Source: Eledone cirrhosa
Lineage: Eukaryota
Length of the DNA: 64,000 nucleotides
Assembly: GCA_964016885.1 (NCBI GenBank)
Contig: OZ024740.1
Span: forward strand, 272,676,001-272,740,000
Direction: 5' to 3'
The notes beneath the pieces are model-generated. The model worked only from the letters and a program-made list of their open reading frames with translations. It had not been told where the DNA came from and did no database searches. Position numbers and translations under genes: made by a program. The first letter of the stretch is position 1, and each line of letters opens with the position of its first letter. This document shows positions 1-64,000 of this stretch, one piece after another.

Positions 1-784
1 AACTTACAATATTTTATTTTTGTTTAAAATGTTAGCTTCGTTCTTTGCTTAAAGTCAGTGACGAGTATACAAACGAATCTAATTGGAGCAAAGTATCATT
101 GTTACTGCTACTGATGAATTGAAACCGTTTATTTTTTCACACGCTATTTTATCGAAGAAGCATAATTATCCGGTATAAAAACATATATCTGTGTAGAAGA
201 AAGTACAAGTTTTAACCGTAACTGCGATAAACGGATTAAATGAAATTTCGGATCTTCTTCGATATAATTTCAGAGGTTATCTTAACCTTATACAACCCAG
301 AGAGAAATACGTAGCTCAAACTTTTATAAACTCATCAATTATGGCGGTAATAGCGAATTGGATGTGACAATTTGCTCATCATTAGTTCTTACTATGATAG
401 TTAATTCAATTATATCTTAAATTGTGTACTGATAATATGTGAAGTGACACATTCAGTTTGCAGTTACTGCCATGTATTTTCGGTTTATGAAGCCTTTAAT
501 TACGATTTTTTCTGTCAAATGTAAGTAGTTTTTGCATACAACAACCGAAACTTGAGTCAAGCAGATCATCATTTTCAATCTAGGAAGAAATGCGTTAAAC
601 AAGACATGTTTATATATTTGAATATGTTTATTTACAGACACATTTCTCGAGGCTTCAGTGAAATTATGTACTCTTCCTTCCTCGATAGAAAGAAGCCCCT
701 AGTATACTTTAGCTGTTCAATGACCTCTATGCATAGAAGAGGGGTAGTTTATATTCACCGAAATCTGGATTACAATCAAATGTT

Positions 785-831
<47 letters not shown>

Positions 832-1924
832 ATTTAATGATAATATAGTGTATGGTTGCACAGTTAACATATGACATCATTAGCTAGTTTTATCTGGGGA
901 TAAAAAAAATAAGAACATACTATATACATTAAATCGGGAAATATTAGGTAGATACTCCGCATATAAAACTAACAATAGAATATGTGGATTATGCGGCCTT
1001 GAATCTCAACAAATTATTTATGCCAAAGTTAACATTTTATTAAAAAATCTGAAATTTCCCCGCTTGTCCCCATAAACACCTACAATCGTTTAACTATTAC
1101 AAACTAAAAAATGTCAATTATCAACCTTTTTCTTCAACTAATGCTTAAACTTATACTGAATCCTTATTAAGGTTTATACAGATTATATGATACGTTTGTT
1201 TAATTAATATACTATCTTATCCAACTTCATATTTTGACCTTAATATTAATAAATACTTAAATATAATTGATGGGGTTGCTTCATTCTAATTAGTGCCATA
1301 ATTTTGATAATTTCAGAGGATATATCAGACAGATGTTTAGTAAATAAATCCAACTATATTCATATACTTCGTACAGCACTTATTCTTATGTTAAATCCAT
1401 TATATTGTAATAATCTATAGGCAGTCTCACACATTTTTATATTATAAAATATATATACATTATTAGCAAGTTATATTAATTTATTCGATATAATAAATAA
1501 TCTTAAGTTCTGAACTAAATAATTTTATTTCATTTTAATCTATTAATTTGTTTAAATACCTGACACATTAATATGTCTTTGCCATATATAAAATGTCCTT
1601 TAAATAATTGTAAATGTTTAACATATATTAATTCAAATATATGTACTTAGCAATAATATTTAAATAATGTAAAATTAAAAGTCTACTTTGTAAATTTAAC
1701 ACCGGTTAAACCCATTAAATTACCACCCTTTAAACTATGAAGTAATAATCTGACACAAGTAAATATTTGTTTATTTTGATACTAATATACTCTTCAAACA
1801 TTTAATTAAATATTATCGATTATTTAATAATTAATAAAGTAGATAGAACACATCTGTAACAACTGAAACATTAATATATATATATATACACACACATATA
1901 TACACACACACACACACACACACG

Positions 1925-2069
<145 letters not shown>

Positions 2070-2171
2070 TTGGGTGCTTAAAGCGTCCATATGCGGTAGG
2101 CCTTATGAGCACTCGATGCCCTCGTAGGGCAGAGTATGTTATCACAGAAAATCTGCTTCGTAGAATCGAGA

Positions 2172-2262
2172 CGTATCCGAGGACCACGCGATTTCAGAGT
2201 CAGGTTTGATCACCGCATCGATCGTGCCTCGAGCTAGTCACCCGAGAAACAATTGTAATATG
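2172..2262 (+). ncRNA. Type I hammerhead-like ribozyme, CCGAGGA core variant with long stem II insert (PLE remnant)
   Basis: cgtat-CCGAGGA-[~62 nt]-GAAAC-aatt-GTA-atatg. Stem I pairs (one G-U), stem III is the palindrome ACAATTGT. The element ends in (TA)n. Confidence 0.55.
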
Positions 2263-2305
2263 TTCAATAAATTCCTTTCGTCGCAACACTGATTCTCTTT
2301 TTTTT

Positions 2306-2359
<54 letters not shown>

Positions 2360-2584
2360 AATAGTAATTCATAGTACAACTCATTATTAAATAATGAGTT
2401 TTACTATGAATTAACCGTTTTTTGTTTAATTTCATTCTTTCACTATTTGTATTTTTGACTCTGTATCCAATGAATTATATCGTTGAAAATTTTGTATTTT
2501 AAACTTTGCTTCACGACATCTACATACGGATTACATTGAGTTCTTTATACGGTTTAGACCCTACCATTAATTGGTGGATTTATC

Positions 2585-2691
<107 letters not shown>

Positions 2692-2752
2692 GTAGAACAC
2701 TGGAAGGTAATATCCGTAGTGGTAGAGCACTCAGTCCATGGGACGAGTTAGG

Positions 2753-2894
2753 TAGAAGTGGTTACAAAACGGTTAGTTCACCATACCGAGAACAATTGTT
2801 TCACCTTAGCGGATCCTCAGCTCGTAATGAGCTGAGGATCCGCTAAGGTGAAACAATTGTTCTCGGTATGATGAAGTAACTGTTGTGTAACCAC

Positions 2895-2899
<5 letters not shown>
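2753..2899. mobile_element. Fold-back PLE remnant (inverted pseudo-LTR) in (TA)n
   Basis: ~70-bp imperfect inverted arms around a 5-nt loop at 2824-2828, an extra tail at 2689-2752, (TA)n on both sides, and a hammerhead in each arm. Confidence 0.75.
2829..2864 (+). ncRNA. Minimal type I hammerhead ribozyme (mirror copy on - strand 2787-2824)
   Basis: gag-CTGAGGA-t-cc-gctaa-gg-t-GAAAC-aatt-GTT-ctc. Stem I is gag/ctc and stem III is palindromic. Confidence 0.75.
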
Positions 2900-2957
<58 letters not shown>

Positions 2958-3511
2958 CGTGTATGTATGTATATTCACTCCGTATAACTTCCTGGTTCAT
3001 AGTATAATGTCTGGTCTGCAGTAAATATCTTTCAAATTTAACAAACGGTGGATTGTTCGTGCTAGCTATGAATATTGCATTGTTAAAACTCTATGAATTC
3101 CAATCCATTTTAGGAAAACTACAACTCTTCCAAGTAACATTTAATACAACTGACATCATATTTTCTTAACTAAGATGTTTTTTCACTATATTCTTTAACT
3201 GTGATTTATTTTGATATTTTGATAAGAGATATATATTTCCTGTTCTTTCCTGAGTGATTTGTATTGATATCTAATGACTCACATAGTCTAGGCTAACTGT
3301 TGGCAAATGGTTAAATAGAATAATTTGCTATCGGTGGTATATTACTATGGGAAGAAACAATTATGAGTGATTAAATGTCTTGGATTTTTAAGTTTTGGCT
3401 TATAACGGCTCTGCATCATCCTGTCATCGCATTGGGCTAAAGTATATTTATATAAATGAGAGTATATTTTACTCATTTACTTACTATTATATATGTATGT
3501 ATATAATAGTT

Positions 3512-3632
3512 ATTTCAAGCGTTAACCTAATATATTCCTTCCATATACTGTACCGATTGTGTTGTTATTTCTGTTTACCTTTTACATATATATATAAATA
3601 ACAGGAAGAGGGTCTTAACGTTTCGGACGCTA
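3512..3632. mobile_element. PLE 3'-end fragments of the family also at 19612-19652, 36555-36660 and 38968-39090
   Basis: Shared sequences tactgtaccgattgtgttgttatttctgtttacc and gtccgaaacgttaagaccctcttcctg. Confidence 0.6.
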
Positions 3633-3876
3633 CAAGAAGTGTAACTCAACAGGTTAAAATTAACTTCGTTTATTCATATTCACTGTTATACATATTTCGG
3701 TGATAGCCATTATTCAACACCTATGACCTCATCAGACAGCTAGAACTTGAACAGAAAAAACAGAAAAACATAATGATGGAACAAAGTTTATCCTCGTTAT
3801 TTCGATCCTTTGATATGCCCTGTCCCGAAGTATAGTGTTGTTTTCTCAAAGAACTGGTAACCAACCAACATATACT

Positions 3877-3915
<39 letters not shown>

Positions 3916-4140
3916 GGGGTAACAAATAATAGTTATATCCAGTCCCCTTAGGTGTAGTCCAGTTATGGTACTCCGGGTAGTGGATGATATCAACGTTAGG
4001 CTTGGTTTGACTCAACAAGGCGTATTCATAGTGATGTTGCGAGTATGCTGTAATTCCTATGTTGTAAACACTTGGAGTAATAATAAACCAGGAAAGAAGA
4101 TTGACATGGTTTGCAATACAAAATAGGTTTTTAATCTCAT

Positions 4141-4248
4141 TGCTGACAATTGTTTCTCTGAACTGGTAGGTCTAGAGATCGCTATTCGCTTGTTTTCACG
4201 TTACTCGATCGCCAATACAAAATTATAACCAGTCAGATCTTCGGAGCA
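4141..4248 (-). ncRNA. Type I hammerhead-like ribozyme, CCGAAGA core, extended stem II
   Basis: Reverse complement reads tgct-CCGAAGA-tctgactggt...accagttcaga-GAAAC-aatt-GTC-agca. Stems I, II and III all pair. Confidence 0.65.
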
Positions 4249-4252
4249 TGCG

Positions 4253-4394
4253 AGAAATTATTTAGCCTGATAGTGGGGTTAAGAACCCTCGGAGAAATGG
4301 AAAAAGATGAGTATTGACGTACATGTACGTCAATACTCATCTTTTTCCATTTCTCCGAGGGTTCTTAACCCCACTATCAGGCTAAATAATTTCT
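4253..4394. repeat. Perfect 142-bp palindrome (fold-back element, same family as 12586-12786)
   Basis: Exact reverse-complement symmetry about 4323/4324. Confidence 0.85.
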
Positions 4395-4489
4395 TTAATT
4401 TCTTTAGTCAAAATACGGCGATAGCTAACATTTCTAATAATTTCAAATCCACTCACTGTTTCGAAAATATTCTTCCATATATATATATA

Positions 4490-7371
<2,882 letters not shown>

Positions 7372-7494
7372 TTTTTACTCCAATAATTTGTTGAGTGCTT
7401 TATATCAGTTATAAAAATATTTGCTTGTTGTATCCCAACAATTTAAATAGAACTTCTACATATATATATTATATATTTTATTTTTTATTTTTTA

Positions 7495-7720
7495 TAGGGA
7501 ATGTAACGTCCATCGGTATAGAGGTGTAGAACTAAGCAGACTATAATTGTAATAATAATAAAAAGGAGAATTTGTTATGTCTTCATTACGTTTATTGAGT
7601 AGTGACGCGCGTTTCGCTATTGATCAGCTCAAGGTTCGATCTGTATCGATCTAGCCCGACTTTGGATTTAAAAGCGCACCGGACCTCTCCTGTGGTAATG
7701 ACAGAATGAACCTGTAGGGC
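7495..7720 (-). mobile_element. PLE 3'-end remnant with degenerate long-stem-II hammerhead (7601-7685); homolog of 16150-16395
   Basis: Shares gatcgatacagatcgaaccttgagctgatca..agcGAAACgcgcGTC with the + strand copy at 16190-16237. Confidence 0.55.
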
Positions 7721-8462
7721 TTAGAAATGTCTATGATGATTCACATTCATTTATGGTGGTCAGTTAATGTTCGTATTGATTAACTATTCTTTTAAATTAA
7801 AATAAAAGCAAAAACACACAGCGTAAACCAATGAATCAACTACTACGTTTTATTAATGGAGTAGATTTTTATTTTATTATATCTAATTAATTACGTTTGT
7901 CCTTTATTTAAATTGACAATCTCCATCCTCTATAACAACCCTCAAACAACGCCGGAAGTCTCCGCTGCTACAGGCTCAATAACAATTATATTTTTTTCTG
8001 AAAATTAAATCTCTTTCACATCTAACACGCTCCTCGTTAAAAATGATAGCGTTCACCTGATCCTCAATATCAATTTAAACGAAAACAGCGATTACTTATC
8101 AGGTATCTCATACTTCAACAAATTCCGACCTTCTTTTATAATCTCAGCATATTCATAATTTCCCACCTCATTTTTTCTTCTTCCCGATTTTATCATACTT
8201 CTGCTTCGGAATGGTTTTCATCAATTGTATTCTACTACTTATCCTATCGGTCACTAGCTTATATTTTCTTATGTCTATTTTCTTTTAGGTGTTTGATTTT
8301 GTCTTTCTTTCGTTACGCTTGTCTACTCAAACTGCATGTTTCCTCCGGCTATGATTTACGACTAGTAAGTGGACATTAATAGTATTTTTTCTCTCCTCTT
8401 TGTTCCTATAGAGTTATATACGTCCCAATATGTCTACCATTATGCTACACATACACATATTT

Positions 8463-9066
<604 letters not shown>

Positions 9067-9329
9067 TATAATCAGCTTCCTCCTTATGCTTGGATTAGCA
9101 ATGCATTTGGAGGCGATGATGCTATACTAAAATGACTTCCAAGAACGTTCTAGATTTTTAACAGTGGTATTCCACTAGCCTCTAAACACAGCACCTTATC
9201 TCATGTCTACTCTTCTGGTCAATATCTTCATAATCGAAAAATCTCTCCAAAGAAAGAAGAAATGAGGAAATGCTACTTATGATTGCTCACTGTTGCATTT
9301 CATCAATAAGCTACTGATTCGATTTTCCA

Positions 9330-9615
9330 ACCGTATCATCGTCATAAACATCATCATCGCCACCATCGTCAACATCATCATCATCATCATCATCACTTCC
9401 TTACTCTTCCTCCTCTTACTCCTGCTGCTGTACCTCCTCCTTCTTCCCCCTTCCCCTCCCCCTCCTCCACCTCTACCTCCTCCTGCTCCTCATCATCATC
9501 ATCATCAGTATCATTCATATCAGCATCATTCATATCAGCATCATTCATATCCTCATCACATATCAGCAACCTCCTGTACCTACTCCACCACCACCTCCTC
9601 CACATCTCCACCACC

Positions 9616-9649
<34 letters not shown>

Positions 9650-9720
9650 TCACCAACAACGTCATCATCATCATCATCATCATTATTATTAACACTTTCT
9701 TCATCTTGATCATCATCGCC
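9330..9720. repeat. (CAT)n/(CCT)n/(CCA)n low-complexity tract
   Basis: Degenerate trinucleotide repeats. Confidence 0.85.
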
Positions 9721-9966
9721 CCTACTGTAGATGTTATGCTAGTTATTGTCACCATCGTCTACCTAATTGTTAAACACTGCTGACTAGTGAACCGTCATTA
9801 TTTCAGTAATTTTAGAAACTTTCTATTCGTAGATTCCAATAACAATTAATTTTAGAAGTCATTGTTTACTATTTTGTTGTTCACAATACTAATTTCATAC
9901 GATTCTCTTTTAATCCAGAGTGTCAATATATTTATTATTAATAAATAATTTTTATTCAGATCGTGA

Positions 9967-10967
<1,001 letters not shown>

Positions 10968-10969
10968 TA

Positions 10970-11385
10970 AGCGTTAAAGTCTGTCTCGAACCCGGTGGCT
11001 CATCAAGTCGGTGATTATGCTAATTTCTGTGGCGTGAAGTGACTGAGATTACAAGACTCTCCCTGGACAGGGCACCAGTCCATCTCAGCGTTAAAGTCTG
11101 TCTCGAACTCGGAGGCTCATCAAGTCGGTGATTATGCCAGTGTCTGTGGCGTGAAGCGACTGAGAATACAATACATCCCTCCACCCTGAACAGGAGGTCT
11201 GTCCATTGCAGGGTTAAACTCCCAGCTATTGCTGGTGGTATTCACTTTAAGATGAGTATACTGGAACAACGTGAAATGAAGTGTTTTTGTTCAAGAACAC
11301 AACACACTACCCAGTCAAGGAATCGAACTCACGACATTATGATTGTATGTCCAACACCCTTACCACTAGGCCATGCGCCTCCACC
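10970..11385 (-). mobile_element. tRNA-derived SINE with tandemly duplicated 3' part
   Basis: Reverse-complement head ggcgcatggcctagtggtaagg (A box) ... gagttcgattcc (B box). Homologous to 17262-17545 and 41635-41920. The 3' ~115 bp is duplicated. Confidence 0.8.
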
Positions 11386-12585
11386 AGTGTCATATGGTGA
11401 CGTTACACCGGACGATGGAATGACTCTACCACTACTTAATCCATCTGTAATAAAATAGTAAACTTCTGGTAAGCTGAGGTCGCTACAGGATTTTAACACC
11501 AATTTGAAATCATGTCATTCGAAAATGCCTCCATATCAGAATTTACAATTTCTTCATAGCTAATGTATTTTATCAAGTCTTTTATCATGTATTTTATAAA
11601 GTAGTATTTTAACGCTCTTTAAATGTATTACTTGAAACTGGTTTTTCACCTATTTCAATTTTAGTTCATATTGATTACTTTAATATTGTAGAGCTCCAGC
11701 TATATTTAATATTTACGTCAAACGCCTTAAGTATGTTTTTTATTGTGTACTCAATTTATCGACCTAAAAATTCTGAAAAGCAAAGACATGGCCCGTGGGA
11801 GTTTAAACTCAGTCGATGGTGTAAAGAAAAACCAGACAAATAAAAGAAAACAATAATATTACATCTGCTTTCTAAAATTGGCAAAATGCCACATATTTTG
11901 AGCGTTATATAATCGATCAAATGGGCCAGAACTAACTAGATTGATTTCTATTTTATTAACATTGGAATTATAATATACAAATTCTTTTCTATCGAGATTT
12001 GATTTAAGTATGATAAAATATGATTTAACTAAATACCCCTGGGTATTAACTGTAGCATCGGCTTATTCTGAAATCTTTTCTATAAAAAATGATGTTAATA
12101 TTAACTTACATTTCTATCTAATATAGACACCGACGTTTATTAATGGGTAGAATAACACTAGTATATTGATGTATTTCAACCTAGAAATAGGCCATTTATT
12201 TTACAATGGTGCGCTCTATCAAAATATATTACCACATGTAGGTAAACATGTAATAAAGATATGCCTGGTTAAGAATATAGTGTTGGTCTCAGTACACAAA
12301 AGGGATAATTGTCCAGCACTTCATCTACACTATATGCAACAAATTCATCGAAGCGTGGCGGCGAAATATAATATTGGTTGGTTCCTATTTTGCACAGCAG
12401 CATTTTAAGGCAAATGTAAGATCACTCAACTTCAGCATGGAATCGAAATCGTATCGTGGTCTCACTCCATGATGGAAAATTAATTTTGGTTTTAATAAAC
12501 TGGAATAGATTCCATTTGACTTACTTACTTACAGAGATATACGTTTAGTCAATGAACGTAACCACAGTATATTACTGGTATTTAT

Positions 12586-12786
12586 AAAATAGAAATTGAA
12601 GCTTTTGCCGTACTTTTAACTAAAGAAATTTTAGCCTGGTAGTGGGGTTCAGAACCCTCTAAGAAATGGAAAAATATGAGTACGTCAATACTCATCTTTT
12701 CCCATTTTCTAGAGGGTTCTAAACCCCACTATCCGGCTAAAATTTCTTTAGTAAAAAAATATGGTGAAAGCTTATATTTCTATTTT
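12586..12786. mobile_element. Fold-back element (family of 4253-4394), diverged arms
   Basis: Imperfect inverted arms centred at ~12682, with a GAAAGCTTA hammerhead 3' half near 12766. Confidence 0.7.
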
Positions 12787-13733
12787 CCAACTCGCTTCAT
12801 GTTTCAAAAACAAACCTACTCGTATTCATTTTTTCATATACCACCCCAACCCACCCAGTACCGGAAGAATAAAATGAATATGTAAAACCGGTGGAATTTG
12901 AAGAGAGAATATTAATTGTAATGTGTCATAAGATGCTGTACAACGGTACAACATCTATAAACAGTTGTTCTTCTCAATCCAGATATCCGCAAAGCAAAAA
13001 AAAAAAAAAATAAATAAAAATAAATAAATAAAAGAAAAAAACTGATTAAAATATGTCAACGAGACCTTTGTGAGGCCGCAATGAATTTAATAAAAAAATG
13101 AGTGAAAAAATGGTTGCATCAAAGTAGTTAAAGCTACTCGAGTTAAATCACTATAATTAAACTTTTGATAAAGCCTATAAATATATTAAAATCATCAACA
13201 GTACACCGATGTAATTAATGAATTAGGAAAAATCTAAATAAAAAATAAAGACAAAATTTATCTTTCAAGATTTTTTGACCTAAAGAAATAAATTAACTAC
13301 AACGAGGAAAATTGTTTTAACAAACATATACACCCCTCCCCCACAAAAAATAAATAAAAAAATTATGAATTGCTTAAATCTATTAAATAAATATATTAGA
13401 AGTACGTTTACTGATATTGTAATTGTTTTAATGTGTTTAAACGATGTTTCGTAAGTTATATAATTTAAAAAGGTATAAATCGGGTGGTGAATGGCAGAAT
13501 CAGTAGATTCAGTGATGTTGTTTCTTCATTGTCAGCAGTTTCCGTTCAAAATTCAACTTCAGCCTCCAGTACAAATTCGGAGCTTATTCTTACAAGCTTC
13601 ATGAAATTAATTCCAGTCAACTATAATTAAAACCACAAATCAGGGATCAATGTTTCTCTCTATCTCTCTCTCTCTATATATATATATATAATGGAAAACG
13701 AAAAATCAGTGATGCAGCGGAACTCAATTTATT

Positions 13734-13821
13734 GTGTTACAATTGTTTCCCCGGCGAACAGCTCGAGGTTCGATCCGTGTGTGGATCTACCTGACTCTAG
13801 TCACGCAGGTTCCTCGGACAC
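13734..13821 (-). ncRNA. Type I hammerhead-like ribozyme, CCGAGGA core with stem II insert
   Basis: Reverse complement reads gtgt-CCGAGGA-acctgcg...cgccggg-GAAAC-aatt-GTA-acac. The element is flanked by (TA)n. Confidence 0.65.
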
Positions 13822-13848
13822 GACTATTGATTTCGGAGCATATCCTCT

Positions 13849-13905
<57 letters not shown>

Positions 13906-13909
<4 letters not shown>

Positions 13910-14815
13910 ACATTATAAAGAAAGAAGAAATATTAGAAATAAATAAATAAATAAATACCTATTATTTCTTCAAATTCCCGACTGTACAGTTTCGTGGCTA
14001 CTTTGCAAAAATCCTATATCATAGAGATGTAGTATTCTTGTGAGGTTTGCCAACTTATTAAGAGAATACCTCATTTAAAGTTTCAAAACAGTTCCGTATC
14101 GCGCGAGAGAGAATCCCGGGAAGGCGGAGGCGGAATTTATCACGTGTTACAGCGGTCACGAAACAGAGCTAAGTCCTTTATAGCCATGAGAAATGTCACA
14201 AATGGCGGAGGGGGCATTAATACCTAGGCTACAGACGAGGTGGCAAGGGAGGCTAGAAGTGTAAATAGTATTAGCTTGAAAGCAGTCACTATACTTCAGT
14301 AGTTACACTATCGTGAGGGAGTTATAGACAATAATGAGGAATACACAGATACATGTGAATACATACATATACATGCACAAACACACATATATCTTTCACA
14401 AGTATGTGATATTATGTGTTGCCAACCTTAACCGTTGTTGCTCTATGATAAAGAGGGACAAAATAATTGGAATGAATTAAATTGATTCTATATGAGAGCT
14501 ATATAATACATTATAAAGAAAGAAGAAACATTAGATATAAATAAATAAATACCTATTATTTCTCCACATTCTCGACTGTACAGTTTCGTGGCTACTTTGC
14601 AAAAGAGATGTAGTATTCTTGTGAGGTTTGCCAACTTATCAAGAGAATACCTCATATAAAGTTTCAAAACAGTTCCGTATCGCGCGAGAGAATGGCATTT
14701 CTCATGGCTATAAGGGACTTAGCTCTGTTTCTTGACGCTGTATCACGTGATAAATTCCCCCTCCACCTTCCTGGGATTCTCTCTCGAGCGATGCGGAACA
14801 GTTTTGAAACTTTAT
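13906..14815 (-). mobile_element. PLE remnant with tandem pseudo-LTRs (13906-14200, 14505-14690) and inverted segment (14692-14815)
   Basis: Direct and inverted self-homology with (TA)n flanks. A third partial copy lies at 43110-43255. Confidence 0.7.
14568..14648 (-). ncRNA. Type I hammerhead ribozyme, U3-A8 variant (UUGAUAA)
   Basis: Reverse complement reads attctc-TTGATAA-gttggc...gccac-GAAAC-tgtaca-GTC-gagaat. The paralog at 13974-14067 has TTAATAA. Confidence 0.75.
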
Positions 14816-14843
14816 ATATATTTAAATATATATATATTTAAAT

Positions 14844-14876
<33 letters not shown>

Positions 14877-14880
<4 letters not shown>

Positions 14881-15234
14881 AAGAAAAAGGGATGAAATCG
14901 AAAATGCAACTGAAGTCTTATTTTTTTAAAAATATATATATTTATTTGGTTCCTTTACCGGTTTCGCAGTTCTTCTGCTTTTCAAAAGGTGAGTTGAGAT
15001 GGAGGGTCTGTGGTTTTTCTCACATCTCAGATGTGAGAAAAACCACAGACCCTCCATCTCAACTCACCTTTTGAAAAGCAGAAGAACTGCGAAACCGGTA
15101 AAGGAACCAAATAAATATATATATTTTTAAAAAAATAAGACTTCAGTTGCATTTTCGATTTCATCCCTTTTTCTTTATACTTCCACTCGTGTAGGACACC
15201 TCGGTTATTTTTCATTTTGTAAAAAAAACCTCAC

Positions 15235-15237
<3 letters not shown>
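14877..15237 (+). mobile_element. Perfect ~300-bp palindromic PLE remnant plus 3' tail, in (TA)n
   Basis: Identical arms at 14877-15027 and 15029-15179 about C15028, tail at 15180-15237. Confidence 0.85.
15067..15104 (+). ncRNA. Minimal type I hammerhead ribozyme, U3-A8 variant (UUGAAAA); mirror copy on - strand 14952-14989
   Basis: cctt-TTGAAAA-gcag-aagaa-ctgc-GAAAC-cg-GTA-aagg. All stems are perfect. Confidence 0.8.
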
Positions 15238-15266
<29 letters not shown>

Positions 15267-15364
15267 TAAGGAACGATCGACTTTCGTCAAATCGGACCGA
15301 GGGAACAATGTTTCCGTTGGTCTTTCCAATTGCTAATACTATCTATCGGTCGCAACTCCAGGTA

Positions 15365-15486
15365 GAAGGAGCAACGTGAAATAAAGTGTCTTGCTCAAGG
15401 ACATAACGCATCACCTGGTCCAGGAATCGAACTCACAACCTTACGATTCCGAATCCAATTCCCTAACCACTCAGCCACACGCCTTC
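15365..15486 (-). mobile_element. tRNA-derived SINE 5' part
   Basis: Reverse complement ggcgtgtggctgagtggttaggg...gagttcgattcctggacc carries A and B boxes. Confidence 0.75.
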
Positions 15487-15705
15487 ACTATATACATATA
15501 TATATATATATACACACACACATATATATATAAATATATATGTATATATATGTATATATATATATATATATGTGTATATATATATGTATACAAATATATA
15601 CATATATATATATGTATGCATATATATATACACATATATATACATGTATATATATAGATATGTATATATAGATGTATATATATGTATATATATATATATA
15701 CATAC

Positions 15706-15818
15706 CTAGACACACTTAGTCTGACAAAAACGTTGTATACATACATATGCGTATATACACACTGACATATACGCATGTGTAATATATACAACGTTTTTGT
15801 CAGACTAAGTGTGTCTAG
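15706..15818. repeat. Inverted repeat, ~50-bp arms
   Basis: ctagacacacttagtctgacaaaaacgttgtata and its reverse complement. Confidence 0.75.
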
Positions 15819-16149
15819 TATGTATCTCCTCATTGTATTTGACACCACCACCACACCCACCACACCACCATAAACACCATTACCATAAACAACAACACCA
15901 CACCCACACCACACACAATAATCAGCCACAAATATACGCCAATCTGTCTACAGATAATCCACCATCCCCACACGACCGCCCACCTAAGCCTGCGACCGTC
16001 ACCACCATCTTATCATCACATCCACCCCCACATACACTACAGGCGAAAACATCCCTATGAACTATTCCACCAATCAAAACAATCCCTATTGACCAACATA
16101 TGAACTTCTGACTTTATCATATAGCATGTATTCATTTTGTACTAGCATT

Positions 16150-16394
16150 TTAAGGGGTGCGTCGAGCTGCCGATTATAGAGTCGAGTAAGATCGATACAG
16201 ATCGAACCTTGAGCTGATCAGTAGCGAAACGCGCGTCACCTACCAATACATGTAATGAAGGAGTAACCAAACGTCCTTGCTATCTTTTCACAATAATACA
16301 CTCTATATAGCTCTACACCTCGACACAGAAGTGAACCTAAACATCGAGTGCTCACCCGGGTGAACCTACAGTAACTCCAAGTTACACTCCCTAG

Positions 16395-16395
<1 letters not shown>
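16150..16395 (+). mobile_element. PLE 3'-end remnant with degenerate long-stem-II hammerhead (16156-16240)
   Basis: ggt-gcgtcga-gctgccgat...atcagtagc-GAAAC-gcgc-GTC-acc, ending in (TA)n. Confidence 0.55.
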
Positions 16396-16492
<97 letters not shown>

Positions 16493-16499
16493 CTATATA

Positions 16500-16810
16500 T
16501 ATATTATAAAATAACAGGAGGCTGGACTGGTGTAATTCCTTAAAAGGTTTATTATACTATAAAATGACCGTTTCAGTATGAATCCGGTCGACATGATCAG
16601 GAATTCGAAATATAACAAAGGAATATAATAGACAAAATCCATAGGGCCCGAAAATCAGAGACACGAGGGCGACCGAACATTTAGCAGCTTCTACCTATGT
16701 CGGCCGCCCGAAGACGGGTGAGTTGCAGTACGTTGAGTGCTCTCCATGATATTACATCGGAGATGACCATACGGAATGACCAACTCTATCCAGTGGTGAA
16801 CCAACAAACA
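16500..16810. mobile_element. (TA)n-embedded repeat, homolog of 27230-27655 (probable PLE end)
   Basis: Shares acaggaggctgga...aggtttattatactat and gaccatacggaa...ctctatccagtggtgaacc. The 27.2-kb copy has an internal inversion (27478-27520). Confidence 0.55.
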
Positions 16811-17261
16811 TATATATATATATATATATATATAGTGTAGAGGTTATTTCCAACGCAGGAAAATTCACCAGAGTTTTTCTTGAAATGGCTGTTAATTAGT
16901 ATATCTTGAGACTGGTTGGCTGATGATCCAGATAGTCTTGACTAGTTAATTAATTGATTATGTTAAATAGCTTGTATTGTAATTGTGGGGAAACCATATT
17001 TATGCAGGTGAAATTATATTTTTCCTTAAATACATTTTTGGCTTGCTATCTTAATCTTAATTGTAATATACTTAACTATTTACCTAAATAACATTTTTAA
17101 TAAATAATGCTCTGTAAAATATAGATTTCAGCCTGTATAAAACATATTTGAGTTGATTTATAGTATAATATGATTGAAAGAAATTTTATTTTAATCCAGG
17201 TACATACACAGACTCGCACAAACACACACACACACACACACACTCACGGGATATATATATG

Positions 17262-17545
17262 CTAAAGTCTAAAGTCTGTCTTAAGCCAGAAGGCTCATTT
17301 GGCCGTTGCTTATCCCAGTTTCATGGCGTGAAGCGACTGAGAGTACAAGACACCCCGCTGGACAGGACGCCAGTCCATTGCAAGATTAAACCTCCAGCTA
17401 CTGCTGGTACTCATTTTTAGTTGAGTATACTGGAGCAGCGTGAAATGAAGTGTTTTGCTCAAGAACACAACACGCAACCAAGGAATCGAACCCACGACAT
17501 TATGATCATAAGTCCAACACTCTTACCACTAGACCACGTGCCTCA
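17262..17545 (-). mobile_element. tRNA-derived SINE, full length
   Basis: A/B boxes (tggtctagtggtaag, gggttcgattcc), body homologous to the other copies, short repeated agacttt tail. Confidence 0.8.
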
Positions 17546-17579
17546 ACTGCATATTCATATATATGTATACATCTATACA

Positions 17580-17665
<86 letters not shown>

Positions 17666-17688
17666 AATATATATATATATATATATAC

Positions 17689-17730
<42 letters not shown>

Positions 17731-17797
17731 GTATATATATATATATTTATGTGTGTATATGTATATATATATATATTTATGTATATATATATAAATT

Positions 17798-17860
<63 letters not shown>

Positions 17861-17864
17861 ACAT

Positions 17865-17936
<72 letters not shown>
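17546..17936. repeat. (TA)n-rich microsatellite
   Basis: Read directly from the sequence. Confidence 0.9.
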
Positions 17937-17939
<3 letters not shown>

Positions 17940-18076
17940 ATCAGTAAGCCCTAATGATTCCTCCCGAATGAAACAGTTCTAGTCCTGTAGAAGCCATTTC
18001 TATATTAAATATTGATACTCTGCTATGTATTGAGTACCTTACTTACTGTGGTTACCCCCGATTGAACCCGGGATAA
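17937..18076 (+). mobile_element. PLE 3'-end remnant with degenerate hammerhead (17951-17982); family of 40412-40614
   Basis: CTAATGA-ttcctcccgaat-GAAAC-a-GTT-ctag, preceded by an inverted tcatcag, with (TA)n flanks. Confidence 0.6.
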
Positions 18077-18385
18077 AATTATATATATATATATTTGAGT
18101 GTGTGTGTGTGTGCGTGTATGTATGTGTGTGTGGGTGTGTGCGTGTATGTATGACTGTGTGTAAGCACACACACACATATATTTGTGAATTTGTCATTGA
18201 CAGACAGATACATAGATAGATAGATATATTGATAGATAGATAGATAGATAGATCGATAGATAGATCGATAGATAGATAGATAGATATATTGATAGATAGA
18301 TATATAAATAGATAGATAGATTGATAGATATATCGATAGATAGATAGATAGATATATTGATAGATAGATATATAGATAGATAGAT

Positions 18386-18544
18386 AAATTTCTTTATTAG
18401 CCACAAGGGCACAAAAGAAGGGGACAAATACAAATGGGGAGTTTACATACAGGTATATGAAAATAAAACTATTAATACAATAACAAATAACAATTGAAAT
18501 CCCCAATAGTGGGGAGGTGTTACACAGGGGTTGTGCACTCCCCA

Positions 18545-18546
<2 letters not shown>
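18386..18546 (-). mobile_element. 3' UTR fragment of the Tx1-like LINE family within (GATA)n
   Basis: Reverse complement tgtaaactcccc...tgtccccttcttttgtgcccttgtggctaataaagaaatt-tatctatc matches 34690-34765. Confidence 0.8.
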
Positions 18547-18585
<39 letters not shown>

Positions 18586-19040
18586 TAGGCAGCTGTATCA
18601 AAACAACTTTAACCTCACTAGTTCATTCAACTTTTGAAGTTTACGTTTTCTACTTCATAATCTTACAAAAAAAAAAACAAAAAAAAAATACAACAATTAT
18701 TATTCTTTCTAACCACATGACTGCAGAGAGACTTGTGATGGCTATTTTCACCTGACTTCATAGTCGCTCTGCATGAGTAACAGGGTGTATGTTCAGAACT
18801 AAAATATCAACCTATATATTCTATATTTATCTGACAGTTTTTCTATATCTTAACTTCAATATCCCGCTTTCAATTTCGCCCTCCTTCTCACGCCCTCCCA
18901 CTCTTTCTCTGTACACACAACCCCCCCCCCCACACACATATATATATATATATATATAAATGTACATATATATATACATATGTACATATATCTATCTATA
19001 CATACACACATATATATATATAAAACATATATATATATAC

Positions 19041-19079
<39 letters not shown>

Positions 19080-19273
19080 AGCATGTACAAGCGTCTTTGT
19101 TCATTTGAGTAAGTAAGCTTTATGGTTTTGAATGGCTATACATATGAATAAGGATATATAGATATTCTTATATTTTTCTGAATAGGTCTATGTATAATTC
19201 TATCAAAATCTGTAGGAATATAGGTGCACAACTATTAGTATATGTGTATATATGTGTGTTGATATATATATAC

Positions 19274-19305
<32 letters not shown>

Positions 19306-19654
19306 ATATATACACATATATGTATGTGTGTATGTACATATATATATACATCTATTCTTACATATATTTGTACATATGTATACATCTATTCATACATATA
19401 TTTTATATGAGGCAATACTGAGGGAGGTGGAGAAAGTATGAGTTTGGAATGTTTATGAAGTCATGTATAAATATGTCTGAATAGATATATGAAAAGAGGA
19501 AGATACAAACAAAATTAATATTATTATGATTTATTATTATATCTCTGATTGTGTTCGTACAATTGTATGCGTGTGTGTGCGCATATGGAATGTATGTACA
19601 TCGTTATATATATTGTATACCGATTGTGTTGTTATTTCTGTTTACCTTTTTCAT

Positions 19655-19747
<93 letters not shown>

Positions 19748-19761
19748 TATATATATATGCA

Positions 19762-19806
<45 letters not shown>

Positions 19807-20295
19807 ATAATAATAAAATTGAAGACTATATATATATATAATGTGTGAAATTTTTCGCGTTTTCGAACAAAATATATAGTTTGCAATAGGAAAACTTTGA
19901 AGATTAATAACTTAAATCACGATTATCCAAATAACAAAAGATTATGCAGCAATGAATACCAGTTGACACAGAGTCTTGTTCTCAGAAGGCGAGTCACGCT
20001 GAGAAACAATTCAAATGACAGTGTATGATGTCACAAGGCGGAACTTGGTGTAGAATAACGAGCTGAACGTTTGCGGTGGGCATTCCGCAATATTTCTTAA
20101 TTTCATTTTTTTTTCTATCTTCAAATTCAAATATTATTTACGATTAAATATGCTTAATATAAATCAATTGTAATGTAATAATATTCAACTTTGTTTAAAA
20201 GTCAACAGACAACTTGAAATAGCTTCGAACGCTCGAAAATAACTAAATTGTTAACTTTTCCGAACTTTCTTGAGAAACGTCAGTGTATACATGCA

Positions 20296-20335
<40 letters not shown>

Positions 20336-20349
20336 CACACACTCACACA

Positions 20350-20404
<55 letters not shown>

Positions 20405-20928
20405 ACACACACACACACAGATATATATATATATAAAATATATATATATGTGTGGGTGTGTTTATCTAACTTCATCATAGATAATACGCATACGCATACA
20501 CACACACACATACACACACATATACACACACATATATACACACACACATATATATATATATATACATTAATTTACACATATAATATATGTGTAAATTAAT
20601 GTATATATACATATGTGTGTGTGTGTGTGTGCTTGTGTGTGTGTGTATATGTGTGTGTATGTATATGTCTGTGTGCATACACATATACACACACAGGGAT
20701 ATAAATAGTTTAATATGTAGATAGTGATGTATGTTTAACTTTTCGTTAGGTAATGAATACTTTTGTGAAAATAGTTTGACCACTGTTTTCATTTTATTGT
20801 TGGAAACAATACAATGGATATTTTCTACAAAATAACCAGACTTGCATTGTTAGATGCTACACTAAAATTAATCTAAATAACCCCAACAAGGAAAACATCT
20901 GTTTTATAGTAATATATAGTATTAAGAC

Positions 20929-21667
20929 ACAGTCGCAACCTCCTGCATCAAAGCCTCTGCCTCCTTCACTGTATTTGTCACCAAAACTATGTCGTCGGCA
21001 AATTGTCGATGAGTGTAGGGCTGAGAATGAATGAGACTAAAACAAAATATCTGGTAGAGTATGTTGAGAAGCCAGAGGGGATCACTAATGTAGGCGGAAA
21101 GCCGCTAGAATTGGAGCAAAGATTGGGAATACGGAAGATGGTGTGGCTGAGAGGAAGAGCAAAGCCTGGGCGGCGTGCCACATCTTGTGATCGGTGTGGA
21201 AGTCGGACCTTCGTAAAGACCTGAAAATCCGCCTCTTCATTGCTGTAGTCAAGTCTGCGCTGTTGTACGGGTCTGAGACTTGGACACTGACCAAGAAACT
21301 CACTCAGATGGTGGATGGGTGCTATACGATAATGTTGAGGATGGCTCTGAACATTAATCAGTATACACTGAGGATGAAAATGTCAGAGCTGTATGGGAGC
21401 CTCCCAAAAGTCAGCTCAAAAGTGACACAGAGGAGACTGGGGTTAGCTGGACATGCTCATCGACATCCAGAGTTGACATTGCACTCAGTGCTCCTGTGGG
21501 AGCCCCTACATGGACACACTGGAAGTGGAAGACCAAGGTTAACGTATGTTGATGCCCTAAGGACAGACACTGGTCTGTTGGAGACGCAGGAGATGGCAGC
21601 GATAATGAGGGACAGAAACCGCTGGAGAGAACTCGTCCATGGATCTCGGGAATTTTACCCGCCCTAG
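20929..21667 (+). mobile_element. RTE-clade LINE, 5'-truncated with 5' inversion and 13-bp TSD
   Basis: ORF motifs SALLYGSETWTLT...GHAHRH...GRPRLTY...RDRNRWR. Inverted segment 20929-21002 encodes FADDIVLVTNTVKEAEALMQEVATV. TSD atagtattaagac at 20916-20928 and 21668-21680. Confidence 0.9.
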
Positions 21668-21853
21668 ATAGTATTAAGACGAGGTTTTACCTTACACGGT
21701 TAAGGTGTAGACAATTCAACCGACACCAATATATGACTGGTAAATGAAAAGATAATGCCGTTATGTGGGTGGATTTGAATTAAAAAACTTAAGCGTGTGC
21801 AATTACATTGTCTAATTCATTTTATCTTTAAATACCGGTGTCTGACCGACCGC

Positions 21854-22144
21854 TTACTCATTGGACCGGCCTCCGTCGATAGCTCTGGCGTCCTTGGTTC
21901 CCACACTGCTGATTTCCTCCATAAAGTCAGATAGATGGGGGCGCGCTTGAGGAGGGAGCTGCGTGAGGTCGGGTTGCTGTTGCAGCAGGTGTCTCTGGCC
22001 ACTTTTCGCGATAACGCTTTTGCCGTTTTGTTTGTGAGGCCCTTTGAGGCTCCACTCAGAATGGAGTGTAGTGACTGTGTCCCTCCTCTTCTCTCTTTCT
22101 TTCGCCGCTTGATCCCTCTTTCTTCTTCTCCTTTCTGGTTTCAT
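21854..22144 (-). CDS. Possible host exon (unidentified)
   Basis: Non-repetitive GC-richer island, an open frame of 96 aa, and a GA|GTAAGC donor-like site at ~21857. No recognisable domain. Confidence 0.25.
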   Translation of the reverse strand: MKPERRRRKRDQAAKEREKRRDTVTTLHSEWSLKGPHKQNGKSVIAKSGQRHLLQQQPDLTQLPPQARPHLSDFMEEISSVGTKDARAIDGGRSNE

Positions 22145-24260
22145 TTTTCTTCTTTTCTTTTCTGTTCCCTTTAATAGTGTGTTTGTTTTTATTAGATAGA
22201 GCTCTGTTATTTTTATATAATGTCAATAGCCTTCCGTGTCATTGTTCGATTACTTATCTAACACTTTTAATAAAGAATTAATATGATTTCTAGCACACAT
22301 ATGAGAAAACACAGACACACACACGCACGCGAGCGCGGGCACACACACACACTTACAAATGTGCGCGCACAAGCACTCACATACACGCAATACAGTTTTC
22401 GTCATTTTATTCAATATGAATAATTTTGGAGTTCAAAAACAGAAATGCCGCAGTGTAAATTATATTAACAGCTTAATTGAAGGAAAAAAACAAATGCAAA
22501 TAGAAAATAATGATTTCTGATGTTTCTTGTTTTGATTTCTGATTTGCAAATAGAAATCCCTTATATACTTTCTGCGTTGGGCAGAGGAAGTAGGGAGTTG
22601 GTAGACACATGACACAAAAATCCCATTAAAAATCCATTTAAGTTAAAAGTTAATCGTTTATGTTTAGAAATTAAGGGAGATAGTAAAAAGAAGCCCAACT
22701 GGTTTAATATAAAACAACAACAACAACAACAATAATGACGATAATAATGACAATGGTAATAATAACAATATCCAAAAAACAAGAAGCTATACACATTCAT
22801 TAAACGAGTTACAAGGTCAATTTCTATAATGTTTGATTGTAAATGATTGAATTGATGGCAACATATATCCAGTACAATTTTATTGATCGCGGTTAAATGT
22901 GGCGCAAATTGATACCAAGTGGTATTTGAACTGAGAACAAATAATGTACCGAAAAATATTCAAATAGTCTGGTGGTTTACAGTGTCTGCAGTCGTGAAAT
23001 TCAAGATAATTGAAACTATTTTTTGATACTATTAATAAACAACTCTGTTATTCTTAGCTAATTTTATTGAAAAGAAAGTTACCAAAAATATAACTTCAAT
23101 ATTTTAGATAAGACTACCACATCAGATCTTTCACTCTTAATTTTGATGCATTGAGGGAGATTTTATATAACTGTTCCACCTGCTAGAAATAGAAACCAAA
23201 TCTCTCTCAAATTATAACCTAAAGTTTCAAAATCAAGAAGGATGTATTGGATAATGTTGTTTGGAATAAGCTGTTTGAAATATGTATGGTTATAGCTAGA
23301 ATTTCTTTTATTATAAATCCACTTGATGAAGATTCGCTTGGGGTTAGAAAACAACATCCAGTTCAGCCGATACTCCCAGATCTAGGACCCAATAAGCTTT
23401 GAAATAAGGCACATTATATCCGATATTCATCTTCTCTTACTAATCGACTTCATCACAATAATGATTTTCACCGTTATCTCTAACAGCATACGAGGTGGTC
23501 AGAGTTTAAATTTATTTCCCATAAGACAATGTTAAAAGAGAAAATATTTGCCTGTCCTTATGAAACTCCTTTATCTTTTCCACCCTGTTACCAGTTCAAT
23601 CCATGTATCCTAGAGTATTGTTGAAAAACAATCTTGGACGACACTGTTAGGTTGTTTGATGTAACGTGTAAGCATTGCTATCTTCAAATATACTTTAGAA
23701 GCTTTAGAAACAAATCATTACCAACATATTAAAATTGAAACCTTTTAAAGCAACATCCATAATTGGAAACACTTTTAGAGAGTGAACCGTACTGAGTCTC
23801 TGTGTTGGAACCACCAGATAAGTGTGATACCATATAAAGCTATATAAATTGTTCAATAATATAAGTTTATTTTAGATGATTTAATGTACGTATTTAATCA
23901 AAATTGAAATTCCTTACATACAAGAAACAACACAAACCTTCATTAATTTAACCTAACAATTTGGAAATATATTTACACAAAGTGTAAGAAATTGATTTAA
24001 TAAAAACTCCCCGAACTAACATGCTCATGTAATTGAATGGTCAAAAGAGAATAGTTAGAATTGTTCATGTCCTGAGCTGAAATGACTTGTTTTAGGATAT
24101 GTTCATAAGAATGTTGTTTGAAAAGAGAGGAACTGAGTGGGCATACATTACTATAGGAACGCGAAATTGTTGAAGTTGTCGTTTCACGACACATTGGTTC
24201 TTTTAGCTCAGTGATCAATTATAGAATACTCTAATGACTTGCATCAAGAAAATCTGTTTA

Positions 24261-24471
24261 CGAGGGCCGACTGAAAAGTTCATAGGCTGTTTATGAAGGA
24301 TTGATGTTAGGGCTGTAAAATACTGCATGCATTAATTTCAACACCTATTAATAACTGTATTGTTTCTTTCCAGGAACTATGTTGAAAAATAAACCTCATT
24401 TGGTCATTCCATGAGAGTATCTTGGTCAGCCTATAAACCTTTCAGCCTGTGACTTTTTCAGCCGATCCTCG
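24261..24471. mobile_element. Tc1/mariner-type MITE
   Basis: TA-cgagggccgactgaaaagttcataggctg at the left end, imperfect complement cagcctataaacctttcagcc...ttttcagccgatcctcg at the right end. Confidence 0.6.
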
Positions 24472-25236
24472 CATGTCTTTATGTAGAATGAGTAATGATT
24501 TAAATATTGTGAACATGGGCACGGTTCTGAGAATGATGTACCAAGAAGATTTTTAATGTGTTGCTAGTTTAAACTAAGCTAGTCTTAAACTATTACATAT
24601 TTGTGCGACAAATGTCAGCTGATATGTTTAAATATGACCCTGGGGAACAAGAGTTATCGTACTTGGGCAACCTTATGGCGAAAACATGTTTAATTCCTCA
24701 ACCTACTCATTATTATGCAAGTAAATCTATTCCTGTGGTTTCTCTATGTAATTAAGCCTATAATTTGAAAACAATACTAGTCGAAAGACTATTTCTTGTA
24801 ATATAAAGTTATTTTACTAAATCTTTTTAGTAAGCTTTTACATTTATATATTTATTTTTAGTTAAAGTTTGCCAGATATTTATTTGAAATTGTATAATAT
24901 ATTCTAGAAACACTGAAGAAGGAAAAGAAAATAATTAAGGGGAGTGTTAACTATTACATGTGAGATTTTGCCAAAGATGCAGTTGCAATTTGTAGCTGAG
25001 AATTTTTACTGTGACTGTGAAGATGGTGGGGTGTAAAGGCAACCAGACTTACAACACGGTATTATATTTCAAATACTTCCAACTCAGTTTGGTTTATTAC
25101 TTGTAGCCATACCTGAAGTGATGCCAAGGAACGAGTTCCACAACATAAACATGTCGCTTTTTTTAAGGGATCCGATTTGAATGAAGGAATTAGTTATATA
25201 TTACTTTCTTCAGATTGGTTATTGGTCTGACAGGTC

Positions 25237-25311
<75 letters not shown>

Positions 25312-25328
25312 TAGTAGTAGTAGTAGTA
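25237..25328. repeat. (TAG)n microsatellite
   Basis: Read directly from the sequence. Confidence 0.95.
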
Positions 25329-26819
25329 GAGAAAGAAGAAACAGTCGCTGCTGTGCAGTCCTGTAGATGATGATAGCTCAGTTATTTGCGCTAATTTTTT
25401 TATGTTGTTTGCAAAAGTAATTTTTGGGGAAGTTCTTTCAAATTATTTTGTTGCAGCTTCTGTTATTGTTGTTCCCGTTACTGCACATAGTTTTCAGTTC
25501 CATCTTATTATCATTATTTTTATCATTCATGTCAATAAATTTTTCTTTGCCGCCATTGTTGTTTTTGTTATTGTTTTAAATTTTTTGTTGCTTCTGTAGC
25601 TTTCGTTATTCTCGGTATTGTTATCATTTCTACATTACCAAACATTACTGTAGTTGTTGTTGTTGTAGTTGATGGTGGTGGTGGTGATGGTGGTGAAGGA
25701 GGTGTTGTTGCTGTTGTTGATGCAGTTGTAGTTATATTTGCTAGTGGTAAAACAAAATTCGTTATTGTGGGTGCTGTACTTGTAAAGTTCGTTCAGTTTC
25801 AATTGCAACTCTTTTAGCATCCAAATAATTTTACTAGCCGAACATCTTATACATGTTGTTTTTGTTTGGCCCTAGGTTATCCATGACCAGGCAGACCTAT
25901 CACAAAGGAAGAAAAAGATTCTAGCCGTGACCATACCATGTTTGTATTAAGATATTATATTCATAGGAATATATTATCTAGTGTTTTTCCTCACTGAAAA
26001 CGGTGGTGCATGGCGGAAGAGAATTTAGTTGTTAATTCCAGCAGGCTGAGCAGCCGTGTGCAAATGCTCTCTGGCTTGTTGTCAATTGGAGAAGCTGAAA
26101 TCTAAGGCAGCCTGGGATCTCATCAATGGGCCCTATTGTCAGTTGAGCAATTCCACCTAACATATTCATTGAAACTATTCACATATGTTCCATGAATTTG
26201 AGCATCAAATCAATGAAGTTACTGCGTGCATTTTATGAGTTGAGTTTATGTCAGATCGTGACTGTAATTTGCAGAATGTTTTCTTCCTTATATCCAACAT
26301 AGTGGTCAATTTACAGAATCGTTAAATCACGGGACAAATAGCTGCTGCGTTTGTTCTTGCTTTTTGCGTTTTCATTTTAAACCTTGCAAATATTAATTGA
26401 GCCTTTCATTATTTTAAGTGTGTATAAAATAAAATATCAGTCAACTGCTAGGATTGATTCACCTCTCCCCTTACAAACTCTTAGATTGTTGCCCTCACGT
26501 ATATATAGTCATAGGTAGTTAAGGAGTTTGTTTCGCAACCACATGGTTTCCAGTTCAGTTTTAGTGCGTTGCTCCTCATTGCGTCTTTTACGTGGCTTGA
26601 CGAATGGTATATGAATGCAATTTGGTAGACAGAAATTGTCCGGAAGTCCGCGGTATATGTATACTCTCTCTTTCCTTCACACATAGACACACATACATAC
26701 AAACATCGGACTAAAAAAATAATAACCTGGGTTAATATGATTGACAACCCAATCGTGCAAATTGAGATTTGACCTGGGAGAAAGTTTAGAGTTACCCCAG
26801 GTTGTTCAGACAACCATGA

Positions 26820-26931
26820 GGCCAGAGGCTATGTAAACACGGGGGGGGGGGGGGGGAGAGGCTAACGCCCCTTGCTTCTGCTGGATGCCACCAGAGGGCG
26901 TTACCCCCCATCGGTGTTTACATAGCTACGG
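26820..26931. mobile_element. Small TIR element (MITE-like)
   Basis: gctatgtaaacac...gtgtttacatagc inverted ends, with internal taacgccc/gggcgtta. Confidence 0.45.
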
Positions 26932-27040
26932 CTTCCTAAAACCGTATTTCTTTCGAAATACGAAATTTCTATACATATTGTATAAAGCTATGCTTGAAGC
27001 GAAATCTTATTTCTTTTATATATATATATATATATATATA

Positions 27041-27217
27041 GGCAAATGTTAAACCCCGACGACAGACCTCAAGCCGTTTCGTCCAGAAATAGCCGTCGAA
27101 ACGGCTTGAGCTCTGCCGTCGGGGTTTAACATTTTCCTATTACCCACTCTACTACCCTAAGTATTGAGTACTCTGGTGCGTTATGGTCCATCTGGTTCCT
27201 TACCACACTTCCTTCGT
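27041..27217 (+). mobile_element. Fold-back element family D, copy 1
   Basis: Inverted arm 27041-27080 versus 27097-27138, then an ~80-nt tail ending ccttcgt near (TA)n. Confidence 0.75.
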
Positions 27218-27673
27218 GATATATATATATAATATTATAATGAAATGACAGGAGGCTGGATTTGTGTAAATCCTTGAAAGGTTTATTATACTATGATCAT
27301 TTCAATGACCGGGTTCCGTATGAATCCGGTGATATCATCAGGTATTCGAAATATAATACGTGAATGTAATAGATAAAATCCATGGGGCTGAAAATCAAGG
27401 ACCCGAGGGCGACCGCCATCCAGCATCTTCTACCTTTGCTGGTCGCCCTCGAGGATTTACACAAATCCAGGATTTCAAGGATTTACACAAATCCAGCCTC
27501 CTGTCATTTCATTATAATATTTAACTCCGTAATAGCACCACCAACTACAAAAACAAAGACGGTTGAACTGCTTTACGTTGAGTACTCTCTCTATTATTAC
27601 ATTGCGATTGACCATACGGAATTGACCAGCTCTATCCAGTGGTGAACCTCAAACCTGAATAAATAAATATATA

Positions 27674-27729
<56 letters not shown>

Positions 27730-27926
27730 TAATTTAATATATCTACTAACATAAGCGCACAGATGTACGCTAATGCCAGCAAATACACAGGTTATGTTAT
27801 AGTACCTAGGTGGTTCAATGCAGGAGAATGCAGAACAATAATATATAAGACGTAAAATAAGAACATTTCTTTAAAAAAATAAAAAAATAAAAAAATAAAA
27901 AATTAACTTACTTACTTAAATTTTCA

Positions 27927-28006
27927 CTCCAACTAATTAGTTTCTGCAATGGGATAAAGACAGTTACGTAATGAACTGTTGAGAATTTCCTTGCGTCATC
28001 AGGGAG
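27927..28006 (-). ncRNA. Type I hammerhead ribozyme with extended stem II
   Basis: Reverse complement reads ctcc-CTGATGA-cgcaa...ttgca-GAAAC-taatta-GTT-ggag. Stem III is the palindrome AACTAATTAGTT. Confidence 0.75.
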
Positions 28007-28228
28007 GTCATTCTCAGCCGAGTCTCCAGGCGATGCGCGGACACTGGGGACTCATATAAAAATAATAATAATTCGGCAACTGGAACAGCTATCGAGGACT
28101 GGATTCCAGCCACTGAAAATTCTCACTGCCACTGATCATATGGCCAATTCTAAATAATCAATCACGTGACACAGAGGCTAGTCAGTAGGAATGGGATGGT
28201 AAGATGACAGACGCCTACTAACACCCCC

Positions 28229-28286
<58 letters not shown>

Positions 28287-28895
28287 GTGTGTGTGTGTGT
28301 GTTTGTGGGTGCGAGTGTGTTTGTGTGGTCACAACTATAACGTCTTTGATCATATGCCTATGCTCAATCCGACTCGAGCTAGCCGACCTGGTGCCTCACA
28401 AGAACAAAGGCAAAAAAAACAAAACAAAACAGCAACAGCTATTCAGACAAACAAATATAATAAAACAAGAAATTGTCTACAACACAAAAGAAGAAAAAGG
28501 TATGTGTGGAGATGGGGAAAGAGAGTGAAAGAATGAAGAAGAAGATCACTTTAGATCTTTACTCTAGTCACCTTATACTGTTCGGACGTTTCTTAATGCA
28601 TAATACATGAGCACTCTTCTATGTTTTACATATGTAATGGTTGTATAGCGAATTGGAGAAATATTTCTCTAATGTTTTTCACTCACTGGTAAGTACACAT
28701 GGCATATGATTGTCTATACGTGTGTTTTCATTGTGTGAGTGGGTGTGCGTGTATGTGTATGTACGTGTGTGGTGTGTGTGTCTGCGCGTGTGTGTCTGCA
28801 GTTTGTAGTATAAACTACTTCTCGTTAGAACAGCAATTATGCGGTGAGACCTGGTCGTACTAATGGATTGAACGAAACAGACGTCCGATTTCACC

Positions 28896-28938
<43 letters not shown>

Positions 28939-28962
28939 TCTCTCTCTCTCCACCTCTTCCTC

Positions 28963-29014
<52 letters not shown>

Positions 29015-29015
29015 A

Positions 29016-29046
<31 letters not shown>

Positions 29047-29247
29047 GATAGAGTAAGACACGCTTCGCATCGGCTCCGCTATTCCATCGGGATTTACCCT
29101 TGCTATTGTAAGTACCGGATAAATTTTTTAGTGCAACACATTTGGAACACTAACCCCTGTTATTTAGGGAAACATTTTTGCATTTACCCCCTTTTTAGGG
29201 GGTAAAATAAATATCTATTTTTGCCGAAAAATTTCTTTCTTGGCAGC

Positions 29248-31086
29248 ATGGCGGAAAAGATGGCAGACATGTCTGCCATTAGCTCTGCCACGCCCCCCAA
29301 GTCTGAAGAACAAAAAATAATTACAACAAAATTAGACATTGAAACAAACAAACAAAATGAAAAAACAAATGTTAAGGAAAATGAGCAAACAGAAAACAAA
29401 CAAACAGAAAATAATACAAATAACGACAGGGCAACTTTCGCCCAGAAAACAAAGCAATCCATTACATACACACCAATTGACCTAACTGCCGCCAGAGAAA
29501 AACTGGCCGAAGCAAAGAAACATATTGTTTTGGGGGAAAACGGAATGTTTTCCATTAACTCCCCCCCAGAATTCAAGAAAGCCAGAGCAGAAAACACAGT
29601 TATATACAGAACTATACTAAACCAGTCAAGAAAGCCAGCACAGCCCAGCCAAATGGAAATAGAGTTAGTCCTAAAAGACTATATGAAGAATATTCTCTTC
29701 ATACGAAAGGACCGACTCTATGGCAGCATTTCGGTCCTAACAAGAGACAAAGAAACGGCGGTTCAGCTTTCCCTAAGCCCACTCTCGTCGACAACATATA
29801 GCTTCTATCCCTCCTACATGGGTAGAAGAACTCAGAGAATAAAAGTAAAAACAATGCTGCCCACAATGGACTTCTGGTGGGCTATTGCTGGCTTCATTGA
29901 TATGGGCGAAGACACTATGCTGTCAATGGGGAAGGCAACTGGAGATGCGTTCCTGGGAATGGGCCTCGACATACTAGTCCAAATGAGGCCCGAAAGAATA
30001 GCACAAATCCCGGATCGCATCTGGCTGGATGACCTTACCCCAATAGACATAATTGTAGAGGGGAGAAGACCAGCATGCTATTTATGCATGGAAAGGGGAC
30101 ACGTTAAGGCTAACTGCCCGAAACGTATCCCCCAAAAAGGACTATTGCCCACACCCACCACAAACAGTACACCAGCACCACCCACCTCCAAAAATACACT
30201 AATACCACACACAGCAAACAAAATACAGACACCACCAACCACAAACACAACACAAACATCACCACCACCAGCACCAAACACAAGCACGACACAAAAATCA
30301 CCACCACCAACCACAACACAAACATCACCACCACCATTACCAACCACAAGCACGACACAAACATTACCACCACCACCACCACCACAAAACCCATTCCAAA
30401 CAAATAATAAAAAAAACAGTAACAAATCTACCCCTCCCGCAAAAAAAAAACAACCACACAACACGTCCCTCCCACCTAGCGCTGAAGAGTTTCCCCCAAC
30501 TTCTGAAGAAGAAGGAGGAGAAGCCTTCAGACAAGTTAAAAGAAAAAAAAGAAAACACACACCCAGCACACCACAAATAACCCACACACAAACACCAACT
30601 CCAATCAAAAACACCCCACCCTCAACAAACAAAAATAAATCTGCGCCTCCCCTCTCCGAAACATTGACAGCATCACAAAAAAAGACGTTGCAATACACAT
30701 ATATAAATAAAGAAAACAAAAAACTGGTTAAATTAATAAACAATAACCCTATGGTGCAGACCGAAGGGCCAAACTTTATCTCAACAGAGAACTTCACCCA
30801 TTTAAAAATGATAAAGGTCCCTCTGGACCTTTATCGTTCCTTAAAAGAACAATTTAGACGGGACGTGAGCCCCCCCTGTTTAAAACCGTTGAATCGCGTC
30901 CTCTTGAAAGATTTCCCCATAACCGCCCCTCTCCCTGACACAACTCCAAATACCCCAACCCCACCACACACGTGTACCCCCACACCACCACAAAACATCC
31001 CTCCACCCAACACACCTGATGCCATGGAAATTACGCAACCCGGAGAGGTAAGTGCTTTTCTTTCTTCACTTTCAACACCAAAATAG
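29248..31086 (+). CDS. LINE ORF1 (Gag-like, CCHC zinc knuckle, Pro/Thr-rich C-terminal region)
   Basis: CYLCMERGHVKANC motif. First ATG at 29248; the ORF track starts at an upstream TTG. Confidence 0.85.
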   Translation: MAEKMADMSAISSATPPKSEEQKIITTKLDIETNKQNEKTNVKENEQTENKQTENNTNNDRATFAQKTKQSITYTPIDLTAAREKLAEAKKHIVLGENGMFSINSPPEFKKARAENTVIYRTILNQSRKPAQPSQMEIELVLKDYMKNILFIRKDRLYGSISVLTRDKETAVQLSLSPLSSTTYSFYPSYMGRRTQRIKVKTMLPTMDFWWAIAGFIDMGEDTMLSMGKATGDAFLGMGLDILVQMRPERIAQIPDRIWLDDLTPIDIIVEGRRPACYLCMERGHVKANCPKRIPQKGLLPTPTTNSTPAPPTSKNTLIPHTANKIQTPPTTNTTQTSPPPAPNTSTTQKSPPPTTTQTSPPPLPTTSTTQTLPPPPPPQNPFQTNNKKNSNKSTPPAKKKQPHNTSLPPSAEEFPPTSEEEGGEAFRQVKRKKRKHTPSTPQITHTQTPTPIKNTPPSTNKNKSAPPLSETLTASQKKTLQYTYINKENKKLVKLINNNPMVQTEGPNFISTENFTHLKMIKVPLDLYRSLKEQFRRDVSPPCLKPLNRVLLKDFPITAPLPDTTPNTPTPPHTCTPTPPQNIPPPNTPDAMEITQPGEVSAFLSSLSTPK

Positions 31087-31091
31087 ATCAA

Positions 31092-34000
31092 TTGAGAGTT
31101 GGCTGTTTGAACGCGCGTGGCCTGAGCTCAGCTTGGAAGCAAGCAAAGCTTCTAAGTGACCTCAGGTCACAAAGTATAGATGTGATGGTTGTTTGCGAGA
31201 GTCGGATCAGCAGCGTGAGACAGCTGGCGCCCGCCTTCGATGACTTTGAGATGCACGCATCTCTCTGTCAACCCGGAGGCGGGGGGGGGGAGTTGCCGTA
31301 CTGCTGGATAAACGTCTGACTCTCGACGTACAGATTGTTCACTCGGACCCGGGGGGTCGATTACTGGTGCTGGACGTCGGAGGTGGTGAAGGCGGGGCTT
31401 TCAGACTGGTCGGTCTTTATGCTCCCTTCGGGGCGGAGAGAGCCGACTTCTTCCAACGTCTGGAGACTTTTCTAGGAACGTCGCGTTCCCTGCTTTTAGT
31501 GGGGGACTGGAATGGAATCCTAGATGCGCGTTGGGACTATGCAGGGGCATGTCCCGATAGAGGGGGGTGTAGCAGCCTCAAGGGGTTACTCGATCGATTC
31601 GACCTGGTCGATAGATTTCGACTAGATTGTCCAACTGCGCCAACCTGGACCTGGGCAAACCGCAGTGGACAATCTAGATCGTACCTAGATAGGTTTTTGG
31701 TTAGGAGTAAGGATAGGGACGTATTTAGTTGTCCAGAACTGATCATGGTTGGCTATTCAGATCACAAATTAGTGACCTGCGTGGTCAACCTTGATAGAAC
31801 GCATAGACAGGGTCCCGGTTACTGGAAGATGAACTTGTCCTTACCGACAAAGAAAGATTACAGAAACCGGATTAGTAGCTTAGTTAAGATGCGGTTGACG
31901 GGAGCGATCGTCAACAGCAGGTGGTGGGTATCTCTAAAGAGAGAGATTAGAGTAAGTTCGATAGGTTACAGTAAGGAACTAGCGGCGAATAGAAATAGGA
32001 GGGAAAGGGAGTTAACAGATAAACTAGAAGAGGCGATTAGGAGCGGAGACGTAGCCAGAGTGTTAGCGACGAGAACGGCATTGAGCCAGTTCTTTGACGC
32101 GAAGCACGAAGGCTGCGTTGTCCGAAGTAAAATACGTGCTTTAGGAAACGAGGGGACCAAAGCTGTTAGCTGGGCCCGCGTGACAGAAGCCAAGAGTGGG
32201 ATTAAATCCACCATTCGGTCTTTGCGAGACCAGGATGGACGGGTGATCCTTGAACCTGAGCGAATGTGCGAGACCTTTCAAAGGCACTTTGCTCGACTGT
32301 TCGGAGGTGGCGGGGGGCCGGACGGGGATGTGGACTTCGGTCCATACCTCGACGGTCTACCGCGTCTTTCGAGCGGCGAAGCGGAGTGCTGCGAAGGGCC
32401 AATCACAGCCACTGAAATCGGGGAAGCGCTCAGCCAATGCAGCAGACGCAAATCCCCGGGTCTCGATGGTCTACCATACGAACTTTATTTAGCTATGCCG
32501 GTCTTGTTCTCCGAACTCCTCGAGGCTGTCTATTGCAACTGGCAACAGAACGGGAGAATTCCCTGTTCTGTGACCAAGGGCGTGGTCACGCTAGTGAGGA
32601 AGGACGAGAGCAAGGGGGACGACTTAAGTAACTTTAGGCCCATAACTCTGCTGAATGCAGAGTTACAGATTTTGGCCAAGGTGTTGACGAAGAGGTTGGC
32701 GCTTGTGGTGGGTGGTTTGGTGGGAGACGCGCAGACATGCGCTATCCCGTCCAGGTCCATTCACGACAACCTCCACCTCATGCGATACATCATAGAGAGG
32801 GTTGGCTACGAACCCGGCTTTGGTGGGGCCCTGATCAACTTGGATCAATCTAAGGCGTTCGATAGGGTCGACCATGGTTACCTGGATGCGGTGCTAGCGG
32901 CGGCGGGCTTCGGACCCGTTTTCAGGGGCTGGATTTCTGCCATGCACAGTGGCAACATCTACTCTAGGATTAAAGTAAACGGCTACCTCTCGGAGCCGTT
33001 TCAAATCACCCGATCCATCAGACAGGGGTGCCCCCTCTCCTCCCTTCTGTACGTATTGACTCTCGAGCCACTGCTGCGGAAGTTGGAGTTGCTGCGGGGC
33101 ATACCCCTGGAACCGGGATTGCACAAAGCGGTCTCGGCCTATGCCGACGACGTAACAGTAATGGTGGCGGACGCCTCGGAAATCGGGGCGATCGCCACCC
33201 TACTGGAGGAATACGAAAGGCTGACGGGGGCTAAGCTGAACCAGGACAAGTCGGTCGGTTTGCAACTCGGAACGTGGAGGGGCAAACCGATGCCGTTGGA
33301 CGGTGTCGTCGGGCGGTGGACGGAGGGCCCGGTGAAGCTGCTCGGGGTCTGGTTCGGACCGGACCTCCAGGTGGAGAAGAATTGGGGCGAGGTGACGAGC
33401 AGGGTGTTTGCGCTGACCCAGAAGTGGGCCAAGTGCAAACTATCACTGAAAGGTCGGGCGGAGGTGACGAACGCTTACATAGCGTCCGTCATCTACTACC
33501 GCCTGACCGTCGTGCCTTGCCCCAAGGAAAAGCTCACCATCATGGAACGCATGCTCTTCCAGTTCCTCTGGAAGAAGCGGCCTCCCATGGTGAGGAGATC
33601 CATCTGCTGCCAGCACCCTTCGAAAGGAGGGCTGGGTATGCCGTGGCTGTTGATGCGTAGGCACGCATTGAGGCTACGGCATCTACAGGTATTCCTCAAC
33701 GGTCAGCCGGTGTGGGCCCCGTTTGTGAGGCGAGCCTTCCCACAGCTCGTCTCGCTCACCGAACTGCAATCCTGGGTGAAGCAAAGACCGAGAAAACTGG
33801 GCAACTGGCACACTGAGTGTGCCCAGGCGCTCACGGCTATCTGGCAAGCGGACCCGACTGTCAGTGGAGAATCCACCTCGACATTCTATAGAGGGTTGGT
33901 GGCTAGCAGGGGCGACGACACCCTTGGAGAGTCGCTAGGCATGGAGGAGGACGAACTGGCCAGCCTGTTCGGTAGAACTTTCGGCCCGGGACCCATGGAC

Positions 34001-34522
34001 AACTTCCAGAGGTCCCTAGCCTGGCAGTGTTACCGGGGGGCTCTGCCCGTTCGAGAAAAGCTCTACAGACACGGGCGCCCGGGCAGGGATCCCGCGAAAA
34101 AGATCTGTCCCAGATGCGTGCGCGACGAGGAAACCGTTGCGCATGCACTGGTACACTGCCCGGGCGTTGCCGATCTGTGGGGCTACGTCGAACGACTGCT
34201 GTCGCGTGTGGCGCCGATTCGATTAACCGCCGAGTCTGTGGTGAACATCAAGCCGCCTCCTCCCTTCAGAAATGAAGCAGAGGCGGTCTTTCTGTGCGTA
34301 ATAGCCATGATGAAAGAGGTTGTGTGGTGGACGCGCCTGAAAGGTCTGAGGTCGGGTGACTTTCTCTCCGGCCATCACCTGGTTTACTTCTTCCGATACC
34401 ACTTCGGAAGAAGAATCAGGATGGAGAGAGAAGTGCTTGGTCCCAGACAGTTTTATGAAAGGTGGGTGAAAGAAGCGAGAATGGCCCGTGTAAATGGGCC
34501 TTCTCTCTACATTGTTCTGTAG
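31092..34522 (+). CDS. LINE ORF2 (APE endonuclease, reverse transcriptase, C-terminal Cys/His motif); one frameshift in a G10 run at 31281-31290
   Basis: Motifs LNARG, GDWN, SYLDRF, SDH, KSPGLDG, NFRPITLLN, DQSKAFD, RQGCPLS, YADD and CPRC..ETVAHALVHC. Confidence 0.92.
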
Positions 34523-34858
34523 GTGAAGAAGTGAAGAGGAAAGGGGGAGCGCCTCCTCTCTGGGCTTCCCCCGCGAAAAGAGTTGCACACTTTTCGGAGG
34601 TATGTGCAATCCCCAACACGCCCCCTCCCTTTTGAGGACTTTTTATTGTTATATTATTATTGTTATTCCTTTTTTCTTTACTCGATTTATGTAAACTCCC
34701 CCACTGTGTAAATGTCCCCTTCTTTTGTGCCCTCGTGGCAAATAAATAGAAATTTATCTATCTATCTATTTATTTATCTTTTTTAATCTAAGTATCTATC
34801 TACCTATCTAATAGCCATCCCATTCGTCTGTCTATCTGTCTGTATATCTATCATTCTC

Positions 34859-34950
<92 letters not shown>

Positions 34951-35202
34951 CCTATCTATCTAGTTGTCTATCTATCTATCTATCTATCTATCTGCCATTA
35001 TGATTTTCATTTTTCTTTACGTCTTTTCATTATTTCCTTCCCTTCTTTCTTGTTTCTTTAGTTTTTAGGTTGTTTCCCCACTTAACACCAATAAACTTGT
35101 AAAGCAAAAGAAATACGAACAGTCATACACATATACACACATGTACGTACACACACATATACATAAATGCATGCATAAATGCATTAACACACAACTACGT
35201 GA

Positions 35203-35256
<54 letters not shown>

Positions 35257-35493
35257 GTAAGTATTGAAAAACGAAAATAAAGAGTCGAAGATAGGTTCTT
35301 AAATAGTTCATTGTTTTACGATCGTTTCAGTGGGTTGATTGATTATAGTAAATTGATGGAACCTATCACAAAAGCTATAGCTCTCACGTCATGACTCGTT
35401 GAATTCATTTCTTCACGACTGCACGGGTTTCTAACAACGTTATTGGCCCTGCCAAAAACAGGTGGATAACAGTATATATATACATCTATCTAT

Positions 35494-35800
35494 CTAAGGC
35501 AGGTAAAATTCCCGAGATCCATGGACGAGTTCTCTGCAGCGGTCTCTGTCCCTCATTATCGCTGCCATGTCCTGCGTCTCCATCAGACCAGTGCCTGTCC
35601 TTAGGGCATCAACATATGTTAACCTCGGTCTTTCTTCTCCAGTGTGTTCATGCAGGGGCTCTCACAGGAGCACTGAGTGCAGTGTCAACTCTGGATGTCG
35701 GTGAGCATGTTCAGCTAGCCTCAGTCTCCTCTGTGTCACTTTTGATGTAGTGGAGTCTTTGCGGCTGTACGGGTCTGAGACTTGGACACTGACCATGAAA
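35494..35800 (-). mobile_element. RTE 3' fragment (same family as 20929-21667) with inverted 5' segment
   Basis: 35494-35745 is the reverse complement of ~21416-21667. 35746-35800 matches the upstream 21244-21298 (LYGSETWTLT) in the opposite orientation. Confidence 0.85.
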
Positions 35801-35857
35801 TATATATATAATAGTATAAATATAGTTTTATAAATATAGTTTCCATTTATTTAATAT

Positions 35858-35934
<77 letters not shown>

Positions 35935-35937
<3 letters not shown>

Positions 35938-36293
35938 CGTGTGTATAATGGTAGCTATGGTGCTTCCATAGGCGGTATGCCAAAATTAGCATTCAATATT
36001 CATACAGAGCAGAGTGTGAATAGTATAAAAAAACGAAAAATCAGTGATGCATCTGGACTCAGTTTATTGCGTATTACAATTGTTTCGCCGGCAGGTAGCT
36101 CGAGACATGATCACTGTATGGATCTCAGTGAGAAAATTTGCTCCGAAAGAATTGCATGTGTCCGAAGGAACCTGCAGCCGTAGAATCAGCCAGATCCATA
36201 CAGTGATCATGTCTCGAGTTACCTGCCGGCGAAACAATTGTAACATGCAATAAACTGAGTCCAGATGCATCACTGATTTTTCGTTTTGTTTTA

Positions 36294-36299
<6 letters not shown>
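35935..36299. mobile_element. Fold-back PLE remnant (family of 2172 and 13734) with CCGA-type hammerhead at + 36157-36247
   Basis: Arms at 36020-36125 and 36192-36299. tgtgt-CCGAAGGA...ctgccggc-GAAAC-aatt-GTA-acatg. (TA)n flanks. Confidence 0.7.
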
Positions 36300-36362
<63 letters not shown>

Positions 36363-36654
36363 ATATATTGAGTTAAAAACTAAAAATTAAAATAGATAAA
36401 AAAAAAAAAAAATTTTCCGAGCCTTATAATATAATATAATATATAATAAAGAGAGACGAACACAGATACATATATCTGTCTCTCTGTATTTACATCTCTT
36501 GTGATTTGAACGCATATATGTATATATCTGTGTTTGTCTCTTTTTATTATATTATCGTCCGAAACGTTAAGACCCTCTTCCTGCTATCTCAAGCGTTAAC
36601 CTAATATATTCCTTCCATATACTGTACCGATTGTGTTGTTATTTCTGTTTACTC

Positions 36655-36706
<52 letters not shown>

Positions 36707-36716
36707 CATATATATA

Positions 36717-37140
36717 AGAACAAGTATGACCCCGACGGCAGAGCTGAAGCCGTTTCGACGGGTATTTCTGGACTAAATAAGAATTTTTAGCCTGGTAAAT
36801 AAATAGCCGAACTTCTCAGGGGGGTATTTCCTTATATGGGAAGATAGTAATTGTCAAGAGGATTGGTCAAAAGATTTGTTGTAAAGACAAATCTTTTGAC
36901 CAATCCTTTTGACCAATCTTCTTGACAATTACTATTTTCCGATATAAGGAAATACCCTCTGAGAAGTTCGGCTATTTATTTACCAGACTAAAAATTCTTA
37001 TTTAGTCCAGAAATAGCCGTCGAAACGGCTTGAGCTCTGCCGTCGGGGTCATACTTGTTCCTATTACGCACTCTACTACCCGAAGTATTGAGTACTTTGG
37101 TGCGTTATGGTCCATCTGGTTCCTTACCACAATTCCTTCG

Positions 37141-37141
<1 letters not shown>
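36717..37141 (+). mobile_element. Fold-back element family D, copy 2 (longest)
   Basis: ~165-bp inverted arms centred at ~36885, plus a tail ending ccttcgt-(TA)n. Confidence 0.8.
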
Positions 37142-37208
<67 letters not shown>

Positions 37209-37664
37209 CATGACAAAAGACTAAGATCAACATCTTACATTCATTCTTTTTATTTCTATGTCCATTTCAACAACACAGTTGCAATGGTACATTCATATGT
37301 AAATTACTGGAAATAATTAATTCTCAATTATGACCTGGTTACATAATACCTAAAACTCGCATGTCTTCAGGAAAATGTAAGAAAGAAAAAAATTACTAAT
37401 TTCAAATAATTTCAAGAATAAACTTTATATCAAAACACTGAGTGTAGAGCAAAGGATTAAATAAAAAAAAAAGGTAGGGGTAAAAACCTTACATCATTGT
37501 TATTAATTATTTTTTTACACAGTTAGTGTGATATTTGTTGTGCGACGCGCAGGTGTAGAAATTATCTAATAGGTAGCAAGTATGTGTTAGATAAAAAGAA
37601 TTACGTATCTATTATTTATTTAGAATGTTAATATTCATTTTCATGACATGGTAAACATAAGGGC

Positions 37665-37878
37665 TGTCGTTTGGCAGTATCGGTAGAGAGTCGGACGCCA
37701 TGCTTTGCAGCATAGAGTTACGGCCCTTTACTGTCTGAATTCAAATCCCGCCGAGGTTAACTTTGCCTTTCATCCTTACGGGGTCGATAAAAGAAAGTAC
37801 CAGTAATGTACTGGGGTCGACTTAATCGACTTTCCCCTCAACCACAAATTACTGGCCTTTTGCCTATACTAGAAATCA
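37665..37878 (+). mobile_element. tRNA-derived SINE (second family)
   Basis: tggcagtatcggtagag...aattcaaatcccgccgaggttaactttgcctttcatcc...ggggtcgataaa. Relatives at 13485-13565, 26320-26480, 49955-50110 and 57620-57690. Confidence 0.75.
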
Positions 37879-38347
37879 TTATATTGTTAAAATAAAATTT
37901 GTTTTTAGATTTGCAGGAATGGAAATTTTTTAAAACAAGCAGTAGCATGCGCAAGCAAGCGGTCAGCATTTTGCATAAATAATGAAGATATACACATACG
38001 AAGCACACGCAAATTACCATTAGTATCAATCCGGCTCCAATACATAGCATTTGTCTAGAGTTGAATTGGCTTCATTCATCTCACTCTGTCTATCACTCCC
38101 ATTTTAAATGATTCGAAATATTTGTCTTTACACTGTAAATTTAGTCTTAGTCAAGCGGCGTCTGGCGGTGTTGATTGAGTTAACGTCGCCTGTTAAATAA
38201 TTGTCCAAATCATTGTTACAATTTTCGAGATAATCAATGATCAAGATACGCTTCGAGTTGTTTGTTTCGGCTTATTATTATCGATGCAGAATTCTGATGA
38301 TAGCTTTTCATAATTTTTAATTATTATTCTTATTTTCACTTATGTAT

Positions 38348-38385
<38 letters not shown>

Positions 38386-38420
38386 GTATGCATGTGTATA
38401 TATATATATATATATATATA

Positions 38421-38610
38421 ACGAAGGCGGTGTGGTAAGGAACCAGGTGGACCATAACGCACCAGCGTAATCAATACTTAGGGTAGTAGAGTGGGTAATA
38501 GGAAAATGTTTGACCCCGACGGCAGAGCTCAAGCCGTTTCGACGGCTATTTCTGGACTGAAATAGCCGTCGAAACAGCTTGAGCTCTGCCGTCGGGGTCA
38601 GACATTTTCC
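38421..38610 (-). mobile_element. Fold-back element family D, copy 3
   Basis: Reverse complement of copy 1, with the same outer ends and (TA)n flanks. Confidence 0.75.
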
Positions 38611-38640
38611 TATATATATATATATTAGTATTATTGGACA

Positions 38641-38767
38641 CCCACTGATGAATTATAGGAGCCCACTTGAATATATATCTATTGGTGGTATACAAGCTCC
38701 TACATAAATTGGTATAATTTCACCCAAATTGTAGGAATCCTATAATGAAACGAGACGTCTGTCTGGG
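38641..38767 (+). ncRNA. Type I hammerhead ribozyme with large branched stem II
   Basis: ccca-CTGATGA-attatagga...tcctataat-GAAAC-gagacgtct-GTC-tggg. Stem II has a 9-bp base. Confidence 0.8.
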
Positions 38768-39053
38768 AAGAAATATATTCGATATGTCTCATATGAAATG
38801 ATACAGCCAATTTTCCACACAATATATTTAGTTAGCACCCCTAACGCATAATTAGGAATATACTCACTTATTTCCTAATGTTTGTTGAGTGAGTTGGAAT
38901 TTGGCCGGAGTATCGCTAAAAAGCTTTCTCCGATAATGTATTTATTTATATATATATTTATATATTTAAAAGGTAAACAGAAATAACAACACAATCGGTA
39001 CAGTATATGGAAGGGATATATTAGGTCAACGCTTGATATATCAGGAAGAGGGT

Positions 39054-39087
39054 CTTAACGTTTCGGACGCTAGTCTTTCATCAGAAG
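39054..39087 (-). ncRNA. Minimal type I hammerhead ribozyme (loopless palindromic stem III)
   Basis: Reverse complement reads ctt-CTGATGA-aagac-tagc-gtcc-GAAAC-GTT-aag. Confidence 0.7.
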
Positions 39088-39722
39088 AAAGAATGAGAAA
39101 TAAGATAGATTGTGGGGACGGGCGGGATGAAATTGGAAAAAATGTTTTTAGATAATAATAACAGGTCCATTCATGTTGACATCTCTTGCAAAACTGTTGG
39201 TGCTGGAGTTTGTGTATGATTTATTTTTTAGAAAAGTGGATGATGGAGCGCGTCTACCTGAAATGAAAAAAAAAACCGTTTTGTAAAAAGAGCTATATTT
39301 GATCATGTGTGTGTGTGTATGTGTGTGTTATTATACGTCCGTACGAAGCTAAGAAGAAATGTGTGTGTATATGTGAGTAAAAGAGGGTGTATGCATGTAA
39401 GTACGAAGCTATGAGCAAAAGTATGTTAATATAAGGGTGTGTATGTGTGTATACAGAGCAGTGAAGGGAAAAGTGGATTGAGCATAATAAATCGGCATGT
39501 ATTAGTTGTAAGAGAAGATGTTAATGATCAAGAGGAAGCGATAGGAATCTAGGGGTGTGATAATGGACGAGGTATTAGAGAAATTGTGGAGGTGAGTTGA
39601 GTCCAATAGGGGTATAGGACGCAAGGCGGTGAATCAAACTTTTTTCAGTCCTGGTATATATATATATGACAAAATAAAAATACACTTCTTGGCAATACTC
39701 CCCCTCTCTCTCTCTGTATATC

Positions 39723-39761
<39 letters not shown>

Positions 39762-40344
39762 GGAGAGATATGTTTATATATAAATACGTATGTATATTGA
39801 TAATTATTCTGAGGTTTGATTATTGTAATGCGGTGAAAAGTTCCCAGTAAACTTGAAGACCATGTTTCGGGTTAGATAAGATTCTAGATTCCAGGTCAAC
39901 GACTTTAGAATTATTCTTCATTGTACATAGTGAACACTGTATCATCCCATATGCTTACTTCATACCAATTTAAGAGATAACATAGCTAGTATAACTACTA
40001 TTGAATAACGTGCACATTTTACACAGACAAAAGCAAGCATCTTTACATAAGTGAACCTATGTATGAAGCTATATGTAATATCCAAATCACCATAAACACT
40101 GGTGGTTACATCAAGTGATACATTCCAACGAGTAGGCTTCTAAACAGTCACTCGATCTGCCATACATAATAGCTCAAATCACACACTATGATTTTTATAA
40201 GCATACAAATATCGGGTGATATATATCTAAATAATCTGATCACAGATCAACATTTCTATAACTCCCAATGGAGTAGTCCAGGCTGTAAACCTGGCGGCGC
40301 CCATCCTGCACCAAGTTTAACTACAGTAGATTTCTGCCACACGT

Positions 40345-40411
<67 letters not shown>

Positions 40412-40415
<4 letters not shown>

Positions 40416-40614
40416 TCCCGGGTTCGATCAGGGGTAACCACAGTAAATAAGGCCATCAATATATTAGTAGAGTGGATACAACAACTTTAATATAGAAATG
40501 GCTTCTACAGGACTAGAACTGTTTCATTCGAAGGTAATCATCAGCAAATACCTTACCCCGTGATTCCCTTCGAATGAAACAGTTCTACTCCTGTAGATGC
40601 CATTCCTATATTAA
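40412..40614 (-). mobile_element. Fold-back PLE remnant with hammerhead (- strand 40513-40547)
   Basis: Arms at 40487-40540 and 40561-40614. Reverse complement reads CTGATGA-ttaccttcgaat-GAAAC-a-GTT-ctag. The tail runs to (TA)n. Confidence 0.7.
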
Positions 40615-40967
40615 ATTTGATACATACATACATCTTTTTTTCTTTTTTCTTTTTCCATTTGTTTATTTTTAACATTTTTTTTTTACCTTTTTATTTACTT
40701 TTTACCTCTTTATATTATCTTCTTTTTACTATTTTATTATGTTTTAACCATTGTTTGTATTCTTTTGCTTTTGTGTGCCATCACTTATATCTGCATCTTG
40801 TAAGATTTGCTTGTGCCCTAGCATTTAACTTTGGTGCTTAACAACCCCAACACGAACTCTCTCCTTATTTGCCAATTCCGATCTCCCTATCTTTACCCTC
40901 TATTGTATTCCAATTGTTCGTGTGATTAAGCTTGGTAGAGCTTATACTCAGCACTGTGTTTATTAAA

Positions 40968-41010
40968 CTCTGATGATTCCTACCCAACGGTATGGATGAA
41001 ACATTGTAAG
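40968..41010 (+). ncRNA. Type I hammerhead ribozyme (weak stem I)
   Basis: ct-CTGATGA-ttcctacc-caac-ggtatggat-GAAAC-att-GTA-ag, located ~50 nt before (TA)n. Confidence 0.65.
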
Positions 41011-41098
41011 CAAAATATAAGTGATTGAGTATGTAAGCGTTCTTTGGTTTCTTTTACATTTATATATATATATATATATATTGTTATACTTGCATAGC

Positions 41099-41179
<81 letters not shown>

Positions 41180-41259
41180 TATATATAGAGAGAGAGGGAC
41201 GGACTGGAGTTGGGGCAGGCAGTGATTCATGAAAAGAAACTATCCCAGTGCTGGACAAG

Positions 41260-41295
<36 letters not shown>

Positions 41296-41634
41296 CAAAG
41301 AGGGAAGGGGGAAATTAGTCGCGGAATAAATAAGTCGCGGAATAAATGAGGAAAACATTCTCTCCGATGCCTCTAACAATTCTACCAATTCGCGCCTATA
41401 TATAACCACACTATATATGGGGGAAAATGGTGGGTTGGTTCCGGCAGTAACGAGTTTGATAAAAGGTTGAAATAAGGCTAAACAACAACACCAATTACAA
41501 CAGCAGCGACACCAAGAAACGTTCACAAATAAACAGTCACCTTCTCTCAGTTCGTGGTTATATTTCTTCTAGTGTTTACTAGAATCCCTTTCCACAGTTC
41601 CGCAGATTGGTATGAGCACTGCCTTTCTCCCTGA

Positions 41635-41922
41635 AGCCACATGGTTTAATGGTTAGGATGTTAGACTTACGATCACACTGTGGTCGGTTCTATTCATGGA
41701 CAGGGTAGTGCGTTGTGTTCTTGAGTAAATCACTTTATTTCATGTTTCTCCAGTACACTCAGCTAAGAGTGAGCACCAACAGTAGCGGGTGAGTTAATAA
41801 TGCGATAGATCGGTGTCCTGTCCCGGGAGAGTCTTGTACTCTCAGTCTCTTAATGGCAAGGCAAAGGAGATAAACGCCGGCCTGATGAGCGTTTGGCTTA
41901 GAACAGCCTTAGAACAAACTTT
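41635..41922 (+). mobile_element. tRNA-derived SINE (diverged copy of the 17262 family)
   Basis: catggtttaatggttagg...gttgtgttcttgagtaaatcactttatttcatg...tgtactctcagtc. Confidence 0.7.
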
Positions 41923-42519
41923 AATTAACTTTCTTCCTGACAAGCTTATTAAAAAAAGAAAATAAATTAAATCAGGTTGACTCTAATTATGCAGCACGTC
42001 GCTCATTAATAGCTTGTAAATATTTTCTACAAAAACAGGTTTCCAAAGTCATCATGGGGCGGGGGTTTTGTAATATTTCGCGAGATAATAGGCATCCACT
42101 CGGAATTTACTCTTCAAAGTTCACGCCCATGCAAATTTTATAAAGATCTTTCATTTATGGGCAATCAGCAGCTGCTCCTACATATACGTCTCCCTTTCTA
42201 GGCTTTGGAGAATCTGGTACAACTTGGCACCGGTTTCTTTGCACCGGTTTTGTTGCCGGTGTTGCTATCAAAACGGAAAAAGTCGGAACAGATACTGAAA
42301 AGCCTCTCGTCCGACACTAACAATAACGTCAATCGACTGGCTGTGAGTTGACACTTTATTTATGAGGATAGAAGGAAAAATTGACATCAACAACATTTGA
42401 ATTGGTTGTGCAAATAACGGGAACAAATACCGCAAGGCATTCTTTCTGACGCTTTTATGACTACCACTTCATTGCATTAACCAATATTCATTTACACTGG
42501 ATAATAATAATGAATAATA

Positions 42520-42657
42520 ATAATAGTAATAGTAGTAGTAGTAGTAGTAGTAATGTGGAAGTAGTGGTAGTAGTCATGGTGGTAGCCGCAGTAGCAGTAG
42601 CAACAATAGTGGTAGCAGTAGCAGCAACATTTGTAGTAGTAGTAGTAGCAACAGTAA

Positions 42658-42714
<57 letters not shown>

Positions 42715-42740
42715 AAGTAGCAGCAGCAATAGCAGCAACA
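42520..42740. repeat. (TAG/CAG)n trinucleotide tract
   Basis: Read directly from the sequence. Confidence 0.9.
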
Positions 42741-43039
42741 ACACAGTAGTAATAAATAAATAAATAAGTAGGAATATCCATTTCTGCCACTTAAGATTTG
42801 GACAGTGTCTGAAACAGTGAAGGATTTTTTTCCGATTTTTCGATTAATTCAGGAACAAAATCATTCATCTTCAACCAATTTGCACAAGAATATGAAGTGG
42901 CCAGAGAAGAGAACATTTTTTCCCTTGTCCATTTCTTTTTTTTTTATTCTTGAATTTTCTACCATCTTTACAGCATTTAACGCATTAACCAGTCACCTCC
43001 TACGCATACATATACCCCCATATATATATATATATACCC

Positions 43040-43113
<74 letters not shown>

Positions 43114-43889
43114 CATTATAAAGAAAGAAGAACATTAGACATAAACAAAAAAATATAAATACCCAATATTCCTCTACTATCTCGACTGCGCAGTTTCGTG
43201 GCTACTTTGCAAAAACATTACATCATAGAGATGCAGTATTTCTGTGAGGTTGGAACCACACAAAATCAGGGATATATGTGCGTATATGCATGTATATGTA
43301 TGTATTCGCATGTATCTGTGTATTTCTTTATATTGTATATATATATATATAGAGAGAGAGAGATTTGCGAGGTTTTTGATATGAAATCGTATGTCGAAAC
43401 AAATATTGTTATACTTGGGGAGGGTCATATTTGTGTAGTAATATTTCCAGAATTAATAACAGAACACACTCACTCTTTGGTTGGTTTTCACTTCTGTGTC
43501 TTTTATATCGGTTAATTTAATTTATTCGGTCCTCAATGTTACCATTGACTGACCAACGGTCAAAAATACAGATACAATATAGACACAAACACATATATAT
43601 ATATTCTAACAAAGTTCTTTCGTTGCACATCTGCAACATCGTCAGTGGTGCTTATGTTTCCTCCCGTTGTATTGTATGCCTACGCCATCTTTATTTAGTC
43701 TGTTTATTTATTTATTTGTTTTGTTTTTTTGTCTTATCTGCGATTCTATTTGCGTGTGTGTATAGTGTTTTGTTTGATGTGTGTTCGTGTTTGGATAACT
43801 GTGTATTGGTTATTGTATTCTATCTTAGTTTACTAGTGTGTTTATATGTGTTTGCTGTTATTGTGCTTGTGTATGTATTTATTTATTTA

Positions 43890-46110
43890 TTTATACTTCC
43901 CGTAAATCAGTGTTGTTTGTTTGGGTGTTGTTATTCCATTCATTTTTTCTGTTTAGCCTTGGCCTTCTAAGTTCTATTTCGCTGGCCTCTCTGATTTGCC
44001 TATGTTCTGGGTCATTTCTATGTTTAGATATTATTCCAATTTCTATGTTGTCTATGTTACCGCCGTGTTGTTGTCTGGCATGTTCGTATAGTACTGAACG
44101 TTTTTTCGTTCTTTTAGTTCCCCCCAGTGTTGGTCTATCCTTTCACCTATGCTACGAGCTGTCTCGCCTATGTATGTTGTTGTCATGTTTCTGCAAGTAC
44201 CCTCTGTACATCTTATGCTATAGACTACGTTTCTAGTTTTACAGTTTATCCGGGGGTTTACTTTACATATAATACATTTCCTATTAGTACAGTGGGTTTT
44301 CTTAAAAGGCTAGGTTTTGTTGATCAGAGATTTTATGGTGGTTCCTGGCTTGTCTAACACCTTAATCTTTAAGTGGGTCTTTCTCAAGGCCTTTCTACAC
44401 TGGTTAGCTAATTTCCCTCAAGGGGTAGCGTCCACCAACATGACACTGGTATCTCTGGTTGTCGTACCATGAGGTGGCTTTCCCTATCTTATGTCTAGTC
44501 CTATCTAAGCTACTCCATGATTTGCTCCTGTATAATGGGCAAATTCCTTTCGTGTTCAGTTCTATGAGGGTCTTATACTTCTTCGTGGCTCCTTCGTATA
44601 CTCTGATTCTGTCTCTTTGGTTGTAGCCAGAGAATTGCATGCGGTTGATGAAGTGTTGGATGTGTCTTTCCATTTTTGTTCGGTTGCACATGCGGGACAC
44701 GTTCTTCAATCGTACCAAGTCTGCGATCAGAATATTAAACTTAGCACTACTGGACATTGCTGTGTTTTTGAGTATCAGGTATTTGGAGGCCATGGGTTTA
44801 GCATAGTGTGAGTGGAGAATTTGGGCTCTCTCGTCTATAGTGTTAATCCAGAGTTCTGTGTCTAATACAGGTAGTCTATTGTTAGGGTGTTTTGAAGGGT
44901 AGTCGATAGTTACAATTATACTCTGGTGTATGGAATTAGCTATCTGGTGGATGCTTTCCATTGTGCTACGTTCTAAATCAAATTTGTTAGTACTCTCTGG
45001 TGGGGATGTTCTTATTACTATATTGATGTCGTCTACGTAACGAGTGTACATGATGAGGTCTATGGAGCTCTCATCAAGAAGATCTTTGAGTCTCCTTTCC
45101 CACCATACCATAACAAGGTTGGCAACCTCACCAGCTATGCTGTCGCCAATGGCTGCTCCCTCATTTTGGGTGTAGATCTTCTCGTTGAATTTGAATATGT
45201 GGCCCTTTAGGGTAGTTTTGATACTAGCCCCTATTGCATGTGCGACCATTTTTCTTACCTGATCATTGGTTTGGGAGGTCCGTATAGCTTTGGTCCACCC
45301 AATCCACCTTCCCAGTATTTTTTGCTATTGAGGTTATGGGGGGGGGGGGGGGGCTACCTCTTATGGGTCTACTGGGGCAGAAACCTCTAAGGCCATGGCT
45401 GTCTAGGTAGTCAGTGTCATAGGTAAGTCTAAGTAGGAGGACCGGTTCGTCTGTGTCGACGTGGCAGAACTCCACCTCACTCTCAATGATCATCTCCACA
45501 CATTTTTCCACAGCAAAATCATTGTTAATGGATGGGTAGGTGATACCACATCCATACTGCCTATTATGCAGTTGGATAGGTTCCTGTATTTGTTGCACTC
45601 ACTGATTCTGCTGAGGAGGTCATCTGTACTGACACATACATCTGGGGACATCTTGATTATGGGGCGTATAACCATTGAGAGGAAGTAGGAGATCCTGTAG
45701 TTGCTAGCTATATTTGCTCCGCATACGGGTCTTGTTGGTGGTCCTGTTGTCGGGTCGTCGACTGTCTTGTGGTCTTTGCGGAGCCCATACAGGATGGTAA
45801 GCCATTGCTAGACGCCTGGAAGTTGTTGGCAGTGCGCCTGCTTGGCTTTAGGATGTCGGTCCACATCATCATGTAAGCGTTGAGGATTTTCTCTCTCCCA
45901 TCATGTATTTTCTGTGCAATTTCGCTCGTGTTGGTGATGTGGGGTTGCATACCATTGATGTAGTTCGGCATGCTCTCTATTGGCATCCTACCAGACTTAA
46001 CCGTGGGTAGACATACTACCTCACCATCCCTTGTGCGCTGCTTGAGGCTAACCAAGCATTCTACAGATTTCCTCCCAATTGTTGGACATCTGGTCTGGTC
46101 TGTCTCTCAG
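43890..46110 (-). pseudogene. PLE reverse transcriptase + GIY-YIG endonuclease (disrupted)
   Basis: IIGSMDV, FKFNEKIYTQNEGAAIG, YTRYVDD, LPVLD, KPMAS. Multiple frameshifts. Confidence 0.88.
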
Positions 46111-46137
46111 TATACCGGTCTACTATTTGATCGAAAC

Positions 46138-47518
46138 AATGATCAGGTAAGAAAAATGGTCGCACATGCAATAGGGGCTAGTATCAAAACTACCCTAAAG
46201 GGCCACATATTCAAATTCAACGAGAAGATCTACACCCAAAATGAGGGAGCAGCCATTGGCGACAGCATAGCTGGTGAGGTTGCCAACCTTGTTATGGTAT
46301 GGTGGGAAAGGAGACTCAAAGATCTCCTTGATGAGAGCTCCATAGACCTCATCATGTACACTCGTTACGTAGACGACATCAATATAGTAATAAGGACATC
46401 CCCACCAGAGAGTACTAACACATTTGATTTAGAACGTAGCACAGTGGAAAGCATCCACCAGATAGCTAATTCCATACACCAGAGTATAACTGTAACTATC
46501 GACTACCCTTCCAAACACCCTAACAATAGACTACCTGTATTAGATACGGAACTCTGAATTAACACTATAGACGAGAGAGCCCAAATTCTCCACTCACTAC
46601 GCTAAACCCATGGCCTCCAAATACCTGACACTAAAAAACACAGCAATGTCCAGTAGTGCTAAGTTTAATATTCTGATCGCAGACTTGGTACGAGTGATGA
46701 AGAACGTGTCCCGCATGTGCGACCCAACAGAAATGGAAATACACATCCAACACTTCATCAACCGCATGCAGTTCTCTGGCTACAACTAAAGAGACAGAAT
46801 CAGAGTATACGAAGGAGCCACGGAGAAGTATAAGACCCTCATAAAACTGGACATGAAAGGAATTTGCCCATTATACAGGAGCAAATCATGGAATAGCTAA
46901 GATAGGACTAGACATAAGATAGGGAAAGCCACCTCATGGTACGACAACCAGAGATACCAGAGTGTCATGTTTGTAGACGCTACCCCTGGAGGGAAATTAG
47001 CTAACTAGTGTAGAAAGGCGCTGAAAAAGACCCACTTAAAGATTAAGGTGTTAGAAAAGCCAGGAACCATCATAAAATCCCTGATCAGCAAAACGTACCC
47101 TTTTAAGAAAACCCACTGTACTAATAGGAAATGTATCATATGTAAAGTAAACCCCCGGATAAACTGTAAAACTAGAAACGTAGTCTATAGCATAAGATGT
47201 ACAGAGGGTACTTGCAGAAACATGACAACATACATAGGCGAGACAGCTCGTAGCATAAGTGAAATGATAGACCAAAACTGGGGGGAACTAAAAGGACGAA
47301 AAAAACGTTCAGTACTATACGAACATGCCAGACAACAACACGACGGTACCATAGGCAACATAGAAATTAGAATAATATCTAAACATACAAATGACCCAGC
47401 AGATAGGCAAATCAGAGAGGCCAGTGAAATAGAACTTAGAAGGCCAAGGCTAAACAGAAAAAATGAATGGAATAACAACAACACCCAAACAAACAACACT
47501 GACCTAAGAGAAGTATAA
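46138..47518 (+). pseudogene. PLE RT C-terminal half + GIY-YIG endonuclease (disrupted)
   Basis: YTRYVDD and CKTRNVVYSIRC...TYIGETARS...RQIREA...LNRKNEW, with internal stops. Confidence 0.88.
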
Positions 47519-47765
47519 ATAAATAAATACATACACAAGCACAATAACAACAAACACATATAAACACACTAGTAAACTAAGATAGAAAACAATAACCAAT
47601 ACACAGTCACCCAAACACGAACACACATCAAACAAAACACAATACACACACGCAAACGCATGCGTAGATAAGACAAAAAAAAACGAAACAAATAAATAAA
47701 TAAATAAACATACTAAATAAAGATGGCGTAGGCTTACAATACAACGGGAGGAAACATAATAGCAT

Positions 47766-47803
47766 CACTGACGATGTTGCAGATGTGCAACGAAAGAACT
47801 TTG
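47766..47803 (+). ncRNA. Hammerhead-like motif in PLE pseudo-LTR (mirror copy on - strand 43610-43647)
   Basis: ca-CTGACGA-t-gttgca-gatg-tgcaac-GAAA-gaa-CTT-tg. Stem II is strong; stems I and III are weak. Confidence 0.6.
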
Positions 47804-48116
47804 TTAGACTATATATATATGTGTTTGTGTCTATATTGTATCTGTATTTTTGACCGTTGGTCAGTCAATGGCAACATTGAGGACCGAATAAATTAAATTA
47901 ACCGATATGAACGTCACAGAAGCGAAAACCAACCAAACAGTGAGTGTGTTCTGTTATTAATTCTGGTAATATTATTACGCAAATATGACGGTCCCCAAGT
48001 ATAACAATATATATATATATATATTTAGGTTACATATAATTGCATTTAGACGTTTATCAGTGTGGGCATGTGAGTATGTATCAATTCTATGAAGACACCA
48101 GTGTGTGTATGTATGT

Positions 48117-48177
<61 letters not shown>

Positions 48178-48293
48178 GCCCACACTGATATACATCTACA
48201 TACAATTATATGTAACGTACACCTATATATGCGTACACGTACACACTGATACAGACACGCGCATGCTCGCGCACGCACGCACACACACACACA

Positions 48294-49543
48294 CAGAGGG
48301 TGCGGACGGTATTTGAGGAGACATGTATTTTTAGTCATTATTTTATTTGAATAATTTTTACTGAACTTCCATTTCAGAAAATAACAATGGAAATAACTAT
48401 GCTTACTAATGAAATGAAAAGGCATGCTGTGATTGTGGCTTTGAAGGCAAAACATGGGGATTTAGAAATTTCTCGTTTCTGAAAGTTGCATGATCTTTTG
48501 TCCACAAGATCTGGTGTGAGTTAGAGAAAGAAGACGGAAGCGTATTACCTGTATCAAAAGGTAAAAAATATTCCAAACGCTCTGATTCTCTCAAGACACC
48601 TGAATTTATTCAGGAAGTTAAGCGAAACATTGATGACAATCCAGGAAAATCAATGAGGTCAATTGCAAAAACTGTTGGTGTGTCAGAAAAAAAAATCAGA
48701 AATGTTGTGCATGAAGACATCAGATACAAATCTTACGTGATGGGAAGGGGTCAATTCATGTCAGAAAAAACAAAATAAAAGCGTTTAATCAGATCCAAAA
48801 GACTTTTAAACAAACTTAAAAATCCTTCAGAAGATGGTGTGATTTGGTTTTTCTCAGATGAGAAAAACTTTGACCAGGACCATAAAACTAACAGAAGAAA
48901 TGACAGGTGGGTATGTGCAGACACTTCTGAGGTTCCAAGAGTAATGCATACAAAATTTCCTGCAAGTGTCATGGTTTTGGGTGTTGTTAGCAATGAAGGA
49001 CATGTGATGCCTCCTCACTTTTTTCAACAAGACCTTAGAGCGAATGCTGCTGCATATATTGAGGTTCTGGATAAAGTTGTTAAGCCTTGGATCAACAGTG
49101 TATGCAATGGAAGGCCTAATGTCTTTCAACAAGATTCTGCACCATCACACAAGGCTCAAATGACACAAGAATGGATGGTTGACAATTTGCATGATCACAT
49201 CACCCCCAACATTTGGCCTCCTAATTCTCCAGATCTCAATCCACTGGACTACTATGTATGGAACATCATTGAGAAAAAATGTCCCCTATAGCACCAAAGA
49301 TTCTTTGAAAGCCGCCATAATTCGAGTCATGTCCGATATGCATAAGGACCACTTACTCCGAGCTTGCAAACGATTTCGACCCCAGTTATTGATGCTTATG
49401 CTGGTTTTATTGAAAGAAATTATTAAATGGATAATTTAGCTTTATGTTTAAGTTGTTTTTATAAGAATACAGTTTTTTCTGATATTATATAAGCGGTTTT
49501 TAAAAAACCCATAAATATTTCCTCAAATACCGCCCGGACCCTG
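48294..49543 (+). mobile_element. Tc1/mariner superfamily DD37D (maT-type) transposon, transposase pseudogene
   Basis: Imperfect TIRs (cag..ggt.cgg.cggtatttgagga) with TA at the right end. FSDEKNF...FQQD-x37-D (WPPNSPDLNPLDY). Stops and frameshifts in the N-terminal half. Confidence 0.9.
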
Positions 49544-50869
49544 TATATGTATGCTGGTACGTTTTTTTATTGTCCTTAGAATGATGAGTAAATCAAAGAT
49601 CGACTAGATATTATATTTTAAATCGAAACATAAATGTAAGCACATAAATACCTACGGACATGACTGTGTGTTTGGGAAGTTTGTTTCACAATTACGCGGA
49701 TCCGTGCTGGGTCCTTAGTACCTGGTGAAAATGTCTTCCTCGGAATGTGAATAGAATTTGGGAGACAGAAACGGTGTGGAAGACCATCATATATCCTTGA
49801 AATGGTTTTGTATTTCACTTCAAATCCAGTGTTGCATTATGACATATTTTGAGAAAGATTGTTTTACAAATAACAAAGAAGACTTCATGGTTTCGCACGT
49901 TTCTCTCTACGCCATTTCACTCACTAGTTTTCGATCGAGATATAGTAAAAGAATGGCGACGAATTGGCAGAGTCGTTAGAACGTCGGATAGAATATTTGC
50001 GATATACGTTTTGGCTTTTTACTCGCTGAGTTCAAATACCGCCAAGGTCACCTTTGCATTTCACCCATTCGAGGTCGATAAAAAAAGCACCAGTATAGTA
50101 CTGGGATGGATTCTTGCTTCATATCTATTTGTCACTTCCATTGTTTCACTCTCTATACTTCTCAGGAAGAAATCTGCTGTATTCAGACGTGGAGAGGAGA
50201 TGGGCTCTGCCAGGTTTAAAAATACTCTAGTATTGTCATCTATCAATACGGTGTCCCTACGTCTCCCCCAGTAGTTACGGCAAAGAAAATAAAAGAAAAT
50301 AAAAGAATATTAAAAGAAACTTGCCAAAGTTGCGATGTAGTGCAAAGCAAACTTCTTCACTATTCACCCATACAATATTACCACCAACCATACACTATTA
50401 TCAATCATACAACACTATTAATATCAATAACGTTACATAATTATAATGCCATCCGCCATCTATTGCTAGACACCACTCCCTAGAATTTTGTTACCGTTCC
50501 TGCTTCATGTCTGTTTCTTAATGCAAGTAATAATACATCTACTAACATCACTACCTCAACATAGAAAACATCATAATCACCAGTCACAATACCTCTATCA
50601 TGATCACGACTATTGCTATAACTACCATCGCTATCAATACAACCATAACCACCATCACTACTCATAAAACCAGTTACAATACATCACTATCAATATAAAT
50701 ATCACCAATGGTACAATCACTTTTTAGCACCAACATTGTTCTGATAAACATCATTATCAACTTGAACATCTTCAACCGAAACCATCTCAGCCATTATTAC
50801 CTCCATCATCATTACAACTCACCACTCTCTTCCACTCCATACCACTACTACCATCATTGTCATCACCAA

Positions 50870-51160
50870 CATTATCACCATCGCAACTATCACCACCACC
50901 ACCACCACCACCATCACAACCACCACCACCACCATCACTACCACTATTAAATCTATGACTACAGAATCCATCCTACATCATCACTACCATCACAAAAAAC
51001 CACCAACATCACCACCACCACCACCACCACCACCAAAACCACCACCATCACTACCACCACCACCATCACCACCACCACCACCACCACCACCAAAACCAAC
51101 ACCACCACCACTACCATCACCACCAACATCACCACCACCACCACCACCACCACCACCAAA

Positions 51161-51223
<63 letters not shown>

Positions 51224-51562
51224 GGTATTACAAAGAACCAAAGAAAGTGGGGTGTTACTGGTCGTTCGACGAGCTAAATATAGCAACCAAATCTCCATTA
51301 GATCACACTTTACTGCCTTAAAAATAAAGAACGACAGACGACGCAGGGTCATTTAGTTCTAGATAAAGTATGCTTAAAATAAATGGCGAGGTCATGCCTG
51401 GAATGGCTCTAATCAGAGGAAACCTAGAATTAAATAGCAACAACATTGCTAACCTTACCACTATCGTTACAACCAGTACCACTACTACCATAACTGCTAC
51501 CAATAACACTGCAGTAATTACTTAACCTCTAACACGCTCCGTTCCACCCCATCATACTACTG

Positions 51563-51612
<50 letters not shown>

Positions 51613-51940
51613 GCTGCTACCACAACCACCACCATCACCACATACATTGTCACTGATATCACTACTACCAGAATCAACACAGCTGCAAACCCACCCCTAG
51701 CAGCAGCAGCAGCAGCAGCAGTAGTAGCAGTAGTAGTAGTAATAGTAGTAGTAATAGCAGTAGTAGCAGTAGTAGTAGTAATAGTAGTAGTAATAGCAGC
51801 AGTAGCAGCAGTAGTAGTAGTAGTAGTAGTAGTAGCAGCAGCAGCAGTAGTAGTAGTAGTAGTAGTAGCAGCAGCAACAGCAGTAGCAGCAGTAGTAGCA
51901 GTAGTAGTAGTAGTAGTAGTAGTAGTAGAACTACTACTAC
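50870..51940. repeat. (CAC)n/(CTA)n/(TAG)n low-complexity tracts
   Basis: Read directly from the sequence. Confidence 0.85.
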
Positions 51941-52204
51941 TTGTGCAACTGGTACGAGAGAAGAACAATGGTGGGAGCTTTGGCAGGATGTATTATCGCC
52001 TTACACACACGTGAACCGGAAGTGGAAAATGTTGTTGTTATTGTTGTTATTGATGTTGTTGCTAATGTTCAAGGTTGATGACGTCAGAATGAATCATTTG
52101 CCATGCAGTGTAGATGGTTTATCACCAAGGCAGCGTATATCTATTTAGTGGCTAGCATGTGGTATGACGGAGTGTAGCACATCAGGGGGGATATATATAT
52201 ATAT

Positions 52205-52456
52205 ATAGAGAGAGAGTGAGAGAGAGAGGGAGAGAGAGAGGGAGAGAGAAGGAGAGGAAGGCAGAGAGAGAGAGTGTGTCCGAGAGAAAGAGAGAGAGGC
52301 AGAGGGAGAGAGAGGAAGAGAGATAGAGAGAGAGAGAGAGAGAGAGTGTGTGTGTCCGAGAGAAATAGAGGGAGAGAGAGAGTCAGAGAGAGGGAGAGGA
52401 AGGGAGAGAGAGAGTCAGAGAGAGGGAGAGTCAGAGAGAGAGAGAGGGAGAGAAAT

Positions 52457-52495
<39 letters not shown>

Positions 52496-52611
52496 GAGAA
52501 AGGGAGGAAGAAAGAGGGAAGAAGGCAGAGAGAGAGAAATTAGAGAGAAATAAAAACAGAAGCAGGAGAGAATAATAAGAGGAATAGAGGAAGCAATACA
52601 TAAAGTAGAGA

Positions 52612-52702
<91 letters not shown>

Positions 52703-52835
52703 TAGATTACAAAAAGGAAGACGACGGAGAGTAGAGAGAGGGGGGAATAGAGTGAAGAAATGTGTAAAGGGAGTGGAATGTGGAATGTGGCGGGGGGGAC
52801 GGAAAGAAAGATAGTGGGATAAAAGAGAGCGAGAG

Positions 52836-52894
<59 letters not shown>

Positions 52895-52983
52895 AATAGA
52901 GTGAAGAAATGTGTAAAGGGAGTGGAATGTGGAATGTGGCGGGGGGACGGAAAGAAAGATAGTGGGATAAAAGAGAGCGAGAG

Positions 52984-53030
<47 letters not shown>
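52205..53030. repeat. (GA)n-rich polypurine tract containing a ~150-bp tandem duplication (52741-52888, 52889-53025)
   Basis: ggggaatagagtgaagaaatgtg...gggataaaagagagcg occurs twice. Confidence 0.85.
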
Positions 53031-53031
<1 letters not shown>

Positions 53032-53579
53032 CAAACGGGGTCCGAAGTGCTGGTCGCCCCATAGCCCCGGCGGACAGAATGGAGAAGGCGTTTCCCCGGG
53101 GGGTGGTAAGGGAGATGCGCTGGACAGTTGGGAGGTAGATACGAATAAACAAAAAACATTCTACTCCTAAACAAGCAAAACTATTTTAAGCAAGCTGTTG
53201 GTTGCGACAACAAATATATCAGAAGGAAAAAAAAAAGTATGATTTGGTATTGTTGCTCTTAGCTGCTGGTAACTCTAATGGTGAGAAAGGATGAGGCACT
53301 CCTTGTAACTTGGTTGTTATCGGCCGATAGTGCCAGTGACAGCGAAAACGAAGAGACCTCACTTGCTCTGCTCTGCACGTGCTTTGACCGGTGGTATTCT
53401 CTGAAAAAAAAAAAAAAAAAAAATCAGTAGTAGCAACATGCAACGTACCAGTGCCCTACTTTTTCCTTTGCCTTTCCTCCTCATCTAGATTTTACTACCA
53501 CATGCGTACCAACTATGCTTTCTGTTTACCAAACTGATTGCCATCATCTGTGCTTCTTAAATGATTTATTGCCCTACTA

Positions 53580-53921
53580 CCGAGGTTCTCAAACTTTTGG
53601 GGCCACCCCCACAGCCACGTAATACCCCCAGTGCCCATACCCCTATTTCCAGAGAGACCTGCATAGATGCAAATTGTAAATAATATATGATAAATAAAAT
53701 GGTTAATTTGTATATTTTCAATAATATAATATATACTATCTATGAATAAATATTATGTATTTTTTATTTTACTATATTTCTATATGTATCATTTGATATT
53801 TAATATACTATTATATCATTTCTACCACCACCACAACCCCGACCCCTAGGTCCCAGCGTCTCCTGGACCTCTCAAAGCCCGGGAGGGGGGGGGGGGGTAG
53901 CGCCCATTTTGAGAACCTCTG
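53580..53921. mobile_element. hAT-type MITE
   Basis: TIR c(a/c)gaggttctcaaa, with 8-bp flanks ccctacta/ctctacaa (degenerate TSD). Confidence 0.6.
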
Positions 53922-54225
53922 CTCTACAATAGCCTTGTGTGCTACAGTAATGACTAGTGAAACTCTACTAGGCAACATATTGTCTGTCAGCTCCGCACTC
54001 ACCACTCCGTATGGTTGCACAAAGATCAAGAGAAACTATAGATCGATTTTTATGTCCGAGAACATTGTGGTTCTGAGACCTGTATACTGTGGGACTATTT
54101 TGTGAACAGACGCAGGTTTCACCAGCTCCTATTGTCTCCTCGCCTTGCTATCTGTCATAAGAAGCCAGTCATACGCATCCATATACCCTGTCCTGAGAAC
54201 ACAACCTGTGACATATTCGCTAAAG

Positions 54226-54427
54226 CAGACATGTCAAACATGTGGCCTTTTGCAAGAGTACCTGCGGCCCGCACAAATGTTTTTACTGCGAGCGCATGTT
54301 TTATCTTCGTAATGTAAAATGAAAAAAATATAGTTGTAATGTGCGCAATTGGTTGTCCTGTGTGGCCCTCAGACAACACATATGTGAGCCATGTGGCCCT
54401 CGGCGGACCCTTAATTTGACATGCCTG
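54226..54427. mobile_element. hAT (Charlie-like) MITE
   Basis: TIRs cagacatgtcaaa/tttgacatgcctg and 8-bp TSD cgctaaag/cgctagag. Confidence 0.75.
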
Positions 54428-55124
54428 CGCTAGAGCTTTCTGTCTGATACATGACAGAATGTAGGCTCCATGCCTTACGTAGTTCAAAGGTTGTCGTGCA
54501 ACCTTTGAACTACTTGGATTGAATCAAAGCCTCGATGTTGCGTGACTGGAACGTTTTTGATCTTAAGTCAGCTCAGTCAGCTGAGTTGGAGTTAAATCAC
54601 AACAACAAAATTACTTCACCAGTTAATTCTTGTGCAAAAGGGAACTCTCTAAGCAGTTGCATGAGCTGCAAAATGTAGCAGCTAAATTTCATCATATTAC
54701 ACCCCACTGTATTAAACAACAACAACAATTAAGGAAGAACATTTCGATAAACGTCACTTCTAGTTATTCAACAAAGAAAGTTTGTTCATGTCTGAAATAA
54801 TTTTGATCATATATCTGCACAAGCAAGGCTGATCTGGGACTAAAGAATAACGTTTACAACGACGACGACATCAACAGCGTTAATCACAGCAACCATAACA
54901 CCAATAACAACAACAATGACAAAAACCAATGAATTGCATGAATGTCACAAAATATTTTTCCAGAAAATTAACACCATTTTTAGAATATTGAATGTGAATA
55001 CAAATATACTCTTTATAAACATGAGGTTAATTGACCGGATAACTATCTTCTGAGTCACAGCATTCCTTTTGTTCTTTTTCTAAAAAATAACAAGGCTTTT
55101 TGTCGAATCAATAGAAACTGTTAA

Positions 55125-55130
55125 TTCTTT

Positions 55131-55191
<61 letters not shown>

Positions 55192-55648
55192 TCTCTCTCT
55201 CTTTCTTTCTTTCTCTCTTTCTTCTTTTCTTTCTTTATTTCTTGTTTTTCTTTCTCTCTTCCTCTCTCTCGCTCTTTCTTGTTTTCTTGTTTTCTTGTTT
55301 TCTTGTTTTCTTTTTTCTTTCCTGTTCACTTCCTTTCTTGTTCTCTTTCATTCTTGTTTTCTTTCTTCCTTGTTTTCTTGTTTTCTTGTTTTCTTTTTTC
55401 TTTCCTGTTCACTTCCTTTCTTGTTCTCTTTCTTTCTTGTTTTCTTTCTTCCTTGTTTTCTTGTTTTCTTGTTTTCTTGTTTTCTTTTTTCTTTCCTGTT
55501 CACTTTCTTTCTTGTTCTCTTTCTTTCTTGTTTTCTTTCTTCCTTGTTTTCCTTTCTCTCTTCCTCCCTCTCTCTTTCTTTCTTGTTTTCTTTTTCCTTC
55601 CTTGTTTTCTTTCTTTCTTTCTTTCTCCCCCCCCTCTCTCTCTTTCTG
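55125..55648. repeat. Polypyrimidine tract with ~80-90-bp minisatellite (x3)
   Basis: (TTTC)n plus the repeated unit ttttttctttcctgttcactt. Confidence 0.85.
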
Positions 55649-56103
55649 TATGCTTTATCTTTTGTACAATTCGCGCGTCTGTGGAGTGATGACGGAAGGT
55701 TGCTTATTACGAATGAAGAAAACATGCTCGTTGGCGGTTTTTCTAGACACCCACCACTCACTTGATCGTGTGTGATAAAAATAGCCCATGTATCTATATT
55801 TGGTGAAGAAGCACTTAGTTGTTGGATAAAAATAGTCATAGCGTAATAAACTTCTAGTTTCTAGGGTGTTGTTCTTGTTTGTGTTGTTGTTGGTGGTTTT
55901 GATAGCGGCGAAGACGTAGTTATTGTTGTTGTTGATTCAGGAAGTATATGTTTACAGTGTACACGTGTGTTTGTATACGTGTGTAGTCTGGTTTGTATCA
56001 GATAAATGAGAGAGGAAAACTCTGACGGTTTTCCCGGCTTGCGGAAAATAAAGGAATTTTATAGCAATATAAATATTTATAGCTACGGAGCTGACTTTCG
56101 CAC

Positions 56104-56195
<92 letters not shown>

Positions 56196-56549
56196 TTACA
56201 TACATATATTTATACATATATACATATATACATACATACATACATTTATAAATACATACATATATACACGCATACATGCATACATACATACATAAATATA
56301 TATATACATACATACATATATAAATACATACATATATACATGCATACATGCATACATACATACATAAATATATATATACATACATACATATATAAATACA
56401 TACATATATACATACATATATACATGCATGCATACATACATACATACATACATACATTTATACATCTATACATACATATATATATACATATATACATAAA
56501 TATATACATACATACATACATGCATACATACATATATACATACATACAT

Positions 56550-57412
56550 CAAATTGACCAATTTACAGAAAAAGTTGTGCATGGATACTTGAGACGTAAA
56601 ACACAGACCACAGAGGGGACAAACCACTCAAAAAGCCTGGCATGGAGTTCCGACAAGTTTATGACACATCACACCTTGAGGGATATCTCTATGCAATACA
56701 GGAACAAGAACTCCCTACCAAATATCTGCTGCACAAAAGGGGAGGGACATCAGCTGACAATAAATGTAGGCTATGTAAAACAAAGATCGAGGATGTAAGC
56801 CACATTGTTGCCAGCTGCGAAATAATATCATCTCGCAACTACCTCCCCATGAGACACGATGGGATAGCTAGAACCATCTGGAACGCACTCCAGAAAACAA
56901 AATTAACAACAAACGAGGAAGAATATATTGAGACAGATGGCACTAAGAATACTTGTGGAAACTGAAAATAAAAACTGCCACCAAATTAAAGCACAACCGG
57001 CCTGATATTGTTGTTTGGGACCACACATTGAAAACGTGTTCTGTTGTGGAGATCAGCTGCCCACTTGATGTAAATGTTGTCAGAAAAATACAGGAGAAGG
57101 AGGACATCTACGGATCATTGATGAGGAGTTTACAAATTCAGTATCCAAGATACACCTTTAGCTTCATACCCATCATTATTGGAGCTACGGGCTATATACC
57201 AAGACGCTTGGAGCAAAGTATGACTGAACTTGGATTTGCAGACAAAGAGCGCAGCTCTCTAATTCATAGTCTACAAATGGCTGCGATAGCTGGCACCTTC
57301 AAAATTTGCAAAACATTCTTGCGATTCAAGGGATGACAATTTCTTTTCTTTTACAACCTTGCCACCAGAAAGGTGGCTGGTCAAAAATATATACTCGAAA
57401 TTAAGAGAAAGA
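56550..57412 (+). mobile_element. R4/Dong-like non-LTR retrotransposon 3' fragment (CCHC + restriction-like endonuclease)
   Basis: [32 protein letters not shown]...VEISCP, K..Y, PIIIGATG. Frameshifted and embedded in (CATA)n. Confidence 0.85.
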
Positions 57413-57430
57413 GATAACATAAATGCATGA

Positions 57431-57467
<37 letters not shown>

Positions 57468-57804
57468 TATACACATAAATACATAAATACATTATTATAT
57501 ACATACATAAATACATAATACATAAATACATAAATACATTAATACATAAATACATAAATACATTATTATATACATACATGCATACATACATAAATACATA
57601 CATTCATTATTATATACATACGGGGTCGATAAAATAAAGTACCAGTAATGTACTGGTAAATTGCTGGCCTTGTGCCAAAAATAGAAACAATTATTATATA
57701 CATACATATATACATATATACATATATACATACAAAATACACACCTACATGTATACGAACTCATAAGCACACAGATATACATACTTACAGACACAGACAT
57801 ACAC

Positions 57805-57835
<31 letters not shown>

Positions 57836-57967
57836 AATATGATTAAAATATCGGTATATAAAATATATATGGAGGTGGTGACCGTTCAATGTAAAGGCGC
57901 TAACATTTCTGAAAAGAAGGAACCTACACGATATTGTTATTAGATTTCTTCCACAAAAACATAGAGA

Positions 57968-58037
<70 letters not shown>

Positions 58038-58080
58038 ACGTATATCTATGTGTGTGTGTGTATGTATGTATATATGTATG

Positions 58081-58622
58081 TCTCTTTTTCTCTTAATTTC
58101 GATTACATTTTTGACCGGCCACCTTCCTGGTGGCAAGGTTGTAAAAGAAAAGAAACTATCATCCCTTGAATCGCAAGAATATTTTGCAAATTTTGAAGGT
58201 GCCAGTTTTCGCAGCCATTTGTAGACTATGAATTAGCGGCCAGCGTTCTTTGTCCATAAATCCGAGTTCAGTTATACTTTGGTCCAAGCGGCTTGGTGTA
58301 TAACCTGTAGCTCCAATAATGATGGATATGAAGCTGAAGGTGTATCTTGGATACTGGATCTCCAAACTCCTCATCAATGGTCCGTAGATGTCCCCCTTCT
58401 CTTATATTTTTCTTACTACGTTGACATTAAGTAGACAGGCAGCTGATCTCTACAACAGAGAACGTTTTCAATGTGTGGTCCCAAGCAAGACTATCATGCC
58501 GTGTGTGTTTTAATTTGGTGGCAGTTTTTATTTTCAGCTTCCACCAGTATTCCTTAGTGCCATGTATCTCAACATATTCCTACTCATTTGTTTTTAATTT
58601 TGTTTTCCTAAGTGCGCTCCAG
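58081..58622 (-). mobile_element. R4/Dong-like 3' fragment, second copy
   Basis: Reverse-complement homology to 56878-57412 (..KICKIFLRFKG*), with (TATG)n flanks. Confidence 0.85.
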
Positions 58623-58735
58623 ATGTATGTATGTATGTATGTATGTGTGTGTGTATGTATGTATGTATGTATGTATGTATGTATGTATGTATGTATGTAT
58701 GTATGTATGTATGTATGTATGTATGTATGTATCTG

Positions 58736-59610
58736 TGTCAGGTCACCAGTTGGTGCTACTGGTAACATGTATCCCAGTACAACCTGTCTCATGGTCGGGT
58801 CGTTGGTGACTAAACTGACAACCCCACCAAGGTTTCTTGGTGAGGAGGGTGACTTTGGACATCCTGCAGGACTAAAAACAAAACCTGTCAAAGGGCAAAG
58901 GAGCTCTTAAGAGTCAATGGCCATCCAAAATCACCGGGAGAGATGACCCCTTAGCCTTTGTCAAGGCAGAATTCTAGGAGAAGGAAAACTCTGATATAAC
59001 ACCTGCAACCCTGATGGTATCCAATGATGTTGACTTGTTATTCTTTTTGGTAAATATCATCTTGGTTAAGAGAGTAGGACTGGCTTTGTGCAGTGCCTTT
59101 GCTCACTATAAAAGCTTCACGGCACAGGCATTGCTTTATATCTGGAGATCGTTCTGCACTTGTCGTTACATGGAACCATGGGCCCAGCACTATGTGTCAA
59201 TAATTGTCACAGGTGTAGTGTTTGTACCAGAGTTTTCAAGTTGCTGGCTGGACTAAAAAGTCATATTCGTTCAGCGCATCGGTAGGCGTTCTCCTAGATG
59301 GATATAAATAAATGGCCGTACTCGAAAACGAGTTGGCAGCCACCATGTATGTATGTATGTATGTATGTATGTATGTATGTATGTATGTATGTATGTATGT
59401 ATGTATGTCAGGTCACCAGTTGGTGTTACTGGTAACATGTATCCCAGTACAACCTGTCTCATGGTCGGGTCGTTGGCGACTAAACTGGCACCCCTCCCCA
59501 AGGTTTCTTGGTGAGGAGGGTGACTTTGAACATCCTGCAGGACTAAAAACAAAACCTGTCAAAAGGGAAAAGGAGCTCTTAAGAGTCAATGGCCATCCAA
59601 AGTCACTACT
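58736..59610 (+). mobile_element. Two tandem copies (58736-, 59406-) of a structured repeat, probably a LINE 5' UTR or SINE
   Basis: ~200-bp direct repeat gtcaggtcaccagttgg...agagtcaatggccatccaaa, each copy preceded by (TATG)n. Confidence 0.55.
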
Positions 59611-59686
59611 CTAAAACAATAGCGTAAGGTCTTCAAAATGCTTTTAATTAAGCATACAGTGTATTGCAAAATACACTATATATACA

Positions 59687-59741
<55 letters not shown>

Positions 59742-59751
59742 ATACACATAC

Positions 59752-61218
59752 CTTACTTTAGACATTAGGCCCTTCTATGCCCTGGGGAATATTGGGGAAT
59801 GAGTCTTCTCCAATTTACACGATCAGCTGCGTCATCTTGCGTAGTTTCCCAGTCCAGTCCAGTCCAATTCTCTGGAGATATTCATTGAAAGTTGAGTGCC
59901 AAGTTTCCTTGGGTCTTCCCTGTGTTTGCTTATCACCGATGGGATCCATCTCATGGCCAAAGAGGAGTTCCGGTACTCAGACAAGCGCATAATGTGTCCA
60001 GCCAGTTTCAGGCGGCTTTCAGCGATGGTATCAGTCAGTAGCTTTGTTTATTTCTCTTCAGCACCTCTACATTAGTAAGACGATCTCGATAAGTGATTTT
60101 CAAGATTTTTCTTTGGCATCATTGTTGGAAACTGTTGAGCTTTAGAATTTTGGCAGTCATTATCCAGGTTTCACTTGCAGCTGTGATTATAATGCTGTAA
60201 AAGTGATTAAAATGCTGTTGATAGGCATGGAGATTATTTTCGATGCCCAAGTGTTTCTCATGCGCTGAAATACTCCTGATATCTTTCCAATTCTGCAGTT
60301 TGCATCAATCTCATTATGGCCTTTATTGGAGATTATACTACCCAAATAGGTGAATTGGTTGACTTATTCTATTACCTGTGTTTCAGTATACATTTTTGCA
60401 TCAACTTTCTTTGCTAACTTGCATCACATTGGTATTTTCTCTGTTAATTCTGATTCCAATCATTGCTGCAGATTATTCTATCTGTGTTGTCATTGTTTGA
60501 ATTTGTCCAATCAAGTCCTGAATGTACATGGCGCTATTGTCAAATATCTCGCAAATTTATCGAACATTTGCCGGCAAAGGCAATATTTCCCTAACGACAG
60601 GAGAAAGGGAATTATTGTCAAACTATTAAAGAAAGGTTCCCTCAGCAACTATGGCGATTAGCGAGGAACTACTTTGATGTCAATCCCTGGAAAGGTCTTC
60701 TGTATAATGCTTCTTAATCGGCTCAGAACTGTTGTGAATGCAAAGCTGAGAGAGGAGCAGACCGAATTTAGATCAAGAAGATCCTACACATATAAAATAT
60801 TTACAATTCAAAAGATAAATTTCATTGACTGCAAAAAGGTCTTTGATCACATGGAGACTCATTGGACAATTCTGGCAGTCTATGGCATTTAATTAGGATT
60901 CGTCAATGTCTTCAAAAATATTTATCTGCGTCCAAGTTGCTGTGTCAAAGTTGCAAATAACACCACAGGTTTCTTCCAAATCCACACTATTATGCGACAG
61001 GGCTGCATTCTATCCCATAGACTTTTATCACTGGTCATTGACTTTGTCATGAAGAAACCACAGGATATTCATGCTCAGACTCAAAACCTTGCTATCCAAT
61101 GGACTGATTCTAAGAAACTGACAGATTTCGATTTCGATTAAGCCGATGATTTGACATTATTGAGGAACAACTTTGGGAGAAATTCAAACAAATACAATAC
61201 AGAAGAATTTGCAGCAAA
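59752..61218 (-). mobile_element. Old RTE-clade LINE with inverted 5' part
   Basis: Minus strand 60525-59752 encodes FTYLGSII...GRPKETW. Plus strand 60535-61218 encodes the upstream RT part (GIIVKLLKKG, SIPGKVF, LREEQ, RQGCILS, ADD). Confidence 0.8.
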
Positions 61219-61527
61219 ACACACACACACACACATGTATATATATATATATATGAGGAGGAGAGAAACGTGAAAACTTCACTTAATAAGTCGTTGCGAA
61301 ACAGTCTCCAACACTGTGTAGTTCTTACCAGGCATATTTGCCCAATATAGGTCTGTTATTTTTCTTAATTTTTTAAAAATTTAATATTTAATGTTAAGGA
61401 TAACAAACTATATTGCTGTAGTTAATATTTTTTCACCCTAGCAAATTTTAGTCCTTACGATTCGAACACATGTATGTTTATATTAGTGTTCATCTCTCTT
61501 GTTTATTCAATTATATATATATATATA

Positions 61528-61673
61528 ACGAAGGAAATGTGGTACGGAACCAGATGGACCATAACGCACCAAAGTAATCAATACTTAGGGTAGTAGAGTG
61601 GGTAATAGGAACGAGTAAGACCCCGACGGCTGAGCTCCTGAGTAGGAGCTCAGCCGTCGGGGTCCTACTCGTT

Positions 61674-61675
<2 letters not shown>
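61528..61675 (-). mobile_element. Fold-back element family D, copy 4
   Basis: Same tail and outer end as the other copies, with a hairpin centred at ~61642. Confidence 0.75.
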
Positions 61676-61720
<45 letters not shown>

Positions 61721-61776
61721 GCATACATACATACATACATTTTTTGGCAATATTTTAACAATATGACCCTCCCCAT

Positions 61777-61804
<28 letters not shown>

Positions 61805-61807
<3 letters not shown>

Positions 61808-64000
61808 GGACAATACAAAAGACTGGGACAGTGGGGTTTTACAGAAAAATCGAGTAAACAATATGAATAACAATAACAATAGAAAAGTAACAATAAAGTA
61901 ACAATAAAATTACAACAAGAAAAAATTCCCCAATAGGGGGGGGGGGATGACCACCCAGGTTTCGCTCAGGTACCCCACCAATCCTGAACGACCCGACGCT
62001 TCGAGAGCACCCTGGAAGGGCACCCCTCTCCTCCTCAAATTTACCTACCTACAGCCGCATGACCAGAGTAGGCCCACTCACCCGGGCCATTCTCGCCACA
62101 TTCACCCACCTTTCAGCAAATGTACTGGGGGGCAGCACTTCTCTCTCCACCCTCACCTTCCTTTCCAAGTGAAACTTGGAAAAGTTTATGAGGGATTGGC
62201 CGAAGAGAAAAGTGTCTGTCTTCAGTCCTTTCAACCTCGTCCACCATACAACCTCTTTCGCTACTGCCACCAGACAGAGGACAATTGCCTGCCCTTCCTG
62301 GCCAAAAGAAGGCGGCGGGTCGATCTTCATTATGGACTCGGCCGATAGCCGGATCCGTTCTACACGCGACAACAGCTGTTCAACATAACTCCACAAGTCA
62401 GTAATGCACGGATACTGGACGAGTGCGTGCAGAACGGTTTCGTCGCTCTGCGCGCATCTCGGGCAGGTCCGTCTGACAGCACTTCCGTACCTGTAGAGTT
62501 TATCTCGAACCGGCACTGCCAAGCGAGGGATTTTTGGAAATTATCCATCGTCCCCGGCTCGAAAGTCTTACGGTACAGACTGGTTAGTTCGACTTCGTTG
62601 ACTTCCAGAGCCTCTCCGAGTGCATCGTCGCACTTGCCCACCACTAATCCTCTATAGAACTCGAGAGTGGAAGTTCCACTGACCGCATTGCCCGCCTGGT
62701 AGAGGGAAGTGAGTGCCTGGCAACATTCCAGATGCCAGTCACCCAGTCTCGGTCTCTTCTTGACCCAGGACTGCAGCTCAGTCAAAGAAACGAGCTGCGG
62801 AAAGGCCCATCTGACAAACAGCGACCACACCTGTTCACCGTTTAGGCAGAATATCTGGAGATGCCGCAGCCTCAGCGCGTGCCTGCGCATCATTAGCCAC
62901 GGTATGCCCAGCCCTCCACGTAGAGGGTGCTGGCAGTAAATGGACCGCCTCACCAGCGGAACCTGACCCATCCACAAGAATTTGAAGAGGAGCCGCTCCA
63001 AGATGGCGAGGCCCGAACGGGGGCAAGGGATGACGGTCAGACGGTAGTAGATGACGGACGCGATGTACGCGTTCGCCACCTCCACCCGACTTTTCAGTGA
63101 TAGCTTCATTGCAGCCCATTTCTGGGTGAGACTGGCTACCCTGCCCGTCACTTCGTCCCAATTCTTATCAACCTGGAGGTCTGGCCCGAATCAACCCCTA
63201 GCAACTTTAACGGTCCGTCCGTCCAGCGCCTAACGACGCTGTTGGACGGCATGGTCTTGCCTCTCCAGGTGCCGAGTTGGAAGCTCACCGACTTTTCCGG
63301 GTTAAGTTTTGCTCCCGTCAACCTTTCAGTAACCAGGTCCTAACCTACGCATCTTATCTAGGTCGACCATACAGATCACAAACTTGTGATTTGAATAGGC
63401 GACCGTTTCAAAACGTGGACAGCTTACACTATTTCTGTTTATTTTCCTAATGAATATCCTGCCTATATACTATCTAGATGACCCTATGCGGTTAGCCCAG
63501 GTCCAACTGTCAAATTAGGGAAATCTAGTCGGTACCTGTCAGACAGTTGGAACTGGCTGATCAGGTTCTTGAGGCTTTTGCACCCCCCGCTCCTATCGGA
63601 TACTCCCACACAGTCCCAGCGTGCGTCTAAGATGCCGTTCCAGTCCCCGTTAATACTAAAGGGCGAGACGTACCCAGAAAGGTTTCCAGGCGTCTAAAGA
63701 AGTCCGGCCGTCCTGCCCCAGTAGGAGCATAGACGGCCACCAGTCTAAAGGCACCACCTTCGTTATTGTTCACGTCCAGGACCACCAACTTCGCGTCCGG
63801 GTCCCTATCTCAAGATCCAGGCCTTTCCTAAACAGCACTGCCACCCCGCCTCCCATTCCTGGCCGGCTAACAGATGCAAAGATCTGATAGTCGTCAAAAA
63901 TGGGAGCTAGTGCGCACGTGTCGGAAATCCTGGTCTCGCTGACGGCAATTACATCCATTTCTATAGACCTGAGGTCGTTGAGCAGGTGACCCTGCCTCCA
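61805..64000 (-). mobile_element. Degraded Tx1-like LINE with internal deletion of the RT core; runs off the window
   Basis: Homologous to ORF2 at 31092-34522 (endonuclease and C-terminal parts). Jumps from GPGY to LTGAKLN at ~63328. The 3' end abuts (TA)n. Confidence 0.85.

Follow-up and report, generated by a model that had tools for sequence, protein, structure and literature searches.

Why does a 64,000-nucleotide stretch of the Eledone cirrhosa genome (hereafter, the window) carry one small hammerhead ribozyme motif on both strands of a perfect palindrome, and would either copy act as a ribozyme? Inverted-repeat analysis identified a perfect inverted repeat at 14877–15179, with arms of 151 bp each and one unpaired base, C15028, between them. 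The 38-mer at 15067–15104 (+) is the exact reverse complement of 14952–14989, which bears out the preliminary description of the same 38-nt motif on both strands of identical arms. The element extends 68 bases past the right arm, and this extension is absent from the left arm. When both strands of the 64-kb window were screened with a strict type I descriptor that demands a 4-bp helix I and allows no inserted base, just these two intervals matched. The motif fits a type I minimal hammerhead, with the core YUGANRA ... GAAA ... UH and three helices, and its positions 3 and 8 form a Watson–Crick pair, U3-A8. Helix III is a 2-bp stem only, or an intermolecular 6-bp palindrome. Rfam at the gathering score gave no match anywhere in the 64-kb window, and the monomer hammerhead fold is no stabler than shuffled sequences (−6.4 kcal/mol; z −0.94). 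The hammerhead assignment thus depends on the core motif and on comparison rather than on folding energy. The features of the locus are collected in Table 1.

Table 1 Features of the palindrome and its surroundings (window coordinates; L068 is an intact element of the same family, and pLTR stands for pseudo-LTR).
Feature	Position	Strand	Basis or remark
Minimal type I hammerhead, right arm	15067–15104	+	U3-A8 core
Minimal type I hammerhead, left-arm copy	14952–14989	−	U3-A8 core
Helix I, CCTT/AAGG	15067–15070/15101–15104	+	Descriptor match
Core TTGAAAA (U3 U4 G5 A6 A7 A8 A9)	15071–15077 (U3, 15071; A8, 15076)	+	
Helix II, GCAG/CTGC, with 5-nt loop, followed by GAAA	15078–15081/15087–15090	+	
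Palindromic helix III, ACCGGT	15094–15099	+	
Triplet GTA, predicted cut after 15100	15100/15101	+	
Left arm: inverted short pLTR copy, inferred RNA start to inner end point +150, tail-less	14877–15027	−	151/151 against L068 pLTR
Axis base, unpaired, where the two 5' ends join; matches the base preceding the inferred RNA start on the + arm	15028		
Right arm: pLTR copy, inferred RNA start to +150	15029–15179	+	
One-sided tail, 68 nt: stretch of the 5' element body bounded by the two inferred reverse-transcription start sites	15180–15247	+	Enters (TA)n
(TA)n-rich target, left	14812–14880		From sequence
(TA)n target, right	15241–15267		From sequence
Candidate 97-nt intron	15098–15194	+	Donor CCG/GTAAAG on the cleavage triplet; pyrimidine tract and TAG/G acceptor inside the tail

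The arms belong to an abundant family of retrotransposons. A 22-mer running from helix II to helix III has 12,495 exact occurrences in the 3.0-Gb genome (control, 0), and TTGAAAA lies upstream of it in all 30 loci fetched with this 22-mer. Upstream of one such locus, the sequence encodes a GIY-YIG C-terminus, and a search with it brought up near-identical copies in large number (150 were scored, of 10,486 candidates). A 775-aa frame is present in 16 of 16 loci that had been chosen for that open frame. It contains the motifs DKG and YLDD, a CX4CxxC linker and, at the C-terminus, a GIY-YIG domain. Pfam places GIY-YIG at residues 682–772, above the cut-off (E 3.7e-6), and reports RVT_1 under it (E 4.9e-6; 26.8 versus 29.6 bits). 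The linker CGRSNCGTC before GIY-YIG, CKGC within it, and two His residues further on constitute the CCHH configuration as defined in the consulted part of PMC8557442. By such motif definitions, the parent fits a Neptune/Nematis-type (EN+) Penelope-like element (PLE); named references are absent from the 120 homologs listed.

The intact element L068 illustrates the layout. Its 5' pLTR carries a CCAAT box, a TATA box and a hammerhead at 2057–2094, and is followed by a 400-aa ORF1 without a Pfam match, the RT-endonuclease frame and approximately 1 kb of 3' sequence, with a second hammerhead 4.68 kb from the first. A slippery heptamer, T TTT TTA (within L068 3392–3461), is predicted to direct a −1 shift from ORF1 into the RT-endonuclease frame; no strong structure is predicted downstream of this heptamer. 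Hammerheads on the same strand both upstream and downstream of the ORF occur in L066, L068 and L076, giving the pseudo-LTRs of a partial tandem. The window's right arm and its 68-nt tail are identical to the L068 pLTR over 219 of 219 positions, and the left arm over 151 of 151; the insertion is therefore young, as had been proposed from the identity of its arms. Two other classifications were rejected. Naiad elements have an N-terminal endonuclease and no canonical hammerhead, whereas GIY-YIG is C-terminal here. Non-LTR retrozymes are head-to-tail tandem units with a hammerhead in each and no ORF (bioRxiv 10.64898/2026.07.22.740005, available part), whereas the window holds a head-to-head pair and an autonomous parent exists.

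The window also contains other repeats. A second Penelope-like family is represented by identical C3-G8 hammerheads at 43653 (−) and 47760 (+), which face outwards approximately 4.1 kb apart; an RT-like frame lying between them (44407–45324, −) gives a weak RT match. A further (TA)n palindrome, at 2753–2899, has a C3-G8 hammerhead-like motif per arm whose helix II pairs poorly; related copies are present in L029, L086 and L103. The perfect palindrome at 4253–4394 (66-bp arms) belongs to a different repeat family, also seen at 12590–12810, L119 and L145, and a C3-G8 hammerhead-like motif lies near it at about 4545–4584 (−). The repeat adjoining our locus, at 13902–14817, combines a direct duplication with an inverted part and recurs at 43093–43251, L011, L012 and L105. 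A two-ORF LINE occupies 29206–34519 (+), in which a 626-aa ORF without a Pfam match precedes a 1090-aa frame with endonuclease and RT domains.

The ends of the family's copies indicate how the palindrome may have formed. They were read from the first 100 of 12,793 matches to a 17-mer downstream of the cut, with 99 distinct copies among 111 aligned. We infer from the DNA that the element RNA starts at +0, which is 30 nt behind the TATA box of full elements. The 5' ends of 48 of the 99 copies lie near this point (−3 to +10); the others fall further upstream (26), at +11 to +69 (8), at +70 to +75 (4), or later (13). The 3' ends concentrate at two points, +218 (57 copies) and approximately +150 (39), with 3 elsewhere. 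In run X1, depth increases roughly threefold at the inferred RNA start, and both 3' points show loose TA ends. Both arms of the window palindrome begin at the 5' pile-up point, and one stops at +150 and the other at +218. The template RNAs appear to have been mostly uncut, because at least 82 of the 99 copies read through the cut site and because most stubs start upstream of the cut, at the point 30 nt past the TATA box.

Very probably, then, the palindrome consists of two short hammerhead-bearing pLTR ends of a young Penelope-like retrotransposon, placed head to head in (TA)n, and likely derives from a double-strand cut that primed two cDNAs on uncut RNA. In the proposed sequence of events, the element's enzyme would cut both target strands within a (TA)n tract, and reverse transcription would be primed by both target ends, at two sites inside the RNA (+150 and +218), each of which ends in a short TA run able to pair with the target. 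Uncut element RNAs would serve as templates, each cDNA would extend to the RNA 5' end, and joining of the two cDNA ends would create the axis. Four head-to-head pairs carry the same rare core mutation on both arms (G000:C17:32853228–32853378, C22:8519594–8519721, C7:64038885–64039395 and C4:262303147–262303256). Such shared mutations suggest either that both arms were copied from one template or that conversion took place between them.

The perfect arms, the lack of coding sequence and the high copy number speak for a non-autonomous DNA transposon of the MITE type, or for an assembly fold-back artefact. Nevertheless, we regard either origin as extremely improbable. The arms are pieces of an element encoding RT and GIY-YIG; axis position and arm lengths vary between insertions; and the outer ends are asymmetric, exactly one arm being tailed in 40 of 42 head-to-head pairs (loci L001–L030 and L061–L170). 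Against an artefact in particular, contigs from run X1 also contain an opposite-strand joint within the pLTR, although X1 is possibly the assembly's own source.

The U3-A8 core had been presented as a compensatory, functional natural variant. It is a genuine compensatory pair that covaries across related elements, and it is not new, having been published already (PMC3088659 and PMC4209133, in the parts consulted). The proposed check of whether other genomic copies keep U3-A8 gave approximately 99.5% keeping it, but this count cannot decide function, since the core is inherited from a master and afterwards erodes in each copy as fast as a neutral position does. Against a reference of about 11,800 intact copies, counted with a slightly different pattern from the single-position counts, position 3 is altered in 68 copies, all of which retain A8, and position 8 in 53 copies, all of which retain U3. 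Neutral position 7 is also altered in 53 copies. The exceptions are thus neutral decay, and no compensatory 3-8 change occurs among the 68 and 53 altered copies. As sequence evidence, the within-family copies neither support nor refute ribozyme function. One subfamily has lost an end pair of helix I without compensation (40 of 89 copies, about 45%), a proportion that points to weak selection on the ribozyme. Both subfamilies keep every core position and the palindromic helix III intact.

Comparison between families is more informative. A first metagenome scan with a single protein query found no relatives. The set used here comprises 97 loci of related RTs at 23–49% identity, more distant than the closest homologs (50–74% identity), and was scanned with a pattern that did not require 3-8 pairing. 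We obtained 38 motif matches in 32 of the 97 loci, and 34 of the 38 are Watson–Crick at 3-8: 28 C-G, 4 U-A, 1 A-U and 1 G-C. All four Watson–Crick pairs are thereby found among PLE hammerheads, in a small sample. In the 4 remaining matches helix III spans a long gap that is not palindromic, and they appear to be chance matches. Individual related elements with A3-U8, G3-C8 or U3-A8 cores are L215 (1969), L221 (117), L185 (2216) and L220 (8 and 2650). On a tree of 25 loci plus the window family (7 loci with weak, antisense-only or mismatched matches were excluded), supported branches impose three separate changes to the U-A pair at 3-8. L175 and L178, the two closest relatives in which a motif is visible, have C3-G8 within the same architecture and with different palindromes, so the double change to U3-A8 became fixed on the lineage of the window family. 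The covariation between families supports function in the parent element. Penelope-like contigs, several with hammerheads, were also seen in bacterial genome bins (L251–L267) and are likely contamination from animal hosts.

Whether the window copy itself works is a separate matter. In folding calculations, read-through RNA of the palindrome forms a hairpin of approximately −264 kcal/mol (z −40) in which the probabilities of helices I and II are 0.0, while RNA of a single arm gives 0.14–0.27 for helix I and 0.8–0.96 for helix II. A two-molecule, hammerhead-shaped dimer reaches −18.9 kcal/mol in silico, compared with −6.4 for a monomer, so that the suggested dimerization through ACCGGT is plausible. 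The preliminary description had the locus cleaving after A15100, probably as such a dimer. In favor of a working pair, the motif is intact and identical to the master, the dimer is stable in silico, and an RNA that began at the axis and spanned one arm alone could fold the motif. However, the motifs lie on opposite strands, so no single RNA carries both; RNA crossing the palindrome folds into the hairpin; and the stub lacks the full pLTR's TATA and CCAAT boxes. We therefore consider a working pair at this locus very unlikely, and that part of the claim is not supported. The stable in silico dimer fits instead the parent RNA, whose motifs are 4.7 kb apart, or two RNAs acting in trans. On these models, the window copy is likely silenced by its own mirror image and is probably not working in place: the hammerhead would be a passenger in the stub, which has lost the upstream TATA box and whose read-through RNA would form a long hairpin. 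In the parent RNA, it may be a slow ribozyme, assisted by a dimer partner or by protein.

A more serious alternative accepts the same stub layout but takes the family hammerhead to be a dead relic carried along by a successful master. The helix I mismatch in a subfamily of about 45% of copies and the read-through of the cut site in at least 82 of 99 sampled copies are in line with this, as are the poor in vitro cleavage by PLE hammerheads reported in the consulted part of PMC4209133 and the dispensability of the hammerhead for insertion in vitro in that of PMC11167929. Conversely, a dead relic sits poorly with core positions and a palindromic helix III intact in both subfamilies, and with L175 and L178, which share the architecture but have C3-G8, so that a double change was fixed on the lineage. 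We rate it as unlikely, though it deserves consideration, and favor a parental hammerhead that retains some activity.

A possible trace of such activity was sought in the 5' ends. Among the 111 aligned copies, 4 start exactly at +72, the first base past the cut. Genome-wide, 206 matches start at +70 to +75, compared with 76 for a backwards control on one strand, and there are 83 at +63 to +68 and 49 at +76 to +78 (stricter pattern). By eye, the 100 matches listed of the 206 are distributed over +70 to +75 as 15, 16, 24, 21, 15 and 9. Internal duplications or deletions, also counted by eye, account for about 16 of these 100, as well as for roughly 31 of the 83 upstream and 10 of the 49 downstream matches. 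The 5'-end step at the cut is thus approximately threefold over the upstream window and only about twofold over the downstream bases, with no sharp peak. It concerns a few percent of copies at most, and each of three other causes could produce it: stalling of RT at helix I, fold-back at short palindromes nearby, or TA microhomology. If the step does reflect cleavage, it would be evidence, from the genome, of germ-line cleavage by a U3-A8 Penelope hammerhead. Our limited literature search found no earlier report of 5' ends at the cut site, and the part of PMC11167929 consulted gives no RNA reads ending there.

The cleavage triplet also coincides with the donor of a candidate intron (Table 1), and its splicing would take out the cut site together with helix I's 3' strand. 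With up to 1 mismatch allowed, the genome yielded no spliced copy; since PLEs keep introns, this zero is not evidence against the intron. The four contig sets compared break at 2090–2130, across the cleavage site, and are uninformative on cleavage or splicing; runs X5 and X6 (organisms B and C) yielded short pieces only. It is a tentative idea, which we think rather improbable, that the stubs are a fossil map of the element RNA in which a few percent start at the hammerhead cut, 5' ends being scarce within the ribozyme and rising at +70 to +73, and that the triplet doubles as a splice donor, so that splicing and self-cleavage could compete.

The comparison with known systems, for which each paper is cited from the part consulted, places the locus among familiar arrangements. 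Natural covariation from C3-G8 to U3-A8 was described by Perreault et al. (2011, PMC3088659), who call the swap active in vitro, citing Przybilski and Hammann (2007). Those covariants show the same swap as here, in examples that are not tied to this element; a literature search for the wording C3U/G8A returned no report. Cervera and De la Peña (2014, PMC4209133) described Cercyon PLEs of Schistosoma mansoni, with approximately 1,300 U3-A8 copies, opposite-strand pairs 100–700 bp apart, and minimal dimers that cleaved only weakly. The window family shares with them a minimal type I hammerhead in a pseudo-LTR, U3-A8, a palindromic helix III, a majority of copies without an ORF, and opposite-strand pairs. 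Unlike Cercyon, it has a 4-bp helix II, no base inserted after A9 and a 6-nt helix III palindrome.

Inverted 5'-truncated copies with a one-sided tail and a (TA)n bias are described for EN+ PLEs by Craig et al. (2021, PMC8557442). With the Neptune/Nematis elements of that study, the window family has in common the C-terminal GIY-YIG with CCHH, the CX2-5CxxC linker and the DKG motif, as well as partial tandems, the inverted 5'-truncated copy, the one-sided tail, the (TA)n target and an optional frameshifted ORF1. The tail is 68 nt in the window and 30–40 bp in theirs. For the Anolis element Poseidon_Ac, Frangieh et al. (2024, PMC11167929) describe a tail set by two internal RT starts, priming on both strands, a template that is mainly unprocessed RNA, and a ribozyme that requires the element's protein. 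Two internal RT starts bounding the tail, a mainly uncut template and a pLTR hammerhead are thus common to both systems. In Poseidon_Ac, however, the RT starts are located within the ORF and lack homology to the target; in the window family they are located in the 5' leader, with a TA run at the end of each, and the core is C3-G8 in Poseidon_Ac but U3-A8 here. The in vivo role of PLE hammerheads is called unclear in both PMC8557442 and PMC11167929.

With the variant core already published, and likewise the dimer model and the inverted layout, the finding at this locus is an ordinary one. The value lies in the family, which is young, has many intact ORFs, and makes the RNA start and two RT starts legible from DNA. 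Its copies number more than 12,000 and are homogeneous, compared with approximately 1,300 heterogeneous ones in Cercyon (PMC4209133), and it permits 5' junctions at the cut site to be counted across the genome, a cheap test of the role of PLE hammerheads in vivo.
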